This document shows, one piece after another, positions 1-64,000 of a stretch of DNA of 64,000 bases. Every line of letters starts with the position of its first letter. Within the stretch, counting starts at the first letter, position 1. The DNA comes from a virus. The notes under the pieces are model-generated. The model was not told the origin of the DNA. It did not search any database and saw only the letters and a program-made list of their open reading frames with translations. The translations under genes and the position numbers were made by a program. The DNA lies in IMG/VR virus record IMGVR_UViG_3300035146_000010, one strand, 5' to 3'.

Positions 1-1
1 A

Positions 2-106
2 TACGGAACACAATTAAAAGATAACGGAACATATAAAAAATGTAATGGTGCATATGGATGTAATCTTTTAGAAAAAGTTTATGCAGCAATTAACTACAAT
101 TATTAA
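2..106 (+). CDS. 3' end of a small ORF truncated by the window edge (ends ...GAYGCNLLEKVYAAINYNY*)
   Basis: Frame is open from the window start to TAA at 104-106. It is followed by the same 26-nt stop/terminator module seen at 46234-46259. Confidence 0.3.
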   Translation, partial: YGTQLKDNGTYKKCNGAYGCNLLEKVYAAINYNY

Positions 107-117
107 GCCTTTATTAA

Positions 118-150
118 CTGCCCGAAAACCCCAGGCCGTAGGGCAGTTTT
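118..150 (+). terminator. Intrinsic terminator hairpin (ctgccc...gggcag + TTTT)
   Basis: GC-rich 6-bp stem at 118-123/141-146 followed by a T run. It lies downstream of a stop codon. Confidence 0.6.
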
Positions 151-200
151 AATGCAGCCTATAGCCGGTCCCAAGCCCGGATAAATGCAGAGGGGAAAAT
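141..200 (+). repeat. 60-nt GC-rich intergenic element, copy 1 (identical to 605-664)
   Basis: gggcagttttaatgcagcctatagccggtcccaagcccggataaatgcagaggggaaaat occurs identically twice. Each copy sits after a terminator and about 20 nt before an RBS. Confidence 0.9.
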
Positions 201-220
201 GATTATAGGAGATTACAGAA

Positions 221-568
221 ATGAAAGGATATTGGAGAAATAACAAAATAGATGAAATTTGGCCCGGATATTCAGATGATTATGACAATCCAGAATGTAA
301 AGAAAAAGCCTTTAATAATATGTTATCTAAAGATAAAGAAGATGGCGTACATCCTTGTTTAAATTGTCAAGAAAATCTTAAAACTTTTGAATGTCCTAAT
401 GATTTTACTTTTCTATCTGAAATGGAAAAGCAAGGTCAGGACATGGAAGATAAAGGTTTATCTTGGTGCCATTATTGTAAGCAATATATGGAACCAGATG
501 AAATACGATATTCTACCTTATGTCCAATACATCCAGAACGCCCAGAAGAAGAATGGGAAGATTTATAA
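221..568 (+). CDS. Small Cys/His-rich acidic protein, function unknown
   Basis: 115-aa ORF with a GGAG RBS upstream. Contains CxxC-type pairs (CLNCQ, CHYCKQ, CPIHP). Confidence 0.6.
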   Translation: MKGYWRNNKIDEIWPGYSDDYDNPECKEKAFNNMLSKDKEDGVHPCLNCQENLKTFECPNDFTFLSEMEKQGQDMEDKGLSWCHYCKQYMEPDEIRYSTLCPIHPERPEEEWEDL

Positions 569-582
569 CTAAAGCCTATAAT

Positions 583-614
583 CCCCCGAAGGCTAACGCC
601 GGAGGGGCAGTTTT
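583..614 (+). terminator. Terminator-like hairpin followed by TTTT
   Basis: ccccc..ggc/gcc..gggg interrupted stem, then cagtttt, immediately after the stop at 568. Confidence 0.45.
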
Positions 615-664
615 AATGCAGCCTATAGCCGGTCCCAAGCCCGGATAAATGCAGAGGGGAAAAT
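605..664 (+). repeat. 60-nt GC-rich intergenic element, copy 2
   Basis: Identical to 141-200. Confidence 0.9.
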
Positions 665-686
665 AACGTTAATAAAGGAGAGCAGT

Positions 687-992
687 ATGGATTTAAAACA
701 AAATGATTTTGAGTATTTGCAAAATCAGATACAGCAAGGAAAAATGACACCTGATGAAGCAAATATAGAAATAATTAGGATGCAAAGAGTATTATTGGTA
801 ACGGGAAAAATCCCGGCAGAAGTAAGAAAGGCTTTAAATAATGCAGTAAAAACAGGGTATCTTTTTCATTTAAAAAAAGATGGAAATAAGCCAGAAGTTT
901 ATTTTCATCCAAATTTTGATTACCTGGCCAAACAGGAAAGGTATGAACACGAATTAAAGGTATTAAATTCTTTAAAATCAGTTTGTACATAA
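687..992 (+). CDS. Hypothetical protein
   Basis: 101-aa ORF with AAGGAG RBS. Confidence 0.6.
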   Translation: MDLKQNDFEYLQNQIQQGKMTPDEANIEIIRMQRVLLVTGKIPAEVRKALNNAVKTGYLFHLKKDGNKPEVYFHPNFDYLAKQERYEHELKVLNSLKSVCT

Positions 993-1006
993 AAAGGAGA
1001 AATAAA

Positions 1007-1354
1007 ATGATAAAATATACGTTTGGTCCGTGGGAAATTGATGGCGAAGAGATAGGTGTTAATATAAATGTAAATGGGGAGAGGTTTTTTAAATCTATTG
1101 CTACAATTGATCCTTTCCCGGGACTATATCAAACTACGGATGCATTAAAAGAAGGAGAATGCAACGCTTGTTTAATTGTGTCGGCACCTGAAATGCTTGA
1201 AGTTATTATGGATGCATTTTTTGGGGAGGTGTCGGCGAGCGAAGATGTGCGTTACAAATGGCAAAAAATTATTGAGAAAGCAACGGGGAATAAAATTGAA
1301 CAAATTTTAGAAGAAAATAAAGGAAAAATAAAATGGGCGAAAAAGAGTTTATAG
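1007..1354 (+). CDS. Hypothetical protein
   Basis: Internal ATG preceded by aaaaggagaaataaaATG, the consensus RBS cassette of this genome. Product begins MIKYTFGPWEIDG. Confidence 0.6.
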   Translation: MIKYTFGPWEIDGEEIGVNINVNGERFFKSIATIDPFPGLYQTTDALKEGECNACLIVSAPEMLEVIMDAFFGEVSASEDVRYKWQKIIEKATGNKIEQILEENKGKIKWAKKSL

Positions 1355-1443
1355 AAAACATTAAGAATTTAGACAGGACAGAAAAAGAATTGTCTGTAAA
1401 AGAATGCAAAGCAAAAGCATACAAAGAAGTTTTTGATTTATAG
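1333..1443 (+). CDS. 36-aa chimeric small ORF (N-terminus resembles the 3103 gene; next segment is identical to part of the 2800 gene)
   Basis: ATG at 1333 with RBS. DNA at 1333-1386 nearly matches 3103-3156. DNA at 1378-1404 is identical to 2812-2838. Confidence 0.4.
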   Translation: MGEKEFIENIKNLDRTEKELSVKECKAKAYKEVFDL

Positions 1444-1819
1444 TTTTGTGTTCGGGGACTTTTAAAGTCCCCTTGCATAAGATTATAAATTATATAATAC
1501 GTTACAAAAAATAAAATAACAGGAGTATTATAATATTAATGACAGTTATTTTAAATATAGGGAAACCTTGCTATATAAAAGATTTGTTTAATTTTGACGG
1601 AACAGATAAATTATTTATAGGTAATTTTCTAGGCTTTAAATATTGCCGGCATTGTTCTAATATATCTGTTTTGTCTTTTATCTCCTGTCAAAAATTTGAA
1701 GAATTATTTTATTGTCATTCTTTATCATTTTTTATTATCAAGAAATTAGAATTAATTAAAATTATTTGTAATTTAATTTTTAAAAGAAATTGGAAATTAA
1801 TGTTTTACGGGAGAAAAAA

Positions 1820-2071
1820 ATGGTATATGTAGATAATGCAAACATTCCTTTTAGAAATATGCGTATGTCGCATATGGTTGCAGATAGCACAAAAGAATTA
1901 AATGACATGGCGCAAAAAATCGGATTATCTAAGAAATACATACAACATGAAAATTCATTTAATGAGCATTATGATGTTTGTGTTTCTAAGAAAAAATTAG
2001 CAATTAAATACGGGGCTATTTTAATTGATAGTAAAGAGTTAGTTGCTATTATAAAAAATAAAATTAAATAG
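1820..2071 (+). CDS. DUF4031-like protein
   Basis: MVYVDNANIPFRNMRMSHMVADSTKELNDMAQKIGL...HYDVCVSKKKLAIKYGA fits the DUF4031 pattern as I recall it. GGGAG RBS upstream. Confidence 0.55.
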   Translation: MVYVDNANIPFRNMRMSHMVADSTKELNDMAQKIGLSKKYIQHENSFNEHYDVCVSKKKLAIKYGAILIDSKELVAIIKNKIK

Positions 2072-2083
2072 AGGAGAACAACA

Positions 2084-2425
2084 ATGAACTACAGGGAAAT
2101 TTATAATAGTAAAGTTGAACAGTTTAAAATACAGACTGTAAGTCAAATGTTAATTGATCGTGGGTGTGTATATGATACTGTAAATAATAAATATGATATT
2201 GGTTCAGTTATTAAGTTCAGTACTGATTGTATTGTATTGTCAGTTGATTTTACTAAAGATCATATCAGGATAAGAAGTGATTACACTGATAGAACTGGAA
2301 CTAATCGACCTGTTGATGAATTCATTATTGATGAAATTTCATATGAAAAAAGTCCTGACGATATAATCAGAATAATTGATGATATATTTATGCAACGTAT
2401 TGAAGACTGTAAATATTTCAAATAA
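2084..2425 (+). CDS. Hypothetical protein
   Basis: 113-aa ORF with GAGGAG RBS, followed by a terminator. Confidence 0.6.
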   Translation: MNYREIYNSKVEQFKIQTVSQMLIDRGCVYDTVNNKYDIGSVIKFSTDCIVLSVDFTKDHIRIRSDYTDRTGTNRPVDEFIIDEISYEKSPDDIIRIIDDIFMQRIEDCKYFK

Positions 2426-2440
2426 TTGATAACTCTCTAA

Positions 2441-2478
2441 CAGCCCCAATAGGATTTTGTCTTTGTGGGGCTGTTTTT
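2441..2478 (+). terminator. Intrinsic terminator
   Basis: cagcccca...tggggctg 8-bp stem plus TTTTT. Confidence 0.7.
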
Positions 2479-2494
2479 GTAAGGAAGGTAACAC

Positions 2495-2797
2495 ATGAAA
2501 ACAATATCATTAAAAAAAGCAAAAAACTTAAAACGTAAGTGGAGAATGGTTGTTGATGTATATCCTACTATGCGGCAGGTTGTAAGGGATCACAAGGACG
2601 AATTATTAAAAGACGGTTTTGAGCATTGTGTAATTGGTACCGGTGTTACTGCGTATACACATGATCGCTGTGTATATTTACAACCGGTTCAATCAATCAA
2701 ATTTTTGAATGGCTGGTATCTTATTATAGGTGAGGGAACACCGGGAAGAAGAAAAAAGTATACTGGTTGGTGTATAAAGGTTGATTTGGAGGTGTGA
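2495..2797 (+). CDS. Hypothetical protein, paralog of 17111-17416
   Basis: Shared blocks: KRKW, DELLKDGF, IGTG..AYTH, LIIGEG.PGR.K, GWCI. Confidence 0.65.
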   Translation: MKTISLKKAKNLKRKWRMVVDVYPTMRQVVRDHKDELLKDGFEHCVIGTGVTAYTHDRCVYLQPVQSIKFLNGWYLIIGEGTPGRRKKYTGWCIKVDLEV

Positions 2798-2799
2798 TA

Positions 2800-3084
2800 A
2801 TGGGTGTAATAACAGAAAAAGAATTGTCTGTAAAAGAAGAAATAAAAAAGAGACCTATGTCTTTGGAAAATTATTTTAAAGACAAGGATTTTTGTTTAGA
2901 GCAAATGAGGGAGGCGAGAGAGTTATTTGGAAATAGAAAAACAACTCCCGAACAATATCAAGCAATATATAGGGTAATTGGATTTGTGTTGCTTTATGGT
3001 CCTGAAGAAATTAGATATATGGCGCAGGCACTAATTGACGAAGTAGCGAGGAGAGAAATATTTTTTATTACAAATGTTTGGTAA
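2800..3084 (+). CDS. Hypothetical protein
   Basis: ATG at 2800 follows GGAGGTG. The track ORF starts at an upstream GTG. Confidence 0.55.
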   Translation: MGVITEKELSVKEEIKKRPMSLENYFKDKDFCLEQMREARELFGNRKTTPEQYQAIYRVIGFVLLYGPEEIRYMAQALIDEVARREIFFITNVW

Positions 3085-3102
3085 GTAAAAAGGAGAAATA
3101 AA

Positions 3103-3513
3103 ATGGACGAAAAAGAGTTTATAGAAAATATTAAAAATTTAGACAGGACAGAAAAACAATTTGTTGAAATTGTTAATAACTTGTTTCAAGACAAGGGATT
3201 AGAAAGCAGACTAATTATAAAAGATAATTCTGATCCTGAAGTTGACTTGGCTTTCAGTTTACACGGCCCGACAAGCGAAGAACAACAGGCTGCTGAAATT
3301 GTGAGCACTGCAATGAAGACATACACCATAAATGGATGTAAAAATGTTATTCATGGGAATATTGGACAAAACCATGAATTACGTGATTTAGAAATTGTAG
3401 AAAAACAAATAAAAATGATGTTGCACTTGCATGAGAAAACAGCACAGCAACTAGGACTAACACCGGAAGAATACGAAAACCGGATGGACAAATTATTTGA
3501 AAGCCTACATTAA
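3103..3513 (+). CDS. Hypothetical protein
   Basis: 136-aa ORF with the consensus RBS cassette aaaaggagaaataaaATG. Confidence 0.6.
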   Translation: MDEKEFIENIKNLDRTEKQFVEIVNNLFQDKGLESRLIIKDNSDPEVDLAFSLHGPTSEEQQAAEIVSTAMKTYTINGCKNVIHGNIGQNHELRDLEIVEKQIKMMLHLHEKTAQQLGLTPEEYENRMDKLFESLH

Positions 3514-3743
3514 AGGAAGTATTTTTATGAAATGTTTTACTTTGATTTATTTTACAAAGCAATTTGATAAATTTGAGTATGTAGAAAAAGAAATACCAAG
3601 TACATATGATAAAAAGATTGTTTTAAAAGAAAATGAAAAAAAAATGTAAACAGTCAATGTCATAAAATGGTAAGTAAAGGATTTTTATTTTCAAGATTTG
3701 TTAATAATACATGGGAATTTAAAAAAAGAAGAGGTGAAAATAA

Positions 3744-3944
3744 ATGAATAAAAATAAACCAGTATTTACTGAAGTTTGCTATGGAACAATTACGCCTGAT
3801 ATGACATTACGTGATTATTTTGCTGCAAAAGCAATGCAAGGAATGAAAGCATCAGAAACAGAAATGGTTGGTTATAGCGTTGAAAATCTTGTTAAAAATG
3901 CTTATATCATTGCTGATCAAATGTTGTTGCAAAGGAAAAAATAA
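3744..3944 (+). CDS. Hypothetical small protein
   Basis: 66-aa ORF with GAGGTG RBS. Confidence 0.5.
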   Translation: MNKNKPVFTEVCYGTITPDMTLRDYFAAKAMQGMKASETEMVGYSVENLVKNAYIIADQMLLQRKK

Positions 3945-3954
3945 AAAAAAATAC

Positions 3955-3983
3955 TTTACTAAAATGTCTTTTAATAGTATTTT
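3955..3983 (+). promoter_or_regulatory. Class A sigma70-like promoter (TTTACT-17-TATTTT)
   Basis: Same A-tract + CTTTACT -35 box and 17-nt spacing as at 16752, 20209, 42016, 45878, 46310 and 39635 (minus strand). Confidence 0.5.
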
Positions 3984-4001
3984 AACTATAAAGAGGCAAA
4001 A

Positions 4002-4754
4002 ATGAACAACATAACTGATTATACGTATGCTGAAATAAACTATGATATTTGTTTTATTAAAAAAATAACTCCTTACCTTGATGATATAAAAGACAAAAAC
4101 GGAAGACCGTTAAGAAACAAAGCCCGTGCCTATGCCTGGTATTATGTTTTTAATAATAATATTAAGGCAGATGCTTATAGACGGGCCTACCATAGTAGAT
4201 ATAATCCTGAAACCGGAAAATTAGAAGAAATAATTAGAGGTGATTTGACAAAAAAAGAAGCGAAGGCCAGAAATGTTCGTATTTCAGTTAAGGCAAATGA
4301 GCTGCATTCTTACCCTTATATCCAGCAATGTGTAGAACTTATTGAAAAAGACCACATAAAAAAAATAAAAAAAACCTTACCGCAAAGTATGTTAGAACAA
4401 TTAGTTATACATGCCACCTACGATCCATCTATGTTTTTTACTCCGCGTGGAAGAGTGGCCTTTAAAACCTGGGAAGAAATACCGGAAAAATACCGGTGTT
4501 GTGTTGAAGGAATAGAAACAAGGGCATATGGAAAAGATGGAAATGTAAGAATATCTACAATAAAATTAGTTGATAGGGACAAGGCCCGGAAATATTTACT
4601 ACAAATTTGCCCCGGCCTGTTAGAAGCTGAAAAACATGAAATAATACATAAGACAATAGATGAAAACGGAGCAGTTGTTGGAATGGACGTAAAAAAACTT
4701 ACGGATGCAGAGTTAATTCAAAAATATCAGGAACTGAAGAACAGGGAGAAATAA
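4002..4754 (+). CDS. terS: Putative terminase small subunit
   Basis: N-terminal ARAYAWYYVF...ADAYRRA helix region and C-terminal KLVDRDKARKYLLQI segment resemble Terminase_2-type small subunits. This is pattern recall only. Confidence 0.45.
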   Translation: MNNITDYTYAEINYDICFIKKITPYLDDIKDKNGRPLRNKARAYAWYYVFNNNIKADAYRRAYHSRYNPETGKLEEIIRGDLTKKEAKARNVRISVKANELHSYPYIQQCVELIEKDHIKKIKKTLPQSMLEQLVIHATYDPSMFFTPRGRVAFKTWEEIPEKYRCCVEGIETRAYGKDGNVRISTIKLVDRDKARKYLLQICPGLLEAEKHEIIHKTIDENGAVVGMDVKKLTDAELIQKYQELKNREK

Positions 4755-4756
4755 AC

Positions 4757-5092
4757 ATGGAAACAGGCAGCATTGTGGCGTTGATTACATCCGGCTTTAC
4801 TATGCTGGGCGGGATATTAACAATAATGAAGGTGTTTAGCATGATACATAAAAAAGCAAAAGAGGAAGGACGCAAAGAAGAACAGTTTTGTGAAATTATT
4901 AAAGACGTGAACGGTTATGGTAAGAGATTATTAGAAGCTGAAAAAGATAATATGATAACAAAGAATAAAATAAATAAGCTTGAAAATGAAATATCTGCTA
5001 AGCTTGATGTTATCATTATTAAAACAGAGAGTACAGAAAAGAGAATGGACAGAATAGAAAATCATATATTTAATCAGGGAGAGAGAAAATGA
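4757..5092 (+). CDS. Membrane-anchored coiled-coil protein
   Basis: N-terminal hydrophobic helix (IVALITSGFTMLGGILTIMKVF) followed by a heptad-like charged region. Confidence 0.55.
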   Translation: METGSIVALITSGFTMLGGILTIMKVFSMIHKKAKEEGRKEEQFCEIIKDVNGYGKRLLEAEKDNMITKNKINKLENEISAKLDVIIIKTESTEKRMDRIENHIFNQGERK

Positions 5093-5292
5093 ACGCATTG
5101 CAAAATTTAAAAAAAAAGAATAATCCGGGACGACAAAGGAAATTTTAAAGGGTACAAGGGAAATCCATTGTTTCATCCAAATCCCAATATTAAAGGTTTT
5201 TCCAGTACAGAAAAAAGGCTGAAGGGGATTTGCACCAGGTAAATAAAAAGCAAAGCAAAGAGAGACGTGGAAAACTGGTAAAGAAAATATAA
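5089..5292 (+). pseudogene. Basic protein gene split over three frames (frameshifted gene or assembly error)
   Basis: Three consecutive short frames read MNALQNLKKKNNPGRQRKF / KGYKGNPLFHPNPNIKGFSSTEKRLK / GDLHQVNKKQSKERRGKLVKKI. The breaks are near A-runs. Confidence 0.4.
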
Positions 5293-5341
5293 AACCCACT
5301 ATCAAAAAGCGGGAAAATTAAAATATAAGTGGAGGAACCAA

Positions 5342-5635
5342 ATGAAAATAATTTCAGGTTTACAGTATTTAGTTACAAAAGTAGTATCAGTATTTAAAAT
5401 AATAAAAAGGCTTTATAATAAAGATAAATTAAATTTATCTAAAACAATAACAATCCCTTTTACAAACAGAAATGTTACAGTTGTATTTGGCTGGTTGGTC
5501 CGGGACAAATGGGCCTTGTTTTCTGTATCTATGTTCCAGGTAGAATGGGATTGTTGTTTATCTGTTTTTGAATTAAAAGTTTTAAAATTCAGAATACATA
5601 TAATCACTTATAAAAGAAAAGGAACATCAAAATGA
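5342..5635 (+). CDS. Hypothetical protein
   Basis: 97-aa ORF with GGAGGA RBS. Its stop overlaps the next start. Confidence 0.45.
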   Translation: MKIISGLQYLVTKVVSVFKIIKRLYNKDKLNLSKTITIPFTNRNVTVVFGWLVRDKWALFSVSMFQVEWDCCLSVFELKVLKFRIHIITYKRKGTSK

Positions 5636-5868
5636 AAATAGGCAAAAGACTGGGAAAACATTCTTTTTATTTATTGTTTTCCTTGATTATTGTCTTTGTT
5701 GTTACGGAGCTAATAAAGCCTTTTGTACTGTTTGGAATGTCTATAGAAAGCTGGCAATTGGTCCTGGGAACAACACTGGCCCTACACGGAAGTGTCTGGG
5801 GATGTGTGGCAACAAAGAATTTTCGTAAACAGATTAACAAAGACAGTACATTACCTGGAGGAAATTAA
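5632..5868 (+). CDS. Small membrane protein, holin candidate
   Basis: Two hydrophobic segments plus a charged C-terminus. Located upstream of the endolysin-like gene. Confidence 0.45.
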   Translation: MKIGKRLGKHSFYLLFSLIIVFVVTELIKPFVLFGMSIESWQLVLGTTLALHGSVWGCVATKNFRKQINKDSTLPGGN

Positions 5869-5869
5869 A

Positions 5870-6010
5870 ATGATTTTAGAATATCCTATATCACAAAAAT
5901 TTAATACTGACCCGGATATCGAAGAACAAGAAAAAAAGGATTCTATGAATAACAAAATAGATAAAACAAAAAAAGAAGATCAATATGAAAGAGGAGTGCG
6001 GAATGGATAA
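5870..6010 (+). CDS. Hypothetical small acidic/basic protein
   Basis: ATG after ctggaggaaattaaa RBS. Confidence 0.4.
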   Translation: MILEYPISQKFNTDPDIEEQEKKDSMNNKIDKTKKEDQYERGVRNG

Positions 6011-6245
6011 AGTATTAGTAGCTATTCGGGTTAAAGGACATTGTATTATTCAGGGAAGTGATAAAAAAGTAACTGACTGGGAAATTTTGGGAATATACGG
6101 TATAGAGAACAGGGGAAAGGCTATACAACGTTGTAACCGGATTGGGGATATATTAGTTAGTCTCCCCTTTAATACAGATTTTCCTGATGAAGTGCAATAT
6201 TTCGGAAAAGATGAAATTGTGTTTCAAAATACACAATATGCATAA
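6003..6245 (+). CDS. Hypothetical protein
   Basis: ATG after GAGGAG. Overlaps the previous stop. Confidence 0.5.
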   Translation: MDKVLVAIRVKGHCIIQGSDKKVTDWEILGIYGIENRGKAIQRCNRIGDILVSLPFNTDFPDEVQYFGKDEIVFQNTQYA

Positions 6246-6257
6246 AGGAGAAAATTT

Positions 6258-7130
6258 ATGAAACAACTAACATACGGACAAAGACTTTTTGAAGATTTAT
6301 TTGAATTAAATAATTTTGATATAAGAACAATGCAGGCACGACCAAGCGTGTTTGTTATTCGTAATTGTTGTATAGGTCAAAATGGAACAGATTTCACGTA
6401 TGCAAAAGATACCGGGGACAATATTTGTGATTCGATTATATTATATTCTCCAGTAAACGGGGAATATAATATTGTTGAAGGCCGGACTATCCCGCATAGA
6501 AAATATCAAAAAAGAATGGTAGAGGGAACAGCACGGGCAAATTATATTTCGCCTGGACTATACCCGTTTGCATTACGAAAAGGACATCATAGAGGAAAAG
6601 AGGCATTAGTCCAAAACAAGGCATATATAATTTTTCGTTCTGCCGATATGATTTTTGGTAATGAAGACGATTATGCTGATCCGGACGGATTTGTGGCTGA
6701 TAACCTGCATGGCAATGCTCCCTATTCTGCCGGGTGTATTACTATTGCCGGCGATATGATAATAAATGAAAAAACAGGTGAAGAAATAAGAACAGGAGAC
6801 TGGGCAGAAACGCATGACTGGATTTATAACATAAATAAATCACAAACATTTTTTAATACGGGAATATTTAATTATTCTGATATAAGTTCCCGAAACAGGA
6901 ACAATTGGAAATTGATGCCCGGTAGCTACGGAGAAAGGGTAGCAATGTTGCAATCCGGCCTGAGGATTAAACCGGATGGGGACTTTGGTCCAGTGACGTT
7001 TTTTGCATTAAGAAAAAAACAAGAGGAACTGGGCTTATTTTCTAATGGTATTTTTGATATACGGACAAGGAATATCTGGGACCAGATGCAGATATTAGAC
7101 GTTGCAAAAAATCCTACAGAGGAAATTTAA
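6258..7130 (+). CDS. Putative endolysin: YkuD-like (L,D-transpeptidase fold) catalytic domain plus C-terminal PG_binding_1 domain
   Basis: NLHGNAPYSAGCITIAGD resembles the H..(S/T).GC motif. C-terminal LQSGLRIKPDGDFGPVTFFALRKKQEELGL fits the peptidoglycan-binding repeat. Confidence 0.55.
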   Translation: MKQLTYGQRLFEDLFELNNFDIRTMQARPSVFVIRNCCIGQNGTDFTYAKDTGDNICDSIILYSPVNGEYNIVEGRTIPHRKYQKRMVEGTARANYISPGLYPFALRKGHHRGKEALVQNKAYIIFRSADMIFGNEDDYADPDGFVADNLHGNAPYSAGCITIAGDMIINEKTGEEIRTGDWAETHDWIYNINKSQTFFNTGIFNYSDISSRNRNNWKLMPGSYGERVAMLQSGLRIKPDGDFGPVTFFALRKKQEELGLFSNGIFDIRTRNIWDQMQILDVAKNPTEEI

Positions 7131-7141
7131 GGAGAAATAAA

Positions 7142-7474
7142 ATGAAAAAAATATTTTTAATACTTTTAATTTTTTTGTATGGTACTATATTATTTGTCGG
7201 GTGTGCGTCTATGAAAAAGCCGGATATTGACAAAGATTATACCGGTTTTACGGTTACAGAAAAAAAGATGCAGTATGAATATGATATGTGCTGTTATGCG
7301 CAACAATTTAGCAAAATAGATTTGAAGTGCGACAACATAAAAGACAGGAACCAAAAAGTAAATATGATCCTGTTATATAACACATTAAAGAATACGGATG
7401 CCCTCCCGATTATTTATAGAAAAACCGGTGAAGAAATAATGACGTTTGACGATTTTAATAAATATATACAATAA
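7142..7474 (+). CDS. Lipoprotein (spanin or exclusion candidate)
   Basis: Signal peptide with lipobox LFVGC. Lies immediately after the endolysin-like gene. Confidence 0.6.
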   Translation: MKKIFLILLIFLYGTILFVGCASMKKPDIDKDYTGFTVTEKKMQYEYDMCCYAQQFSKIDLKCDNIKDRNQKVNMILLYNTLKNTDALPIIYRKTGEEIMTFDDFNKYIQ

Positions 7475-7483
7475 GGGGACAAA

Positions 7484-8005
7484 ATGATTAAATATAAAAA
7501 CATACAATTAAAATCAGTTTATGATTTAACACATTATTTAAAAAATATGTCGATAAAAGATAAATCATATTTATTTATTCGGGAGAATGAATATAAAATT
7601 GAAAGCACGATATGGGAAGAAATGTTTGAAATTTATCTAGAGACTATTCCGGTTGGTTTTGTGTATATCAATAAGCAAGTGGAACACCGTAAAGCTGTTA
7701 TTAATGGAATATATATTATTCCTGAATATAGAACCGCACATATTGCATTAATGGCAATGTTATGTGTTTGTGTTTATATTTTTAATTTTTTAGGATATAA
7801 TAAAATAGAATCATCTACAATCGAACATAATAGTCCCAGTTATGTGTTTCAGGATTCCTATATGAAAAAGGAAGGAACACAAATACAGTCATTGTATTAT
7901 CAAAGAAAGTTTTATGATCAAAGTCTCTTTGGTTTACGTTTGTTTGAGTTTGAAGAATTATTAGAAAAACATAAAATTAAATTAAGCGATGTTAGAATAA
8001 TATGA
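7484..8005 (+). CDS. GNAT-family acetyltransferase-like protein
   Basis: INGIYIIPEYR...ALMAMLCVCVYIFNFLGYNKIESSTIEHNSPS resembles the RimJ/RimL-type GNAT core. The stop overlaps the terL start. Confidence 0.4.
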   Translation: MIKYKNIQLKSVYDLTHYLKNMSIKDKSYLFIRENEYKIESTIWEEMFEIYLETIPVGFVYINKQVEHRKAVINGIYIIPEYRTAHIALMAMLCVCVYIFNFLGYNKIESSTIEHNSPSYVFQDSYMKKEGTQIQSLYYQRKFYDQSLFGLRLFEFEELLEKHKIKLSDVRII

Positions 8006-9507
8006 CAAGTGTAAATTCTATGATTGCCGGAGATTTTGCGGCACAAATGTATAGAGAGTTAGAAATGAGACAATTAGCACGGTCTCATTTAGCTCCCTTT
8101 ACGCAGTACCTGTTCCCCATGTATCAACTAACAGGGATACATAAAGAGTATGCACAAATATTAACATTGTTTGCGCGGGGAGAAATAAAAAAATTAATTA
8201 TTTCAATGCCGCCTCAGCATGGTAAATCAGAATTGTCTACTTTGCGACTTCCGGCATTTATGTTTGGACAGAATCCAAATTTAAAAGCTGCAATTGCTAG
8301 TTATAACGCAACAAAGGCACGGGGATTTAATACAAAGCTGCAACGGATCATTGCAGATCCATTATATTTTAATTTGTTCCCGGAAACAACTATCAGTAGT
8401 ACTCCTTTTAGCCAAAAGTCTAAAACGGGAATGAAGTTTCAAAGAAAACAAGAAGAATTTGAAATAATAAATTATCAGGGTAGTTGTAAAGCGGTGGGAA
8501 GAGGGGGAGCCCTTACCGGTGACCCGGTGGATTTAATCCTTATGGATGATTTATACAAAGATTATGCGGAAGGGAATAGTCCTGTTGTTCGGGAAACGGT
8601 AATTGATTGGTATACTGCGGTTGTTCGTACAAGACTGCATAACAATAGTCAGCAATTAATTGTTTTTACCCGGTGGAACGAAGAAGATTTAATTGGATTT
8701 ATAGAAAGGTCGGACGACGAAAAGGTTATTTTACTTACCGAAAAAACACAATTAAATAATATTGACATTGATGCCTGGTATAAAATTAATTTCCCTGCTC
8801 TTGCAACAAAAGAATCGGAATTAAATGAATTTGATGGAAGAAAAGAGGGTGAACCGTTATGGCCGGAAAGACATAGCCAAAAAAAATTAATAAACGATAG
8901 AAACTTAGACGAAGAAAAATTTGAGTCCCTACATCAAGGAGATCCGAAGCCTTCTAAAGGATTATTATATAAAGGATTTAATATTTACATAACTAAGCCG
9001 GCCTTTAAGTGGAGAAAAAATTATACAGACGTTGCCGACACGGGAAAAGATTATTTGTGTAGTATTTGCTATGAAGTCGGAGTAGACGACATGATATATA
9101 TTACTGATATTTATTATACAGACGAACCGCAGGATAAAACAGAAATTGAAACGGCCGAATTATTAGACCGGAACAAAGTTAATATTGCATATGTAGAAAG
9201 TAATGCCGGTGGCCGGGCCTTTGCAAGAAATGTAGACGGGTTTACAAAGGGCCGGCATGTGTTGGAAACATTTTATCAGGGAGACAATAAGGAAAGCCGG
9301 ATTATTTCTAATTCAGCAGCTATACAAAGAAAAATTTTATTTCCCATAAACTGGACTACGCGGTGGCCAGAATTTGCAAGGGACATATTACGATTTAAAA
9401 GAAATTTTAAAGCAAATTCACATGATGATGCACCGGACGCTTTAACAGGAGTTTATGAAAAAAGCGGGTTGGCTCCAATTGATACAAAATCATTGTGGAG
9501 AAAATAA
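8002..9507 (+). CDS. terL: Terminase large subunit
   Basis: Walker A-like MPPQHGKSE, Walker B LILMDDLY, and C-terminal nuclease motif SHDDAPDALTG. Confidence 0.9.
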   Translation: MTSVNSMIAGDFAAQMYRELEMRQLARSHLAPFTQYLFPMYQLTGIHKEYAQILTLFARGEIKKLIISMPPQHGKSELSTLRLPAFMFGQNPNLKAAIASYNATKARGFNTKLQRIIADPLYFNLFPETTISSTPFSQKSKTGMKFQRKQEEFEIINYQGSCKAVGRGGALTGDPVDLILMDDLYKDYAEGNSPVVRETVIDWYTAVVRTRLHNNSQQLIVFTRWNEEDLIGFIERSDDEKVILLTEKTQLNNIDIDAWYKINFPALATKESELNEFDGRKEGEPLWPERHSQKKLINDRNLDEEKFESLHQGDPKPSKGLLYKGFNIYITKPAFKWRKNYTDVADTGKDYLCSICYEVGVDDMIYITDIYYTDEPQDKTEIETAELLDRNKVNIAYVESNAGGRAFARNVDGFTKGRHVLETFYQGDNKESRIISNSAAIQRKILFPINWTTRWPEFARDILRFKRNFKANSHDDAPDALTGVYEKSGLAPIDTKSLWRK

Positions 9508-9509
9508 AA

Positions 9510-9692
9510 ATGGAAAATGAAAAACTATATAGAATAGAATTATATTATGCAGTATTCGGAATTGTAGTAAATGTAAAAGATAATATTATCGTAGATGCGC
9601 CCCCTATAGCGCGTTGGATGGTAGGAAAACCGTTAGCTAAAATTAAAGTTTGGGTTGATAAGAAAAACGGTACAATTACAAAGATAAAATAA
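9510..9692 (+). CDS. Hypothetical small protein
   Basis: ATG after GGAGAAAATAAAA. Product begins MENEKLYRIELYY. Confidence 0.5.
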   Translation: MENEKLYRIELYYAVFGIVVNVKDNIIVDAPPIARWMVGKPLAKIKVWVDKKNGTITKIK

Positions 9693-9703
9693 AGGAGAAA
9701 ATA

Positions 9704-10351
9704 ATGAAATGTTTTTATTGTGGATCAAATTGTGATAAAAAATATTCAATAAAAGAATATGTAAAAAAAACGTTTACAAATTATGATATAGTGGCTTGTC
9801 CTGATTCTCAATATGTCTGTGATGATTGTGTTTGGGCATTTGGCAGCAATTCTGAAATACAAATGATAGATGGAGAAATTAGAAATGGAAGTCCCCGTAA
9901 TTATTCCTGGTTTATAACAAAAAATAAAAAAATAGCATTTACTAAAAAGCATATTGAGGAAATAAAATATTTATTATTTCATATCAAAAAAAAACCATTC
10001 AAATTAGTTATTGCAGATTCTGGACAAAAGCATTTATTATTTAGAGCTCCATGGAACTTTGATAAAAATAATTTTATATTGCAGTTTGAGGAACAACAAA
10101 TTATAGTTGATTTGAAGGAATTGGCAAAACGAATATTTATATGTAATAGACTAAGTGCTGCTATAGGAAAAGTAGCAATATTGAATCCTGATAAAGTACA
10201 ATATGCAATAGCTGTTCAAAAATACTGGAATGATTTAATTGAGTATGAGAAATGGCTCAAAATACATATGCAACCATTGTCACAGTTGGCGGTATGGTTA
10301 GCAAAAAATAAACAGGAGGCTCAAAATGAATATCAATCAGTTAACACCTGA
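9704..10351 (+). CDS. csf1: Csf1-like (type IV Cas8-like) protein with N-terminal Cys cluster
   Basis: CFYCGSNC...CPDSQYVCDDC zinc-finger-like N-terminus. About 215 aa. First gene of the csf1-cas11-cas7-cas5 order. Confidence 0.5.
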   Translation: MKCFYCGSNCDKKYSIKEYVKKTFTNYDIVACPDSQYVCDDCVWAFGSNSEIQMIDGEIRNGSPRNYSWFITKNKKIAFTKKHIEEIKYLLFHIKKKPFKLVIADSGQKHLLFRAPWNFDKNNFILQFEEQQIIVDLKELAKRIFICNRLSAAIGKVAILNPDKVQYAIAVQKYWNDLIEYEKWLKIHMQPLSQLAVWLAKNKQEAQNEYQSVNT

Positions 10352-10766
10352 AGAGTTCCGTTTAAAAATAGCAGGGCTATTGGACCCGCTGGGACAAATG
10401 GATGATTTGGGTAAAAAATCAATGGAAGATGAGGTTATAAGATTTGTATCAATATTGCCTGAAGTGTTTGGTGATAATTTGGACCGCAAAACACTATGGG
10501 AACGAATTGGCAATGGACTTGTTTCTTCATTGGCAAAAGCCGGTGGTGATGTTGAACTTTTTGTTAATCATTGTTTGGATTATGTTAAAGCAGATAGTGG
10601 TAAAGCTGCAGCAAATGAAAATTTACATTATTTTATTTCGACATTATCAACAAGAGATAAAGAATGGAAACAACAATTTCTACGTACAATTGAAAAAAAA
10701 CATTATCTTATTATTGTTAAATCCCGTGATACTTGGAATAAAAATAAAAAGGGAGGCACGAAATGA
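10326..10766 (+). CDS. cas11: Cas11-like small helical subunit
   Basis: 146-aa protein that reads as helical. Sits between the csf1-like and cas7-like genes and overlaps both neighbours. Confidence 0.4.
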   Translation: MNINQLTPEEFRLKIAGLLDPLGQMDDLGKKSMEDEVIRFVSILPEVFGDNLDRKTLWERIGNGLVSSLAKAGGDVELFVNHCLDYVKADSGKAAANENLHYFISTLSTRDKEWKQQFLRTIEKKHYLIIVKSRDTWNKNKKGGTK

Positions 10767-11707
10767 ATAAAACAGTAAGACCAAAAGTAAAACGTAGAAA
10801 AAAAGATATAGGAACAGTTAAAGTTCATTGTGTGTCTGAGACTTTGTCCCCATTAACGCACATGATGGAGACAGCTGGAAATGAGTCAATAATCAATAGG
10901 GAAAAGGTTATCCATAATGGTATGGAAAAATGGATACCTGTTTTGTCTGGAAATTCAATTCGTCATAAATTAATTCGTGATTCCGGTATGCATTATCTTC
11001 TTAATGCATGTAGCATGAGAAAGAAAATTGACATTAAACAGGCTAATTTTTTGTTTTATGGCGGTGGATTAACTGAAAGCAGCAACTCTGAGAAAATGAA
11101 AGAAATTGCCGAAATGTATGAATTGTTTCCACTTGTGAGGCTATTAGGGGCAAGTCTTCCGTGGCAAATAGTTGCAGGAAGTCTCATTGTGTTTCGCGGG
11201 AAATTAATTTGTGAAGAAAATAAACATTTTATTTATGAGTTATTGCCCGAAAAATTTGATATTGATTTGAATTGTCAACTGAAATCAAGTGAAGATTTTA
11301 TTCACGCATATCAATATACAAGAGGCGATATTACTCGACATAAGGATGTTGTTGAGATCGTTTCTCAAGATGAATTAGCATCGGATAAAAAAACCGGTTT
11401 AATGATTTATAACGGACAATGCATTATTACCGGATCATTATTTTATCACGGCTTTATCTTGAATAGAATATCGCGTAAAGAGGTCGGTGCCTTTTTTTTA
11501 TCTTTGGAAACATGGCAGGAATCCGGTGCGTTTCTTGGTGGCTATTCAAGAATTGGACATGGTAAATTGAAATTGAACGTCATGATCGAAGACAGCAAGG
11601 ATTTTATTTCCGCCAGCGATATTGACGACTGCATTGACGAATACATTAATCATGTTGAGGTTAATAAAGCCAAGTGTATCGAATGGCTTGATAAAAATTT
11701 TAAGTGA
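10763..11707 (+). CDS. csf2: Csf2 / Cas7-like RAMP protein
   Basis: IPVLSGNSIRHKLIRD (RAMP G-x-S-hR-G/H-xhR type motif) and C-terminal glycine loop GGYSRIGHGKL. ATGA overlap with the upstream gene. Confidence 0.7.
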   Translation: MNKTVRPKVKRRKKDIGTVKVHCVSETLSPLTHMMETAGNESIINREKVIHNGMEKWIPVLSGNSIRHKLIRDSGMHYLLNACSMRKKIDIKQANFLFYGGGLTESSNSEKMKEIAEMYELFPLVRLLGASLPWQIVAGSLIVFRGKLICEENKHFIYELLPEKFDIDLNCQLKSSEDFIHAYQYTRGDITRHKDVVEIVSQDELASDKKTGLMIYNGQCIITGSLFYHGFILNRISRKEVGAFFLSLETWQESGAFLGGYSRIGHGKLKLNVMIEDSKDFISASDIDDCIDEYINHVEVNKAKCIEWLDKNFK

Positions 11708-11715
11708 GGTCGTTT

Positions 11716-12396
11716 ATGGCAATAGAAAATTTTAAAGTAACGGCTTATTTGGTTGCACCAGTGGTGGGGGAAATACCACCACTGGACTCATTGTTGACTT
11801 ATCAGCTTGCATTTTATATGAATACATTCAAATCAAAAAAATATACAAAAGCAACACCTATAACTGAATTTGAACGTTTGCCGATACCGCTTACTGAATA
11901 TGATGTTGGAGGAGATAAAGTTAACTGTTGTTCTGATCCGGTTTATATAATTGAAACAGAATGGCATGATAAATTGGCAAAAAGATTTGAAACAGATATG
12001 CTTAGCACAATCATAGATCCACTAAAGAGAAAAACCATTAATATAGGGGGTGGGTATTTACGTTCAAGATTTCAGACGCTGCATGCTAAAATAATTAGTA
12101 GGGTGGTTTGGTTTGCTAGGGGGGACTCTGAGCAGGCATTACGATTATTGAAATATGTTAACTCGCTTGGTTATTTTAGAAAAATAGGATATGGTATTGT
12201 AAATAAATGGAATGTTGAAATAATAAAGGAAAATTTTTCAATATCCGCGCGGTGCTCCGGGAAAAAAATATTGATGAAGACTCTGCCTGTTTGTGATGCT
12301 ACTCGAAACATGGACGGTATTCGTTATGGATTTGGTGCATACAAACCACCCTACTGGCATCCAGAAAATCAGTGTGAGGTTGTGGTTCCATGTTAA
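11716..12396 (+). CDS. csf3: Csf3 / Cas5-like RAMP protein
   Basis: N-terminal VAPVVGEIPPLDSLLTYQLAF and C-terminal LGYFRKIGYGIVNKW glycine loop. ATG with GAGG RBS. Confidence 0.6.
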   Translation: MAIENFKVTAYLVAPVVGEIPPLDSLLTYQLAFYMNTFKSKKYTKATPITEFERLPIPLTEYDVGGDKVNCCSDPVYIIETEWHDKLAKRFETDMLSTIIDPLKRKTINIGGGYLRSRFQTLHAKIISRVVWFARGDSEQALRLLKYVNSLGYFRKIGYGIVNKWNVEIIKENFSISARCSGKKILMKTLPVCDATRNMDGIRYGFGAYKPPYWHPENQCEVVVPC

Positions 12397-12935
12397 ATGG
12401 TTATTATATAATACAACAATACGCAAATGTGATTCAGGATTATCCATTGTTTTTTACTTTTGCTAAAAAAAATAAATTATGGAAGTATATTTATCCACAC
12501 TATAGGTGGGACGTGTTGCAAATTATAGCACTTGTTTGCCTGTCTCCTGGAACTCTAAATGAAAAATATAATTTTTTACAAAGAGAACTTTATTATTTTT
12601 ATAATAAAATTGTTTGTACTTTTCATTTAAAAAAGAAAAATAAATGCAAACAAAAAAGGAGTATACCAAAACATAAAAATCATTGCGATATTTGTGGAAA
12701 AGATAAATTAGAATATATGACTAAATCATTATTTCCTGGAAAAAAAGTTTGTAATTATTGTTATATGCAGCATAAGCGCAAGTATGTGAATAAATATTAT
12801 GGGCGTCTGATAAAAACATGTGAATTATGTGGAAAAGAAACAAGAACAGGATTATATACAAGTGTTTTTCCTGGAAAAAAAGTTTGTATGAGCTGCTATC
12901 AAAAAGAAATGTATAGAAGGAAAAAAAAAAAATGA
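12390..12935 (+). CDS. Protein with two tandem zinc-ribbon units
   Basis: Repeated C..CGK-x(n)-FPGKKVC..CY units. Start overlaps the csf3 stop (ATGTTAA). Confidence 0.6.
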   Translation: MLNGYYIIQQYANVIQDYPLFFTFAKKNKLWKYIYPHYRWDVLQIIALVCLSPGTLNEKYNFLQRELYYFYNKIVCTFHLKKKNKCKQKRSIPKHKNHCDICGKDKLEYMTKSLFPGKKVCNYCYMQHKRKYVNKYYGRLIKTCELCGKETRTGLYTSVFPGKKVCMSCYQKEMYRRKKKK

Positions 12936-13345
12936 GAGTGGTTTTATATAATGTTGGACGTAATTTAAATCGTGCATATCGTACTTGTTTTAGTTTTGGA
13001 ATTGAAAAATTAATTTTAGTAAATTCACAGGATATAAGTATAAAATGGGAATTGAAAGGAAATCTGTTTGAAGCAAAAAATAAAGTTAAAATAATAGAAA
13101 CTAACATGATGCCATTGATTGATATGCATACAATTGCACTCGAAAATTATTATAAACAATCTATATATAATATCACATGGAACAATCTTGATACTATACT
13201 GATAGGTGGAGAAACGAAAGGGCTCCCTAAATTGATTAGTTGCCAGAAAGCAACAATACCAACAATCAATAATTTTTGTTTGACAGTAGAGGCATCATTA
13301 GCAATTGCCCTGTCGGAATGGAGACGAAATGTTAATACAGTGTGA
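12932..13345 (+). CDS. Minimal SPOUT (SpoU/TrmH/TrmL-like) RNA methyltransferase
   Basis: MRVVLYNVGRNLNRAYRTCFSFGIEKLILV and ILIGGETKGLP...ATIPTINNFCLTVEASLAIALSEW match the N- and C-terminal blocks of TrmL-type enzymes as I recall them. Confidence 0.6.
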   Translation: MRVVLYNVGRNLNRAYRTCFSFGIEKLILVNSQDISIKWELKGNLFEAKNKVKIIETNMMPLIDMHTIALENYYKQSIYNITWNNLDTILIGGETKGLPKLISCQKATIPTINNFCLTVEASLAIALSEWRRNVNTV

Positions 13346-14042
13346 CAAGCATACACAACAGGATTTAGAAATTTGGGATAGTTATGAGGAAGCCGATTTG
13401 ATTTATTATAATAATCATAATATGGTGGAAAAAGAACAAAAAGCTATTGATACTATTATCAATTTTGATAGTGATTATGTTAGTACTTCATGGGGCAAGG
13501 ACTCAACTGTTTTGGTGCATTTGTGTTATAGGGCACAAATTAAAATACCATTGGTGTGGATTATTGTTAAAGATATTGTAAATCCTTATTGTTTTGATGT
13601 TAGAAATTATTTTTTAAAAACTTATAATGTTAATTATTATGAGATAACCGAAAGCAGGTGGTATGATGGTAATCGCTATAGGGCCACAGGTGTTTTAGAA
13701 AATGGTTTTAAAAAAGCAGTTAAACAATTTGGAAAAAAATATATATCCGGTGTACGTGCTGAAGAGTCTGGAATAAGAAAAATGTTAACAAAAATTTATG
13801 GTGTAAAGACAGAAAAAACCTGCCGTCCGTTGGCATATTGGAAACAATCAGATATTTTTGCCTATTTGGCTCATTATCAATTGCCGGTTCATCCAAATTA
13901 CGGGATGTTGGGTGGTGGGAGATATAACCGTGAACATATACGGGTTGCTTCATTGGGCATTAAAAGAGGCGATGCTTTTGATAAATTGCTATGGGAAAAA
14001 GAATACTATCAAAATGAATTAAACAAAATTGGAGGAATATAA
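13329..14042 (+). CDS. CysH-like PAPS-reductase family PP-loop protein
   Basis: STSWGKDSTVLVHLC (PP-loop variant), ISGVRAEESGIRK, and CRPLAYWKQSDIFAYL. ATG after GGAGACGAA. Confidence 0.75.
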   Translation: MLIQCDKHTQQDLEIWDSYEEADLIYYNNHNMVEKEQKAIDTIINFDSDYVSTSWGKDSTVLVHLCYRAQIKIPLVWIIVKDIVNPYCFDVRNYFLKTYNVNYYEITESRWYDGNRYRATGVLENGFKKAVKQFGKKYISGVRAEESGIRKMLTKIYGVKTEKTCRPLAYWKQSDIFAYLAHYQLPVHPNYGMLGGGRYNREHIRVASLGIKRGDAFDKLLWEKEYYQNELNKIGGI

Positions 14043-14043
14043 A

Positions 14044-15285
14044 ATGGTAATGGAAGCACTGCGCACAGACGGCTGGTCAAATTTAATTGCCGGTATCGGT
14101 GTAAAGAAAAAAGATAAAACAGAAAATACATATTTTGTTGAAGATTATATTTTGGAAGATGAAGACTTGTCCGCGTTGTATGATGGAGAAGGACTGGCGG
14201 CAAATATAATTGATGCTGTACCGGATGATATGACACGGGCCGGGTGGACAATAGCAAATGACGAAAAAGAAAAAATACAAAATGAAATGAAAAGGATTAA
14301 AGCGGTATATTATTTAAACAAGGCATTAAAATATGCCCGTCTATATCGTGGGGCTATTGTTGTTATGATTACAGAGCGGGGAGAATTAGACAAGCCTATA
14401 CCGGCTAATCCTGGAAATGTAAAACGCCTGCGTGTATATTCTGCAAAAAGAATAATATTAACATCAACTGATATTGTAGAAGATCCGAATTCAGAATATT
14501 TTGATGACGTTGAAATATTTCATGTTTTAACCCGTTCCGGGAAAATGCTAGATATACATAGATCGCGTTGTTTGTGGTTTGGAGGCGAACTTGTATCTGA
14601 TGATTTTGAATTAGATCTTACCTATCAATATTGGGGACTGTCTACAATGCAAAGAATATGGGCCCGGTTAAAAAATTACGGAGCAGTGGAAAGGGCTGTT
14701 GCAAATTTGCTTTTGGAGTTTAATTTGGGGATATATGAATTTTCTAATTTAGCTGAAATATTAGCTATGAATAAAGAAGAAATGATGAGTGCTGTATACA
14801 CACGGTTAGAAGCTATAAACGCATGCAAGTCTATGTTAAACGCTGTTATGATCGGTGAAGGGGAGTCTTTTACAAGGGACTCTGCGAACCTGTCCGGTTT
14901 AGCGGACATTATAGATAGAATGATGATTAATTTAACCGGTGTTGCAAAGATCCCGGCAACTAAATTATTTCGGCGATCTCCTGCGGGAATGAATGCGACA
15001 GGCGAAAGCGATATAACTAACTATTATGATGATGTGAGTACACAACAGACACAAAAACTTGAACCGGAACTGCAAAAATTAATTAATGTAATCGGAAAAG
15101 CTGTTTATGGCAGCAACAAAGAAAATAAATATACAATTACTTTTAATTCTTTGTGGGAGCCGACTGAAAAAGAAAAAGCCGAAACAAAAAAATTAAATGC
15201 GGAAACACATTCAACTGATATTGCAAATCAAGTTATAGATGCGGAAGAGTCTCGTAAAATAAGGTATCCAGATTTGGAGGTATAG
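14044..15285 (+). CDS. Portal protein (DUF1073-like)
   Basis: N-terminal RTDGWSNLIAGIG..KKDK...LSALYDGEGLAANII..VPDDMTRAGW pattern. Size and position relative to terL also fit. Confidence 0.75.
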   Translation: MVMEALRTDGWSNLIAGIGVKKKDKTENTYFVEDYILEDEDLSALYDGEGLAANIIDAVPDDMTRAGWTIANDEKEKIQNEMKRIKAVYYLNKALKYARLYRGAIVVMITERGELDKPIPANPGNVKRLRVYSAKRIILTSTDIVEDPNSEYFDDVEIFHVLTRSGKMLDIHRSRCLWFGGELVSDDFELDLTYQYWGLSTMQRIWARLKNYGAVERAVANLLLEFNLGIYEFSNLAEILAMNKEEMMSAVYTRLEAINACKSMLNAVMIGEGESFTRDSANLSGLADIIDRMMINLTGVAKIPATKLFRRSPAGMNATGESDITNYYDDVSTQQTQKLEPELQKLINVIGKAVYGSNKENKYTITFNSLWEPTEKEKAETKKLNAETHSTDIANQVIDAEESRKIRYPDLEV

Positions 15286-15286
15286 C

Positions 15287-15508
15287 ATGTTTACTGTTTT
15301 ATTTATGATTTTTCTTTTGGGAATAGGTCTATTGTGGTCTATTAGAAAATGCTTATTATTAGAAAAAGAAGTAGTTCAAATTCATAAGGCAATAAGAGAA
15401 TCAATGGAAATTATGGCACATGGGCCCGTGGATGTTTCGTCTTTAAATGCGAATACAGAATACTTGAAAGAGAAACTTAAAAAGGACAAAAATGACAGAC
15501 ATAAATAA
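15287..15508 (+). CDS. Small membrane protein
   Basis: N-terminal hydrophobic helix. 73 aa. Confidence 0.45.
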   Translation: MFTVLFMIFLLGIGLLWSIRKCLLLEKEVVQIHKAIRESMEIMAHGPVDVSSLNANTEYLKEKLKKDKNDRHK

Positions 15509-16517
15509 AAAATTATTTTTAGAATTATTAAAATTAAAAAGAAAAGAAATGGGGCCCGGAAACAGGGCAAGGTCCAAAAATCCCGTAAAAGGAATTAATT
15601 GGATTTATCCGTTTTCTGTTGAGCGCAAATATGCAAAATGGCTACAGTCTATGATGCAACAGATTATTGAACCGGCTACAGAATTTGTCCGGGCGAATGT
15701 CGGAAACTGGATAAAGGAATATGCAGAAATGACGGCAGACGCCTATCCCGGTGATTTAAGAGTCAATATTGAAGATATTGAAAAAACGCTAAAGCAGATA
15801 TATGAAGAGAGGGGCGAAGAAGTCCGAACACTGATTGCAGATTTTGGATTTCAGGTATCCGGGCAAAATATACAACAATGGAAAAAATTTACAAAAAAAG
15901 TTTTGGGAGTGGAGTTTGTAATAACAGAGCCCTGGGAAATTGAAATAATAAAAGCCTGGGCGGAAGATAATTTCACATTGGTAAAATCCTTATCACAGGA
16001 ATATATAAAAAAAGTTAATACAATAGTTTCTGAAGCAGTAACGACAGGCCGGACAGCTGGGTATTTAGTTAAACAGCCGACATTCAAAGAAATAGAACAA
16101 GGAGTTTTTAGAAAGCTTAAAAAATGGAATAAGAATTATGCGGAATACCGGACAAGACTTATTGCACGGGATCAAGTAGGAAAATTACAAGGACAGTTTA
16201 CCCAGCGCAGGCAGGAAGACGCCGGAATAGATTCTTATTTTTGGGTAACTGCCGGGGATGAACGAGTCCGGGGAAATCCGGCCGGCCCGTGGAAAAATGC
16301 TGTTCCGTCCCACTACATTATGAGCGGTGTATTGTGTCGTTGGGATAATGTTACGTTGTATTCTGAAAATAACGGGAAGACGTGGAAAAAAAGAAAGGCG
16401 AAAATGCCGAAAGCACATCCGGGACAAGAAATACAGTGTCGTTGTTCCGCTATTCCAAATATGATAGATCTAGTCGAACAAGTTGATAAATTAATTGAAA
16501 ATGAAAAAGCAGCATAA
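15492..16517 (+). CDS. Head morphogenesis protein (Mu F / SPP1 gp7 family)
   Basis: YFWVTAGDERVRGNP...HPGQEIQCRCSAIP C-terminal motif. Follows the portal gene. Confidence 0.75.
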   Translation: MTDINKKLFLELLKLKRKEMGPGNRARSKNPVKGINWIYPFSVERKYAKWLQSMMQQIIEPATEFVRANVGNWIKEYAEMTADAYPGDLRVNIEDIEKTLKQIYEERGEEVRTLIADFGFQVSGQNIQQWKKFTKKVLGVEFVITEPWEIEIIKAWAEDNFTLVKSLSQEYIKKVNTIVSEAVTTGRTAGYLVKQPTFKEIEQGVFRKLKKWNKNYAEYRTRLIARDQVGKLQGQFTQRRQEDAGIDSYFWVTAGDERVRGNPAGPWKNAVPSHYIMSGVLCRWDNVTLYSENNGKTWKKRKAKMPKAHPGQEIQCRCSAIPNMIDLVEQVDKLIENEKAA

Positions 16518-16526
16518 GGGGAGAAA

Positions 16527-16691
16527 ATGCACGACGAAATAGTGATTTATAAAGTATTAGAAAGGGTGGAAGAATTAATCAAGGAAATTAAATATGGAAA
16601 AATTGTAATTGAATTACAAGAAAACAGTGATAAAATAGATATTGTTTCGGAAGTCCGGGAAAGATTTACAAAAAATAAAAAGCCGCATTAA
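16527..16691 (+). CDS. YezD/DUF2292-like small protein (54 aa)
   Basis: KYGKIVIELQENSDKIDIVSEVRERF pattern. GGGGAG RBS. Below the ORF-track length cutoff. Confidence 0.45.
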   Translation: MHDEIVIYKVLERVEELIKEIKYGKIVIELQENSDKIDIVSEVRERFTKNKKPH

Positions 16692-16698
16692 ATAATCC

Positions 16699-16811
16699 CT
16701 CATATTATCAGTACTTATAAACATAAAAATATATCAAACAATAAAAAGTACTTTACTTTATTTACCTTTATTGCTATTTTATGTACATAAAGTTAATAAA
16801 GGAGATTTGAA
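16699..16811 (+). promoter_or_regulatory. Regulatory cassette copy A: two AGTACT boxes, class A promoter (TTTACT 16752-16757, TATTTT 16775-16780) and conserved RBS leader
   Basis: About 115 nt that align with 45824-45938 and with the reverse complement of 39573-39689. Confidence 0.7.
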
Positions 16812-16982
16812 ATGAATAAAGTTTATGAAAAAATGATAGAAAGAATTGAAAACAATCAGGACCCAATTACAGGAGAAAAAATACAAACCGTTGGACAAAT
16901 TTTCGTGAAAAACGGTAAAGCATGTGACACAACTGGAAAAGAGGTAATATTAAATGATAAAGGAACATGGATATACAAATAA
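16812..16982 (+). CDS. Small protein (56 aa)
   Basis: First ORF after cassette A, with aaaggagatttgaaATG. Confidence 0.45.
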   Translation: MNKVYEKMIERIENNQDPITGEKIQTVGQIFVKNGKACDTTGKEVILNDKGTWIYK

Positions 16983-17130
16983 AAAATACTGGGATTGCTT
17001 ATGTGAAAGCAATTATATTCATTCTAAAAATGTTAGATGGTGTCTTAAATGCGGAGCAGATAGAGACGAGCAACCTGATTCTATTCAATCGGAGGTAGAA
17101 AAATATTTAAATGAAAACAATAACAATTGA
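16954..17130 (+). CDS. Small zinc-ribbon protein (58 aa)
   Basis: WDCLCES...WCLKCGAD. Overlaps both neighbours. Confidence 0.35.
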   Translation: MIKEHGYTNKKYWDCLCESNYIHSKNVRWCLKCGADRDEQPDSIQSEVEKYLNENNNN

Positions 17131-17416
17131 AGAGGCTGTCAAGCTCCGTAGAAAATGGAAATACGTTGCTAGTTGTTACAAAAATATGGTCGCTCTTAAA
17201 AATGACCATATGGACGAACTACTAAAAGACGGTTTTGATTTTTGTATTATCGGAACAGGGGATTCAGCATATACTCATTCCCTCCGTGTTTCTATTCAAT
17301 TTGTAAAATCCAGTTTATATTTAAACGGACAATTTTTAATTATAGGGGAGGGCTTTCCAGGAAGAAAAAAAAGTGTGCGTTATTTGGGCTGGTGCATACG
17401 AATTGAAAAAGATTAA
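17111..17416 (+). CDS. Hypothetical protein, paralog of 2495-2797
   Basis: See 2495-2797. Confidence 0.65.
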   Translation: MKTITIEEAVKLRRKWKYVASCYKNMVALKNDHMDELLKDGFDFCIIGTGDSAYTHSLRVSIQFVKSSLYLNGQFLIIGEGFPGRKKSVRYLGWCIRIEKD

Positions 17417-17437
17417 AAATAACTTGAAGGTTTTATT

Positions 17438-17632
17438 ATGTACAAAATCAAATTTTTTAGAAATCATATATTTTTTGATGAGATCAAGTTAAAAACTTTT
17501 AACGAGGTTGTCCATTATTGTGGTTCTGTGTCTAAATTGGATTATGGGTTGGATGATTGTCGTTTTGAGGTTTTTTTCTCAGATCCAGGTTCTAAAAAAT
17601 TGGATGAATTTATTGATATTTATTTTTTTTAA
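17438..17632 (+). CDS. Hypothetical small protein
   Basis: 64-aa ORF. Confidence 0.4.
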   Translation: MYKIKFFRNHIFFDEIKLKTFNEVVHYCGSVSKLDYGLDDCRFEVFFSDPGSKKLDEFIDIYFF

Positions 17633-17646
17633 ATAAGGAAATTTAA

Positions 17647-18105
17647 ATGAGATTATGGCACGAAACATTATTGCCGCACCTTCCCACATTGCAATTTAAC
17701 GGACAGCACCGGGAATGCTGCGCATTACGCGGAAACGGGTGGGATAAAAAGCATTCTACCGTAGAATATATTCATAATTACTCTAGATTATCTTTATACG
17801 AATATCATAGAAGATATTTAATTTTAAGAGAAATTCGGGAATACGAATATGATCTTAATTGGCTTAATCCCCGATATCGCGGGAAAAATTGTCCGGCTGA
17901 TAGTTTGACAACGGATCATTTTTATTCCGGTATTAAAAAATTACCGATTGTTTACCCGGAACACAATCAAAAATATCTTTTAGAGTGTATTGAATTGTTG
18001 TTGCAAAAAATACAGGCAAAACCGAAACAATATACTAAAAAAGATATACAGAGATTAGTTAAATTTAATAATTGTTTTTCAGTTTGTTTTGATTATGTTA
18101 AATAA
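17647..18105 (+). CDS. DenV-like pyrimidine-dimer glycosylase / TIGR02328-like family protein
   Basis: MRLWHETLLPHLPTLQFNGQHRECCALRGNGW N-terminal signature. Confidence 0.5.
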   Translation: MRLWHETLLPHLPTLQFNGQHRECCALRGNGWDKKHSTVEYIHNYSRLSLYEYHRRYLILREIREYEYDLNWLNPRYRGKNCPADSLTTDHFYSGIKKLPIVYPEHNQKYLLECIELLLQKIQAKPKQYTKKDIQRLVKFNNCFSVCFDYVK

Positions 18106-18135
18106 TTATATAGTACGTTACAAAAGGAGAAAAAA

Positions 18136-18477
18136 ATGGAGATATTATTTTTACTTTTAGCTATGGCATTTACTGGATTTTTAATATTGTGTTTTTTAGC
18201 AGAAATGGGATATGGTTCTAAAATAATTTTATCTTTGGCTTGTGTCATAACTATTTTTGGAACTTATGTCACTATGACAAATAACAAATATAAAATAATT
18301 AAGGAGGTAATGGTAAAAAAATCTATAAGAATAAATGGAACTCAGATTGTATCTGATGTTCCTGTTGTTTTTGAAGTGTATATTCAAAAATATAAATACT
18401 GGTCTGCGTTTAATAACGTGGTATTAAAAATAATTATCAAAAAAAGATTGAAAAAAAATTTTTTTGATGAGCAATAA
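18136..18477 (+). CDS. Membrane protein
   Basis: Two N-terminal hydrophobic helices. GGAG RBS. Confidence 0.5.
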   Translation: MEILFLLLAMAFTGFLILCFLAEMGYGSKIILSLACVITIFGTYVTMTNNKYKIIKEVMVKKSIRINGTQIVSDVPVVFEVYIQKYKYWSAFNNVVLKIIIKKRLKKNFFDEQ

Positions 18478-18483
18478 AAAAAG

Positions 18484-18512
18484 TTTCCTTTTTCAATTTA
18501 AAAACGTATAAT
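18484..18512 (+). promoter_or_regulatory. Class B promoter (TTTCCT-17-TATAAT)
   Basis: aaaaaagtttcctttttcaatttaaaaaNgtataatataa is nearly identical at 58456-58497 and similar at 49510-49547. Confidence 0.6.
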
Positions 18513-18643
18513 ATAAGTAAATGGCAACTGTGAAATTAAAATTGGAGGTGATGTCTATTGGATTAAAATAAAACTATAAATTACATACTAACACTTTGTG
18601 TATAAGATTTTAAGATTTTAGTACTTGATGACTCTATGCAGAT

Positions 18644-18737
18644 AGCCGGGTGGCGGAAGTGGAAGACGCGCCAAGGGATTGCCTTGGTGGGGGTAATAAC
18701 AAATAACTCCGTGCAGGTTCGATTCCTGCCCCGGCAA
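18644..18737 (+). tRNA. Class II (long variable arm, Leu-like) tRNA scaffold with a non-canonical anticodon loop
   Basis: Canonical elements: U8, D-arm GCGG-AAGUGGAAGA-CGC with G18G19, and T-arm GCAGG-UUCGAUU-CCUGC. The variable arm has a 5-bp stem. The acceptor is GCCGGG/CCCGGC with an A/A at positions 1-72, followed by A. The anticodon stem CCAAG/CUUGG closes the loop GGAUUGC, which lacks U33. Confidence 0.55.
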
Positions 18738-18861
18738 AGAAAAGTCCAACCGTAGCTGGTCATTGCGGATATGGCTATTAGTACCGGTACTTGTCCGGAA
18801 CAAGTTGCTAGTAAGAAAATAAAAACCTAGACCCGCTTTTTACTTTCGATTTAAACCAGTG

Positions 18862-18906
18862 TTGTTGCAGAGGGTGTTCTTGCCGGTTCGAGTCCGGCAG
18901 CAACAA
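18862..18906 (+). ncRNA. Acceptor-stem/T-arm minihelix (tRNA 3'-half-like element)
   Basis: 7-bp stem ttgttgc/gcaacaa enclosing a 13-nt linker and a perfect T-arm gccgg-ttcgagt-ccggc. No D or anticodon arm. Confidence 0.45.
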
Positions 18907-18941
18907 ATGAGGCGAAAGTCTCCAATTTTAACTTTGTTTTT

Positions 18942-19027
18942 TGTGTCTCCCGGTTAGTTCTGCACACACTAACCCTAGTAAGTTCCGATCAAAAACATTT
19001 TCAAATTTCTACTGACCGGGAGACACA
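18942..19027 (+). ncRNA. Long-range stem (about 17 bp) with a competing internal hairpin, upstream of gene 19055
   Basis: gtgtctcccggt (18943-18954) is perfectly complementary to accgggagacac (19015-19026), and pairing extends on both sides. There is an internal ggttag...ctaacc hairpin. Confidence 0.45.
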
Positions 19028-19054
19028 CACTTAAAAATAATAAAGGATAAATAA

Positions 19055-19780
19055 ATGAAGCTAGCAATAAAAGTTAACAATAAAGAAGAATTTCAAAAAG
19101 TACAAGAAAATATTTTTAAATGGAGTAAAACATTTCAGTGGTATTCAAATAAACTGGCTACGCAAGTGAGCCAGGATTTTAAAGATAGGTTTATACAGGA
19201 TGTCGGGTTTTATCCTTGTTATCCTTGTTATATTTGTCTAGATTTTACAAATAAAACAATGATGCATAGTTATGCTAATAAACGCACTTTGCAAAGCCGA
19301 AAATATATTTTTTTTCCGCATACTTTTGATTTAATACATTTTAATTTTAACTCTGAGCAAATTTGTTCTTACTTAGCAAAAAATAGTTATATTGCTTTTA
19401 AAAAAGAAAAACAATTCGAAAAAGAATATGGAGATGATTGGGAAGACAAAAGTCCTAATTGGGTAGTAGAAATGCGCCCATTATTTGGAAAGGTAATTCC
19501 ATTTGCATATTATTTAGATATATTCAAAAAAATATTTGAATGTGCGGATATTGAATTTGATTATATTCATTTTTATTTAGGTCATTGGGGTATAGAAAAT
19601 ACATCTGGCGATAAAAATTATTCATATAGTTATGCAAATTGGATGATCGATATTTTGCCAAAATCTAAAAAAATTGAAGAGGTTTACGAAATTGAAGAAA
19701 TAGAAGAATCTTTATTAATAGACAGAAAAAAAATTAGACAGGATAATATTATTAATATTCCTAATATAAAATTAAAATAA
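19055..19780 (+). CDS. Hypothetical protein
   Basis: 241-aa ORF with AAGGA RBS. Confidence 0.6.
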   Translation: MKLAIKVNNKEEFQKVQENIFKWSKTFQWYSNKLATQVSQDFKDRFIQDVGFYPCYPCYICLDFTNKTMMHSYANKRTLQSRKYIFFPHTFDLIHFNFNSEQICSYLAKNSYIAFKKEKQFEKEYGDDWEDKSPNWVVEMRPLFGKVIPFAYYLDIFKKIFECADIEFDYIHFYLGHWGIENTSGDKNYSYSYANWMIDILPKSKKIEEVYEIEEIEESLLIDRKKIRQDNIINIPNIKLK

Positions 19781-19792
19781 AGGAGAAATAAA

Positions 19793-20125
19793 ATGGAAGA
19801 ATCAAAAAAAGTAATTTCTTCACTTTGTACATTCGATGAAATGTATGATGCATCTGAAGAAGAAATTCAGGGAGAGCTTAAGCAGGTAAGCAAAGACAGG
19901 ATGAAGCGATCATGGAAACGAGATTTTCAACAAATTTATGATCAGTACGGTCAGGAAATAGACAATTCTAAACAGGAACTGGATGAAATGCGAATGAATC
20001 TTAAAGAGTACAAAGTCCAGTCTGTTGTAGAAAAAGAATTACAAATCAAAGACCTTGAAGAACAGCTGATTATTGTAGAAAAAGAATATAAACGGCTGTT
20101 TGAAGAAGACATAAAAAATTCATAG
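19793..20125 (+). CDS. Coiled-coil hypothetical protein
   Basis: 110-aa ORF with the consensus RBS cassette. Confidence 0.6.
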   Translation: MEESKKVISSLCTFDEMYDASEEEIQGELKQVSKDRMKRSWKRDFQQIYDQYGQEIDNSKQELDEMRMNLKEYKVQSVVEKELQIKDLEEQLIIVEKEYKRLFEEDIKNS

Positions 20126-20156
20126 CTTCATTAAATCTCTAGTCACTTTAATGTCT

Positions 20157-20188
20157 GTCCCCGGTAATTTTTATCGGGGACTTTTTTT
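20157..20188 (+). terminator. Intrinsic terminator
   Basis: gtccccg...cggggac stem plus a T7 run. Confidence 0.75.
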
Positions 20189-20208
20189 GAGAAATAATAA
20201 AAAAAGTC

Positions 20209-20237
20209 TTTACTTTTAAGTGTTATTTTTTTATACT
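20209..20237 (+). promoter_or_regulatory. Class A promoter (TTTACT-17-TATACT)
   Basis: aaaaagtcTTTACT plus a 17-nt spacer plus TATACT. Confidence 0.5.
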
Positions 20238-20274
20238 ATATATAAGTAAAACATTCGGTTGAGCAAAAAATGCA

Positions 20275-20325
20275 GGCCAGTTAAAAACAAGAGAAATCCA
20301 TCTTTTGTTTTAGCTGGCCTTTTTT
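20275..20325 (+). terminator. Long hairpin plus T-run between a promoter and the first head gene (attenuator/terminator)
   Basis: About 19-bp stem ggccagttaaaaacaagag/ctcttttgttttagctggcc-type with one bulge, followed by TTTTTT. It ends about 10 nt before the RBS of 20340. Confidence 0.6.
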
Positions 20326-20339
20326 ATTGGAGAAATTAA

Positions 20340-21683
20340 ATGCCATTGCCAAAACCAAAAAAGGGAGAAACACAAAAAGAATTCATGTCCAGATGTATGG
20401 GAGATCCGATCATGGTTAAAGAATTTCCGGATCAAAAACAACGTAGTGCCATATGCGCAACAGAATATAATAAACGAGATAAAGCAGATGTAAATTTTAA
20501 AAGCGATCAAATTCGTATTGATTATATTAGTTCCGATACAAACAAAGAATGGATTACAGAAAAATTTGAACTTACTTCTGAAGGGTACTTGAAAGGAAAA
20601 GCTGTTATTACAAATGTTGGTGTTTTTCCTTACCAGTTAAAAGACGGGACTGTTTTTTGGGAATTAAGACCACCTGAAGAAGTTTTTGATCAGGATAGTT
20701 TAGATTCTTTTAAAATGCTTCCATTAACCAATGAACATCCGCGCGAAAGAATAACAATAGATAATATAAAACAATACCAGGTAGGATATTCTGGTGATAG
20801 AATAGATCATGATGAATACCACGTTACTACTCCGTTAATTTTTACAGACAGAGAAACAATAATGGATATTCAGGAAGGAAAGCGGGCTATTAGTAACGGC
20901 TATACCTGCGATGTTGAAGAGACGCCGGGAGTATGGATGGGGATTCCGTATGACGGCATACAAAGAAATATCCGTGGCAACCACATTGCATTAGTGGACA
21001 GGGGCCGGGCCGGGGATGCTGCAATTTTAAGATTGGATTCCGCTGAAAATATCGGAATTCAAACAGACGAAAATAAAATCAAAGGAGTAGAGCCGATGGC
21101 ACAATTAAAAAAATTTAAAATTGATGGTGTGGAATATGAGGCCGAACCAGAAGTTATTCGTGCCTTAAATACGTCAGAAAAAAAAGTTGATAATCTTGAA
21201 AAAGAAATAGAACAACTTAAAAAAGACAAACTTACCCTTGAAGGGGAAAAAGATCAAAAAGAAGATGAACTCACTGAGCTTAAAAAACAATTAAAAGAAA
21301 GTGAAGAGAATCAAAATAATGATGAAGACATTGAAAATGCTGTACAACAACGCCTTGTTATTTGGGATGCTGCTAAACGGGCAGATGTTGAAATCAGAAA
21401 AGATTCAAAAGAAATGGATTTGAAAAAAGAAATAATTGTAAAATTGTTTCCGAATTCAAAAGAAAAAATTGATAAAGCCAAAGAGGCATATATTAATGCC
21501 CGGTTTGATGCTGCGTTGGAATATTTGGAAGGACAAGAAAACGAAGATTCCGAAGACGTTGAGGACATTCGGGTGGATTCCATTTCTCATGTTAGTAATA
21601 AAAAACTGGAACATAATTCTGATGCCGCTTACGATAAAATGGTAAACAGAATGACAAGTGCCTGGGAAAGGGAGGTAAATTAA
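20340..21683 (+). CDS. Prohead scaffold/protease-like protein (DUF2213-like N-terminal region plus coiled-coil C-terminus)
   Basis: KGETQKEFMSRCMGD...KQRSAICATEY leader, then GYLKGKAVITNVGVFPY...LRPPEEVF...LPLTNEHP. The C-terminus is a charged coiled coil. Confidence 0.6.
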   Translation: MPLPKPKKGETQKEFMSRCMGDPIMVKEFPDQKQRSAICATEYNKRDKADVNFKSDQIRIDYISSDTNKEWITEKFELTSEGYLKGKAVITNVGVFPYQLKDGTVFWELRPPEEVFDQDSLDSFKMLPLTNEHPRERITIDNIKQYQVGYSGDRIDHDEYHVTTPLIFTDRETIMDIQEGKRAISNGYTCDVEETPGVWMGIPYDGIQRNIRGNHIALVDRGRAGDAAILRLDSAENIGIQTDENKIKGVEPMAQLKKFKIDGVEYEAEPEVIRALNTSEKKVDNLEKEIEQLKKDKLTLEGEKDQKEDELTELKKQLKESEENQNNDEDIENAVQQRLVIWDAAKRADVEIRKDSKEMDLKKEIIVKLFPNSKEKIDKAKEAYINARFDAALEYLEGQENEDSEDVEDIRVDSISHVSNKKLEHNSDAAYDKMVNRMTSAWEREVN

Positions 21684-21684
21684 T

Positions 21685-22434
21685 ATGGCAGCGTATGGAA
21701 CAATAGACGAAGCTATCCGGGGATTAAAATATGGTCTAGGCCCGGACGGTAGAATTGAAGGTGGTTGGGCCTGCAAAGAAGCAGACGGGATTGAATTTGG
21801 TGATCCTGTTTTTGGATATGTCGGGGACAATATATCATGTTATAAATTCAAAAATGATGTTGGTAAAATTGTTTTTGATGCGGACTTTGAAGCGAGTAAT
21901 GTAATTACTATAACAGTAAACAGTGTGGCAGCTGCAGATGTAACATTTACTACAGACCACGACACGACAGCCGGACTAGTTGTAGATGCAATAAATGCAC
22001 TCACAGGAGTAAAAGCCGTTTTAGATTCTACAGACACTGACAACCGGACTTTTTTGATTCAGACCAAAGGACAAACTGCGGTAGTTGCTGAAGCGGTTAC
22101 CGGCGGAAGCGGACAACCGGACGGGACTATTACTTATGGTTCTTCTCAAGTATTTTTGGGCGTTGCTCTTTTCTCTCAAAACCAACCAAAGTTATACGAA
22201 CAGTATGATGCTGTTAATGTTATGGCTGATGGCGAACTTTGGGTGGAGCCAGTCGCGACTGTTTACGCAGGACAAGCCGGATATGTCGATAATGCAGCTA
22301 CAGACATTGGAGAATTTTCAAATGCCGGTGTTGAAATAAACGGAACATATAGAAGCAATGCGACTTCAGGAAATTTGGCCCGGTTACGTGTCCTTGGACA
22401 AAAACAAATGACCTATGCCGGTCTATTCGTATAA
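21685..22434 (+). CDS. Head decoration/cement-like protein carrying an inserted ~95-aa domain
   Basis: Position between the scaffold and major capsid genes. The internal domain (nt 21862-22137) is homologous to the sheath insert at 28670-28954. Confidence 0.5.
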   Translation: MAAYGTIDEAIRGLKYGLGPDGRIEGGWACKEADGIEFGDPVFGYVGDNISCYKFKNDVGKIVFDADFEASNVITITVNSVAAADVTFTTDHDTTAGLVVDAINALTGVKAVLDSTDTDNRTFLIQTKGQTAVVAEAVTGGSGQPDGTITYGSSQVFLGVALFSQNQPKLYEQYDAVNVMADGELWVEPVATVYAGQAGYVDNAATDIGEFSNAGVEINGTYRSNATSGNLARLRVLGQKQMTYAGLFV

Positions 22435-22456
22435 TGGAAATGGAGGAAAAATAAAA

Positions 22457-23395
22457 ATGGCAAAATTTAAAACAAGAGCGGACGTTCAGCATCTAGATGC
22501 CGGCGAAACTGCGTTTTTTAAACGACAATTGGAGTTTGTAAAAAGTAAAACGTACGATACAAAATATAAAAATCTGAAAGCAATGATGTTTCTTCCGGTT
22601 TCCACGGAAGCAAACCCAGGGGATGATTATATCGTATGGTATAGTTTTTCAAAAGCCGGCAAAGCAAAAATTATCTCTGATTATGCTCACGACTTTCCGC
22701 GCGTAGACGTTTACGCAGAGGAAAATCAAAGCAAAATTAAATCAATCGGGGCTAGTTACGGATATTCTACAAAAGAAATTCGAAGAGCTGCAAAAGCCGG
22801 AAACAAACTAAATACCCGTAGAGCAAATACCGCGCGCCGGGCAATTGAAGAGGAAATTGATGACATTGCCTGGAATGGAAATGAAGATTTCAATCTTCAA
22901 GGTTTTTTAAATTATCCCGGAATAACAGAGTATACAGTCCCGAACGACGGAACCGGTTCAAGTACTTTATGGTCGTCTAAAACTGCGGCGTTAATTATTC
23001 GAGACATGACAGGATTATTAAATTCGGTTTCTGTTCCGACTTACGGAAAAGAAGAAATTGATCAAATTTTACTTCCACGCGAACAATACAATTTGATTAA
23101 AACAACTGAAATGTCTGCCGGATCAGATTATACTATTTTAAAATTCTTTTTGGAAACTAATCCGGGAGTGTCTGTTGATATTCTTGACGAACTTGACGGG
23201 GCCGGAGATGGTGGACTTGATAGGATGGTTGGATATGTTCGTGACCCGGAACATCTAACTTTGGAAATTCCGCAACCGTTCGAGCAGCTTGAATATGACA
23301 AAAAAGGAATGGAATATGAAATTCCTTGTCATGCAGAATGTGGGGGAGTAATTATTTATTATCCCCAGTCAGTTGCCTTTGGTGACGGAATATAA
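22457..23395 (+). CDS. Major capsid protein
   Basis: MAKFKTRADVQHLDAGETAFFKRQLEFVKSKTYDTKYKNLKA start is typical of the capsid family that pairs with DUF2213. GGAGGA RBS. Position also fits. Confidence 0.75.
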   Translation: MAKFKTRADVQHLDAGETAFFKRQLEFVKSKTYDTKYKNLKAMMFLPVSTEANPGDDYIVWYSFSKAGKAKIISDYAHDFPRVDVYAEENQSKIKSIGASYGYSTKEIRRAAKAGNKLNTRRANTARRAIEEEIDDIAWNGNEDFNLQGFLNYPGITEYTVPNDGTGSSTLWSSKTAALIIRDMTGLLNSVSVPTYGKEEIDQILLPREQYNLIKTTEMSAGSDYTILKFFLETNPGVSVDILDELDGAGDGGLDRMVGYVRDPEHLTLEIPQPFEQLEYDKKGMEYEIPCHAECGGVIIYYPQSVAFGDGI

Positions 23396-23419
23396 AAATT
23401 AAAAAGGTGGAGGAACCAA

Positions 23420-23824
23420 ATGATTGTTAATTGGAATAAAAAGGGAGCCGGTTTATTAATTATATCCAGATTAAAATCGGGTAAAATTGTTAAGACAAAA
23501 CAACTATTGCCCGGTTTTAATGAGATACCGGACGACGACTGGGAAAGCATTAAACCCCAACTACAAAGTAAAATTGATAATGGAACAATCGAAATTATTA
23601 ATGAAGAAGTAAAACAGGAAATCGAGGTAAATGGAAAAGTCCGTACACGTAGAAATTCAGTAACAGAGTTTAAAGATTTACCGGCAGAAAAGGCACTTGA
23701 AATTGTTAAGGACACGTGGGATAGAAAAACTTTAATGAAATGGAAAGTAAAAGAAAACAGGGACGAAATCCGGGCAGCAATCGCGGAACAATTGGAACAA
23801 ATTAACAACCCGAAAAAAAAATAA
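23420..23824 (+). CDS. Hypothetical virion-module protein
   Basis: 134-aa ORF with GGAGGA RBS. Confidence 0.55.
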   Translation: MIVNWNKKGAGLLIISRLKSGKIVKTKQLLPGFNEIPDDDWESIKPQLQSKIDNGTIEIINEEVKQEIEVNGKVRTRRNSVTEFKDLPAEKALEIVKDTWDRKTLMKWKVKENRDEIRAAIAEQLEQINNPKKK

Positions 23825-23849
23825 AAATTAATTTCAAAGGAGTTTTGAA

Positions 23850-24152
23850 ATGATTTTAAAATGGACAGTAGACAGAATAAGAAAGCCGGTTGAAATTAAA
23901 GCAAAGGGCGGTACTGCTACCCTTTGCTTTATGCATAAAGATCAAATTGTACACGTGCCGGATTCTATCGGCGAAGAAGTAAAAAAGAAATTGTCTGATG
24001 ACATTTCTAATGGAAATATTATTGTTGAAGAAAACAAAATAGATGTTGAAGAAAACAAAACAGATGTTGAAGAAAACAAAACAGAAAGCAAAAAGAAAAC
24101 TACTAAAAAAGTAAAAGAAGACGATGAAGAAATTAACATCAAGGAATTATAA
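23850..24152 (+). CDS. Hypothetical protein with VEENK(I/T)D triple repeat
   Basis: 100-aa ORF. Contains a 21-nt x3 tandem repeat at 24024-24086. Confidence 0.55.
   Translation: MILKWTVDRIRKPVEIKAKGGTATLCFMHKDQIVHVPDSIGEEVKKKLSDDISNGNIIVEENKIDVEENKTDVEENKTESKKKTTKKVKEDDEEINIKEL
24024..24086 (+). repeat. 21-nt x3 in-frame tandem repeat
   Basis: gttgaagaaaacaaaa(t/c)aga(t/a) occurs three times. Confidence 0.85.
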
Positions 24153-24521
24153 ATGAGTGTTAGTACAATACTATCAACTATAGCCCCGCAATATGATTCA
24201 CTTGTTTCCAGAAGTGAATTTATTTCTTTAGCTGAAACACAAGTGAACCGTTGCTGGTTCCGAAACAAGGCAGATTTGGCAGTTGCGTTAATGACAGCTC
24301 ACATGATTTCTGTTTTCACGTCTTCTTATAGACAGGATGGAACAGGTGGATCAGTTACGAGCAAACGGGAGGGGGATTTGGCGCTTTCTTTTGCACAATC
24401 GGTAAATGGAAATTCCGATCTAAATCAAACATCTTATGGAAAACAATTTCAGTCTTTAATGAAAAGCGGAGGGTTTTTTATAGGATGTACCGGTGGAGGT
24501 ATTTTAAATAATGTCTGTTAA
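24153..24521 (+). CDS. Head-tail adaptor (DUF4054-like)
   Basis: AETQVNRCWFRNKADLAVALMTAHMI pattern. Position after the capsid genes. Confidence 0.5.
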   Translation: MSVSTILSTIAPQYDSLVSRSEFISLAETQVNRCWFRNKADLAVALMTAHMISVFTSSYRQDGTGGSVTSKREGDLALSFAQSVNGNSDLNQTSYGKQFQSLMKSGGFFIGCTGGGILNNVC

Positions 24522-25032
24522 AGTTGAAGAAATAGACCGGGGCTGGATAAGAATTTTAAGAGAGCTACGAAAATTAAACAACAGTTATACGGCTGTTGGT
24601 TTTTTTGGACATGGCGGAACTCCCGGTGACGATATTGCAGCCCGTGCCGCTGTGCAAGAACTTGGTGCAACAATAAAAGTAACAACTAAAATGCGTTTTT
24701 ATTTTCTTTATAAGTTTGGATTTATGCTAAAAAAAAGTATATTACGAATACCAAAACGGCCTTTTATGTCTGAAGCATATGATGATCATAAAAATAAAAT
24801 TAATAAACAATTAGATCGGGCGTATGACAATGTGTTATATGGAAGACATAAAGCTAAACAAGCATTGAGTAGGATTGGAGAAGCATGGGTTGGATTTATC
24901 AAACTATCTATACGAACAGGGAACTGGAAAAAAAATTCATCTTTCACAATAAAACAAAAAGGAAGTTCCCGGCCTTTAATTAAAGATGGCGAAATGTTTA
25001 ATGCTGTTCAGCATAAGGAGTTTATGAAATGA
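24511..25032 (+). CDS. Head-tail joining protein candidate
   Basis: Position only. Overlaps its neighbours. Confidence 0.35.
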   Translation: MSVKVEEIDRGWIRILRELRKLNNSYTAVGFFGHGGTPGDDIAARAAVQELGATIKVTTKMRFYFLYKFGFMLKKSILRIPKRPFMSEAYDDHKNKINKQLDRAYDNVLYGRHKAKQALSRIGEAWVGFIKLSIRTGNWKKNSSFTIKQKGSSRPLIKDGEMFNAVQHKEFMK

Positions 25033-25394
25033 CATTGATTTCCGGCACACAAATGTATAATTATTCTGTTGGAAAATATGTTGAGGGAGAATGGACGGAA
25101 AGTCCGGCAGAGCCTGGAACATTTAATGGAAGTATTCAACCATTAAATTATAAAGAACTCAATGCATTACAAATAGGCCGGGAAGATAAGGGAAAAATAA
25201 AAATATATTCTGATATTGAATTGCCGATAGGAAGTGAAATAGAAGTTGGACAAGAAGAAATGGAAAAAACAAGTGGAGCAATAATTACCTGGCAAGGAAA
25301 ATTATGGGAAGTAATAAAACAGGTTTCATATCAAATGGGGATTATTTCTCACTATAAATTTATAGCAGAATATCGCGGACCAGTGGAAACATAA
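25029..25394 (+). CDS. Neck/tail-completion protein candidate
   Basis: Position only. Confidence 0.35.
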   Translation: MTLISGTQMYNYSVGKYVEGEWTESPAEPGTFNGSIQPLNYKELNALQIGREDKGKIKIYSDIELPIGSEIEVGQEEMEKTSGAIITWQGKLWEVIKQVSYQMGIISHYKFIAEYRGPVET

Positions 25395-25403
25395 GGAGAT
25401 AGA

Positions 25404-25658
25404 ATGCATGAAACTAAATTACAAAAATATACGGCCTACTTGGAAACATCACTTGTTTTTCTTATTAATGAGTTATGGCTGGCGCCTGAAAAAATGGGGG
25501 CAATCGTTGCTGAATGTTCCTCAGAGGCGATCAAGGGAATATTTGGAAATAAAAATGGCCGGGGACAACTTAATAAAGACTGGTTACAGCGATTTGAAGA
25601 CGGATTCGCACAACAATTGTGTGACGAACTAAAGCAATATGCAATAAAGGAGAATTAA
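25404..25658 (+). CDS. Hypothetical protein
   Basis: 84-aa ORF with GGAG RBS. Confidence 0.45.
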   Translation: MHETKLQKYTAYLETSLVFLINELWLAPEKMGAIVAECSSEAIKGIFGNKNGRGQLNKDWLQRFEDGFAQQLCDELKQYAIKEN

Positions 25659-25659
25659 A

Positions 25660-26049
25660 ATGGCAGGATTTACAAATGCAGTTGCAGCGGCTACGCTAAA
25701 TGCTTTTATTTCTGATTTAAGTACTAATTGTTATTTGGCATTATATACTGTTGTTCCCGGAGAGGATGGAACAGGCGGAACGGAAGCGGATTATACCGGA
25801 TATGCAAGACAGCAAATAACGAATTGGAATAGCGCAACCCTTGCCGATCCGTCAGTTAAATCAAATAACGAACAAATTAATTTTCCTCAATGCACTGCAG
25901 GATCTAATACAATAGTCGGCTGGGCAATTGTAAATGCTCTTTCAGGTGGGACAGTACAATTTGTTGGTTCGTTTACAAGTAGTTTAGAAGTTAGTAACGG
26001 CATTACTCCGATTATCGGGGATGAAGATTTGGAATTAAGGCTGGATTAA
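25660..26049 (+). CDS. Hypothetical virion protein
   Basis: 129-aa ORF with AAGGAG RBS. Confidence 0.5.
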   Translation: MAGFTNAVAAATLNAFISDLSTNCYLALYTVVPGEDGTGGTEADYTGYARQQITNWNSATLADPSVKSNNEQINFPQCTAGSNTIVGWAIVNALSGGTVQFVGSFTSSLEVSNGITPIIGDEDLELRLD

Positions 26050-26059
26050 GGATAATATA

Positions 26060-27505
26060 ATGGCAGTTGTTTGGTGTAATCCTGCTAATGTAGGAACAGA
26101 GGACGGAATAACAAGGGCGACAGGTTGGGTCTACATGGCTGACGCTCTTATAGACGGAAATTTAAATACAACTGATGGCATTCGTGTAGCTGATAGTGGA
26201 GACGGTGCCGTTTTGCCTGGCACACTTGCATGGGTAGAGGGAAGTATAACAATAAACACCAGTGAAGATCTTACCGGAAGTTTGACCGCTGGTGATTTTA
26301 TCGCTAAGTCGGATTTTGATACAGACGACAATGAAACTCCGCATGAAATTGCGTCTATTACTAGTTCAGTCATAACACTCACAAAAGTGTATGTGGGCGC
26401 AACGGAAACAATAAGTGGAAATATAAAAATTTCTACGTTCGACGATTTAAACTGGTCCTTAAATGTTGCATCTATTCCGGTTAGTTGTGGATGGAAAAGC
26501 ACAGATACTACAGAGGCAACAGGCTGGACATTTTTAAGAAAAACCGGAACTAAAACTGGCACTGGAATTGATATTGCTGCAAATGGTGTGTCTTTGTATC
26601 GGGCTGGCGCATTTAGATATGACAGAAATTTAGAAGTATATGGAATATATATAATTACTATTATAAATTTTTATGCTCTTAGTGCTGCCGACGAAAGTAT
26701 GTATATACAAACAACAATAAAATCTTATTTTGAAAATATCTGGTCTTGTGGAAGTGACGACCAGGGAATATATATGGGGTATGGAATTAAAGATACAGAA
26801 TTTTTTAATGTGCATTGCCACGCAAACGATGATGGAATTTTGTTTAGCGGGAACCGACCTTATTTTTGCAGCGTTTATTGTTACTATAATACTTATGGAA
26901 TATGGTGTAATGAAAATGATTTTTTTGCAACAAACGTACATCTAAAAAATAATACGCATGGAATTGATATATTTAATTCCGGTGATCATACGTTAATAAA
27001 TGTTGAATTTGATGGAAATACTAATAATATAACTTTTGGTGGTAGTTATGATGTTAGTTCGGAGCGTCCTGGCTTAGCGATACAAAATTTTAATCTTGTT
27101 GCCGGTGATAATAGAAGCTATTTTAAAAACGGAACTATTATTGCAGAGACTACTGAGGTTAGGACAACAAACAGCAGAAAATTTGAGGCTACCTCTGCAA
27201 CGGAATACATAATAGAATGTTGTAAATATTTTCCGGTTAATTCCGGTGTTTCTGCTACATTGTCTTTTTATGCAAAAAATGACGTGAGTTTTAACGGAAA
27301 TTTTGAAGCAAGTGTCTGGTTTGAAGGAATTAAAATAACCGATTGGACAGAAAAGACATTAACAACAGATTTTGCACAATATACAATTGTTGCTAATGCT
27401 ATAGATATAGACAAAGACGGACATGTGGAATTAAGGCTGCGCGCAAGAGGAACGGCCGGAACTGTTTATCTTGCTGATGATTCTACAGACTATGGAGTAA
27501 GCTAA
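26060..27505 (+). CDS. Parallel beta-helix repeat protein (possible depolymerase or structural appendage)
   Basis: Successive ~22-aa units: IYMGYG.., ..NVHCHANDDGILFSG.., ..YNTYGIWCN.., ..NNTHGIDIFNSG.., ..VEFDGNTNNI. Confidence 0.5.
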   Translation: MAVVWCNPANVGTEDGITRATGWVYMADALIDGNLNTTDGIRVADSGDGAVLPGTLAWVEGSITINTSEDLTGSLTAGDFIAKSDFDTDDNETPHEIASITSSVITLTKVYVGATETISGNIKISTFDDLNWSLNVASIPVSCGWKSTDTTEATGWTFLRKTGTKTGTGIDIAANGVSLYRAGAFRYDRNLEVYGIYIITIINFYALSAADESMYIQTTIKSYFENIWSCGSDDQGIYMGYGIKDTEFFNVHCHANDDGILFSGNRPYFCSVYCYYNTYGIWCNENDFFATNVHLKNNTHGIDIFNSGDHTLINVEFDGNTNNITFGGSYDVSSERPGLAIQNFNLVAGDNRSYFKNGTIIAETTEVRTTNSRKFEATSATEYIIECCKYFPVNSGVSATLSFYAKNDVSFNGNFEASVWFEGIKITDWTEKTLTTDFAQYTIVANAIDIDKDGHVELRLRARGTAGTVYLADDSTDYGVS

Positions 27506-28323
27506 TGTATGTGAACGGATTATCTTTATTTATTTATGATAACAGGGCATATATTAATGGTCTTGCTCTTTTGCTATATGTTGTAGAAAGTACAAACTTA
27601 TCTGGATTTGGATTAAGTGAAAGCAACGAAGAAAGTACATTAACCGGAACAGGTAGTTTGAATGGAAATGAAACAAGTGTTTCTGATAGCCTGTCTTCTA
27701 TTTTTGCAATAGGAAATTTATTTGGATTCGGATTAAGCGAAAGTACCGCAGCAGCAAGTTTTTTGTCCGACGATTTGCCAAAAATAGAAACTTGTCAGGA
27801 ATTTTTTAAATTTTTAAGAACGTGGATAAATAAAATACTAAATGAAGACCGGGGATTGTCTGTACAAATTATTAAATCACATCAAAATGCTCCGGCATTA
27901 AAAGCGCAACATATTGTTATAGACTATAGTCCACGTAGAACAAAAACAGGTAGAGCAACAAAAACAGATCCGGCCCCGGCCCCGGAAAATCCCGGAGACA
28001 TGGAAGAGGGACTGGTCTATATAATTGAAGACTATTCTTACGTAGTAGAGTTACGTGAAGAAAATGGATGTGGAGATTATTTAAAATATATTGTTGATAG
28101 TATTGAAACGCACGATACACAGCAATTATTTTTTGAAAATAAAGTTTCTTTTTTACGGTCAGGGGATATTCAAAATGTCCCGCGACTTGATGATACGTTT
28201 TGGAAAAAACAAGCAGTTGTTGAAATTGAAATAGGTCTTCCGACATATCTTAAAGATATGGGTGAAGGTTGGATAGATGAAATTAACTACACTGCAACTA
28301 TTGGAGGTTTACAAAATGAGTAG
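27505..28323 (+). CDS. Neck/terminator-like protein with N-terminal GFGLSES repeats
   Basis: C-terminal SHQNAPALKAQHIVIDYSP..KTG segment resembles neck terminator proteins. The recall is weak. Confidence 0.35.
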   Translation: MYVNGLSLFIYDNRAYINGLALLLYVVESTNLSGFGLSESNEESTLTGTGSLNGNETSVSDSLSSIFAIGNLFGFGLSESTAAASFLSDDLPKIETCQEFFKFLRTWINKILNEDRGLSVQIIKSHQNAPALKAQHIVIDYSPRRTKTGRATKTDPAPAPENPGDMEEGLVYIIEDYSYVVELREENGCGDYLKYIVDSIETHDTQQLFFENKVSFLRSGDIQNVPRLDDTFWKKQAVVEIEIGLPTYLKDMGEGWIDEINYTATIGGLQNE

Positions 28324-29668
28324 TTTAAATAATGTCGTAAGTGTTTCTATTAGTAGAGAAACACAATCAGTCACTCAGGCAGCGTTCGGGACTCCGGGAA
28401 TAATAGCTGAATTTTCTACTACAAAAACAACAGTTGAATTTGATAGATATCGGGAATATGCTTCACTGACAGAAATGTCAGAAGATGGATGGGGCACAGA
28501 CGATGAAGTTTATCAGGCGGCTAGTTTAATTTTCAGCCAAAATCCAAAAGTAGATAAAGTAATGGTTGGTCGCAAAGATTCCGGTGATGCTGACTGGGAC
28601 GAAGCATTAACAACAATAAGTTTATCGTCTAACGACTGGTATGTTTTTTGTATTATCGCAAGTCATGCAGGAACAGTTGTTTTTGATGCTGACTTTGTCG
28701 CTTCTAATGCGATTGATTTTACAATTAATGATACAGTAGTTACTACTGTTAATTTTACTACAGATCAGGCAACCACAATGTCCGCTATTAAAGCACAAAT
28801 CGAAAGCGATGTAACCGGATCATCCGTGACAATAGATTCCAGTGACCCGGATAATCGGACTTTAATAATTGAGGTGTTTGGACAAAGTGGAGTTGATAGC
28901 GTTTCTGTTGCAGTTACCGGTGGAGTATCACAACCGGCCGCGGCGATCACTTATATAAATGAAGATGATTATAAAGAAGCGGCAGCTTGGGCAGAGACAC
29001 AAAAAAAATTATTTATTTATTGTTCAAGCTCTTCGGCTATAAAAAATCCGAGTAGTACCAGTGATATTGCCTACTTTGTAAAAAATCTCGGGTATGAACG
29101 GACAATAAGTTGTTACCATACCGATGCGCAAGGAGATGCAGATCCGGCATTTTTTGAAACAGGATGGATTGGTGAAACTCTTCCGTATGATCCTGGTTCA
29201 CAAACATGGTGCTACAAAACTATTACCGGATTGTCCCCGTATAGTTTGAAGTCTTCTGAAAGAACTGCTATACTTGCAAAAAATTGTAATATCTATACAA
29301 CAACCGGCGGTATAAATAATACCGAACAAGGAAAAGTTGCAAGCGGTGAATTTATAGATGTTATGCGGGGACTGGATTGGCTTGAAGCTAGATTACAAGA
29401 GGCTGTTTGGTCCGATCTTGCAAGTGAACGGAAAATCCCATACACTGACGAAGGCGTTACAATGGTTACCGGAACTATTCGGGGAGTATTAGAAGAGGCA
29501 GCACGGGCCGGACTTTTAGTTTTAGAAAGCATTGAAATATCTGCTCCGGCCGTTGCGGATATTCCAACAGCAAGTAGAACAGCACGAACATTACCGGACA
29601 TAAATTTTTCAGCTACTTTGCAGGGAGCAATTCACAAAGTAGAAATTGAAGGAATTGTGACAATATAA
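28316..29668 (+). CDS. Tail sheath protein (DUF3383-like) with an inserted domain
   Basis: MSSLNNVVSVSISRETQSVTQAAFGTPGII start. Followed by a DUF3277-like tube gene. Confidence 0.7.
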   Translation: MSSLNNVVSVSISRETQSVTQAAFGTPGIIAEFSTTKTTVEFDRYREYASLTEMSEDGWGTDDEVYQAASLIFSQNPKVDKVMVGRKDSGDADWDEALTTISLSSNDWYVFCIIASHAGTVVFDADFVASNAIDFTINDTVVTTVNFTTDQATTMSAIKAQIESDVTGSSVTIDSSDPDNRTLIIEVFGQSGVDSVSVAVTGGVSQPAAAITYINEDDYKEAAAWAETQKKLFIYCSSSSAIKNPSSTSDIAYFVKNLGYERTISCYHTDAQGDADPAFFETGWIGETLPYDPGSQTWCYKTITGLSPYSLKSSERTAILAKNCNIYTTTGGINNTEQGKVASGEFIDVMRGLDWLEARLQEAVWSDLASERKIPYTDEGVTMVTGTIRGVLEEAARAGLLVLESIEISAPAVADIPTASRTARTLPDINFSATLQGAIHKVEIEGIVTI

Positions 29669-29682
29669 ATGGAGGAAGAAAA

Positions 29683-30120
29683 ATGAGAGATCCACAAGTT
29701 AGAACATACGATCCCAAAAAAGTTGTAATTACTTGGGGCACAATAATTTTTACAGGATATATGTCCGGCACATTTATTACAATTGCACGTAGTGGAGATA
29801 TATTTGAAAAGGATAAGGGCAGTGACGGAACAATTGACCGTATTAACAAAAACGCGGTCGATTTTGCGGTTACCGTAACGTTAAAACAAACATCTATTAC
29901 AAATGATTTATTGTCGGCAGCAATGAAAATTGACATAGAAAGCAATACAAGTATTTACCCGCTAACTGTTGCAGACGTGGGCGGCACAACTTTATTTTTT
30001 GCCAGTCAAGCGTGGATAGGAAAAGATCCGGATGATGAACATTCTGATTCTTTAGTAGGCAGGGAATGGAGATTCGACACAGGTCCGGCAGAAAAATTCA
30101 CCGGTGGAAATATTGCGTAA
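29683..30120 (+). CDS. Tail tube protein (DUF3277-like)
   Basis: YDPKKVVITWGTIIFTGYMSGTFITIAR...GSDGTIDRINKNAVDFAVTVTLKQTSITNDLLS. Confidence 0.7.
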   Translation: MRDPQVRTYDPKKVVITWGTIIFTGYMSGTFITIARSGDIFEKDKGSDGTIDRINKNAVDFAVTVTLKQTSITNDLLSAAMKIDIESNTSIYPLTVADVGGTTLFFASQAWIGKDPDDEHSDSLVGREWRFDTGPAEKFTGGNIA

Positions 30121-30143
30121 TTTAAAAAAAGTGGAGGAACCAA

Positions 30144-30623
30144 ATGGAAGAACAAAAAGAATTAATCATTGATGGGATTAAGTTTCAGTTGTACCCGCTC
30201 AATGTAATGACTGCTCTTAAGCTGGATAAAAAGGTAGTATCTTTATTACTACCGGTTTTGTCGGGAGTGGATGATTTTGATTTAGACGCTGAAATAGATC
30301 TTGGAAAAGCCATGTCGGCGTTTAGTACCAGCCTTGCAAATATGAAAGATGAAGATTTTATTTCTTTTGTAAAAGAAATGTTGTCTACAATAGTTGTAGA
30401 AGTCCCCGGACAGGCTCCAACTCAAATTCAATCTGAGTCGGAAATAAATACAGTGTTTAAAGGATCAATTGTAACAATTTATAAATTGCTATGGGAGGTG
30501 ATGAAGTTTAACAATTTCTCCCCTTTCGTGGTGGCGGATGGTGGAACAGGAATGATTCAAACAATTATCTCAAGAAAGGCAGGTCAGCAGAAAATGCAAA
30601 GTGGAAAAGGATCGGCAAAATAG
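30144..30623 (+). CDS. Tail assembly chaperone (short form)
   Basis: Position between the tube and tape measure genes. A -1 frame stays open to 30817. Confidence 0.6.
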   Translation: MEEQKELIIDGIKFQLYPLNVMTALKLDKKVVSLLLPVLSGVDDFDLDAEIDLGKAMSAFSTSLANMKDEDFISFVKEMLSTIVVEVPGQAPTQIQSESEINTVFKGSIVTIYKLLWEVMKFNNFSPFVVADGGTGMIQTIISRKAGQQKMQSGKGSAK

Positions 30624-30817
30624 GCGATCTAACCGGGGAGTTAGAATGGGAATGGCCGGTATGGAAATTATGTTTATTAAATAATATTCCTTTATCTGAA
30701 ATAAAAAATCACTGGACCTTAAAGGATGTGCAAAAGGCTCTTGATTTTTTAGAAATGCAAAACGATTATGAAACGGCTTCCCATGCATTTTTTGAAGACA
30801 GAATAAAGAAAAAATGA
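30603..30817 (+). CDS. -1 frame extension of the tail chaperone (putative G-T-like frameshift product)
   Basis: The frame -1 relative to 30144 is open from about 30590 to the TGA at 30815-30817 (...WEWPVWKLCLLNNIPLSEIKNHWTLKDVQKALDFLEMQNDYE...). Candidate slip sites are GGAAAAG (30603) and GCAAAAT (30615). Confidence 0.45.
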
Positions 30818-32430
30818 CAGTACGGGAACTTATAAATAAAATTGGTTTTAAAGTAGACCAAGGACAGGCAAAAAAGGCAGAAAAGTCTGTCAAAAAAATG
30901 TCTACTAAAATGAAGCTTGCAATCGGTAGCGTTGTTGCCGGAGTGCTTTGGATTGGTAAATCTGCAATTAGTGCCGCAGCGGACATGGAAATGCTAACAA
31001 CACAATTTGAAGTTATGTTGGGAAGTACGGAAGCAGCGAATGATATGATGCAGCAATTAAGAAGTTTTGCTGCATCAACTCCGTTTGCGTTAGAAGATTT
31101 AGCAAAAGGCACACAAACATTATTATCATATAAAGTTAGTTCTGAAGATGTGTTAGGCGTTATGCGAATGCTTGGCGATACTGCCCAGGGAAATTCTGAA
31201 AATTTAAAAACTTTGTCTACTGCATTCGGCAGAATTACCGCTGACGGTAAAGCTACTGGAGAAACATTAAATATGATTCAGGAAAGGGGCATTGGAATTT
31301 ATTCAGAATTAGCTGAAATGAAAGGAACAACTGTTGTACAATTAAGAAAAATGGTATCGGCCGGACAAATATCTGCCGCAGATGTTAAAGCGTCGTTTGA
31401 ACGGATGACAAGTGAAGGCGGAATGTTTTTTCAAGGAATGGAAAAACAATCAAAAACATTTCTTGGACTTGTTTCTACAATGAAGGATAATTTTAAAGAC
31501 TTATTAGCTGAGGTCGGATCAGCGTTACTTCCTGTTATGAAAGAAGTTGTAGAAATTATTACAAAGCTTGTACAAGGTCCGCTTGGTGAATTAATAGCAG
31601 TAATTGTAAATAATTTAACACCTGTTTTACAAATGCTTGGACAGCTGCTAGGCCCGTTGTTTGAAGCATTAATTCCGGTTTTTATGGCATTAAATGCAGT
31701 TATTAAACCGTTTATAGAAATACTAACAGGTATATTATTACCGGTACTTCAAGCCGTTGTCCCGTTATTTCAAGTATTTTCCGAAGTGTTTTTAATAATC
31801 GGAGAGATTTTAACTCACTTAGTTCCGTTATTTCAGGCACTGGGACAAATTATATTTTTTGTTGTTAATATTGTTGTTTTGATGTTACAAGTTCTTATGC
31901 CTCTCATAGAAGTGATAGGATGGATTATAGGAATTGTTGCAGATATCTTGACACCGATATTTGCTATTTTTGCGGATCTTTTAAGCATTATATTTAGTAT
32001 TCTTGAACCGTTGATGCCTTTATTTGTTTTGTTCGGAAAAGTTTTATCCTGGGTTGCTAAAATTTTGGGAGTTCTTTTGTGGCCGATTAAAATAATTGTT
32101 GAAGGTATTAAATGGGTCGTGGATAGAATAAAAGATTTGGTTGATTGGATTATGGGGGAAGACGAAGACAAAAAGAAAAAAGAAGAAGACGAAAAAAAGA
32201 AATCTCTAAAACCAACTACTTTAAAAATGAAAGCTTCATCCTTAGCAAGTAATATGAAAGGTGGAATGAAGGGCGGAAATGTTGCAAATGTAAATATGAC
32301 AAATAATGTTGGAGTAAATGCCCAGGGAAATATTGGCAGTAAGGCCGGGGCCGAACGTGTAATGAAAGAGGCTGCTAAATCTGTATTTACAGTAGAGTTA
32401 CAAAAAATATTAATTAATTCCGGGTACTAA
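30814..32430 (+). CDS. Tail tape measure protein
   Basis: FASTPFALEDLAKGTQTLLSY...GDTAQGNSENLKTLSTAFGRITADGKATGETLNMI core, followed by a long hydrophobic helical region. Confidence 0.85.
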   Translation: MTVRELINKIGFKVDQGQAKKAEKSVKKMSTKMKLAIGSVVAGVLWIGKSAISAAADMEMLTTQFEVMLGSTEAANDMMQQLRSFAASTPFALEDLAKGTQTLLSYKVSSEDVLGVMRMLGDTAQGNSENLKTLSTAFGRITADGKATGETLNMIQERGIGIYSELAEMKGTTVVQLRKMVSAGQISAADVKASFERMTSEGGMFFQGMEKQSKTFLGLVSTMKDNFKDLLAEVGSALLPVMKEVVEIITKLVQGPLGELIAVIVNNLTPVLQMLGQLLGPLFEALIPVFMALNAVIKPFIEILTGILLPVLQAVVPLFQVFSEVFLIIGEILTHLVPLFQALGQIIFFVVNIVVLMLQVLMPLIEVIGWIIGIVADILTPIFAIFADLLSIIFSILEPLMPLFVLFGKVLSWVAKILGVLLWPIKIIVEGIKWVVDRIKDLVDWIMGEDEDKKKKEEDEKKKSLKPTTLKMKASSLASNMKGGMKGGNVANVNMTNNVGVNAQGNIGSKAGAERVMKEAAKSVFTVELQKILINSGY

Positions 32431-32987
32431 TGATGGCTGATTTGCCTTTTAATTTATTTTTTAAATATAACAGAGCTTACGGAGTAGGCAATATAAAATT
32501 TGATTTAATAATGAGCGAAGATCATAATTTTGAATCTGACGTTACGGACCACCCGGTTGAAGATGGTTCTAATATAACAGACCACATACAAAACAGACTA
32601 GAAAACGGAACGCTTACCGGAATTATTTCAAATTTTAGTATTAACACACCCGGTCTATATTCTAACAGGGCACAAGATGCATTTGATGCGTTAGTAGCTC
32701 TCTGGAAAGAAAAAACATTAGTGACAATAACTACTGTTTTACGGGTGTATGAAAATGTAGCAATTGTTAGTATTCCTATTGCACGTGATACAGATTCCGG
32801 GGAGAGCATTACTATTCAAGTTTCTTTTAAGCAAGTAAAAACAGTAAAATTACAAGAAGTTACTTTGGAATTAGATGTAAAAGTTCAGGATTTAAAAAGT
32901 AATAAAAACAGACAGGTAGCAAAAAAAACGGAAGTAGGCCGGACAACAAAACAAAATACAACGGCAAACCCGTACTGGGCAGGATAA
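32430..32987 (+). CDS. Baseplate/tail hub-proximal protein
   Basis: Position after the tape measure gene. ESDVTDHPVEDGSNITDHI motif. Confidence 0.4.
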   Translation: MMADLPFNLFFKYNRAYGVGNIKFDLIMSEDHNFESDVTDHPVEDGSNITDHIQNRLENGTLTGIISNFSINTPGLYSNRAQDAFDALVALWKEKTLVTITTVLRVYENVAIVSIPIARDTDSGESITIQVSFKQVKTVKLQEVTLELDVKVQDLKSNKNRQVAKKTEVGRTTKQNTTANPYWAG

Positions 32988-33346
32988 TGGATAATATACC
33001 GACATATCAAGACACTTCGAGCAGCTTTGAACAAGAAATTATTTTAGGCGATCGCTTGATGATTATAACATTGTTTTGGAACTCTCGAAGTGGAGCGTGG
33101 TACATGGATATAGAAGACAATGAAACCGGGGACAGCGTAAGCGGTGTAAAACTTATTCCTGATTGGCCGGTTTTAAGACAGTACCGGGCCTATATCCCGG
33201 ATTTTGACGGTGACATAATGGTAATTGCTATAGATACGGATGTGGACGAACGAATTACATATGAAAATCTAAATGACGGGTATGAACTAAACTATATAAC
33301 AGCTGAAGAACTTGAGCAATGGGAAGATTATAATGGCGTGGGATAG
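32987..33346 (+). CDS. Hypothetical baseplate-module protein
   Basis: 119-aa ORF with ATGA-type coupling. Confidence 0.45.
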   Translation: MDNIPTYQDTSSSFEQEIILGDRLMIITLFWNSRSGAWYMDIEDNETGDSVSGVKLIPDWPVLRQYRAYIPDFDGDIMVIAIDTDVDERITYENLNDGYELNYITAEELEQWEDYNGVG

Positions 33347-34190
33347 GTATACAAAAATAACAGTTACAAATGAAGGTACCGGACTGGTTATTAGTGATCT
33401 TGATATAGATTTTGATATTAACCGGTCTATAACGCTGGCAGAAAACACGGCAGAATTGACCGTATACAATGCTCAAGAAACTACCCGGAAACAGGTTTTA
33501 AAAAAAGGAGCTACTATAGTATTTGAAGCCGGATATAAAGATGAATCAGTGGCTACTATCTTTGCCGGGAGTATTACAAAAAGCAATTCGTATAAAAACG
33601 GAAATGATGTTATTACAGAAATAAAAGCAGTTGCTGGAAGGGGATCAAACATAAGTTTAAAAAATATTGATATTAGTATTTCTTATTCGGCTGGAACATT
33701 TCTGAGTAGACCTATCCGGGACATTGCAGCGCTTATGGGGCTTGTTATACACGGAATAGAAACGGCAAACATTAAACTACCTAATGGGTGGGTTTTTGCC
33801 GGAAGTGTAAATGGTGCTTTAAGATATATACATGATGTGCTTAGTTCTTCCGGTATAAATATGTATATAGATAATAATGAATTAGTGATACATAATGTTA
33901 CCGGGACAAGCCGTTTTAATATTGTTTTATTATCCTATGAAGGTGGATTATTAAAAATAGAAGATATTACGGAAGCAGAAAATCAATCATCCACTTCTAA
34001 AAATAAAAGCAAAGAAGTTAAAAAAAAATTAAAATTTGATTCTTTGTTAATATCTCAATTACAAATAAATTGTCCGGTAACATTTAGAACAGAAAATTTA
34101 AATGCTACTTATATTGTAGAAAAATTAAGATTTTTTGGAAATAATTACGGCGGTGATTTTAATTGTGAAGGTGAGGTAATAGAACAATGA
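33333..34190 (+). CDS. Baseplate hub protein (late control D / XkdQ-like)
   Basis: ITVTNEG..LVISDLDIDFDINRS...ELTVYN...GATIVFEAGY pattern. The ATG is inside the track ORF, which starts at a TTG. Confidence 0.5.
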   Translation: MAWDRYTKITVTNEGTGLVISDLDIDFDINRSITLAENTAELTVYNAQETTRKQVLKKGATIVFEAGYKDESVATIFAGSITKSNSYKNGNDVITEIKAVAGRGSNISLKNIDISISYSAGTFLSRPIRDIAALMGLVIHGIETANIKLPNGWVFAGSVNGALRYIHDVLSSSGINMYIDNNELVIHNVTGTSRFNIVLLSYEGGLLKIEDITEAENQSSTSKNKSKEVKKKLKFDSLLISQLQINCPVTFRTENLNATYIVEKLRFFGNNYGGDFNCEGEVIEQ

Positions 34191-34774
34191 TTGAAGGCAC
34201 AGTAGACATATTTGAAAAGTTTTTTAAGAGTCGCGAAGAGTGTATTCATACTTGTCTGCCGGGAAAAATAACAAGATATGATGCAGACAAAAGAAAAGCG
34301 GTTGTTAAACCACTTGTAAAAATAAAAAATAAAAACGGGGCAATAATAGAAGTCCCGGCAATAAGTGAAGTTCCGGTTATTTGTCCCGGCGGTTCAAATT
34401 TTTCTTTAACATGGGATATTAAAAATGGAGATGGTTGTTTAATTTTGTTTGCCGAAACAGGGATAGGAAATTATTTAAATAGTTCCGGGCAGGTTGTGGA
34501 AGCCGATGATATGTCCCGTTTCTCTCTTACGGATGCAATTTGCATTCCGGGATTGTTCCCGTTTTCATCTGTGCCGGACAGTAATGTAATAATTGAAAGT
34601 ACATTAAATTCAAAATTAAAAATAGAAAATAAAACAGAAAATTTAAATACATTGTTACAAGATTTAATTACAGCAATAAAAGATATAACAACTACCGGAG
34701 GGTATTCTGTAAATCCGGCCAGTCAATTATCTCTAACAAATATAGCAACCAGGATAGAAACATTATTGGAGTAA
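34187..34774 (+). CDS. Baseplate central spike (Gp138-N / gpV-like)
   Basis: CLPGKITRYDADKRKAVVKPL...VPAISEVPVICPGGSNFSLTWDIKNGDGCLILFAE. Confidence 0.6.
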   Translation: MIEGTVDIFEKFFKSREECIHTCLPGKITRYDADKRKAVVKPLVKIKNKNGAIIEVPAISEVPVICPGGSNFSLTWDIKNGDGCLILFAETGIGNYLNSSGQVVEADDMSRFSLTDAICIPGLFPFSSVPDSNVIIESTLNSKLKIENKTENLNTLLQDLITAIKDITTTGGYSVNPASQLSLTNIATRIETLLE

Positions 34775-34776
34775 TT

Positions 34777-35139
34777 ATGAAAAATTTATATTTAAATAAA
34801 GAAACAAGTGATTTAGAATTAAAAAATTTTAATTTAAGATTAACGGAAAATAATACTGAGTGGCTTTCACAAAGAATCGAAAACGAATTTAAGTTTTTTT
34901 ATGGGGAGTGGTTCGCAGAGCAGACAAGGGGCCTAGATCATTTTGGCAAAGTTTTAAAAAAACAAGTCGACGTTGATCAGGTATATGCATTATATTATGA
35001 TTTTCTTAAAAATATAACAGGCGTTAGTTCTATTGAAAGCTTTGAGGTTGATTATGTTCGTGAAACAAGAACATATACAATTAATTTTGTGGTTATAAGT
35101 GAAGAAAATGAAACAGTTGAAGGGAGCGTGACAGTGTAA
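34777..35139 (+). CDS. Baseplate wedge protein (gp25/XkdS-like)
   Basis: Size, position, and the ENEFKFFYGEWFAEQTRGLD pattern. Confidence 0.5.
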   Translation: MKNLYLNKETSDLELKNFNLRLTENNTEWLSQRIENEFKFFYGEWFAEQTRGLDHFGKVLKKQVDVDQVYALYYDFLKNITGVSSIESFEVDYVRETRTYTINFVVISEENETVEGSVTV

Positions 35140-36602
35140 TGGGTTATTTTATAGATTCTACCGGATTCCATAAAAAAACATATTCTGAATTAAAAACAGA
35201 ATATGAAAACGAATTTAAAGCAGCGTTTGGGGATGACATTGATCTTGATCCGTCCGGTCCGTTTGGGGAACTGGTCGGGTTACTTGCTCAAAGGGATTCA
35301 GATATTTGGGAAGGTGTAGAAGAAATTTACAATAGCAGAGATCCAAACGCAGCTGAAGGAATGTCTTTAGATAAAATAGCAGCCGAAACCGGTATTATAC
35401 GACAGGAAGCCACAGAGACTTCAGTATATGTCGTATTGTTATACGGAACCGAAGGCACATTAATTGAAGCTGGAAAAGAAGCCCGGCAAAGTATCGGAGA
35501 CTATTCCGATATGAGCTATGTTTTACAAGAAAATACAACAATTACAAAAACGGCAGCAAGAGAAATTGAATTAACTGTACAAACTCCCGCGGATTTGGAA
35601 GTATTTACAATTACAATAGATAGTGTAGATTATAGTTACGCTGCTAGTGTTGGAAGCGATGACGCTGAGGAAGTTGCTTGGCAATTAAAGACAGCGATCG
35701 AGGCCGGAGTATTTACCGGAACAGTTGCGCAAAACGGAGCAACATTGACAATAACAGATACTAACACCGCCAATGACGCTATGAACATAGATTGGACAGC
35801 AAATATTGATTTAGATTTGTTAGCAAGTGGGGGAACTTTTGAGGCCTCTCTTGCCGGCGAAATTCCGTTAAGCGCGAACAGCTTAGACACAATTGTTACG
35901 CCGGTGTCCGGCTGGGACAGTGTTATAAATCCGAATTCCGGTATAACAGGAAGAAAAAAAGAAACTGATTCTGAGTTTCGTATTCGGCGTGCAAATACAT
36001 TATTTACCGGAAATGCAACAGATGATGCGATGATCCGGGCAATTAGTAATAATGTTTCCGGGATTACTGCGGTGTCTATGACGAGCAATCGGGAAGAAAC
36101 AACAAGCAGTGAAGACATACCTCCACATAGTTATGAAGTTGTCGTGGTTGGGGGGGATGAAGACGACATTGCACAGCAAATTTGGTTGACACAACCATCT
36201 GGGATAGGAAGTTACGGGAACACAGAAAAAACGGTTGTCGATTCCCAGGGAATTACTCAGACAATCTATTTCAGCCGGCCTACTCCGGTGTATATACATG
36301 TCCGAGTCAGCCGGGATTTATATGATGAAGAGTCCTACCCATCTAATGGGGATGATTTGATAAAAGAATATATTGTGGATTGGTCCTTGATAAATCAAAC
36401 AATCGGAAAGGACGTAATCCCGCAAAGATTAAGTACTCCAATTTATCAAGTTCCCGGAGTCGGAAAAATTTTAATTGAGACAGACGGGACGGCCAGCCCC
36501 GGCGATGCTCCGTCATATTCTACAGACATCATTGAAATTGCAAATAGAGAATATGGGGATTTTGCAACAGATAGAATTGTTGTACAAGACTTAACACCGT
36601 AA
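35139..36602 (+). CDS. Baseplate J-like protein
   Basis: DPSGPFGELVGLLAQRDSDIWEGVEEIY...AEGMSLDKIAAETGIIRQEAT. Confidence 0.7.
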   Translation: MGYFIDSTGFHKKTYSELKTEYENEFKAAFGDDIDLDPSGPFGELVGLLAQRDSDIWEGVEEIYNSRDPNAAEGMSLDKIAAETGIIRQEATETSVYVVLLYGTEGTLIEAGKEARQSIGDYSDMSYVLQENTTITKTAAREIELTVQTPADLEVFTITIDSVDYSYAASVGSDDAEEVAWQLKTAIEAGVFTGTVAQNGATLTITDTNTANDAMNIDWTANIDLDLLASGGTFEASLAGEIPLSANSLDTIVTPVSGWDSVINPNSGITGRKKETDSEFRIRRANTLFTGNATDDAMIRAISNNVSGITAVSMTSNREETTSSEDIPPHSYEVVVVGGDEDDIAQQIWLTQPSGIGSYGNTEKTVVDSQGITQTIYFSRPTPVYIHVRVSRDLYDEESYPSNGDDLIKEYIVDWSLINQTIGKDVIPQRLSTPIYQVPGVGKILIETDGTASPGDAPSYSTDIIEIANREYGDFATDRIVVQDLTP

Positions 36603-36615
36603 AAGGAAAAATAAA

Positions 36616-37137
36616 ATGGACGGATATTCAATAGAACAAAAAACATACACGAATGCAGAACTTTTAATTTCTCAGTTTTCGGATAGTGATAAATTAAAAA
36701 GTATTGTAAATGCAGCCAATGCACGGGCAGACGATATAGAAACAGCCGTTTTTGAAATTAGAAGTGAGTTTGATTTAGATGTTGCCGTGGGAGTACAGTT
36801 GGATATTTTGGGCAGTATTTTTAATGAAGACCGGGACGGCCGGACAGATACGGTTTACCGGACAGCTATAAAAAGCAAAGGAGCTAACCAATTTTCCGGG
36901 GAGCCGGAAAGTATTATATCAATTTTAACAAGTACTTTTTTAGCAACATATGTACATTATCGACCATTTTATGATGCAAAATATTATATATCAACAGATA
37001 TTGATATTTCATCTGAGGATTTAGTTCCGTTTTCTCCGGCAGGAGTAAAACCACTTGTCGAGGCGTATTATGTTACAGACGGAAATGGAAATTATGTTGT
37101 AGACGGACAGGGAAAAATTTTAACAGTGATTAAGTGA
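36616..37137 (+). CDS. Baseplate/tail protein (DUF2612 or Tail_P2_I-like)
   Basis: LISQFSDSDKLKSIV...DLDVAVGVQLDILGSIF. Confidence 0.5.
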   Translation: MDGYSIEQKTYTNAELLISQFSDSDKLKSIVNAANARADDIETAVFEIRSEFDLDVAVGVQLDILGSIFNEDRDGRTDTVYRTAIKSKGANQFSGEPESIISILTSTFLATYVHYRPFYDAKYYISTDIDISSEDLVPFSPAGVKPLVEAYYVTDGNGNYVVDGQGKILTVIK

Positions 37138-37149
37138 AGGAGAAATAAA

Positions 37150-38559
37150 ATGGCATATACAACAATTAGTCCGCCTGATTTTGATCCGGCAACCAGTTTA
37201 AATTTAACTGACATTTTATGGGCAATGCAGGGAGTAGCAGCGGACAGGGACAAACAAGTTCCATTATCTCTACTAAAAGAATTTATCAACACAGACATAA
37301 CGTTGACCGGAACAATGATTCACGGGCCGGGCAATTATACAGTTTCTACTCAGGCCGGATTTAATGAACTGATAGAACGAACTGCCGCGAATACATATAA
37401 ACTTAAAGACGAAGTAATTACAATAAAATTAAAATACTTGTCTGGCGGTTATTTGTGTTATGGCGGGACTTCTTATTTATCGGACGGCGATACCTGGGGA
37501 GTATTGCAGACAAATAATTGTACCCGGTTTGAAATAGAAGACGGCGGGCATTTAGCAGTCGGGGACGAACCATTTCAATTATATATAGAAGAGGGCGGTT
37601 ACTTTAAAGTTCCATGTGAGGGGATAGGCTCAGCCGCTTTTTCTGCAACTGATACTAGTAGTCATTTTTTCTGTGCAAATAGTGGTATAGTATTAGATCA
37701 ATGTTCAGTAAAAAATCGGCTTGTTGAAGCGGACACTATTTATAGAATTTTTCATGGTAACGTGCAAGATAATTGTCTTTTTAGAAATTGTTTTGTTCAA
37801 AATTTTAATAGTGATGCTGCCTCTGTTTTTGGTGTAGTTGTTTTTAGTCGTTGTTTTTCTGTTAATGGTTGTTGGGCAGATACTATTTCTACTGGTGCTT
37901 ATCAGCTTGAGATTTTTGCAGAATCTGGATATTTAAATAATACTAGAGCAACAAATATTTCTGGAACAGGAAATGGTGACATATTCGTTTATCATGATAA
38001 TATTGTTATTGCTGGAGCATATGTAAAAAATATTATAAATTCAACAGGCAGCGGAAATGTTTCTGGATTTTATCAATGTGATCAAATATCTGCTTGTCAA
38101 ATACAAACAATAGAAGCATATTCTGGTTCCATTTACTGTTTTTATGCATGTGATCAAATATCTGCTTGTTTTGTAGACGATGCAGAAACAGTAGACGGAA
38201 CTATTTATGGATATCAGGGTTGTAATCAAATTTCTGCGTGTAAAGCAAGTACTTTTGTCAGTACTGGAACTGGTCTTATTTTTGGATATAGACTATGTTA
38301 TGCACTATCGTCTTGCAAAGCTACAAGTTTTCAATCAAATTCTGGAAATGTATATGGATTTTATGAATGTCATGATATGGCAGCATTAATCACAACATTA
38401 TTGAGTTCTACTTCTGGTACAGTTAATGGATATTATAATTGTACTGAAGGAGCAGCGTTTGAAACAGATGTGGGAACAAATAGTGCCAATGATTATATGG
38501 ATACTGCAGACACAAATGTTACAAATAAAAATTCAATACAAGATATTTTTACAACATAA
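37150..38559 (+). CDS. Tail fiber / receptor-binding protein with C-terminal Cys-containing repeats
   Basis: Last gene of the tail module. Contains repeated G.(I/V)YGFY.C.QISAC units. Confidence 0.6.
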   Translation: MAYTTISPPDFDPATSLNLTDILWAMQGVAADRDKQVPLSLLKEFINTDITLTGTMIHGPGNYTVSTQAGFNELIERTAANTYKLKDEVITIKLKYLSGGYLCYGGTSYLSDGDTWGVLQTNNCTRFEIEDGGHLAVGDEPFQLYIEEGGYFKVPCEGIGSAAFSATDTSSHFFCANSGIVLDQCSVKNRLVEADTIYRIFHGNVQDNCLFRNCFVQNFNSDAASVFGVVVFSRCFSVNGCWADTISTGAYQLEIFAESGYLNNTRATNISGTGNGDIFVYHDNIVIAGAYVKNIINSTGSGNVSGFYQCDQISACQIQTIEAYSGSIYCFYACDQISACFVDDAETVDGTIYGYQGCNQISACKASTFVSTGTGLIFGYRLCYALSSCKATSFQSNSGNVYGFYECHDMAALITTLLSSTSGTVNGYYNCTEGAAFETDVGTNSANDYMDTADTNVTNKNSIQDIFTT

Positions 38560-38560
38560 T

Positions 38561-38595
38561 AAAAAAGTCCGGGACTGCTCCCGGACTTAATTGTT
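38561..38595. terminator. Bidirectional terminator between convergent genes
   Basis: agtccggga-ctgc-tcccggact 9-bp stem, flanked by an A-run and T-rich sequence. Confidence 0.75.
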
Positions 38596-39057
38596 TTAGT
38601 CTATTTTATACCGAATACCTACTATAATTTTATTGTAGGTGATCGGTGCCGGCTTTTCTTCATATTCAAAATAATACACATGTTTGCTAACATAATACTG
38701 CCCTATACTAGAAACAACAATGTGTCCGCACATGTGTTCTACTTCTATAAAAAAGAAATCTAAAAAAGTAACACCTATTCCATATGTGTATTGTTCGTAA
38801 TAGGGACTGTTTTTTAGAAAATCCCCGTCAGTCGGGTAAAACCAGCTCTTCAATCCGCCATAAAAATACGGAGAAAAATATTTAAAATCAGTCCCGTATT
38901 TTATTTTCAGATCGATTGTACCGACAGTATTATGATCATTCATTTCATAATACCGTCCGCATCCTGCATTAAATTCCAGCCATCCGGGAATAACTCCCTG
39001 ATAACTAAATGCGTTTGTTGAAATAAATAATAAAAGTACAAATATTATTTTTTTCAT
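38596..39057 (-). CDS. Secreted beta-barrel-like outer-membrane protein candidate
   Basis: ATG at 39057 with GGAGGA RBS. Signal peptide MKKIIFVLLLFISTNAFS. The mature part is rich in alternating Y/G/aromatic strands. Confidence 0.55.
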   Translation of the reverse strand: MKKIIFVLLLFISTNAFSYQGVIPGWLEFNAGCGRYYEMNDHNTVGTIDLKIKYGTDFKYFSPYFYGGLKSWFYPTDGDFLKNSPYYEQYTYGIGVTFLDFFFIEVEHMCGHIVVSSIGQYYVSKHVYYFEYEEKPAPITYNKIIVGIRYKID

Positions 39058-39192
39058 TTTTGATCCTCCAATTTTTTTAACTTTGATTAAAAATACCGGG
39101 GCATTAAGCCCCGGTATCATCACACTTTTTAAAACATTTTCTGAGGTGTATTTTTGAAACTCCCCGGTTTTGCGGTTGCCCGAGGAAAACCG

Positions 39193-39321
39193 TTAACAAG
39201 ATAAGTGACACATTGCAATAATGGTAACCATTATTACAGACGCTATCAGCGCGGTGATAACTACAGAAGCGATAAATATTTTAATATCAACTTTAACGCT
39301 TTTTTTATCACCTTTTTTCAT
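39193..39321 (-). CDS. 42-aa single-pass hydrophobic peptide
   Basis: GGAGG RBS. MKKGDKKSVKVDIKIFIASVVITALIASVIMVTIIAMCHLSC. Below the ORF-track cutoff. Confidence 0.45.
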   Translation of the reverse strand: MKKGDKKSVKVDIKIFIASVVITALIASVIMVTIIAMCHLSC

Positions 39322-39407
39322 TTTAGACCTCCAATTTTAATTTTTGTCCTGTCTCTTCAGTGCCGGGTGGACAGTTCCGGCAGACGCCCATAAGGGCGTT
39401 TCGACTT

Positions 39408-39572
39408 TTAATGATGTTTCTTTTCTATACATTCGTCATCGTCTTGATCCCAGATTTCCCAGTTCTTTAAACCCAAATCAAAAATCACATCGTAGCAATC
39501 ATGAACTGATGGGAACTCCCCGACAAAAAATCTTTCGTTTGTTTCTTTGTTATATTCCATTAACTCTAACAT
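39408..39572 (-). CDS. 54-aa acidic small protein
   Basis: First ORF after cassette copy C (aaaggagatcagaaATG). Confidence 0.45.
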   Translation of the reverse strand: MLELMEYNKETNERFFVGEFPSVHDCYDVIFDLGLKNWEIWDQDDDECIEKKHH

Positions 39573-39689
39573 TTCTGATCTCCTTTATTAACTTTGTTAT
39601 ATTAATAATATACGGAATAAAGATAATAAAGTAAAGTACTTTTTTATGCATAAGAATAAAAATATATTCGTAAGTACTGGTTTTATGAG
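39573..39689 (-). promoter_or_regulatory. Regulatory cassette copy C (minus strand): two AGTACT boxes at 39673-39678 and 39635-39640, -35 at 39630-39635, -10 at 39607-39612
   Basis: The reverse complement aligns with cassettes at 16699-16811 and 45824-45938. Confidence 0.7.
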
Positions 39690-39692
39690 TGG

Positions 39693-40115
39693 TTATTTAA
39701 CCATTTCAAATATGTTAGAAATTTGGGCATCTTTTTTATCAGATTTCCGTTTCATAGCATCTATTTTTGCGCTTTGTCTAAGAAATGGCTGGGTTGCTTC
39801 GTGGATTCTAATTAGCATTGTTTCTACTATATTATTTGTGTCTTCTTGCAATATAGTTAATTCATTTTCTCTTTTGCGTAGATAATTATATTTTTCTCTA
39901 TTAGAACTAATTTGTTTTTTTAATTTAGAAATTTCATTATTTTTTTGTACAATAATTTGTTGTAATTCTTTTTTAATTTCTTGTATTTGTTTTTTATTTT
40001 TTTCTTGATATTCTTTTTTTGTTTCCTGCCGGCCCTGTTCCCGGCCTTTTTTTATTCCGTCTCTTCTTGCTTTTTTAACCTGCTTTGATATAATTCTAAA
40101 AAATAATTTTTTCAT
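39693..40115 (-). CDS. Basic coiled-coil protein
   Basis: 140-aa ORF with GGAGAA RBS. Confidence 0.55.
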   Translation of the reverse strand: MKKLFFRIISKQVKKARRDGIKKGREQGRQETKKEYQEKNKKQIQEIKKELQQIIVQKNNEISKLKKQISSNREKYNYLRKRENELTILQEDTNNIVETMLIRIHEATQPFLRQSAKIDAMKRKSDKKDAQISNIFEMVK

Positions 40116-40127
40116 GGTTTTCTCCTT

Positions 40128-40472
40128 TTATAAAGTTATCCCGTTTAAAGAAAATTCTGGAATGTTGTCCCCGTCTACGCAGTAAAAAAGATGAAAACAA
40201 TATTTATGAATATTTATATAATTTTCTTTTTTGGGAAAAATCATTATTACTTTTTTATCTGTTCCGAAAAATAAGTTTTTAATATATAATATTTCTTCGT
40301 GTGGCGGATACCGATTTGGCCTCGACAAAGACAAATGCCACCATCTTTTGTCGTCATTTTCTATGTTGCAAGAACAAATCACAAGTAAATTTCCTTTCCG
40401 ATACATAGCCCCATCTGTTCGTTTTTCTATCAGATCAAAATTAGCTTCTTTAATTTTCTGCTCATTTATCAT
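40128..40472 (-). CDS. Hypothetical protein (WWHLSLSRPNRYPPHEE motif)
   Basis: 114-aa ORF. Confidence 0.55.
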   Translation of the reverse strand: MINEQKIKEANFDLIEKRTDGAMYRKGNLLVICSCNIENDDKRWWHLSLSRPNRYPPHEEILYIKNLFFGTDKKVIMIFPKKENYINIHKYCFHLFYCVDGDNIPEFSLNGITL

Positions 40473-40634
40473 ATGTCTAATCCCACTATTTTATATTTTA
40501 GATTTTTTAAATACGGTTTTTGCATATAGTCTTTTGCTCCCTGTTCGCTGTTAAAAGCAACTAAATGATTTGTCCCCTCCCAGCATAGGGGATATATTTG
40601 ATTGTCGAATGAACTTTTAAAAAGAATAAAATAT

Positions 40635-41738
40635 TTATTTTCCATTTTCTCTTCCTACAAACATAACGATTGCAAAAGAAATTGGAGCAATTAAATCTAT
40701 AAATATAGCCGGGAATACACTCAGCCAAAATTGTATCATTTCCGGCTTCCATCTAAAAATAGAATTCATCCACAAATAAAAATCAGGCGGACTTTTTTTA
40801 ACAATTGTTATGTTTTTATTTTTTCTTAAATTAGTTAATTTTTTTAATACATTATTTAATTCTTTTTTTGCGCTGTAGTATCTCCAACGAAAAGCATTAT
40901 ATTGTTTTTTGTTTTTTTCAATATTTTCTTTTGTCGTGTATTGAGATAACACAGATTGTAGTTGTTTTATATCCTCTTTAAGTATCCTGGCCCGTTCCTG
41001 GTATTCCTGTTTTTGTTCCGCATATTCCATATTTTTTATATCATTTTCTGCAATCAATTTTTCCTGTTTGTATTGCAAATTAAGTTTTTCTATGCGGGCA
41101 TTATACTGTCCGGCCACGGTACTGATCATAGAAAATACAGTAACAATAATCCATAATAAAGAAAAAACAAAAATTAAAGCATATTGTTTCTTTTTAAAAA
41201 ACAGTACTATTAATTCAAACGCACTAACAGCAAAAGCAACCATTATGGTTGCTAATAACAAAGACCGGAACGGACTCAAAAATTCCCGGAGCCAGTTGTC
41301 TGAATAATACACAGACATGTACGTGGCTCCTATACCGATAACTAATAATATATATTTCAAAATTGATATCCAGTTATTAAATTTAATAACCGGTTTTTTA
41401 AATTGAGTAACATCTAATTTAACAGTGTCTTTTTTTTGTTTGATTTTATTTACAACTTTTTTAACCGGGAGTTTTTTTATTTTGTCCGGCAGTTGGCTGA
41501 TCGTGAGTTTATTATTTTCAACCAAAAGAAACTTTTTGTTTTTGAGATAGGACAATATTTTGTAAATAGAATTTTTATCCAATCCGGTTTCTTCCTTTAT
41601 ATACGAAAGTTTTGGAATTTTTCCGTATTTTTTAAAATAATATTCTAAAATTTTTTTCATTTTTTCAATATCATTCAATGATATTGTTTTAGGTTCCGGT
41701 TTTTTCATTCTTTTTATTTTTCCTTTAATTGTTTTCAC
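40635..41738 (-). CDS. wHTH-like N-terminal domain fused to a multi-pass membrane plus coiled-coil protein
   Basis: GTG start overlapping the upstream stop (GTGA). N-terminal LSYIKEETGLDKNSIYKILSYLKNKKFLL, then 4 hydrophobic helices, a coiled coil and 2 more helices. Confidence 0.6.
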   Translation of the reverse strand: MKTIKGKIKRMKKPEPKTISLNDIEKMKKILEYYFKKYGKIPKLSYIKEETGLDKNSIYKILSYLKNKKFLLVENNKLTISQLPDKIKKLPVKKVVNKIKQKKDTVKLDVTQFKKPVIKFNNWISILKYILLVIGIGATYMSVYYSDNWLREFLSPFRSLLLATIMVAFAVSAFELIVLFFKKKQYALIFVFSLLWIIVTVFSMISTVAGQYNARIEKLNLQYKQEKLIAENDIKNMEYAEQKQEYQERARILKEDIKQLQSVLSQYTTKENIEKNKKQYNAFRWRYYSAKKELNNVLKKLTNLRKNKNITIVKKSPPDFYLWMNSIFRWKPEMIQFWLSVFPAIFIDLIAPISFAIVMFVGRENGK

Positions 41739-41908
41739 TGAGGCAACTCTGCTACCATCACAACTCTTAGTTTTTCTTTAGATGCTATATTATGCGCCAT
41801 TTTAGATGCAGATTTAAAATTGTTCGCGGGAAGTTCTATTTGTTTACAAGATTTTGCCTTAGCACTATCTGAAGTTTTTTTAAAAAATATTCTATAGGTA
41901 TATTTCAT
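41735..41908 (-). CDS. 57-aa small basic protein
   Basis: ATG at 41908 after GGAGTG. Its stop overlaps the GTG of the next gene. Confidence 0.4.
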   Translation of the reverse strand: MKYTYRIFFKKTSDSAKAKSCKQIELPANNFKSASKMAHNIASKEKLRVVMVAELPQ

Positions 41909-42015
41909 GCTGCACTCCTTTTTTCCGTTAATAGTTATATTATACTATTTTAAACACAAAAAGAAATAATTATTTTCCAAAAAGTGAAATTTTTTTAAAA
42001 AAAATTAAAAAGTAC

Positions 42016-42043
42016 TTTACTTGATCACTGTTTTTGTTATTTT
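42016..42043 (+). promoter_or_regulatory. Class A promoter with a single AGTACT box
   Basis: aaaaagtacTTTACT plus 16-17 nt plus TATTTT. Divergent from the minus-strand island. Confidence 0.5.
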
Positions 42044-42072
42044 AGTATTAAAGTTAAAAATTGGAGGTTAAA

Positions 42073-42507
42073 ATGGAAGAACAAAAACAACAAGAAGTAC
42101 AATTTTTGTACGAATTGCTAAAACGTTGTAATTCGCTTACAATCGAATGTTTTTTAAAAGGGAAAGCGTTACCTTTGTCTATTCGTAAACGAGGAATAGA
42201 TAAAGTATCGGTTGTAAAAATGAATGAAATGCAGTTCGAAGATTTTAAAAATAATATATTTATTTTTAAAGTCCGTGATGTGAATTCCAAATTTATAATC
42301 GGAGCGGAGGAAATTGAATCTATTGTTCCATTATATCAAGAACACGCTATTAAAATAGAAATGGACGAAGACGAACAAGTGTCCTTTGAAGTTTCTAAAA
42401 CATATTCAAAAGTGCAAAAAATTTTAATTGTGTTGATAGATGGAATGCACGTTGAAATTTCATTTAAAACGTCCACAATAGCAAAAAAACAAAACGAACC
42501 GCATTAA
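42073..42507 (+). CDS. Hypothetical protein
   Basis: ATG after TTGGAGG. Confidence 0.55.
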   Translation: MEEQKQQEVQFLYELLKRCNSLTIECFLKGKALPLSIRKRGIDKVSVVKMNEMQFEDFKNNIFIFKVRDVNSKFIIGAEEIESIVPLYQEHAIKIEMDEDEQVSFEVSKTYSKVQKILIVLIDGMHVEISFKTSTIAKKQNEPH

Positions 42508-42530
42508 GCGGTTTGTTAAAATTAGCTTTA

Positions 42531-42558
42531 ACGGCCCCATGTTCCGGGGCCGTTTTTT
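42531..42558 (+). terminator. Intrinsic terminator
   Basis: acggcccc...ggggccgt stem plus T6. A near-identical copy lies at 44883-44912. Confidence 0.8.
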
Positions 42559-42581
42559 AAAAATCTAAAAAGGAGAAAATT

Positions 42582-43166
42582 ATGAATTGTTCCGTAGTAG
42601 AAGAAATGTATTATGGTTATAATAATTTATTGCACCAAAAAGTAAATAAATATTTTATTTTAACCGGGGTAGACCGGGAAGAATTACAAGGCCAGGCAAA
42701 TTTAATTTTTATGGAGTGTGTCACATCATTTTTAAAAATACCAAACAGAAAACATTCTTTTTCTACTCATTTATGTAATTCCCTGGAATGGGAAATTATA
42801 CGATTTTTGGAAAAAGAAGAAAAAAAAAGAAAATCAGAAATCAGTATTGTTACAAAAATAGATGATGCTGAATATTATGGAAATGAATATTACATTGATC
42901 CGTTAGCACACGATGATTATTGTGTGCAAACAATTGAACTTAATGATTTAATAAATAATTTAAATGGGGATCTGGCAAAAGAGTGTAAATATATATTACG
43001 TTTAATTTTGCATCCTACGGAAAAACAAAAACGAGAGTTCCCGTATAAAAGCAGAAAAATGAGCCGGAAATCCATACAAAAATATCTGAGAGAAAAAGGG
43101 TGGAAAATTACCACCATAAAAAATTGCTTTAGAAAAATAAGGCAGGAAATAATAAATGAATTATAA
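42582..43166 (+). CDS. Sigma-70 family (ECF-like) factor candidate
   Basis: Region-2-like GQANLIFMECVTSF...LCNSLEWEIIRFL and a C-terminal HTH SRKSIQKYLREKGWKITTIKNCFRKIRQ. Confidence 0.45.
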   Translation: MNCSVVEEMYYGYNNLLHQKVNKYFILTGVDREELQGQANLIFMECVTSFLKIPNRKHSFSTHLCNSLEWEIIRFLEKEEKKRKSEISIVTKIDDAEYYGNEYYIDPLAHDDYCVQTIELNDLINNLNGDLAKECKYILRLILHPTEKQKREFPYKSRKMSRKSIQKYLREKGWKITTIKNCFRKIRQEIINEL

Positions 43167-44463
43167 ACATAAACTTTTACGGCCCTATCAAAACATACAT
43201 ATAAATAAAATGATTAATATTTTACAAAAACAGGGAGCAGCCCTGGATGGGAGTGATACCGGAACCGGTAAAACATATACATCAATAGCATTGGCAAAAT
43301 TATTAAAATGTAAAATAATCGCCTTAGTCCCAAAAAATAGTATTTCTACATGGCAGGAAATTGCTGATGCATTTGAAGTTCCCATAATAGCTTTTAACTA
43401 CGAACAATATCAAAGAGGGAATATAGAATGTTTACGTAGAACAGAATACATGCAAACATTTTATGACAGAAGAGGAAAAAGGAAAAAAAGAAGAGTAGTA
43501 AAATTTCAATGGCTGACTGATAAAAATGATCTTATTGTTTTTGATGAGGCCCACCGGTGTGGGAGTTATTCTACATTGAATGGAAAAATATTAAGATTTT
43601 CTAAAAAAACAAATAGCAAAATATTGTCCCTGTCTGCAACCATAACAGATAAGGCAACAGATATGTATAATATTGGGTTGGTGCTGGGACTTTTTTCTGA
43701 TTGGATGGGATTCCAAACATGGGGATATAATAGAGGAATTACAGATGGGCATTTCGGTGGATTTGATTTTAATGCGTCCAAATCCAATTTGATAAAAATA
43801 CATAATGATATATATCCAAAATACGGGGCAAGAATGAAGGCAAGTGAAATACCAGGCTTTCCAAAAAACAATATTATCAGTGAAGCATATGATATGGAGT
43901 CGGCCGTAAAAATACAAAACCTATATGATGACATAAAAGGAATCATAGAAATCACAAAACGGATAAAGGCCCGGCAGGAAATAGAATTATTAAAAGTATC
44001 TACTATGATAGAAATGACTAGTGATTTGCTTGCAAAAGGGCATAGCGTTTGTTTGTTTGTGAATTTCAAGCAGACAATAACAGAACTATCAAAAAAACTA
44101 AAAACAAATTGCATTATAGACGGGGGCGTTGCCGGAAAAAATCGAATAAAAAACATGAGGGATTTCCAAAATAATAAAAGCAAAATAATATTATTGAATT
44201 CCAGGGCTGGCGGTGAATCCATATCTCTGCACGATACTCAGGGAGGGCACCCGAGAGTAAGTATAATAAGTCCACCTGAAAGTGCTAAAAATCTAAAACA
44301 GGTTTTTGGAAGAACTGTCCGGGAGGGAACAAAGGCAGATTATGTAACTCAAAAAATAATATTTTGCAGGAATACCATAGAAGAAGAAGTCGCAAAAAAT
44401 TTAAAAAGAAAAATCCGTAATATTGACATGATTAATGACGGAGATTTTGGAGAGCTAATATGA
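43156..44463 (+). CDS. SF2 (DEAD/SNF2-like) helicase
   Basis: GSDTGTGKT (motif I), VFDEAHRCG (motif II), SATITD (motif III), QVFGRTVREG (motif VI). Confidence 0.75.
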   Translation: MNYKHKLLRPYQNIHINKMINILQKQGAALDGSDTGTGKTYTSIALAKLLKCKIIALVPKNSISTWQEIADAFEVPIIAFNYEQYQRGNIECLRRTEYMQTFYDRRGKRKKRRVVKFQWLTDKNDLIVFDEAHRCGSYSTLNGKILRFSKKTNSKILSLSATITDKATDMYNIGLVLGLFSDWMGFQTWGYNRGITDGHFGGFDFNASKSNLIKIHNDIYPKYGARMKASEIPGFPKNNIISEAYDMESAVKIQNLYDDIKGIIEITKRIKARQEIELLKVSTMIEMTSDLLAKGHSVCLFVNFKQTITELSKKLKTNCIIDGGVAGKNRIKNMRDFQNNKSKIILLNSRAGGESISLHDTQGGHPRVSIISPPESAKNLKQVFGRTVREGTKADYVTQKIIFCRNTIEEEVAKNLKRKIRNIDMINDGDFGELI

Positions 44464-44738
44464 TACTTAGTATTATTCATTTGTTGTCACAAGAGAAAAA
44501 AAGATTTATTATAGAAACAAATAAATTTCCTGATTATGTTTTAATGTCTTCTACTACACTTTTAGATTTAGAAAAAGAAGTACAAAAGCAAAATAAAATG
44601 GAACATAATCAAAATGTGCATTTACATAAATTTGAAAATATGAATATATTATTATTAGAAGATTTAAGAAAAAACGAATTTATTTTTTATGATAAAGAAA
44701 AATTAAAAGAATTTATGTATCGATCATTTTATAGTTAA
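44460..44738 (+). CDS. Hypothetical protein
   Basis: 92-aa ORF with ATGA coupling. Confidence 0.5.
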   Translation: MILSIIHLLSQEKKRFIIETNKFPDYVLMSSTTLLDLEKEVQKQNKMEHNQNVHLHKFENMNILLLEDLRKNEFIFYDKEKLKEFMYRSFYS

Positions 44739-44753
44739 TTTTGGAGAATTATT

Positions 44754-44870
44754 ATGAAAAAATTTAAAGACCTGTCTATCGGTTTTATTGTCGGTATTAT
44801 TGACAGCTATGGGGCTGTGCACTCTAGGTTTGATGATGATTGTAATGTCCAATTTTTAGAATTGGACTAA
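44754..44870 (+). CDS. 38-aa small protein
   Basis: GGAG RBS. Followed by a terminator. Confidence 0.3.
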   Translation: MKKFKDLSIGFIVGIIDSYGAVHSRFDDDCNVQFLELD

Positions 44871-44882
44871 ACATAAAACTTT

Positions 44883-44912
44883 AACGGCCCTTATGTTTCG
44901 GGGCCGTTTTTT
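44883..44912 (+). terminator. Intrinsic terminator
   Basis: aacggccc...ggggccgtt plus a T run. Confidence 0.8.
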
Positions 44913-44929
44913 ATTTTAAGAGGTATTCA

Positions 44930-45820
44930 ATGTTTAATGCAAAAGCATTTTGCGAAGATTATGATATAACTATTCCAGATACAATAAAAAATACACAAGA
45001 GGGCTGGGTAAATATTTGCTGTCCTTTTTGCGATGATAGAACAAATCACGGCGGAATAAATATTGACGGCGGATATTATTATTGCTGGAAATGTGGATGG
45101 CACCCGTTATATGATTTAATTTTAGAATTAACAAATTCTAATCCAAATAAAATTATACAACAATACTCCCGTCCTTTTATCCAAAAGAAAAAAAGAAAAA
45201 AGAAAGTTAAAGAACTTAAACTGCCAGCAGAAACTATTCCGTTGCAAAAACCGCATAAAGATTATTTAATAAAAAGAAATTTAAACCCGGAACAATTAGT
45301 TATAGAATGGAACATTAAAGGAACAGATATCATTGGACCGTATAGTTATAGAATATTAGCACCGATCGAATATAAAAAAAGAATTGTTTCTTATCAAGCA
45401 AGGGATATTACCGGGAAATCTAGTTTACGTTATAAGGCTTGTAAAATAGATAATGAAATAATACAACATAAACATATTGTATACGGAATAGATAAAATAA
45501 AAAATAAAACAGGGATATTAGTTGAGGGCCTGATTGATGTTTGGAAGATTGGGCCGGGTGCTGTTTGTACGTTCGGTACTGCTTTTACTATTCAGCAAGT
45601 TCGATTTATAATAAAACATTTTGATAGAATATTTATTTTATACGATCAGGGACAAAAAGCACAAAAAAAGGCAAAAGAATTATCATATCAATTAAGTCCT
45701 TTTATCGATGTCGAATTATTAAAAATTTCTGGAAAATTTTCTGATCCGGGAAATATGACAAATAAAGAAGTTAGCTATTTAAGAAAGCATACAATCAAAA
45801 AATGGTATAATGCTAAATAA
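44930..45820 (+). CDS. DNA primase (zinc finger plus TOPRIM)
   Basis: CCPFCDDRTNHGGI...YYCWKCGWH zinc finger. ILVEGLIDVWK and LYDQGQKAQKKA TOPRIM-like blocks. Confidence 0.7.
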   Translation: MFNAKAFCEDYDITIPDTIKNTQEGWVNICCPFCDDRTNHGGINIDGGYYYCWKCGWHPLYDLILELTNSNPNKIIQQYSRPFIQKKKRKKKVKELKLPAETIPLQKPHKDYLIKRNLNPEQLVIEWNIKGTDIIGPYSYRILAPIEYKKRIVSYQARDITGKSSLRYKACKIDNEIIQHKHIVYGIDKIKNKTGILVEGLIDVWKIGPGAVCTFGTAFTIQQVRFIIKHFDRIFILYDQGQKAQKKAKELSYQLSPFIDVELLKISGKFSDPGNMTNKEVSYLRKHTIKKWYNAK

Positions 45821-45823
45821 CTG

Positions 45824-45938
45824 CTCATAAAACCAGTACTTATAAATATAAAAATATATTAAGCAGTAAAAAAGTACTTTACTTTATTTACTTTATTCTG
45901 TATATTATATACATAAAGTTAATAAAGGAGATTTTAAA
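45824..45938 (+). promoter_or_regulatory. Regulatory cassette copy B: AGTACT boxes at 45835-45840 and 45873-45878, -35 at 45878-45883, -10 at 45901-45906
   Basis: Aligns with 16699-16811. Confidence 0.7.
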
Positions 45939-46088
45939 ATGAATAAAAAACAAATTAAAAAAGCGTATAGATTTTATAACAAAGTTATTGAAGATAATTC
46001 TTTAAGATCAGAAATATCTAAACAAATTAAAAAACATTCGTTTAAACATTTTTTGTCTGTTTTAGAATTTGCTAACAGACAATTTTAA
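45939..46088 (+). CDS. 49-aa small basic protein
   Basis: First ORF after cassette B. Confidence 0.45.
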   Translation: MNKKQIKKAYRFYNKVIEDNSLRSEISKQIKKHSFKHFLSVLEFANRQF

Positions 46089-46238
46089 AATAGACCTAGA
46101 TTAACTCAAGTTTTAATTACTGCATATCCGGCCAGGTGCAGTAGTTTGGGAAAAGGATGTACAGTTTTAAGAGTAGGATATAATTCTATTGGATTTTCTT
46201 GGAAAGCTGGCGCATACGGATGTATATTATCTTATTAA
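46089..46238 (+). other. ATG-less open frame continuing in-frame past the TAA at 46086-46088
   Basis: 49 sense codons (NRPRLTQVLITAYPARCSSLGKGCTVLRVGYNSIGFSWKAGAYGCILSY*). It ends in the same 26-nt module as 102-127. Confidence 0.3.
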
Positions 46239-46249
46239 GCCTTTATTAA

Positions 46250-46286
46250 CTGCCCGAAAGCCGGCAACCGGCCGTAGGGCAGTTTT
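46250..46286 (+). terminator. Intrinsic terminator (variant of 118-150)
   Basis: ctgccc...gggcag plus TTTT. Confidence 0.65.
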
Positions 46287-46309
46287 ATATAAATTTTTTT
46301 AAAAAATCC

Positions 46310-46340
46310 TTTACTTTTATTTAGCATTATTTTATATAAT
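46310..46340 (+). promoter_or_regulatory. Class A promoter (TTTACT ... TATATAAT)
   Basis: aaaaaatccTTTACT plus a 17-19-nt spacer plus TATATA/TATAAT. Confidence 0.5.
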
Positions 46341-46374
46341 CCTTTATGAAAGTAAAATTTATAAAATAAAAGAA

Positions 46375-46410
46375 GAAACAGGAAACAGCCGGATTTTCCT
46401 GTTTCTTTTT
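46375..46410 (+). terminator. Leader hairpin 1 plus T-run
   Basis: gaaacaggaaa/tttcctgtttc 11-bp stem plus TTTTT. Confidence 0.65.
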
Positions 46411-46418
46411 GTTTATTA

Positions 46419-46478
46419 AAGGGTAATTATCATATATTCGGCCCCCATTTTTGGGGATATGGTGATTACCCTTTTTTT
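46419..46478 (+). terminator. Leader hairpin 2: 17-bp stem with a nested mini-hairpin, plus a T7 run
   Basis: aagggtaattatcatat / atatggtgattaccctt (two G-U pairs) enclosing cccc-attttt-gggg. Ends about 20 nt before the ATG of 46500. Confidence 0.6.
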
Positions 46479-46499
46479 ATTCCCCGGAGGTACTTGTAA

Positions 46500-47696
46500 A
46501 TGATAATTAGAGTACAAAAAAACAAAAATAATCCATATGTAATAATTAATAAAAATTTTTTACAAAATAAAAATCTTTCTTGGAAAGCAAAGGGATTGTT
46601 ATCTTATTTGCTGAGTTTGCCTGATAATTGGGAAATTAAGGTAGAAGATTTAAAAAACAGATCTACAGATGGAAGGGACTCTACCAATACTATTATTAAA
46701 GAACTTATTACGTACGGATATATAAAAAGAAAACCAAAACCAAAAGAAAAAGGAAAATTTGGTGGATATGATTATATGGTTTATGAGGAACCGTTACTGG
46801 AAACCCGTAACGGTTTGTCCGTAACGGAAAACCCGAAAGTAGTAAATAATAATAATATAGTAAATAATAAAGAGGAAATAAATGACTCTAGCGAGTCAAA
46901 AACATCTTCTATGAATAAAATAACAAAATATTGGAATAGTCTAAGCCATACAAGAAAACATAAGGAATCATCTAAAAAAACAAATCAAAAAATAAATCAG
47001 CTAATATTAGATTTAAAAAATGGTAAATTTTCTAATTACTTTTGGGACAAAGAGTTTTTAAAAACAAATAAAATATCTAAAAAATATTTGTCTAAAAAAT
47101 GGACAGATCAGGAAATCGAAAAAATATTAAAACGAGTTAATAATTTATACCGGTCAGAATATTGGCCGTATGATAAAACTAAATTGCCCCGTGATCTTAG
47201 TACCGTTTTTTATAATCAATCAACAGGCAAATCGTTTTTTTTATTATGTCTCAAAAACCCGCCGCAGTTATTAAATAAAGAAAAAAGACAAAAACCGAAA
47301 AATGTAGAAATGTTTAATAAATTTTTAGAGCTGTTTCCCAAAACTCCCCCATCCAAATTTGTAAAAATATTTAATGAATATTGGGAACGGGTGGAAAAAA
47401 TAATGAATGAAATTGAGCCGTATTATCGACACACTTCATTCGGTTCCTATTTGGGAAATATAAAACATATGCATAGATTTGTGGATTTTCATATTGCATG
47501 GATAAAAAAACAAAGTAGCATTTTCCCCGGACTTTTGAAAGGATGTCCGTGGGAAAATTTCAAAGATTTTGTATTATCTGAACATGGATATTATTTAGAA
47601 CCGGATTCAGATATTATGAAATTAATAATTAGAGATTGGGAACGGTCTCAAAGAAGATCAAAAAGGAGAAAAAAAAATGAGTACCTTGAAATGTAA
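46500..47696 (+). CDS. Replication initiator / replisome organizer-like protein (N-terminal wHTH)
   Basis: LSWKAKGLLSYLLSLPDNWEIKVEDL...NTIIKELITYGYIKR. Confidence 0.5.
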   Translation: MIIRVQKNKNNPYVIINKNFLQNKNLSWKAKGLLSYLLSLPDNWEIKVEDLKNRSTDGRDSTNTIIKELITYGYIKRKPKPKEKGKFGGYDYMVYEEPLLETRNGLSVTENPKVVNNNNIVNNKEEINDSSESKTSSMNKITKYWNSLSHTRKHKESSKKTNQKINQLILDLKNGKFSNYFWDKEFLKTNKISKKYLSKKWTDQEIEKILKRVNNLYRSEYWPYDKTKLPRDLSTVFYNQSTGKSFFLLCLKNPPQLLNKEKRQKPKNVEMFNKFLELFPKTPPSKFVKIFNEYWERVEKIMNEIEPYYRHTSFGSYLGNIKHMHRFVDFHIAWIKKQSSIFPGLLKGCPWENFKDFVLSEHGYYLEPDSDIMKLIIRDWERSQRRSKRRKKNEYLEM

Positions 47697-48117
47697 AGCT
47701 TGGAATAAAAAAACAAAAAAAATGTTTCGTGGAGGCCCGGCTGATTTGCTTATGGATTTTCGTGACAGTAAAATTTATGAGTTTGATTTTGAGAATAATG
47801 ATTGGAACGAAACAAACGATTATGAAATATTGCAATATACCGGATTAAAAGATAAAAACGGTAAAAAAATTTATGAAGGGGATATTATACTTACTCAAAC
47901 TTATTCTACCCGTCCTTATTCTGTTAACGCAAAATTTAAAAGATTTAAGGCTGTTGTTGAATTAGTAATAGATACTACTTGTGATGTGTCTGAGTATCGG
48001 GCAATTATAAAAGAAAAAATGGAAAATTATAGATATTCTTCGTTTGGTGATTTTTTTGATTGTGAAGTGATAGGTAATATATATGAAAATCCGGAATTGT
48101 TAAAAGAGGAAAAATGA
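47677..48117 (+). CDS. YopX-family protein
   Basis: KCKAWNKKTKKMF..., LKDKNGKKIYEGDII, EVIGNIYENPELL. Confidence 0.75.
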   Translation: MSTLKCKAWNKKTKKMFRGGPADLLMDFRDSKIYEFDFENNDWNETNDYEILQYTGLKDKNGKKIYEGDIILTQTYSTRPYSVNAKFKRFKAVVELVIDTTCDVSEYRAIIKEKMENYRYSSFGDFFDCEVIGNIYENPELLKEEK

Positions 48118-49508
48118 ATATGAAAATAATCAAAAAGAAAATTGATTCAGAGCCGGAAAAGGATTTGTTAATAGGACTGATTGTTTCAGACAGGTTTATC
48201 CGGGAAATATTTCCTATATTGGATTTGTCATACATTCAAATCAGTTATATTAAAAAAATAGCTGGGTGGTGTGTTGCATATTATAAAAAATATAATAAAG
48301 CACCTTTTCAGGATATAGAAAAAATATTTAAACAAGAAAAACGAAAAGGTAAACTGAAAGATGAAATGATTGAGTTGATAGAAGATTTTTTAATTCAGCT
48401 CAATAAGCGATATACAGAATTAGAAAATTTTAATGAAAAATATTTAATTGATTCCGCGGAATTTTATTTAAAAAAACGCAACATGGAATTATTGCGGGAT
48501 GATTTGGATGTGTATTTGATTCAAAATGAAATTGGAAAAGCGGAGTTGTTGTTATCGTCTCATAGCAGGATAGAAAAATTACATTCTAATTATATAGATG
48601 TCATAAAAGACCATAAAAAAATAATTTCTAGTTTGATGCAGGATGATAATGAAATATTTAGTTTTCCCGGGGCGTTGGGAGAGTTGGTAGGCCCAGTATG
48701 TAGAGGTGATTTTTTTAGTTTTATTGCGCCTGCAAAAAGGGGAAAATCCTGGTGGCTGATTGATTTTGCAGTTCGCTCATTGTTCAAGCAGCTTAAAGTT
48801 TTATTTGTGAGTATGGAAATGCCGGAGAAACAATTGTTGCAGCGCATACACCAGGGAATGCATGGACAAAGCAAAAAAGAAAGACATGAAATACAGATAC
48901 CGTTTTTTACAGAGAAAAATGAATTACGGCATACATTTGAAAAAAGAAAAGGGCTGAGTGTAAAAAAGGTAATTGAGAAAGCAAAAAAATTAGAGGTGAT
49001 GATTGGACAGGGGCAATTAAATATTGTTTGTTACCCGTCCCGGAGTGTGAATTTAGATATGATAAAAAATGAAATACAAAATGCAGCTCACTATACTAAA
49101 TTTTACCCTGATGTAATTGTTATAGACTATTTGGATATTTTAAAACCTGAACCCAGTTCCCCACGTGAAATACGGCATGCAATTGATTATACCTGGTCTA
49201 CTGCTAGGGGACTTGCTCAAGAAATAAATTGTATTGTGGTAACTGCCAGCCAGGGTAACCGGTCTACATTTAAAAAAGACATTGATGAAGAGGGAGTTGC
49301 TGAAGATATTAGAAAGTTGGCGCATGTAACACATATGATAGCATTAAATCAGAGCAAAGAAAATAAAGAAAATAATGTTATGCGTTTGGGATCTCTAGTT
49401 GTCCGGGAAGAGGAATTTTTTGTCGGTGAGGAAGTGTTAGTGGCATACCAATACGGGATAGGGAAGGCATACCTGGATAGCCGGTGGGAGAAAGATGTTC
49501 TTTTTTAA
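48114..49508 (+). CDS. DnaB-like replicative helicase
   Basis: Walker A APAKRGKSW, Walker B VIVIDYLDIL, VVTASQGNR. Confidence 0.7.
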   Translation: MNMKIIKKKIDSEPEKDLLIGLIVSDRFIREIFPILDLSYIQISYIKKIAGWCVAYYKKYNKAPFQDIEKIFKQEKRKGKLKDEMIELIEDFLIQLNKRYTELENFNEKYLIDSAEFYLKKRNMELLRDDLDVYLIQNEIGKAELLLSSHSRIEKLHSNYIDVIKDHKKIISSLMQDDNEIFSFPGALGELVGPVCRGDFFSFIAPAKRGKSWWLIDFAVRSLFKQLKVLFVSMEMPEKQLLQRIHQGMHGQSKKERHEIQIPFFTEKNELRHTFEKRKGLSVKKVIEKAKKLEVMIGQGQLNIVCYPSRSVNLDMIKNEIQNAAHYTKFYPDVIVIDYLDILKPEPSSPREIRHAIDYTWSTARGLAQEINCIVVTASQGNRSTFKKDIDEEGVAEDIRKLAHVTHMIALNQSKENKENNVMRLGSLVVREEEFFVGEEVLVAYQYGIGKAYLDSRWEKDVLF

Positions 49509-49515
49509 AAAAAGT

Positions 49516-49544
49516 TTTCTTTTTTTTTCATAAAAACGTATAAT
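49516..49544 (+). promoter_or_regulatory. Class B-like promoter (TTTCTT-17-TATAAT)
   Basis: Similar to 18484-18512 and 58463-58491. Confidence 0.5.
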
Positions 49545-49573
49545 ATAATTATAAATAACAAAAGGAGAAATAA

Positions 49574-50173
49574 ATGAAAAAACAAATAATTGCAGCAATT
49601 AAGGATATTTCAGAGCTGGGAGTGGATTTTGATATATCGCTGGATGAAGCTGAAAAATATGGCGAGGATGTTTTGATTGCAGAATTGGAAGAGGCGGCTG
49701 TCATTTTGGAAGACGGCGACAAATTACAAAAATCTACAGTTGATACTTTTACAGAATTGGAAATTGATATACCGGCAGGAATAAAAATTGTCCCGTCTAA
49801 AAAACCAGTTACCAAAAAACCGGTTTCCAATAAAAAATCTAAAAAGCAAAAAAAAGCACCGATTAAAAAATCTAAAAAAAATGAAAAACCAAAATCTGCA
49901 AAACCAAAAACAGATAAAAAAGAAATTAAAAAATCCCAAAAAAATAAATACCGAAAAAAAAGCAGTGATTTGAGTAATGAACTGGCAAAACTTTTAGAAG
50001 AGGCAGATTACACACAAAAAGAAATCAGGGAGGAGTTGTTTGATCGTTTTGATGGAAAGATACCAAAAAAAAGAATTTCTGATTTGCTTTCCTGTGTGAA
50101 AAACCCTAAATATAATATTTTTGATAATTTGGTTGTTATTGATGATGATGGGATAATGAAATTTGAAAAGTGA
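49574..50173 (+). CDS. Lys-rich protein (acidic N-terminus, poly-basic middle)
   Basis: 199-aa ORF with the consensus RBS. Confidence 0.55.
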   Translation: MKKQIIAAIKDISELGVDFDISLDEAEKYGEDVLIAELEEAAVILEDGDKLQKSTVDTFTELEIDIPAGIKIVPSKKPVTKKPVSNKKSKKQKKAPIKKSKKNEKPKSAKPKTDKKEIKKSQKNKYRKKSSDLSNELAKLLEEADYTQKEIREELFDRFDGKIPKKRISDLLSCVKNPKYNIFDNLVVIDDDGIMKFEK

Positions 50174-51227
50174 ATATGATTATATTTGGCATTTAAAAAA
50201 TGCTGACTTTAAAAAAGATAAGGGAAAAGTTTTTTCCGGTTTTGCTGGTGGTGGCGGTTCAACAATGGGATATAAACTAGCTGGGTTTGATGTTATTGGA
50301 TTTAATGAAGTGGATAAAAAAATGGCTGAATGTTATATTCAAAATCACAATCCAAAATATTCATATGTAGAACCAATACAAAAATTTAAAATTAGAAATA
50401 ATCTGCCTGATGCTTTATATGATCTTGATATATTAGACGGCAGTCCGCCATGCTCTTCTTTTTCTATTGCCGGCAATCGGCATAGGGATTGGGGCAAAGA
50501 AAAACAATTTAGAGAGGGAATGGAAAAGCAAATCCTTGATACATTGTTTTTTGATTTTATTGACTTGGCAAAAAAATTACAATCAAAAGTTGTAGTGGCT
50601 GAAAATGTTCATGGTATTTTGCTTGGCATGGCAAAAAAATATATGAAAAATATATTGTATGCATTTGATGCAGCTAATTATTTTGTTGATTTTAAATTAT
50701 TGGATTCTTCTTTGATGGGAGTTCCTCAAGTTCGGCGGCGTGTTATATTTTATGCAATACGGAAAGATTTGATTAAAAATATTAAACATACTGGCATGCA
50801 TATAAAAAAACCGGTACTGGATTTAGATTTTAATTTTGATACGATTTTTTTTGAAAAAATAATGGATGAAAATGGAGACAAAATAACAAAACATAATTAT
50901 GATATTTGGAAACATAGAAAATATGGGGAAAAGGTTATGTTTCGCACTAAAAAAAGAATTGGAATGAAAGCAAGTAATTTTCCATTGCAATATGTTTACA
51001 AAGAAAATGTTATGCCAGTTATACCGTCTACCGGGAAAAACGCATTGTGTTTGTTTCATAAACCTTTAAAGGTTAGTGAAACTGAAATTATAAAAGGATC
51101 AACGTTTCCATTAGATTATAATTTTTGCAATGCAAATATTAATTATGTGTGTGGGATGTCTGTTCCACCTGTTATGATGGCAAATATATCAAAAAGGATT
51201 TATGATCAATGGCTGAAGAATATATAG
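50163..51227 (+). CDS. DNA (cytosine-5)-methyltransferase
   Basis: FSGFAGGGGS (motif I), DGSPPCSSFS (IV), AENV (VI), QVRRRVIF (VIII), GMSVPP (X). The apparent start is a TTG. Confidence 0.85.
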   Translation: MKSEYDYIWHLKNADFKKDKGKVFSGFAGGGGSTMGYKLAGFDVIGFNEVDKKMAECYIQNHNPKYSYVEPIQKFKIRNNLPDALYDLDILDGSPPCSSFSIAGNRHRDWGKEKQFREGMEKQILDTLFFDFIDLAKKLQSKVVVAENVHGILLGMAKKYMKNILYAFDAANYFVDFKLLDSSLMGVPQVRRRVIFYAIRKDLIKNIKHTGMHIKKPVLDLDFNFDTIFFEKIMDENGDKITKHNYDIWKHRKYGEKVMFRTKKRIGMKASNFPLQYVYKENVMPVIPSTGKNALCLFHKPLKVSETEIIKGSTFPLDYNFCNANINYVCGMSVPPVMMANISKRIYDQWLKNI

Positions 51228-53458
51228 ATTTTTTAAAAAGCAAAATTAAAAAAATTGATAATTGTGGGTTTGATATTGGTGTTGAAAATATAAACCCGGT
51301 TTTATATAAATTTCAAAAATACATTGTTTCTTTGTCTTTGAAAAAAGGCAAGTTTGCTGTGTTTGGAGAAACAGGGACAGGCAAAACAGCAATACAATTA
51401 TCCTGGGCAGAAGAGGTTGTTAAAAAAACAAAAAAAAATGTTTTGATATTTGCCCCTTTGGGAGTTAATGCACAAACAATACAAAAAGGAAAAAATACAT
51501 TTAATGTTATTGTCAACAAATTACAACATTTTGATGAAATAAATGCTCCGGCAATTTATATTTCTAATTATGAGCAAATTGATAATATAAATATTAATGA
51601 TTTTGTTGGTATTGCATTAGATGAAAGTAGTATTTTAAAATCTTTTTGTGGAAAAATGAGAAATAAAATAATTGATGTTTGTAAAGATGTAAAATACAAA
51701 TTGGCACTTACGGCTACACCGTCCCCGAATGATCTTATGGAACTTGGAAATCATTCTGAATTTTTAAATGAAATGTCTTATAGTGAAATGCTGGCAATGT
51801 TTTTTGTTCATGATGGTGGGAACACATCAAACTGGATTTTAAAAAATCATGCAAAAAATGATTTTTATTCCTGGGTAGGTGAATGGGCGGTTGTATATAC
51901 TAATCCGGCTGATTTGGGTTTTAAAAATGAATCTAAAATGTATGAATTGCCGGATATACAATATAATGAAATAAAAATAAAAACACCGAAAAAAAATAAT
52001 GGATTGTTATTTAATGATTTTGCTGTTAATGCAACTTCGTTTAACAAGGAATTGCGAAGAACAATTGAAATCAGAATGAATGAAGTTAAAAAAATTATTG
52101 ATGGCAACAAAAATGAATTTATTATTGTATGGGTAAAACAAAATGCTGAGGCTGACTATTTAAAAAATATTTTGAATGGCTATGATTATAGAGAGGTCAG
52201 AGGCAGTGATCCAATACAAAAAAAAGAAAAAAATCTGATAGGATTTTTAAATAAAAAATTTAAAATACTTATTACAAAAGAAAGTATTGCCGGTATGGGT
52301 TTAGATTATTCGCATTGTCATATTCAAATACATGCCGGGCTTGATTTTAGTTTTGAAAAATTATATCAATCGGTTCGGCGTAGTTACCGGTTTGGTCAAA
52401 AAGAAAAAGTACATATACATATTATAACTACAGACACAATGCACAATGTAATAGCAATAATAAAAAGAAAGGAAAAAACATTTAACATGATGAGGGACGA
52501 AATGAAAAAAGTTGTTAATAAAAAAAGGAACAAAAAAATAAAGTTGGCAAATGATACTGATGTATTTACAATTGATGATTGTATTTTGGTGAAGGGTGAT
52601 TGTGTTCAAAAAATTAAAGACATAAAAAGTGAAAGTATTGGCTATAGTATTTTCAGTCCGCCTTTTGCCAGCTTGTATACATATAGTGATCACATTGAAG
52701 ATATGGGCAACAGTAAAAATTATAAACAGTTTTTTCAGCATTTTTCTTTTTTGGTTGATGAACTGTACCGGGTGATTGAAAGCGGGCGCAATGTTTCTGT
52801 GCATTGTATGAATATTCCCACAAGAAAACAATTTGACGGATATATTGGTTTGTATGATTTCAGAGGAGATATTATTAATTTATTTAAAGAAAAAGGGTTT
52901 ATTTATCATTCAGAGGTTTGTATCTGGAAAAATCCTGTTGTTGCGATGCAAAGAACAAAAGCGCTTGGGCTGTTGCACAAGCAAATAAAAAAAGATTCTA
53001 CTATGTGCCGGCAGGGACTTCCTGATTATTTAATCACATTCCGTAAACCAGGTGAAAATAAAAAACCTGTTGCCGGGGAGTTTGATCATTATTGTGGTGA
53101 AGATAAATTTTTCGGAAATAAAAATATGTCTATTGAGATCTGGCAGCGGTATGCCAGTCCTGTGTGGATGGATATAAACCCGTCTAATACATTGCAGTTT
53201 AGAAATGCAAAAGATGAAAATGATGAAAAACATATCTGTCCATTGCAGCTGGATGTTATACATCGTGCATTACAGTTGTGGTCGATTGAAGGGGATATTG
53301 TATTAGATCCGTTTTCCGGGATTGGCAGTACGCCGTATGAATCGTTATTGCTAAATAGGTTGGCATATGCGATAGAACTAAAAAGTTCTTACTATGAAGA
53401 AGCAAAAAAAAATATTAAATTGGCGGTAAATGAAAAAATGAGAAAAAAATTTTTTTAG
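51209..53458 (+). CDS. SF2 helicase fused to an N6/N4 DNA methyltransferase
   Basis: N-terminal FGETGTGKT, LDESSILK, LTATPSPN. C-terminal IFSPPFASLY (motif IV-like) and VLDPFSGIGST (motif I). Confidence 0.8.
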   Translation: MAEEYIDFLKSKIKKIDNCGFDIGVENINPVLYKFQKYIVSLSLKKGKFAVFGETGTGKTAIQLSWAEEVVKKTKKNVLIFAPLGVNAQTIQKGKNTFNVIVNKLQHFDEINAPAIYISNYEQIDNININDFVGIALDESSILKSFCGKMRNKIIDVCKDVKYKLALTATPSPNDLMELGNHSEFLNEMSYSEMLAMFFVHDGGNTSNWILKNHAKNDFYSWVGEWAVVYTNPADLGFKNESKMYELPDIQYNEIKIKTPKKNNGLLFNDFAVNATSFNKELRRTIEIRMNEVKKIIDGNKNEFIIVWVKQNAEADYLKNILNGYDYREVRGSDPIQKKEKNLIGFLNKKFKILITKESIAGMGLDYSHCHIQIHAGLDFSFEKLYQSVRRSYRFGQKEKVHIHIITTDTMHNVIAIIKRKEKTFNMMRDEMKKVVNKKRNKKIKLANDTDVFTIDDCILVKGDCVQKIKDIKSESIGYSIFSPPFASLYTYSDHIEDMGNSKNYKQFFQHFSFLVDELYRVIESGRNVSVHCMNIPTRKQFDGYIGLYDFRGDIINLFKEKGFIYHSEVCIWKNPVVAMQRTKALGLLHKQIKKDSTMCRQGLPDYLITFRKPGENKKPVAGEFDHYCGEDKFFGNKNMSIEIWQRYASPVWMDINPSNTLQFRNAKDENDEKHICPLQLDVIHRALQLWSIEGDIVLDPFSGIGSTPYESLLLNRLAYAIELKSSYYEEAKKNIKLAVNEKMRKKFF

Positions 53459-53471
53459 GAGAAAATTATAT

Positions 53472-53816
53472 ATGTATAATAATATTAGGGTTTATGTTGC
53501 TGGAGCGTATAGTGCATGCAATGTTTTAGATGTATTAAAAAATATTGGAAAGGGAGAAAAATTGTCTTTAGAGGTTTTTAAAGCGGGGTTTTGTCCGTGG
53601 CATGATAAGGATTTTATTATACATGATCCTGATTTTGAATATACAGTTGATATGTTTTATAATTATTCCCTTGCTTGGTTGGAAGTTTCTGATTGTGTGT
53701 TGTTGGTTCCAGGATGGGAAAATAGTATTGGAACCAAAAAAGAAATTGAAATGGCAAAGGAATTAAAATTAAAAATATATTATTCTTTGGAAGATTTAAA
53801 AAATGATTATAATTAA
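53472..53816 (+). CDS. DUF4406 / nucleoside 2-deoxyribosyltransferase-like protein
   Basis: VYVAGAYSA... and CVLLVPGWENSIGTKKEIEMAKELKLKIYY. Confidence 0.5.
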   Translation: MYNNIRVYVAGAYSACNVLDVLKNIGKGEKLSLEVFKAGFCPWHDKDFIIHDPDFEYTVDMFYNYSLAWLEVSDCVLLVPGWENSIGTKKEIEMAKELKLKIYYSLEDLKNDYN

Positions 53817-53830
53817 GGAGAAAATTATAT

Positions 53831-54847
53831 ATGGAAATTAAAACTGATGAATTAAAAAATGTATTAAATACTCTGTTTGCTTATGTATCGAAAAAAAATA
53901 ATATAGTGAGTGATGTGTTTAGCAAATTTATTTTTGATAATGATAAAATATTTATTGTGAATGAAGAATATGCATTTGAGATCCCGTTTGATATTGATTT
54001 ATCGGCTGTGCTGGGTGTTGATGAAATGATTAAAATCATAAACGGAATATCTGCTGAAAAAATAAATATGAAAATAAAAGATGATTTTTTGTTGATAAAA
54101 TCCGGCAATACAAAGGCCAAGATAATTTGCAATGAAGTAAAAGAAGAAAATAAAAAATTTATTGATGTTAATTATAAATGGAAAAAAGTGCCGGATAATT
54201 TTAATATGGGAGTTGGTCTGTGTATTTTTTCTGCTGCAAAAGATGATTATATGTATGTGTATAATAATATACACATACATGATAATATGATTACCAGTAC
54301 TGATAATTTAAGGATCAGTAAATTTTTATTGGAAGAAAAAATGGACGAATTTTTGCTTCCGTTAATTTCTGCAAAATTTTTATGTAAACACAAAACAAAA
54401 AAATATTTTTTAGAAAAAAATATGGTGCACTTTAAAAATGATGACGGAACAATTTTTCATTCAAGAATTGTGTCTGGGGATTTTCCTGATATAAATCAAT
54501 TTTTTATTTTGGATAAAAAAAATATTTTTTATACATTTCCTGATGATATTAAAAATACAATTAAACTTGTTTCTACTCTTGCAGAGGGGGAGTTTGATGT
54601 AGATAAAAGAATAGAAATAAAAATACAAAATAATAGTATGAAATGTAAGGCAAAAAATACAAAGGGGTGGATTGAAAGTGATATAAAGCTTGATATTGGA
54701 ATTGATTTTGAATTTAAAATAAACCCGGTATTTTTGTTAGACATTTTAAATTTATCTATGAAGTTTACAATTATTGATGATAGGTTTATATTTATCAGTG
54801 ATAATTTTTTCCATTCATTTATGGTGGATTTGATGGAAGGCAAATAA
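53831..54847 (+). CDS. Sliding clamp candidate
   Basis: Size is about 340 aa. Sits between the nucleotide/DNA-modification genes and the polymerase, with the clamp loader downstream. No motif-level proof. Confidence 0.35.
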   Translation: MEIKTDELKNVLNTLFAYVSKKNNIVSDVFSKFIFDNDKIFIVNEEYAFEIPFDIDLSAVLGVDEMIKIINGISAEKINMKIKDDFLLIKSGNTKAKIICNEVKEENKKFIDVNYKWKKVPDNFNMGVGLCIFSAAKDDYMYVYNNIHIHDNMITSTDNLRISKFLLEEKMDEFLLPLISAKFLCKHKTKKYFLEKNMVHFKNDDGTIFHSRIVSGDFPDINQFFILDKKNIFYTFPDDIKNTIKLVSTLAEGEFDVDKRIEIKIQNNSMKCKAKNTKGWIESDIKLDIGIDFEFKINPVFLLDILNLSMKFTIIDDRFIFISDNFFHSFMVDLMEGK

Positions 54848-57391
54848 ATGAATGGATTTTTTTATGATGAAAAAGAAAAAAAGAAAAAGTTTAAAAAGAA
54901 AAATAATAAAATAACGGAGTATACTTGTAGTAGTTGTGGATTAAATGAACAATGTGAATCTCCAAAAATGAAGCCATCCGGTTCTGGGAAACTGAATATA
55001 TTAGTAGTTGCTGAAGCTCCTGGCAAAAAAGAAGACCAAACAGGAACGCAGCTGGTTGGAGAATCCGGGCAGGAGTTAAGAAAGCATTTGAAAAATCTGG
55101 GATATTCCCTTGATGAGGATTTTTGGAAAACCAATGCAGTTACATGCCGGCCGCCTGGAAACAGGAAACCGACTATTAAAGAAATCAGATGTTGCAATCC
55201 AAACTTGATGAAGTTTATAAAAGAAAAAAAGCCGGACAAAATAATAGCTTTGGGCGGTACGGCCTTTCAATCTCTTACAGGGGAAACCGGAATAGAAAAA
55301 TGGAATGGATATGCTATACCTGATCAGAAATTGGGCTGTTGGATATATCCATTAAATCACCCGTCTTTTTTGATCCGCAACAAAAATGATGATCTTTTAA
55401 AAAAACAATTTAAAAGCGGACTAAAGTTTGCTATAGAAGATGATAGAGAATTTCCTGTATATTCTGATATAGAAGAATTTGTAGAAGTTTTAAACAGTCC
55501 GTTTGAGGCAATTATTTTTATGCAGGGAATTTTGGATGGAACAATTACTGCAAATGATATCGAAACAACCGGCAAAGCTCCGTACAAAAAAGGACATGAA
55601 ATAATATGTGTTTCTATTGCTGTGTCTGTTAACAGGGTTGTTGTTTTTCCATTTTTCAAAGACAAAGAATTTAGAAAGGAATTTAAAAAGTTTTTGAAAA
55701 ATAAAAAAATAAAAAAAATAGCGCATAACATGAAGTTTGAAGACAAATGGTATAGGGTTATTTTAAAAACAAAAACAAAGGGCTGGTATTGGGACACAAT
55801 GATCGGGGCACATATTGCCGACAACAGACGAGGAATAACCGGTTTGAAAGATCAGGTATATATCAATTATGGGATAAGGGGATATGATGATGAAATATCG
55901 CCTTTTTTTGAATCAGGCGATAAATCGTCACATGCTTTTAACCGCATAAAAGAATGTGATTTGAGAAAGTTAATGATATATTGTGGGTTAGATAGTTTGT
56001 TTTCTTTGTGTTTATATAAAGAACAAGAAAAAAATATGAGTGCAATTGATTTTGTATCGTACGATTTACTACATCAGGGAGTTTTGGAATTTTGTGAAAT
56101 AGAACAAAACGGGATTTGTGTAAATACTGAATATTATAATAAAGCAGTTAATCACGTAACTAAAAAAATGGACAAAATAGAAAAAGATATAATGAATAGT
56201 AAGGAAGTTGGAAAATGGGACGGAAGAAAAGAATTTAAATTTACGTCCAATAAAGACCTGCCGCACTTACTATTTGATATTTTAAATATTCAATCGATTA
56301 TAAAAACAAAAAAAGGGAATAAATCTGTATCAGGAGAAGCACTGGAAAAAATAAAATATCCGTTCGTTAAAAAAATAGTTAAGTGGAGAAAATTAAAAAA
56401 AATACGGGACACCTATTTACAAGGATATATTCGGGAAAATGTAAATGGAAAAATGTATCCGTCATTTCATTTAAATACAACAGTCACCTACCGCCCTAGT
56501 TGTTCCAATCCAAATTTTGCTAACATACCAAAACATGAGGAGCGTGCAAAAAAATATACCCGTAAAGGGATTATTCCAAGTCCGGGAAGGCAGCTAGCTG
56601 AGGTTGATTATTCTCAAATTGAAGTTCGTATTGGTGCCTGTTATCACAAAGATCCGGCCATGATTAAATATATAAAAGACACGTCTACAGACATGCACCG
56701 TGATCAGGCAATGGAATTATTTTTGTTAAAAGAAAATGAAATAACAAAAGAACATAGACAACTTTCTAAAAATAAATTTGTGTTTCCGCAGTTTTATGGG
56801 GACTGGTGGAAGTCGTGCGCGGAAGCAATCTGGAAAGATTTAGACAATGAAACAAAAATCCATTTGAAAAAAAATGGAGTAAATGGTTTAGGAAGGCTGA
56901 TTATAAAAAATGGTAAGATCTTGGATTGTACTGGATTTTATAAACATGTCCAAAAAGTTGAAAAAAAATTATGGAATGAAAAATTTCCTGTTTATAATCA
57001 GTGGAGAAATGATAATTGGAAAGCATATCAAAAAACCGGGACAATAAAAACATTATCTAATTTTGAACTTATAAAAAAAATGGACAGAAAGGACGCCTCT
57101 AATTATCCGATCCAGGGGAGTGCTTTTCATTGTTTATTACTAAGTATGATTTATATAAATAAGTATCTAAGAAAATATAAATTCAAAACGAATATAATAG
57201 GACAAATTTATGACAGTATTGTTTTTGATATGTGTCCTGAAGAAAAAGAAAAATTAAAGCCAGTTATTCGTTATGTGATGACAAAAAAAATTAAAAAAAT
57301 GTTTCCGTGGATCATTGTCCCGTTAGAAATAGAAATGGAAGTTTCTGAAATAGACGGGAATTGGTATGAAATGCATGAGGAGAAAATATGA
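54848..57391 (+). CDS. Family-4 UDG-like domain fused to a family A DNA polymerase (3'-5' exo plus pol)
   Basis: VVAEAPGKKEDQTGTQLVGESGQEL (UDG family 4 motif), DIETTG (Exo I), VDYSQIEVRI (motif A), RQLSKNKFVFPQFYG (motif B), GQIYDSIVFD (motif C variant). Confidence 0.85.
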   Translation: MNGFFYDEKEKKKKFKKKNNKITEYTCSSCGLNEQCESPKMKPSGSGKLNILVVAEAPGKKEDQTGTQLVGESGQELRKHLKNLGYSLDEDFWKTNAVTCRPPGNRKPTIKEIRCCNPNLMKFIKEKKPDKIIALGGTAFQSLTGETGIEKWNGYAIPDQKLGCWIYPLNHPSFLIRNKNDDLLKKQFKSGLKFAIEDDREFPVYSDIEEFVEVLNSPFEAIIFMQGILDGTITANDIETTGKAPYKKGHEIICVSIAVSVNRVVVFPFFKDKEFRKEFKKFLKNKKIKKIAHNMKFEDKWYRVILKTKTKGWYWDTMIGAHIADNRRGITGLKDQVYINYGIRGYDDEISPFFESGDKSSHAFNRIKECDLRKLMIYCGLDSLFSLCLYKEQEKNMSAIDFVSYDLLHQGVLEFCEIEQNGICVNTEYYNKAVNHVTKKMDKIEKDIMNSKEVGKWDGRKEFKFTSNKDLPHLLFDILNIQSIIKTKKGNKSVSGEALEKIKYPFVKKIVKWRKLKKIRDTYLQGYIRENVNGKMYPSFHLNTTVTYRPSCSNPNFANIPKHEERAKKYTRKGIIPSPGRQLAEVDYSQIEVRIGACYHKDPAMIKYIKDTSTDMHRDQAMELFLLKENEITKEHRQLSKNKFVFPQFYGDWWKSCAEAIWKDLDNETKIHLKKNGVNGLGRLIIKNGKILDCTGFYKHVQKVEKKLWNEKFPVYNQWRNDNWKAYQKTGTIKTLSNFELIKKMDRKDASNYPIQGSAFHCLLLSMIYINKYLRKYKFKTNIIGQIYDSIVFDMCPEEKEKLKPVIRYVMTKKIKKMFPWIIVPLEIEMEVSEIDGNWYEMHEEKI

Positions 57392-57561
57392 GTTATGATA
57401 AAATTATTGATGAAATTAGTAGAGAAATTGATAAAACATACAAACAGCTTTTTATTGATGGGCCTTATATAGAATATGATGGCGGATATTTGCTTGGTTT
57501 AATTGCAGCTTTGGAAATAATTAAAAAATACAATAATAAGGAGAAACAAAATGGCACTTGA
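57388..57561 (+). CDS. 57-aa small protein
   Basis: ATGA overlap with the polymerase stop. Also overlaps the next start. Confidence 0.4.
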   Translation: MSYDKIIDEISREIDKTYKQLFIDGPYIEYDGGYLLGLIAALEIIKKYNNKEKQNGT

Positions 57562-58456
57562 TAAAAAATATCGGCCGGGAAATTGGGATGATTTTTATGG
57601 AAATATTCCTACTGTAAAAAGTTTGAAGGCAGTGATTTCTAAGGATGATCCGCCCCATTCTTATTTTTTTTCCGGTCCGCCTGGTTGCGGTAAAACGACA
57701 TTGGCAAGGATTTTGACAAATGAATTGGAATGCCATGTTAATGATTTAAGAGAAATTAACATGGGAAATAATCGTGGAATAGATACGGCTAGAGAAATAA
57801 TTAATAATGTATATTTCCAGCCTATGTATGGAAAAACGAAAGTATATTTGCTGGATGAGGTGCATAAATCCACGTCAGAATTTCAAAATGCAATGTTGAA
57901 AATAGTTGAGGAACCGCCGGAACATGTTTATTTTGTTTTTTGTACCACGGAGCCGGAACGGGTAATAAATACAATTAAGTCCCGGTGTGCTTGTTATTCG
58001 GTTTCTTTGCTGCCTGAAAAAAGAATTAAAAAATTGTTATTTTCTATTTGTGAAAAAGAAAATATTGAATTGAAAGAGGAGTATTTTGATGAAATAGCAA
58101 AAGCCAGTGCCGGTTCACCCCGGCAGGCACTAATAATTTTGGACCAGGTGAAGGGTGTTGAAGAAAAATATATAACTAAGTCTATACAGAAATACAGTGA
58201 TAGGGATGCCGTTGATGTAAAAAAATTATGCCGTGCTTTGTTAGAAAGAAGAAACTGGAAAGTAATTTCTAAAATTATTAAGGGGATAGAGGCAGAGCCG
58301 GAAACGGTAAGAAGAGCTGTATTAGGATATATGGCTGCGGTTGCGTTGAATAATTCTAATTCTCAAGCCTTTATTGTTATAGATAATTTTCAGGATAATT
58401 TTTTTGATTCTGGAAAGGCTGGTTTAGTATTAGCATGTTATTCATCTTTGCTATAA
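57551..58456 (+). CDS. AAA+ clamp-loader subunit (gamma/tau / RFC-like)
   Basis: GPPGCGKTTLARIL, YLLDEVH, TIKSRC. Confidence 0.8.
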   Translation: MALDKKYRPGNWDDFYGNIPTVKSLKAVISKDDPPHSYFFSGPPGCGKTTLARILTNELECHVNDLREINMGNNRGIDTAREIINNVYFQPMYGKTKVYLLDEVHKSTSEFQNAMLKIVEEPPEHVYFVFCTTEPERVINTIKSRCACYSVSLLPEKRIKKLLFSICEKENIELKEEYFDEIAKASAGSPRQALIILDQVKGVEEKYITKSIQKYSDRDAVDVKKLCRALLERRNWKVISKIIKGIEAEPETVRRAVLGYMAAVALNNSNSQAFIVIDNFQDNFFDSGKAGLVLACYSSLL

Positions 58457-58462
58457 AAAAAG

Positions 58463-58491
58463 TTTCCTTTTTCAATTTAAAAATGTATAAT
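58463..58491 (+). promoter_or_regulatory. Class B promoter (TTTCCT-17-TATAAT)
   Basis: Nearly identical to 18484-18512, including the flanks. Confidence 0.6.
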
Positions 58492-58515
58492 ATAATTATA
58501 TAAGGAGAGTTTAAT

Positions 58516-59088
58516 GTGAAAAAAAGAAAAAATACAAGTCGCTACGATTGTTTAGAAATTGAAAAGCAAGAAAGCGAAGAAAAAGAACAGAAACCTCAAA
58601 ATGATTATGAAAAAGATTTAAAAATTAACAAGTATGATCTTGTTAATGAATTTAATAATCATCCGTTTTTGTATATGAAATATGTCAAGCTGGCAACGGA
58701 AGCGGATATTGAGGTAAGGAGGCTTAGAGAAAAAGTTGATTTTATCAAGGCAGAATTATACGTGCGTATTCGGGAAGAACGGGAAATGGCTAAGGAAAAG
58801 GTTACAGAGACAATTTTGGATAGTCTAATAAAGTTGGATGATAACTATCAAAAAGCATATGAAGACTATTTAGTAGAATTAGAAAACAGCAAAATATTGT
58901 CCGGGGCGGTAGAGGCTTTTTCACAAAGAAAATCCGGGCTGGAAAACACAGTAAAATTATTTTTGAATAATTATTATTCTCATCCTGTTGAGAGTAATGA
59001 TGAAAATAAAAGATCTCTGGAACAAGAGGGATTACAAAAACTTTCAAGGAAAAAAAGGAGAAAAACTAATGACAAAAAAGAGAAATAA
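58516..59088 (+). CDS. Coiled-coil protein upstream of SSB (recombination mediator candidate)
   Basis: GTG start after GGAGAG. Assignment is by position only. Confidence 0.45.
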   Translation: MKKRKNTSRYDCLEIEKQESEEKEQKPQNDYEKDLKINKYDLVNEFNNHPFLYMKYVKLATEADIEVRRLREKVDFIKAELYVRIREEREMAKEKVTETILDSLIKLDDNYQKAYEDYLVELENSKILSGAVEAFSQRKSGLENTVKLFLNNYYSHPVESNDENKRSLEQEGLQKLSRKKRRKTNDKKEK

Positions 59089-60178
59089 AAAAGGCAAAAA
59101 AAAAGGTAGTGTGAGTGATGCTCTCCGGAAGAGTGTAGACAACAGTGTAGAGGAAAGAAGCTCTGAGGGAACCGGATACGGAATTTTAAATTTTTCCAAT
59201 TTGGATGTGAGTACTGATGAACTGCCTTTTTTTAAACCGAATAAAGGGAAAAACAGAATTGATGTGATCCCGTTTTGGGTAGAAACAGATAAACATCCGT
59301 CTGAAAGCGCCCGAAAAAATGGGGCAGATTATCGGATAAATGTTCATGTACATAAAGGCCTGGGCCCGGATAGAAACAAAACGTTGATCTGTCTGGAAGA
59401 AACGTATGGTAAACCATGTCCTGTTTGTGAAAAAAGACGAAAATTGCAGGAACAGGGAGCGAGTGCAGATTTAATTAAGATGTTAAAACCACAGTACCGG
59501 GTTTTGTACAATGTGATAGATTTGGACAATGAGGAAAAAGGGATTCAAATTATGGATGTTGCCTATTACTCATTTGAGAGGAATATTGTGGATGATGTTA
59601 CTGACGGAAAAAAGGGACGGATATATTTTCCTGATCTGGAAAATGGAAGTACAATTATTTTTAAAGCAAAACCCAGTAAATTTCAAGGTCATTCTTTTAT
59701 GAAAATTCTGGAAGGGAGTTTTGCTCTGGAAGATCGGGAAGAGGCTTATGAAGAATCTATTGTTGATGAAGCTTTTAAACTGGATGAAATGCTTATTGTT
59801 CCCACATATGAAGAAGCTAAAAAATTGGTTAATATGGTATCAGATGAAGATATGGATGAAGACGAAGATGATGATGATTGGGATGATGATGACGATAACG
59901 AAGTAGAGGAAGAAGAAGACGATTTTGATGATGACGATGATGATTGGGATGATGATGACGAAGATGATTATGACGATGATGATGATTGGGATGATGATGA
60001 CGATAACGAAGTAGAGGAAGAAGAAGACGATTTTGATGATGACGATGATGATGAAATAGAGGAAGAGCCCAAAAAATCGGTTAAACGCAAAAAGTCAACA
60101 ACTGAAAAAAAGACGAAAAAACCGGCAAAAACAAAAAGCATAAAATCTAAAAAGACGAAAACCAGGAATAGAAAATGA
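59069..60178 (+). CDS. gp32-like ssDNA-binding protein with a long acidic repeat tail and a basic end
   Basis: Zinc site H...CPVCEKRRK, OB-like core, and a DDDDWDDDDDNEVEEEEDDFDDDDDD duplication. ATG after AAGGAG. Confidence 0.65.
   Translation: MTKKRNKKGKKKGSVSDALRKSVDNSVEERSSEGTGYGILNFSNLDVSTDELPFFKPNKGKNRIDVIPFWVETDKHPSESARKNGADYRINVHVHKGLGPDRNKTLICLEETYGKPCPVCEKRRKLQEQGASADLIKMLKPQYRVLYNVIDLDNEEKGIQIMDVAYYSFERNIVDDVTDGKKGRIYFPDLENGSTIIFKAKPSKFQGHSFMKILEGSFALEDREEAYEESIVDEAFKLDEMLIVPTYEEAKKLVNMVSDEDMDEDEDDDDWDDDDDNEVEEEEDDFDDDDDDWDDDDEDDYDDDDDWDDDDDNEVEEEEDDFDDDDDDEIEEEPKKSVKRKKSTTEKKTKKPAKTKSIKSKKTKTRNRK
59870..60053 (+). repeat. 108-nt-period direct duplication inside the SSB acidic tail
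   Basis: gatgatgattgggatgatgatgacgataacgaagtagaggaagaagaagacgattttgatgatgacgatgatgat occurs at 59870 and again at 59978. Confidence 0.85.
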
Positions 60179-60375
60179 AAAAGGATTTAATAAAACTCAA
60201 AGACGCAATGGATATTGTTGAGCAATATCGACCCCGGCCACGGCGACAGACTATGTATTTTTGGGTTTTGAAGGAAAAAATCGGGGAATTTATTGACGGT
60301 CATTATTTTTTTGACCGTCAAAAACTTATTAAAATGCTTGAGGAAAAATATGGCAGCCAGAAGAAAAATAGTTGA
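60175..60375 (+). CDS. Small HTH-like protein
   Basis: 66-aa ORF with ATGA coupling. IKLKDAMDIVEQY...TMYFWVLKEKIG. Confidence 0.4.
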   Translation: MKKDLIKLKDAMDIVEQYRPRPRRQTMYFWVLKEKIGEFIDGHYFFDRQKLIKMLEEKYGSQKKNS

Positions 60376-61408
60376 AGAAATTGAAGAACGGGTGAAACGT
60401 CCCAAGTCAAATGAAAATAAAAAATTATTATCTACTGGATGTACTATTTTGGATTTGGTTACCGGCAAGTATCCGTATGGCATTATTAATATTGTTGGTG
60501 ATACTTCTACCGGGAAAACATATCTAACATTAGAAACACTGGCCTATCTTATACAAAAAAATAATAAAAAAATAAAATGGTTTTGGGATAAGGCAGAGGG
60601 CCGGTTTTCTTGGGACACACAAAGTCGGTATGGGTATGAAATTTTAACTGAGGAAATGGAAAACCGAAAATCCAAAACGGTTGAGGACATGGCATTTAAT
60701 TTACAACATGAACTTAAGTCTTTAAAAAAAGATACTGTTTTAGTATATGTTGTAGACTCTCTTGATGGCCTGTCCAGTGATGAGGAAATTATCCGGGACG
60801 AAAAAAAATATCAGGCAAAATCAAAAGGTAAAAAATTAGAAAAAGGAACATATGGAATGGGAAAGGCGCGTGATATGTCCCGGTTTTTTCGATTACGCAC
60901 AAAAGACATAGAAGATAAAAAATGTCTTTTAATAATAATATCCCAGGTTAGAGAAAATATTGGGGTTTCGTTCGGGAGAAAATACCGGCGTAACGGCGGA
61001 AAGGGACTAGACCATTACGCTAATAGTATTGTGTGGTTGGCTGTTGCTGAAAGACATAAAAAGAAAGGTCGGGAAATTGGGGCAACAATAAAAATCAAGC
61101 CCGATAAAACTAGCAACGGAACTCCCGGCCGTGAAGGATTTATTGAGTTAATTTATGATTATGGTGTCGATAATGTTGGTACTAACATAAATTTTCTATA
61201 TGACCTTAAAACGGATACCGGAAAAAATATATCTGATATGCATAAAAAATTATTAGACTGGGACGGGAAGGAACTAACCAGAAAAAAACTAATACGTTAC
61301 ATAGAAAAAAATGATTTAGAAGATGAATTGGAACGGAGGGTGGTTAGTAAGTGGAATGAAATTGAGGATAGTATTTCTAGTAAGGAGAGAAAACCGAAAT
61401 GGCAATAA
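60350..61408 (+). CDS. RecA/UvsX-like recombinase
   Basis: Walker A GDTSTGKTY, Walker B VYVVDSLDGL, IIISQVREN. Confidence 0.7.
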   Translation: MAARRKIVEEIEERVKRPKSNENKKLLSTGCTILDLVTGKYPYGIINIVGDTSTGKTYLTLETLAYLIQKNNKKIKWFWDKAEGRFSWDTQSRYGYEILTEEMENRKSKTVEDMAFNLQHELKSLKKDTVLVYVVDSLDGLSSDEEIIRDEKKYQAKSKGKKLEKGTYGMGKARDMSRFFRLRTKDIEDKKCLLIIISQVRENIGVSFGRKYRRNGGKGLDHYANSIVWLAVAERHKKKGREIGATIKIKPDKTSNGTPGREGFIELIYDYGVDNVGTNINFLYDLKTDTGKNISDMHKKLLDWDGKELTRKKLIRYIEKNDLEDELERRVVSKWNEIEDSISSKERKPKWQ

Positions 61409-61791
61409 AAACAAGCAGTGCAAAAGCTAAGGGCCGGAACTTGCAAAAATGGGTATGTAAAAAATTGGCCGACGTGTTTAAACTTTCGCATGGTTATGCG
61501 GATACTGCGGACATAAAGCCCCGGCCAATGGGACAAAGCGGTGTTGATATTATTTTTAATTCGGATCAAGCGCAAGACCTATATCCATATTCCATAGAGT
61601 GCAAATCAACAGAGCACTTTAATTTAAATGAAACATTAAAACAAGCCAAGAAAAATTGTGTTTCGGGAACAGAGTGGTTAATAGTTTTAAAGAAAAAAAG
61701 TTTTAAAAATCCGATCGTAATTATGGATTTTGATGTTTTTGTTTCTTTAAATATAAGTAGGTTGTTTCGGATGGGTGCTATTGATGATTAA
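61399..61791 (+). CDS. PD-(D/E)xK nuclease (Holliday-junction resolvase-like)
   Basis: GVDIIF...YSIECKS core. About 130 aa. Follows the recombinase gene. Confidence 0.45.
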   Translation: MAIKTSSAKAKGRNLQKWVCKKLADVFKLSHGYADTADIKPRPMGQSGVDIIFNSDQAQDLYPYSIECKSTEHFNLNETLKQAKKNCVSGTEWLIVLKKKSFKNPIVIMDFDVFVSLNISRLFRMGAIDD

Positions 61792-62698
61792 AAAATTAGT
61801 TATAAATAATTTTCAAAATTGGGAAAATGCAAAATTTAATTTTTGTCCCGGTGTTAATATAATTGTGGGCCCGACTGATTCCGGGAAATCTGCTTTTTAT
61901 AGGATATTAAAATGGATTTTTCAAAATGTTCCGTCCGGTGACGGCTATGTCCAGCATGGTCAAGATATGTGCAAAGGGATTGTTGTGTTAGATGACAACA
62001 CAAAAGTAATAAGAAAAAGAATAAAAAATAATAATGAGTATAAAATTATAAAAGGAGAAATTAAAAAATCATATAAAGCCTTTGGACAGAAAGTCCCTGA
62101 AGATATACAAACAGTAATAAATTTAGAAGATATTAATTTTCAGGACCAGAGCGATTCTCATTTTTTGCTTTCTAAAAGTTCCGGCGAAATTTCCAGATAT
62201 TTCAATAAAGTTGTTGATTTGGAAAAAATTGATGATGTGATTAAGGGAGCGGAAAAGGAACGGCGCGAAACAGTAACAAAAATAAACTATATTGATAGCG
62301 AAATAAAAGAAGAAGAAAAAGAGTTACTTGAATATGAATGGATAGATGCGGCTGAAAAAGAATTATTGCAGTTAGAAAAATTGGAAAATGCAGTAGACAA
62401 AATAAAAGATAAAGTAATTAAGATTGATGAAATAATATTAGAAAATAAAAAAATAGAAGATTATCAAGTCGAAATAAATTTAAAAAATGCAAATAAAGAA
62501 TACCGGGAAATTAATGTGAAACACGAAGAATTAAAAAGACATAAATCTATCTTGGAAAAATTAAAAAATATAGAAACATCTTTAAATGAATTAAATATCG
62601 GGATAGAGCAAACAACCAAATTAATATCTAAAAGCCAAAAAAAATATAATGAGGTAATGGGAGACCGTTGTCCCCTTTGTCAGGGAGAGATAAAATGA
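61784..62698 (+). CDS. Rad50/SbcC/gp46-like ATPase, N-terminal half ending at the zinc hook
   Basis: MIKKLVINNFQNW...VGPTDSGKSAF Walker A, a long coiled coil, and a C-terminus ...DRCPLCQGEIK*. Confidence 0.6.
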   Translation: MIKKLVINNFQNWENAKFNFCPGVNIIVGPTDSGKSAFYRILKWIFQNVPSGDGYVQHGQDMCKGIVVLDDNTKVIRKRIKNNNEYKIIKGEIKKSYKAFGQKVPEDIQTVINLEDINFQDQSDSHFLLSKSSGEISRYFNKVVDLEKIDDVIKGAEKERRETVTKINYIDSEIKEEEKELLEYEWIDAAEKELLQLEKLENAVDKIKDKVIKIDEIILENKKIEDYQVEINLKNANKEYREINVKHEELKRHKSILEKLKNIETSLNELNIGIEQTTKLISKSQKKYNEVMGDRCPLCQGEIK

Positions 62699-62889
62699 TA
62701 TCTAAAATTTTTATAACAGTATATATTATAATAACAATTGGATGGGTTTCTTTTTATTATAATTCAAAAATAAAAGAAATTATATATGATGATAATTTTA
62801 AAATTAAAGAAAATAATATCAATATAGCTACGGCTATTTGGGTGTCTATTGCAATTATTTGTATAATTTTATTATGGAGGAATGTATGA
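62695..62889 (+). CDS. Small two-helix membrane protein
   Basis: ATGA coupling. GGGAGAG RBS. Confidence 0.45.
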   Translation: MISKIFITVYIIITIGWVSFYYNSKIKEIIYDDNFKIKENNINIATAIWVSIAIICIILLWRNV

Positions 62890-63131
62890 AACTTTTAAAA
62901 ATTAAAATTAGATTGTCTATATATGTATTATTTTTATCTGTATTGATTTTAGCATGGGCGTTTGCTGTCTTGTATCCGTTATTTTTTTGGTATGAAAATC
63001 CTCAATGTACCCAGATGCAAATTTTAAGAAGATTTTGGAAAACATATTTAGTTTTTCTTTTAAATCTTCCTGTTATTTTTCATATGTTATATGTTTTGCG
63101 AAAGTGTAAAGGACAAAAAAATGACAAATAA
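62886..63131 (+). CDS. Small membrane protein
   Basis: ATGA coupling. GGAGGA RBS. Confidence 0.45.
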   Translation: MKLLKIKIRLSIYVLFLSVLILAWAFAVLYPLFFWYENPQCTQMQILRRFWKTYLVFLLNLPVIFHMLYVLRKCKGQKNDK

Positions 63132-63996
63132 AGTGGATGCAATTTTTTGTGCTGATTTGCACTTAATGGAACGGGTTCCGCCTTGTCGAACGGACAAAGA
63201 TTTTATTAAAATACAATTAGATAAAATTTATTGGATTCTTACGTGGCAGGATAAATATGAATGCCCGGTGTTTGTTGCCGGGGACATTTTCGACAAATCC
63301 CGTTTGTCTAAAGAATCGGACATCAGGTGGATAGAAGTTTTCAATACTTCAAATAGGGGATTGTTTGTAATTCCTGGACAACATGATTTGCCGAATCATA
63401 ATATAGAAAAATTTGGCGATTCTTCTTTGGGAGTTGTTGAAAAGTCTGTTGAAGATTTCTTTGTTGATCCTGTTCCGTTCGAAACAATAAGTACTTATTG
63501 GAAGATAGGCAACAGAAACATTGCAATGATACACAAATTAATTCATAAAAATAATGACAGTAAAATTAAAGCAGACGGAAAAATAATTTCATATAGTGCA
63601 AAACGGATACTTAAAGAAAACCCGGATTATGATGTAATAGTTTCCGGGGATAATCATAAAACGTTTGTGCAAGAGTGCCAGGGCCGGCTGCTTGTTAATC
63701 CGGGTAGTATGTTGCGTTTAACTGCGGCACAAATAGATCACCGGCCGTGCGTATTTTTGTATAATGCAGAAAACAATACAGTACGGCCGGAATATTTTCC
63801 GATTAAAAAATCGTCCGTTGTCCGGGACTACATAGATATAGAAAAAGAACATTCTAATGAAATGGACGCATATGTGGACCGGTTAAACGATAATGAAGAA
63901 ATTGGCTTGAGCTACGATAGTAATATGAAAAAGTTTTTACAAAAAAATAATATAGAAAAATCGGTTGTTAAAAAAATTTGGTCTTGGATGGAGTAG
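63121..63996 (+). CDS. Mre11/SbcD/gp47-like metallophosphoesterase nuclease
   Basis: FCADLHL (motif I), VAGDIFD (II), IPGQHD (III), VSGDNHK (V). Confidence 0.7.
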   Translation: MTNKVDAIFCADLHLMERVPPCRTDKDFIKIQLDKIYWILTWQDKYECPVFVAGDIFDKSRLSKESDIRWIEVFNTSNRGLFVIPGQHDLPNHNIEKFGDSSLGVVEKSVEDFFVDPVPFETISTYWKIGNRNIAMIHKLIHKNNDSKIKADGKIISYSAKRILKENPDYDVIVSGDNHKTFVQECQGRLLVNPGSMLRLTAAQIDHRPCVFLYNAENNTVRPEYFPIKKSSVVRDYIDIEKEHSNEMDAYVDRLNDNEEIGLSYDSNMKKFLQKNNIEKSVVKKIWSWME

Positions 63997-64000
63997 GTTA

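What the first reader, a model, noticed from the sequence alone, without database searches (positions are those of the whole stretch)
18644..18737. Canonical class II tRNA body with a non-decoding anticodon loop
The scaffold is textbook:
- U8 is present.
- The D-arm is GCGG/AAGUGGAAGA/CGC with G18G19.
- The T-arm is GCAGG-UUCGAUU-CCUGC.
- A 5-bp variable-arm stem carries an 11-nt loop.
- The acceptor helix is GC-rich and followed by A.

Two features are abnormal. The anticodon stem CCAAG/CUUGG closes the loop GGAUUGC, which has G instead of the universal U33 and can zip up further into a 7-bp stem with a 5-nt loop. Positions 1-72 read A/A.

LeuRS-type recognition does not use the anticodon, so such an RNA might be charged yet unable to decode. 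Alternatively it could be a decoy for anticodon nucleases or tRNA-targeting defences, or a structured RNA partner for the array-less Csf complex and the SPOUT/PP-loop enzymes encoded 5 kb upstream. A class B promoter (18484-18512) lies about 130 nt upstream.
Basis: partly seen in the sequence, partly recalled or inferred. Interest (0 to 1): 0.65.

Follow-up and report, generated by a model that had tools for sequence, protein, structure and literature searches.

The report
Non-decoding tRNA-like phage RNA module
This is a real tRNA-shaped RNA gene in a phage, built on a bacterial leucine-tRNA body but lacking a usable anticodon; related phages conserve only its top half and the RNA just downstream, so it most likely serves as a processing or stability handle (possibly chargeable) for a larger phage RNA rather than as a decoder.

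Summary
Window 18644-18737 (+) folds as a class II cloverleaf with U8, G18G19, a canonical T-arm, A73, an A1·A72 mismatch and the loop GGAUUGC (G33). ARAGORN calls it tRNA-Asn(AUU). Rfam's tRNA model only just reaches threshold (29.2 vs 29 bits).

The body is bacterial tRNA-Leu(UAA) type and keeps every E. coli-type leucine identity element.

- In one relative (L349) the 5' acceptor strand/D-arm (93%) and the T-arm plus about 125 nt downstream (96%) are retained, but the anticodon/variable region is replaced by 94 unrelated nt.
- A syntenic relative (L341) keeps only the acceptor (with A·A), the T-arm and the box AAG.AAGUCCAACCGUAGCUGG.
- L007 keeps the cloverleaf through compensatory changes but has a 9-nt loop.
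- A second anticodon-less tRNA-like minihelix (18860-18906) follows in all three lineage members.

In IMG/VR, 72 distinct phage elements share this tRNA-Leu top half with unrelated middles.

Best reading: a non-decoding tRNA-derived module. It probably acts as an RNase P/Z-type processing and stability handle flanking a conserved spacer RNA, and may be leucylatable. No link to the Csf cassette was found. Function is inferred, not shown.

The parts
18644..18737 (+). tRNA-like module 1: class II cloverleaf on a bacterial tRNA-Leu(UAA)-type body. It has an A1·A72 mismatch, U(-1) at 18643 able to pair with A73, and no encoded CCA.
   Evidence: Homologues are L349, L007, L026 and L341.
18653..18669 (+). 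D-arm GCGG AAGUGGAAGA CGC carrying A14, A15, G18G19 and A20a, the leucine identity and elbow elements.
   Evidence: Compared with the identity set in PMC9976931. The 5' acceptor strand plus D-arm (18642-18669) is 93% identical to L349.
18671..18687 (+). Anticodon-like hairpin CCAAG GGAUUGC CUUGG (G33). It can also form a 7-bp stem with a 5-nt loop. This is the non-conserved, exchangeable part.
   Evidence: L007 keeps the stem through two compensatory pairs but has a 9-nt loop. It is replaced in L349 and absent in L341.
18688..18712 (+). Long variable hairpin (GGGGU/ACUCC, 11-nt loop) ending in U48. Also non-conserved.
   Evidence: U48 is present in 61 of 61 aberrant family members.
18713..18736 (+). 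T-arm GCAGG UUCGAUU CCUGC plus the 3' acceptor strand CCCGGCA. This is the most conserved part of module 1.
   Evidence: Compensatory changes are seen in L341.
18738..18759 (+). Conserved box AAGAAAAGUCCAACCGUAGCUGG immediately 3' of A73. The core AAGTCCAACCGTAGCTGG (18742-18759) is identical in L349 and L341.
18738..18859 (+). Conserved spacer RNA between the two tRNA-like modules. The 160-nt block 18705-18864, which contains it, is 96% identical to L349. GCUGGU (18755-60) can pair with ACCAGU (18854-59). The spacer contains a 19-codon ORF at 18771-18830.
   Evidence: The fold z-score is about 0, so it is not notably structured.
18860..18906 (+). tRNA-like module 2: a 7-bp acceptor, a mini D-like hairpin AGAG-GGUG-UUCU and a T-arm (U)GCCGG UUCGAGU CCGGC(A), followed by A. 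It has no anticodon or variable arm.
   Evidence: z = -2.3. Analogous second modules occur in L349 (41-nt middle) and L341 (full cloverleaf with a 30-nt loop).
18909..18922 (+). GNRA-capped hairpin GAGGC GAAA GUCUC directly after module 2.
   Evidence: L349 and L341 each have a different small hairpin at this position.
18943..19026 (+). Long hairpin (12-bp stem GUGUCUCCCGGU/ACCGGGAGACAC, about 60-nt loop) abutting the RBS of ORF 19055. Its membership in the unit is uncertain.
   Evidence: A weak DUF2815-RNA-like match lies at 19017-19057.
18507..18512 (+). TATAAT hexamer, a possible -10 element for the locus. Support is weak.
   Evidence: Not reported by the promoter scan. In L349 module 1 starts 9 nt after an ORF stop codon, so an own promoter is not a conserved feature.

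Best explanation
The element is a non-decoding RNA module derived from tRNA-Leu(UAA), not a working tRNA. What selection keeps in this phage lineage is the tRNA top half: the acceptor helix with a conserved A1·A72 mismatch and U(-1):A73, the T-arm and, in two of three lineages, the Leu-type D-arm elbow. It also keeps the sequence immediately downstream.

Proposed mechanism:
1. The roughly 400-nt intergenic locus is transcribed with the flanking late genes.
2. The two tRNA-like modules (18644-18737 and 18860-18906) are recognised by the host tRNA-maturation enzymes. RNase P would cut at their 5' ends. RNase Z, RNase E or exonucleases would cut at their 3' ends, possibly followed by CCA addition.
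3. These cuts punctuate the transcript and release (a) stable tRNA-shaped RNAs and (b) the conserved spacer RNA of about 120 nt with defined ends.

The anticodon/variable region is a tolerated, exchangeable appendage. This explains why it carries no anticodon and differs completely between close relatives. Because module 1 keeps the whole E. coli-type leucine identity set, it may also be leucylated.

Shown: the anatomy, the conservation pattern and the compensatory changes. Inferred: cleavage by RNase P/Z, release of the spacer and charging. Unknown: the target of the spacer RNA.
For: **Real, tRNA-Leu-derived RNA**
- ARAGORN hit and Rfam tRNA at 29.2 bits.
- The acceptor and T-arm pattern matches cellular tRNA-Leu(UAA): 171 of 190 metagenome/genome matches carry UAA.

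**Conservation pattern**
- L349 is 96% identical over window 18705-18864 (T-arm, box, spacer) and 93% over 18642-18669 (acceptor and D-arm).
- The neighbouring DenV gene is only 71% nt / 66% aa identical.
- The 43-nt middle is replaced by 94 unrelated nt.

**Syntenic L341 (portal 63% identical)**
- It keeps only the acceptor, T-arm and box.
- It shows three compensatory acceptor pairs and one compensatory T-stem pair.
- It has the same A·A at 1:72 and U(-1):A73.

**Second module**
- A second acceptor-plus-T-arm module lies about 125 nt downstream in all three. Its middle ranges from 12 nt to a full cloverleaf.

**Placement**
- In L349 module 1 starts 9 nt after an ORF stop codon.
- In the wider family the elements sit a median of 70 nt after and 89 nt before co-directional ORFs. 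They are therefore embedded in operon transcripts that would need processing.

**Wider family in IMG/VR**
- 72 distinct aberrant elements with 54 distinct acceptor stems, 96.8% of positions paired.
- U48 is present in 61 of 61 although the search pattern did not impose it. There are 59 different middles.
- The same swap of the middle at one conserved locus is seen in L034, L036 and L041, upstream of NinG.

**Established knowledge (own knowledge)**
- RNase P and RNase Z need only the acceptor/T-arm minihelix.
- tRNA-flanking spacers can be functional RNAs, as with 3'ETS-leuZ.

**No alternative machinery in the window**
- The window encodes no integrase, aaRS, CCA-adding enzyme or RNA ligase.
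Against: - There are no expression or end-mapping data.
- Only three independent members of the composite locus were found (window, L349 = L371, L341).
- The 96% identity to L349 could reflect recent exchange rather than long-term constraint.
- Between the window and L341 only the first ~24 nt of the spacer are conserved, and the spacer is not thermodynamically structured (z about 0).
- The A·A at 1:72 and a U(-1):A73 pair could disturb normal RNase P site choice.
- L007 and the gut-phage elements are solitary and lack the box. Spacer release therefore cannot be the general function of the wider family.
- If only processing mattered, retention of the full Leu-type D-arm in the window and L349 would not be required.
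Confidence: 0.4

Rival explanations
1. Chargeable tRNA-Leu mimic. The mature module 1 is the effector. It is leucylated by host LeuRS, which ignores the anticodon, but cannot decode. It would act as a LeuRS/Leu-tRNA sink, as an amino-acid donor for a non-ribosomal transferase, or as a decoy for toxins that modify tRNA acceptor ends.
For: - Module 1 carries every E. coli-type leucine identity element: A73, A15:U48, G18G19, A20a, U54:A58 and G19:C56 (against PMC9976931).
- The same review states that tRNA-Leu lacking the anticodon and variable arms is still charged.
- In the wider family A73 occurs in 54 of 72 elements and U48 in 61 of 61.
- In L132 a Leu-bodied element follows, by 6 nt, a class II aaRS catalytic-core-only ORF.
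Against: - L341 module 1 has lost the D-arm and so the elbow identity elements, yet the locus is conserved.
- Module 2 in the window has no Leu features.
- No CCA is encoded.
- The effect of the A·A at 1:72 on charging is unknown.
- The D-arm conservation in the IMG/VR set was imposed by the search pattern.
Confidence: 0.2
2. Decaying tRNA-Leu pseudogene(s). A former phage tRNA cluster is degenerating and has no present function.
For: - Non-canonical loop (G33) and a 1:72 mismatch.
- Rfam score only at threshold.
- A relative (L341) has lost whole arms.
Against: - The A·A mismatch, U(-1) and the downstream box are conserved across phages whose portal proteins are 63% identical.
- There are compensatory changes in the acceptor, T-, D- and anticodon stems.
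- The segment is 96% identical to L349 while the neighbouring gene is 71%.
- In the wider family 54 distinct acceptor stems are 96.8% paired.
Confidence: 0.12
3. Decoy or inhibitor for anticodon nucleases or other tRNA-targeting defences. It would bind the enzyme through the tRNA body while presenting an uncleavable loop.
For: - Phage tRNAs are known to escape anticodon nucleases through loop changes (PMC10264068).
- The intact L-shape core would allow binding.
Against: - The anticodon arm, which such nucleases read, is not conserved at all among relatives.
- No tRNA-Leu-specific defence nuclease is indicated by any result here.
Confidence: 0.08
4. DNA-level element. The conserved T-arm plus box would be a recombination, regulatory or packaging site. 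The conserved D-arm and T-arm sequences would act as homology arms for cassette exchange.
For: - The middle is swapped wholesale between otherwise near-identical flanks.
- The box is an exact 18-mer shared by three phages.
- The spacer has no notable RNA structure.
Against: - Compensatory changes preserve RNA helices rather than DNA sequence.
- There is no integrase in the window.
- The T-loop and elbow nucleotides are those of a folded tRNA.
Confidence: 0.07
5. RNA partner or substrate of the array-less type IV-B-like Csf complex, or of the SpoU and CysH-like enzymes encoded at 9704-14042.
For: - The cassette is real.
- Type IV-B complexes are array-less (own knowledge).
- The SpoU protein gives a faint TrmL-like hit (E = 0.009).
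Against: - No co-occurrence. L346 has the cassette but no module in 21 kb. L341 has the module but no cassette in 21 kb.
- L349/L371 shows the locus next to DenV, with no cassette in the 6.5 kb seen.
Confidence: 0.05
6. A genuine decoding tRNA, for example Asn AUU/IUU, or a tRNA with an edited or modified loop.
For: - ARAGORN assigns tRNA-Asn(att).
- Some Leu-bodied phage elements do carry a canonical Asn loop with G73 (L073, L132).
Against: - G33 in place of the near-universal U33 (own knowledge).
- A73 is not the Asn discriminator (own knowledge).
- The loop is not conserved in any relative.
- There is a 1:72 mismatch.
Confidence: 0.03

Closest known systems
Bacterial tRNA-Leu(UAA)
   Same: - Acceptor, D-arm (GUGGCGGAAnuGGnAGACGC) and T-arm (GCAGG UUCGAnU CCUGC).
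- U8, A14, A15:U48, G18G19, A20a and A73.
- A long variable arm.
   Different: - No Leu anticodon, and G33.
- A1·A72 mismatch.
- No CCA, and a conserved non-tRNA 3' extension.
- Relatives replace or delete the anticodon and variable arms.
tRNA-spacer-derived sRNAs (e.g. E. coli 3'ETS-leuZ; own knowledge, not retrieved here)
   Same: A conserved RNA segment lies directly 3' of a tRNA(-Leu)-shaped unit in one transcript. Its ends would be set by tRNA-processing enzymes.
   Different: - Here the flanking 'tRNAs' are themselves non-decoding mimics.
- The unit is phage-encoded.
- No sponge target is known.
Minimalist tRNA-Leu substrates of LeuRS (Larkin et al. 2002, as summarised in PMC9976931)
   Same: Acceptor, D-arm and T-arm with A73 suffice for leucylation. 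The anticodon and variable arms are dispensable.
   Different: Those are engineered RNAs. Charging of this natural element is untested.
tmRNA
   Same: A tRNA-like domain without an anticodon that is charged by an aaRS which ignores the anticodon, with a large insert where the anticodon arm would be.
   Different: - ARAGORN finds no tmRNA.
- No tag ORF or pseudoknot series.
- Leu-type rather than Ala-type body.
- The D-stem is retained.
Bacterial/phage Y RNA (YrlA) tRNA-like domain (PMC4201824)
   Same: A non-decoding tRNA mimic with T- and D-arm elbow, found in phages and reported as a substrate of tRNA enzymes.
   Different: - In YrlA the RNA termini lie at the Ro-binding stem, not in the acceptor helix.
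- There is no Rsr gene here and no Rfam match.
Phage tRNAs with anticodon-loop mutations that evade host nucleases (PMC10264068)
   Same: Phage-encoded tRNA bodies with altered anticodon loops.
   Different: Those tRNAs still decode. Here the loop is non-decoding and not conserved.
Engineered 'tRNA scaffold' RNAs and aptamer-tagged tRNAs (own knowledge; PMC7590224 listed)
   Same: A tRNA top half carries an arbitrary RNA in place of, or beside, the anticodon arm. tRNA enzymes process and stabilise it.
   Different: Those are man-made. The natural elements here are only inferred to work this way.
DUF2693-FD RNA (Rfam RF02926)
   Same: A phage sRNA with the topology of window module 2: a 7-bp closing stem, a small hairpin and a 5-bp stem with a 7-nt loop that abuts the 3' strand.
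   Different: No sequence similarity, and its loop is not a T-loop. Its function is also unknown.

Membership tests
Canonical decoding (elongator) tRNA | 7-nt anticodon loop with U33 and a purine at 37, presenting a conserved anticodon | tested here: not met
   The loop is GGAUUGC with G33. Relatives have a 9-nt loop (L007), a 94-nt unrelated insert (L349) or no arm (L341).
Canonical decoding (elongator) tRNA | Fully paired 7-bp acceptor stem | tested here: not met
   A1·A72 mismatch, conserved in the window, L349 and L341.
Canonical decoding (elongator) tRNA | Covariance-model score above the Rfam RF00005 gathering threshold | tested here: inconclusive
   Not reported in the whole-window gathering run. 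It scored 29.2 bits against 29 on a 461-nt slice.
Canonical decoding (elongator) tRNA | L-shape core: U8:A14, R15:Y48, G18G19 with the T-loop U55C56, U54:A58 | tested here: met
   All of these are present in the sequence.
Bacterial tRNA-Leu (LeuRS substrate, E. coli-type identity) | A73 discriminator | tested here: met
   A at 18737. The identity set is taken from PMC9976931.
Bacterial tRNA-Leu (LeuRS substrate, E. coli-type identity) | A15:U48, G18G19, A20a and D/T-loop tertiary pairs | tested here: met
   The D-loop is AAGUGGAAGA, U48 is at 18712 and the T-loop is UUCGAUU.
Bacterial tRNA-Leu (LeuRS substrate, E. coli-type identity) | Leucine anticodon (NAA/NAG) | tested here: not met
   The loop GGAUUGC holds no Leu anticodon in register.
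Bacterial tRNA-Leu (LeuRS substrate, E. coli-type identity) | Actual aminoacylation with leucine | not testable with these tools
   Needs an in vitro LeuRS assay.
tmRNA | tRNA-like domain plus an internal tag reading frame and pseudoknots, detectable by ARAGORN | tested here: not met
   ARAGORN reports no tmRNA in the window. Rfam gives no tmRNA hit.
tRNA-Sec | Score above the RF01852 gathering threshold, a UCA anticodon and an 8/5 acceptor/T helix | tested here: not met
   23.4 bits against 47, and no UCA. An 8-bp acceptor is possible only by counting U(-1):A73 across the A·A mismatch.
Bacterial Y RNA (YrlA) | tRNA-like domain closed at the acceptor end, termini in a Ro-binding stem, and an rsr gene nearby | tested here: not met
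   The termini lie in the acceptor helix. There is no Rfam hit and no Ro/TROVE-like protein among the scanned ORFs.
tRNA-flanking spacer sRNA (ETS/ITS type) | Conserved RNA segment directly flanked by tRNA-shaped units on the same strand | tested here: met
   The block 18705-18864, which contains the spacer 18738-18859, is 96% identical to L349. The box is identical in L341. The spacer lies between modules 1 and 2.
tRNA-flanking spacer sRNA (ETS/ITS type) | Release by RNase P/Z/E and a trans-acting function | not testable with these tools
   Needs RNA end mapping and target identification.
Phage attP tRNA fragment | Adjacent integrase and identity to a host tRNA 3' part | tested here: not met
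   No integrase family hit in any scanned ORF. A full 5' half is present, and relatives differ in their acceptor sequence.
Type IV-B (Csf) associated RNA | Co-occurrence with the csf1-3/cysH cassette | tested here: not met
   L346 has the cassette without the module. L341 has the module without the cassette, each within 21 kb.

The most novel reading that the evidence does not exclude
Phages of many lineages, from this marine-type phage to human-gut Bacteroidales-type phages, may carry a so far undescribed class of RNA. Each has a tRNA-Leu(UAA) top half: acceptor, Leu-type D-arm, T-arm, U48 and mostly A73. This would act as a natural 'tRNA scaffold', matured by tRNA enzymes and possibly leucylated, or charged by phage aaRS-core proteins as the L132 gene pair hints. 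The anticodon/variable position would hold an exchangeable cargo RNA (aptamer, antisense or decoy), swapped by recombination between the conserved D- and T-arm sequences. In the window's lineage two such modules additionally excise a conserved spacer sRNA.
Probability: 0.3. Interest if true: 0.8.

Novelty: new variant of a known kind. Interest (0 to 1): 0.6.

Why it matters
Phage tRNA genes are usually read as codon-usage helpers or as escapes from anticodon nucleases. This element shows a different use of the tRNA fold. The decoding end is discarded or swapped, while the enzyme-recognition end is kept under selection.

If the processing-handle or scaffold reading is right, it has three consequences:
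- It gives a natural precedent for the engineered tRNA-scaffold trick.
- It explains many 'tRNA-???' and pseudo-tRNA calls in phage genomes.
- It points to a pool of small phage RNAs, the variable middles and the conserved spacer, whose targets are unknown.

It also offers a directly testable case of an RNA that LeuRS could charge but the ribosome could not use.

Tried and rejected
**Searches that led nowhere**
- blastn of the whole intergenic region against INPHARED phages: no match.
- The search for related loci with the adjacent 241-aa ORF and with the portal protein in IMG/VR: nothing.
- Homologues of the 241-aa ORF: only itself.
- Pattern searches for the box returned only chance matches in coding DNA, apart from L349.
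- Most portal relatives (L343-L348, L363, L365) and the DenV relatives L370 and L372 lack the locus. L371 proved identical to L349. Only three independent members are known.
- Literature searches found no description of this family.

**Interpretations considered and rejected**
- Sequencing error in the loop. Relatives show the region is not conserved at all, and the A·A mismatch is conserved.
- Archaeal intron-containing tRNA, suggested by the MAG label 'Nitrosopumilaceae'. The D-arm is bacterial Leu-type, and the hairpin is too short for a bulge-helix-bulge intron.
- RNase P RNA CR-I/P4 likeness of GAAAAGUCC. No complementary 3' strand is present.
- An HDV-like ribozyme after the tRNA. No P1 partner is present and Rfam gives no hit.
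- tmRNA or permuted tmRNA (ARAGORN and Rfam negative).
- An antisense target of the two loops within the window. None was found.
- attP. No integrase is present.
Full report
**Setting.** The window is an A+T-rich (about 30-38% G+C) tailed-phage genome.
- It encodes a portal protein (14029-15285) and a Mu-F-like head protein, DUF2213/Pa193_gp24-like and other capsid-module genes downstream, and its own replication genes.
- No integrase, aaRS, CCA-adding enzyme or RNA ligase was found.
- The public record labels the contig a Nitrosopumilaceae archaeon MAG. The phage gene content and a bacterial-type tRNA-Leu body make mis-binning likely.
- The finding lies in a 577-nt gap (18478-19054) between a 113-aa ORF and a 241-aa ORF.

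**Check of the observation.** Every sequence statement is correct.
- Acceptor AGCCGGG/CCCGGCA has A·A at 1:72.
- U8 is present. The D-arm is GCGG-AAGUGGAAGA-CGC with G18G19.
- The stem CCAAG/CUUGG closes GGAUUGC, so position 33 is G.
- There is a 5-bp variable stem with an 11-nt loop, a T-arm GCAGG-UUCGAUU-CCUGC, A73 and no CCA.
- The MFE structure is the cloverleaf, with the hairpin zipped to 7 bp and a 5-nt loop (z = -2.3).
- ARAGORN reports it as the only tRNA in the window, as tRNA-Asn(att).
- Rfam is borderline. Nothing appears at gathering threshold on the whole window. tRNA-Sec scores 23.4 bits against 47. RF00005 scores 29.2 bits against 29 on a short slice.
- The element is about 60% G+C in 30% G+C surroundings.
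- The proposed promoter is only a TATAAT at 18507-18512 and was not called by the scan.

**What the body is.**
- The D-arm and T-arm are those of bacterial tRNA-Leu.
- A pattern joining this acceptor, D-arm and T-arm matched 190 places in metagenomes and genomes. Of these, 171 carry the canonical UAA anticodon loop.
- Module 1 has all the E. coli-type leucine identity elements listed in the review PMC9976931: A73, A15:U48, G18G19, A20a, U54:A58 and G19:C56.
- That review also states that tRNA-Leu without its anticodon and variable arms is still charged.

**Relatives of the element.**
- *L007 (IMG/VR).* It has the same acceptor and T-arm. D-stem G10-C25 becomes A-U, and anticodon-stem A-U/A-U becomes G-C/G-C. 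These are compensatory changes. Pair 1:72 is A-U, but the loop is the 9-nt CAAAUAAUA.
- *L349 (= L371).* It is 96% identical over window 18705-18864 and 93% over 18642-18669. The neighbouring DenV gene is only 71% nt / 66% aa identical. The 43-nt anticodon-plus-variable region is replaced by 94 unrelated nucleotides.
- *L341.* This phage has a portal 63% identical and the same gene order, with a syntenic gap. It retains only U(-1), A·A, a 6-bp acceptor with three compensatory pairs, a T-arm with one compensatory pair, and an identical box ...GCAAAG-GAAGUCCAACCGUAGCUGG. The D- and anticodon arms are gone.
- Taken together, the anticodon arm is the least conserved part. The 1:72 mismatch, the T-arm and the 3' extension are the most conserved.

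**The larger locus.**
- About 125 nt downstream lies a second tRNA-like unit (18860-18906). It has a 7-bp acceptor, a 4-bp mini hairpin with loop GGUG, a T-arm with UUCGAGU, and a following A (z = -2.3).
- L349 and L341 have a second unit at the same place. Its middle is 41 nt in L349 and a full cloverleaf with a 30-nt loop in L341.
- The spacer between the units is nearly identical in the window and L349. It can be closed by GCUGGU/ACCAGU (AGCUGG/CCAGCU in L341). Its fold is otherwise no better than shuffles.
- It matches no Rfam family.
- No other phage in IMG/VR carries the box.

**A wider phenomenon.**
- After removing duplicates there were about 7 ordinary tRNA-Leu and 72 distinct elements whose middle is not an anticodon arm.
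- These 72 have 54 different acceptor stems that are 96.8% paired, A73 in 54 of 72, and 59 different middles.
- U48, which the pattern did not impose, is present in 61 of 61.
- They sit inside operons, a median of 70 nt after and 89 nt before co-directional ORFs.
- L034, L036 and L041 carry three different middles at one locus upstream of NinG. This repeats the window/L349 pattern.
- Caveat: the D- and T-arm conservation in this set is partly a product of the search pattern. The comparison with cellular genomes used a different pattern.

**Interpretation.** The data fit a non-decoding tRNA-derived module.
- Its selected surface is the acceptor/T-arm (with or without the D-arm elbow). By established knowledge this is the part read by RNase P, RNase Z, CCA-adding enzyme and LeuRS.
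- In this lineage, two modules bracket a conserved spacer, and in L349 the first module starts 9 nt after a stop codon.
- The most economical mechanism is therefore tRNA-type punctuation of an operon transcript. It would release stable tRNA-shaped RNAs and a spacer RNA with defined ends, as with known tRNA-spacer sRNAs (own knowledge).
- I give this a confidence of 0.40.
- The shown steps are anatomy, conservation and compensatory change. The cleavages, charging and the role of the spacer are inferred.
- A chargeable, non-decoding Leu mimic is the main rival (0.20) and is not exclusive of the first.

**Other rivals.**
- Pseudogene decay (0.12) is contradicted by the conserved mismatch, the box and the compensatory pairs.
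- An anticodon-nuclease decoy (0.08) is weakened by the non-conserved loop.
- A Csf/SpoU/CysH partner (0.05) is weakened by lack of co-occurrence. The cassette is real: Csf1, Csf2 and Csf3 hits at E = 4e-12, 7e-11 and 7e-8, far below curated cut-offs, plus SpoU and PAPS-reductase-like proteins and 47-51% identity to the L346 cassette. However, L346 lacks the module and L341 lacks the cassette within 21 kb.
- A true decoding tRNA is very unlikely (0.03).

**Novelty.**
- Literature searches in the held library found general notes on tRNA-like candidate RNAs in phages (PMC10690425), on anticodon-loop escape mutations (PMC10264068) and on Y-RNA tRNA mimicry (PMC4201824).
- None describes a Leu-type top half with an exchangeable middle, or the two-module locus.
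- I rate it a new variant of a known kind (tRNA mimic / tRNA-derived ncRNA).

Noticed in passing
window 39343-39406 (-): Type II hammerhead ribozyme, 40.7 bits against a gathering score of 37 (E = 7e-5). It lies in the short minus-strand block 38596-41738, next to DUF7694 and HTH proteins.
   Followed up: partly
window 9704-14042 (+); L346 11303-15650: Array-less type IV-B-like cassette in a phage: Csf1-like, Csf2-like and Csf3-like proteins, a zinc-ribbon protein, a SpoU methylase and a CysH/PAPS-reductase-like PP-loop protein. It sits just upstream of the portal gene here. In L346 it sits between the portal gene and Mu-F.
   Followed up: partly
window 18860-18906 and L343 91-150: Anticodon-less tRNA-like minihelices (acceptor, short linker or mini hairpin, T-arm) recur in this phage group. 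Their topology resembles Rfam DUF2693-FD RNA, which was found at L036 2697-2745 (76 bits).
   Followed up: partly
L132 (element on the minus strand of the locus; Rfam tRNA hit at 1945-2048): A Leu-bodied class II RNA with an Asn-type loop CUGUUUA and G73 lies 6 nt after a 272-aa ORF. That ORF is a class II aaRS (D/K/N) catalytic core without an anticodon-binding domain (PF00152, E = 8e-16). The RNA lies 26 nt before a 2OG-Fe(II) oxygenase. This may be a dedicated charging pair.
   Followed up: partly
L034 98-180; L036 3600-3676; L007 2871-2961: Gut-phage tRNAs with expanded anticodon loops (16 nt, UUGCGCAAAUAAUUGG; and 10 nt). The 8-mer CAAAUAAU is shared between the L034 loop and the 9-nt loop of L007.
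   Followed up: no
window 18771-18830; L341 about 13477-13610: A conserved GCGG-N-A-N-AUGGC motif opens a short ORF in the spacer: MAISTGTCPEQVASKKIKT* in the window and MALMGDCSPF... in L341. It is unclear whether this is an RNA motif or a micro-protein.
   Followed up: no
window 18690-18700 vs L349 module 2: The 11-mer GGGGTAATAAC is shared between the variable hairpin of window module 1 and the middle of L349 module 2. This suggests shuffling of insert pieces between modules.
   Followed up: no
window 18943-19057: A long hairpin (12-bp stem, about 60-nt loop) ends at the RBS of ORF 19055. A weak DUF2815-RNA-like match (17.3 bits, E = 1.5) covers 19017-19057. It may be a cis-regulatory leader.
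   Followed up: no
whole window: The contig is deposited as a Nitrosopumilaceae archaeon MAG (proteins PVI88_00175 etc.). It is a tailed phage with a bacterial-type tRNA-Leu-derived RNA, so it was probably mis-binned.
   Followed up: partly
L084, L232, L236, L251: One family member type carries AAGGAG-N9-AUG inside its middle, opening a 15-codon frame that runs through the T-arm. This may be coincidence or a translated insert.
   Followed up: no
L279 7780-7857 (MAG: archaeon isolate S5B12_HD70): The one cellular-genome match with a non-Leu loop. It has a Leu-type body, the loop CUCGAGA (anticodon CGA) and G73.
   Followed up: no
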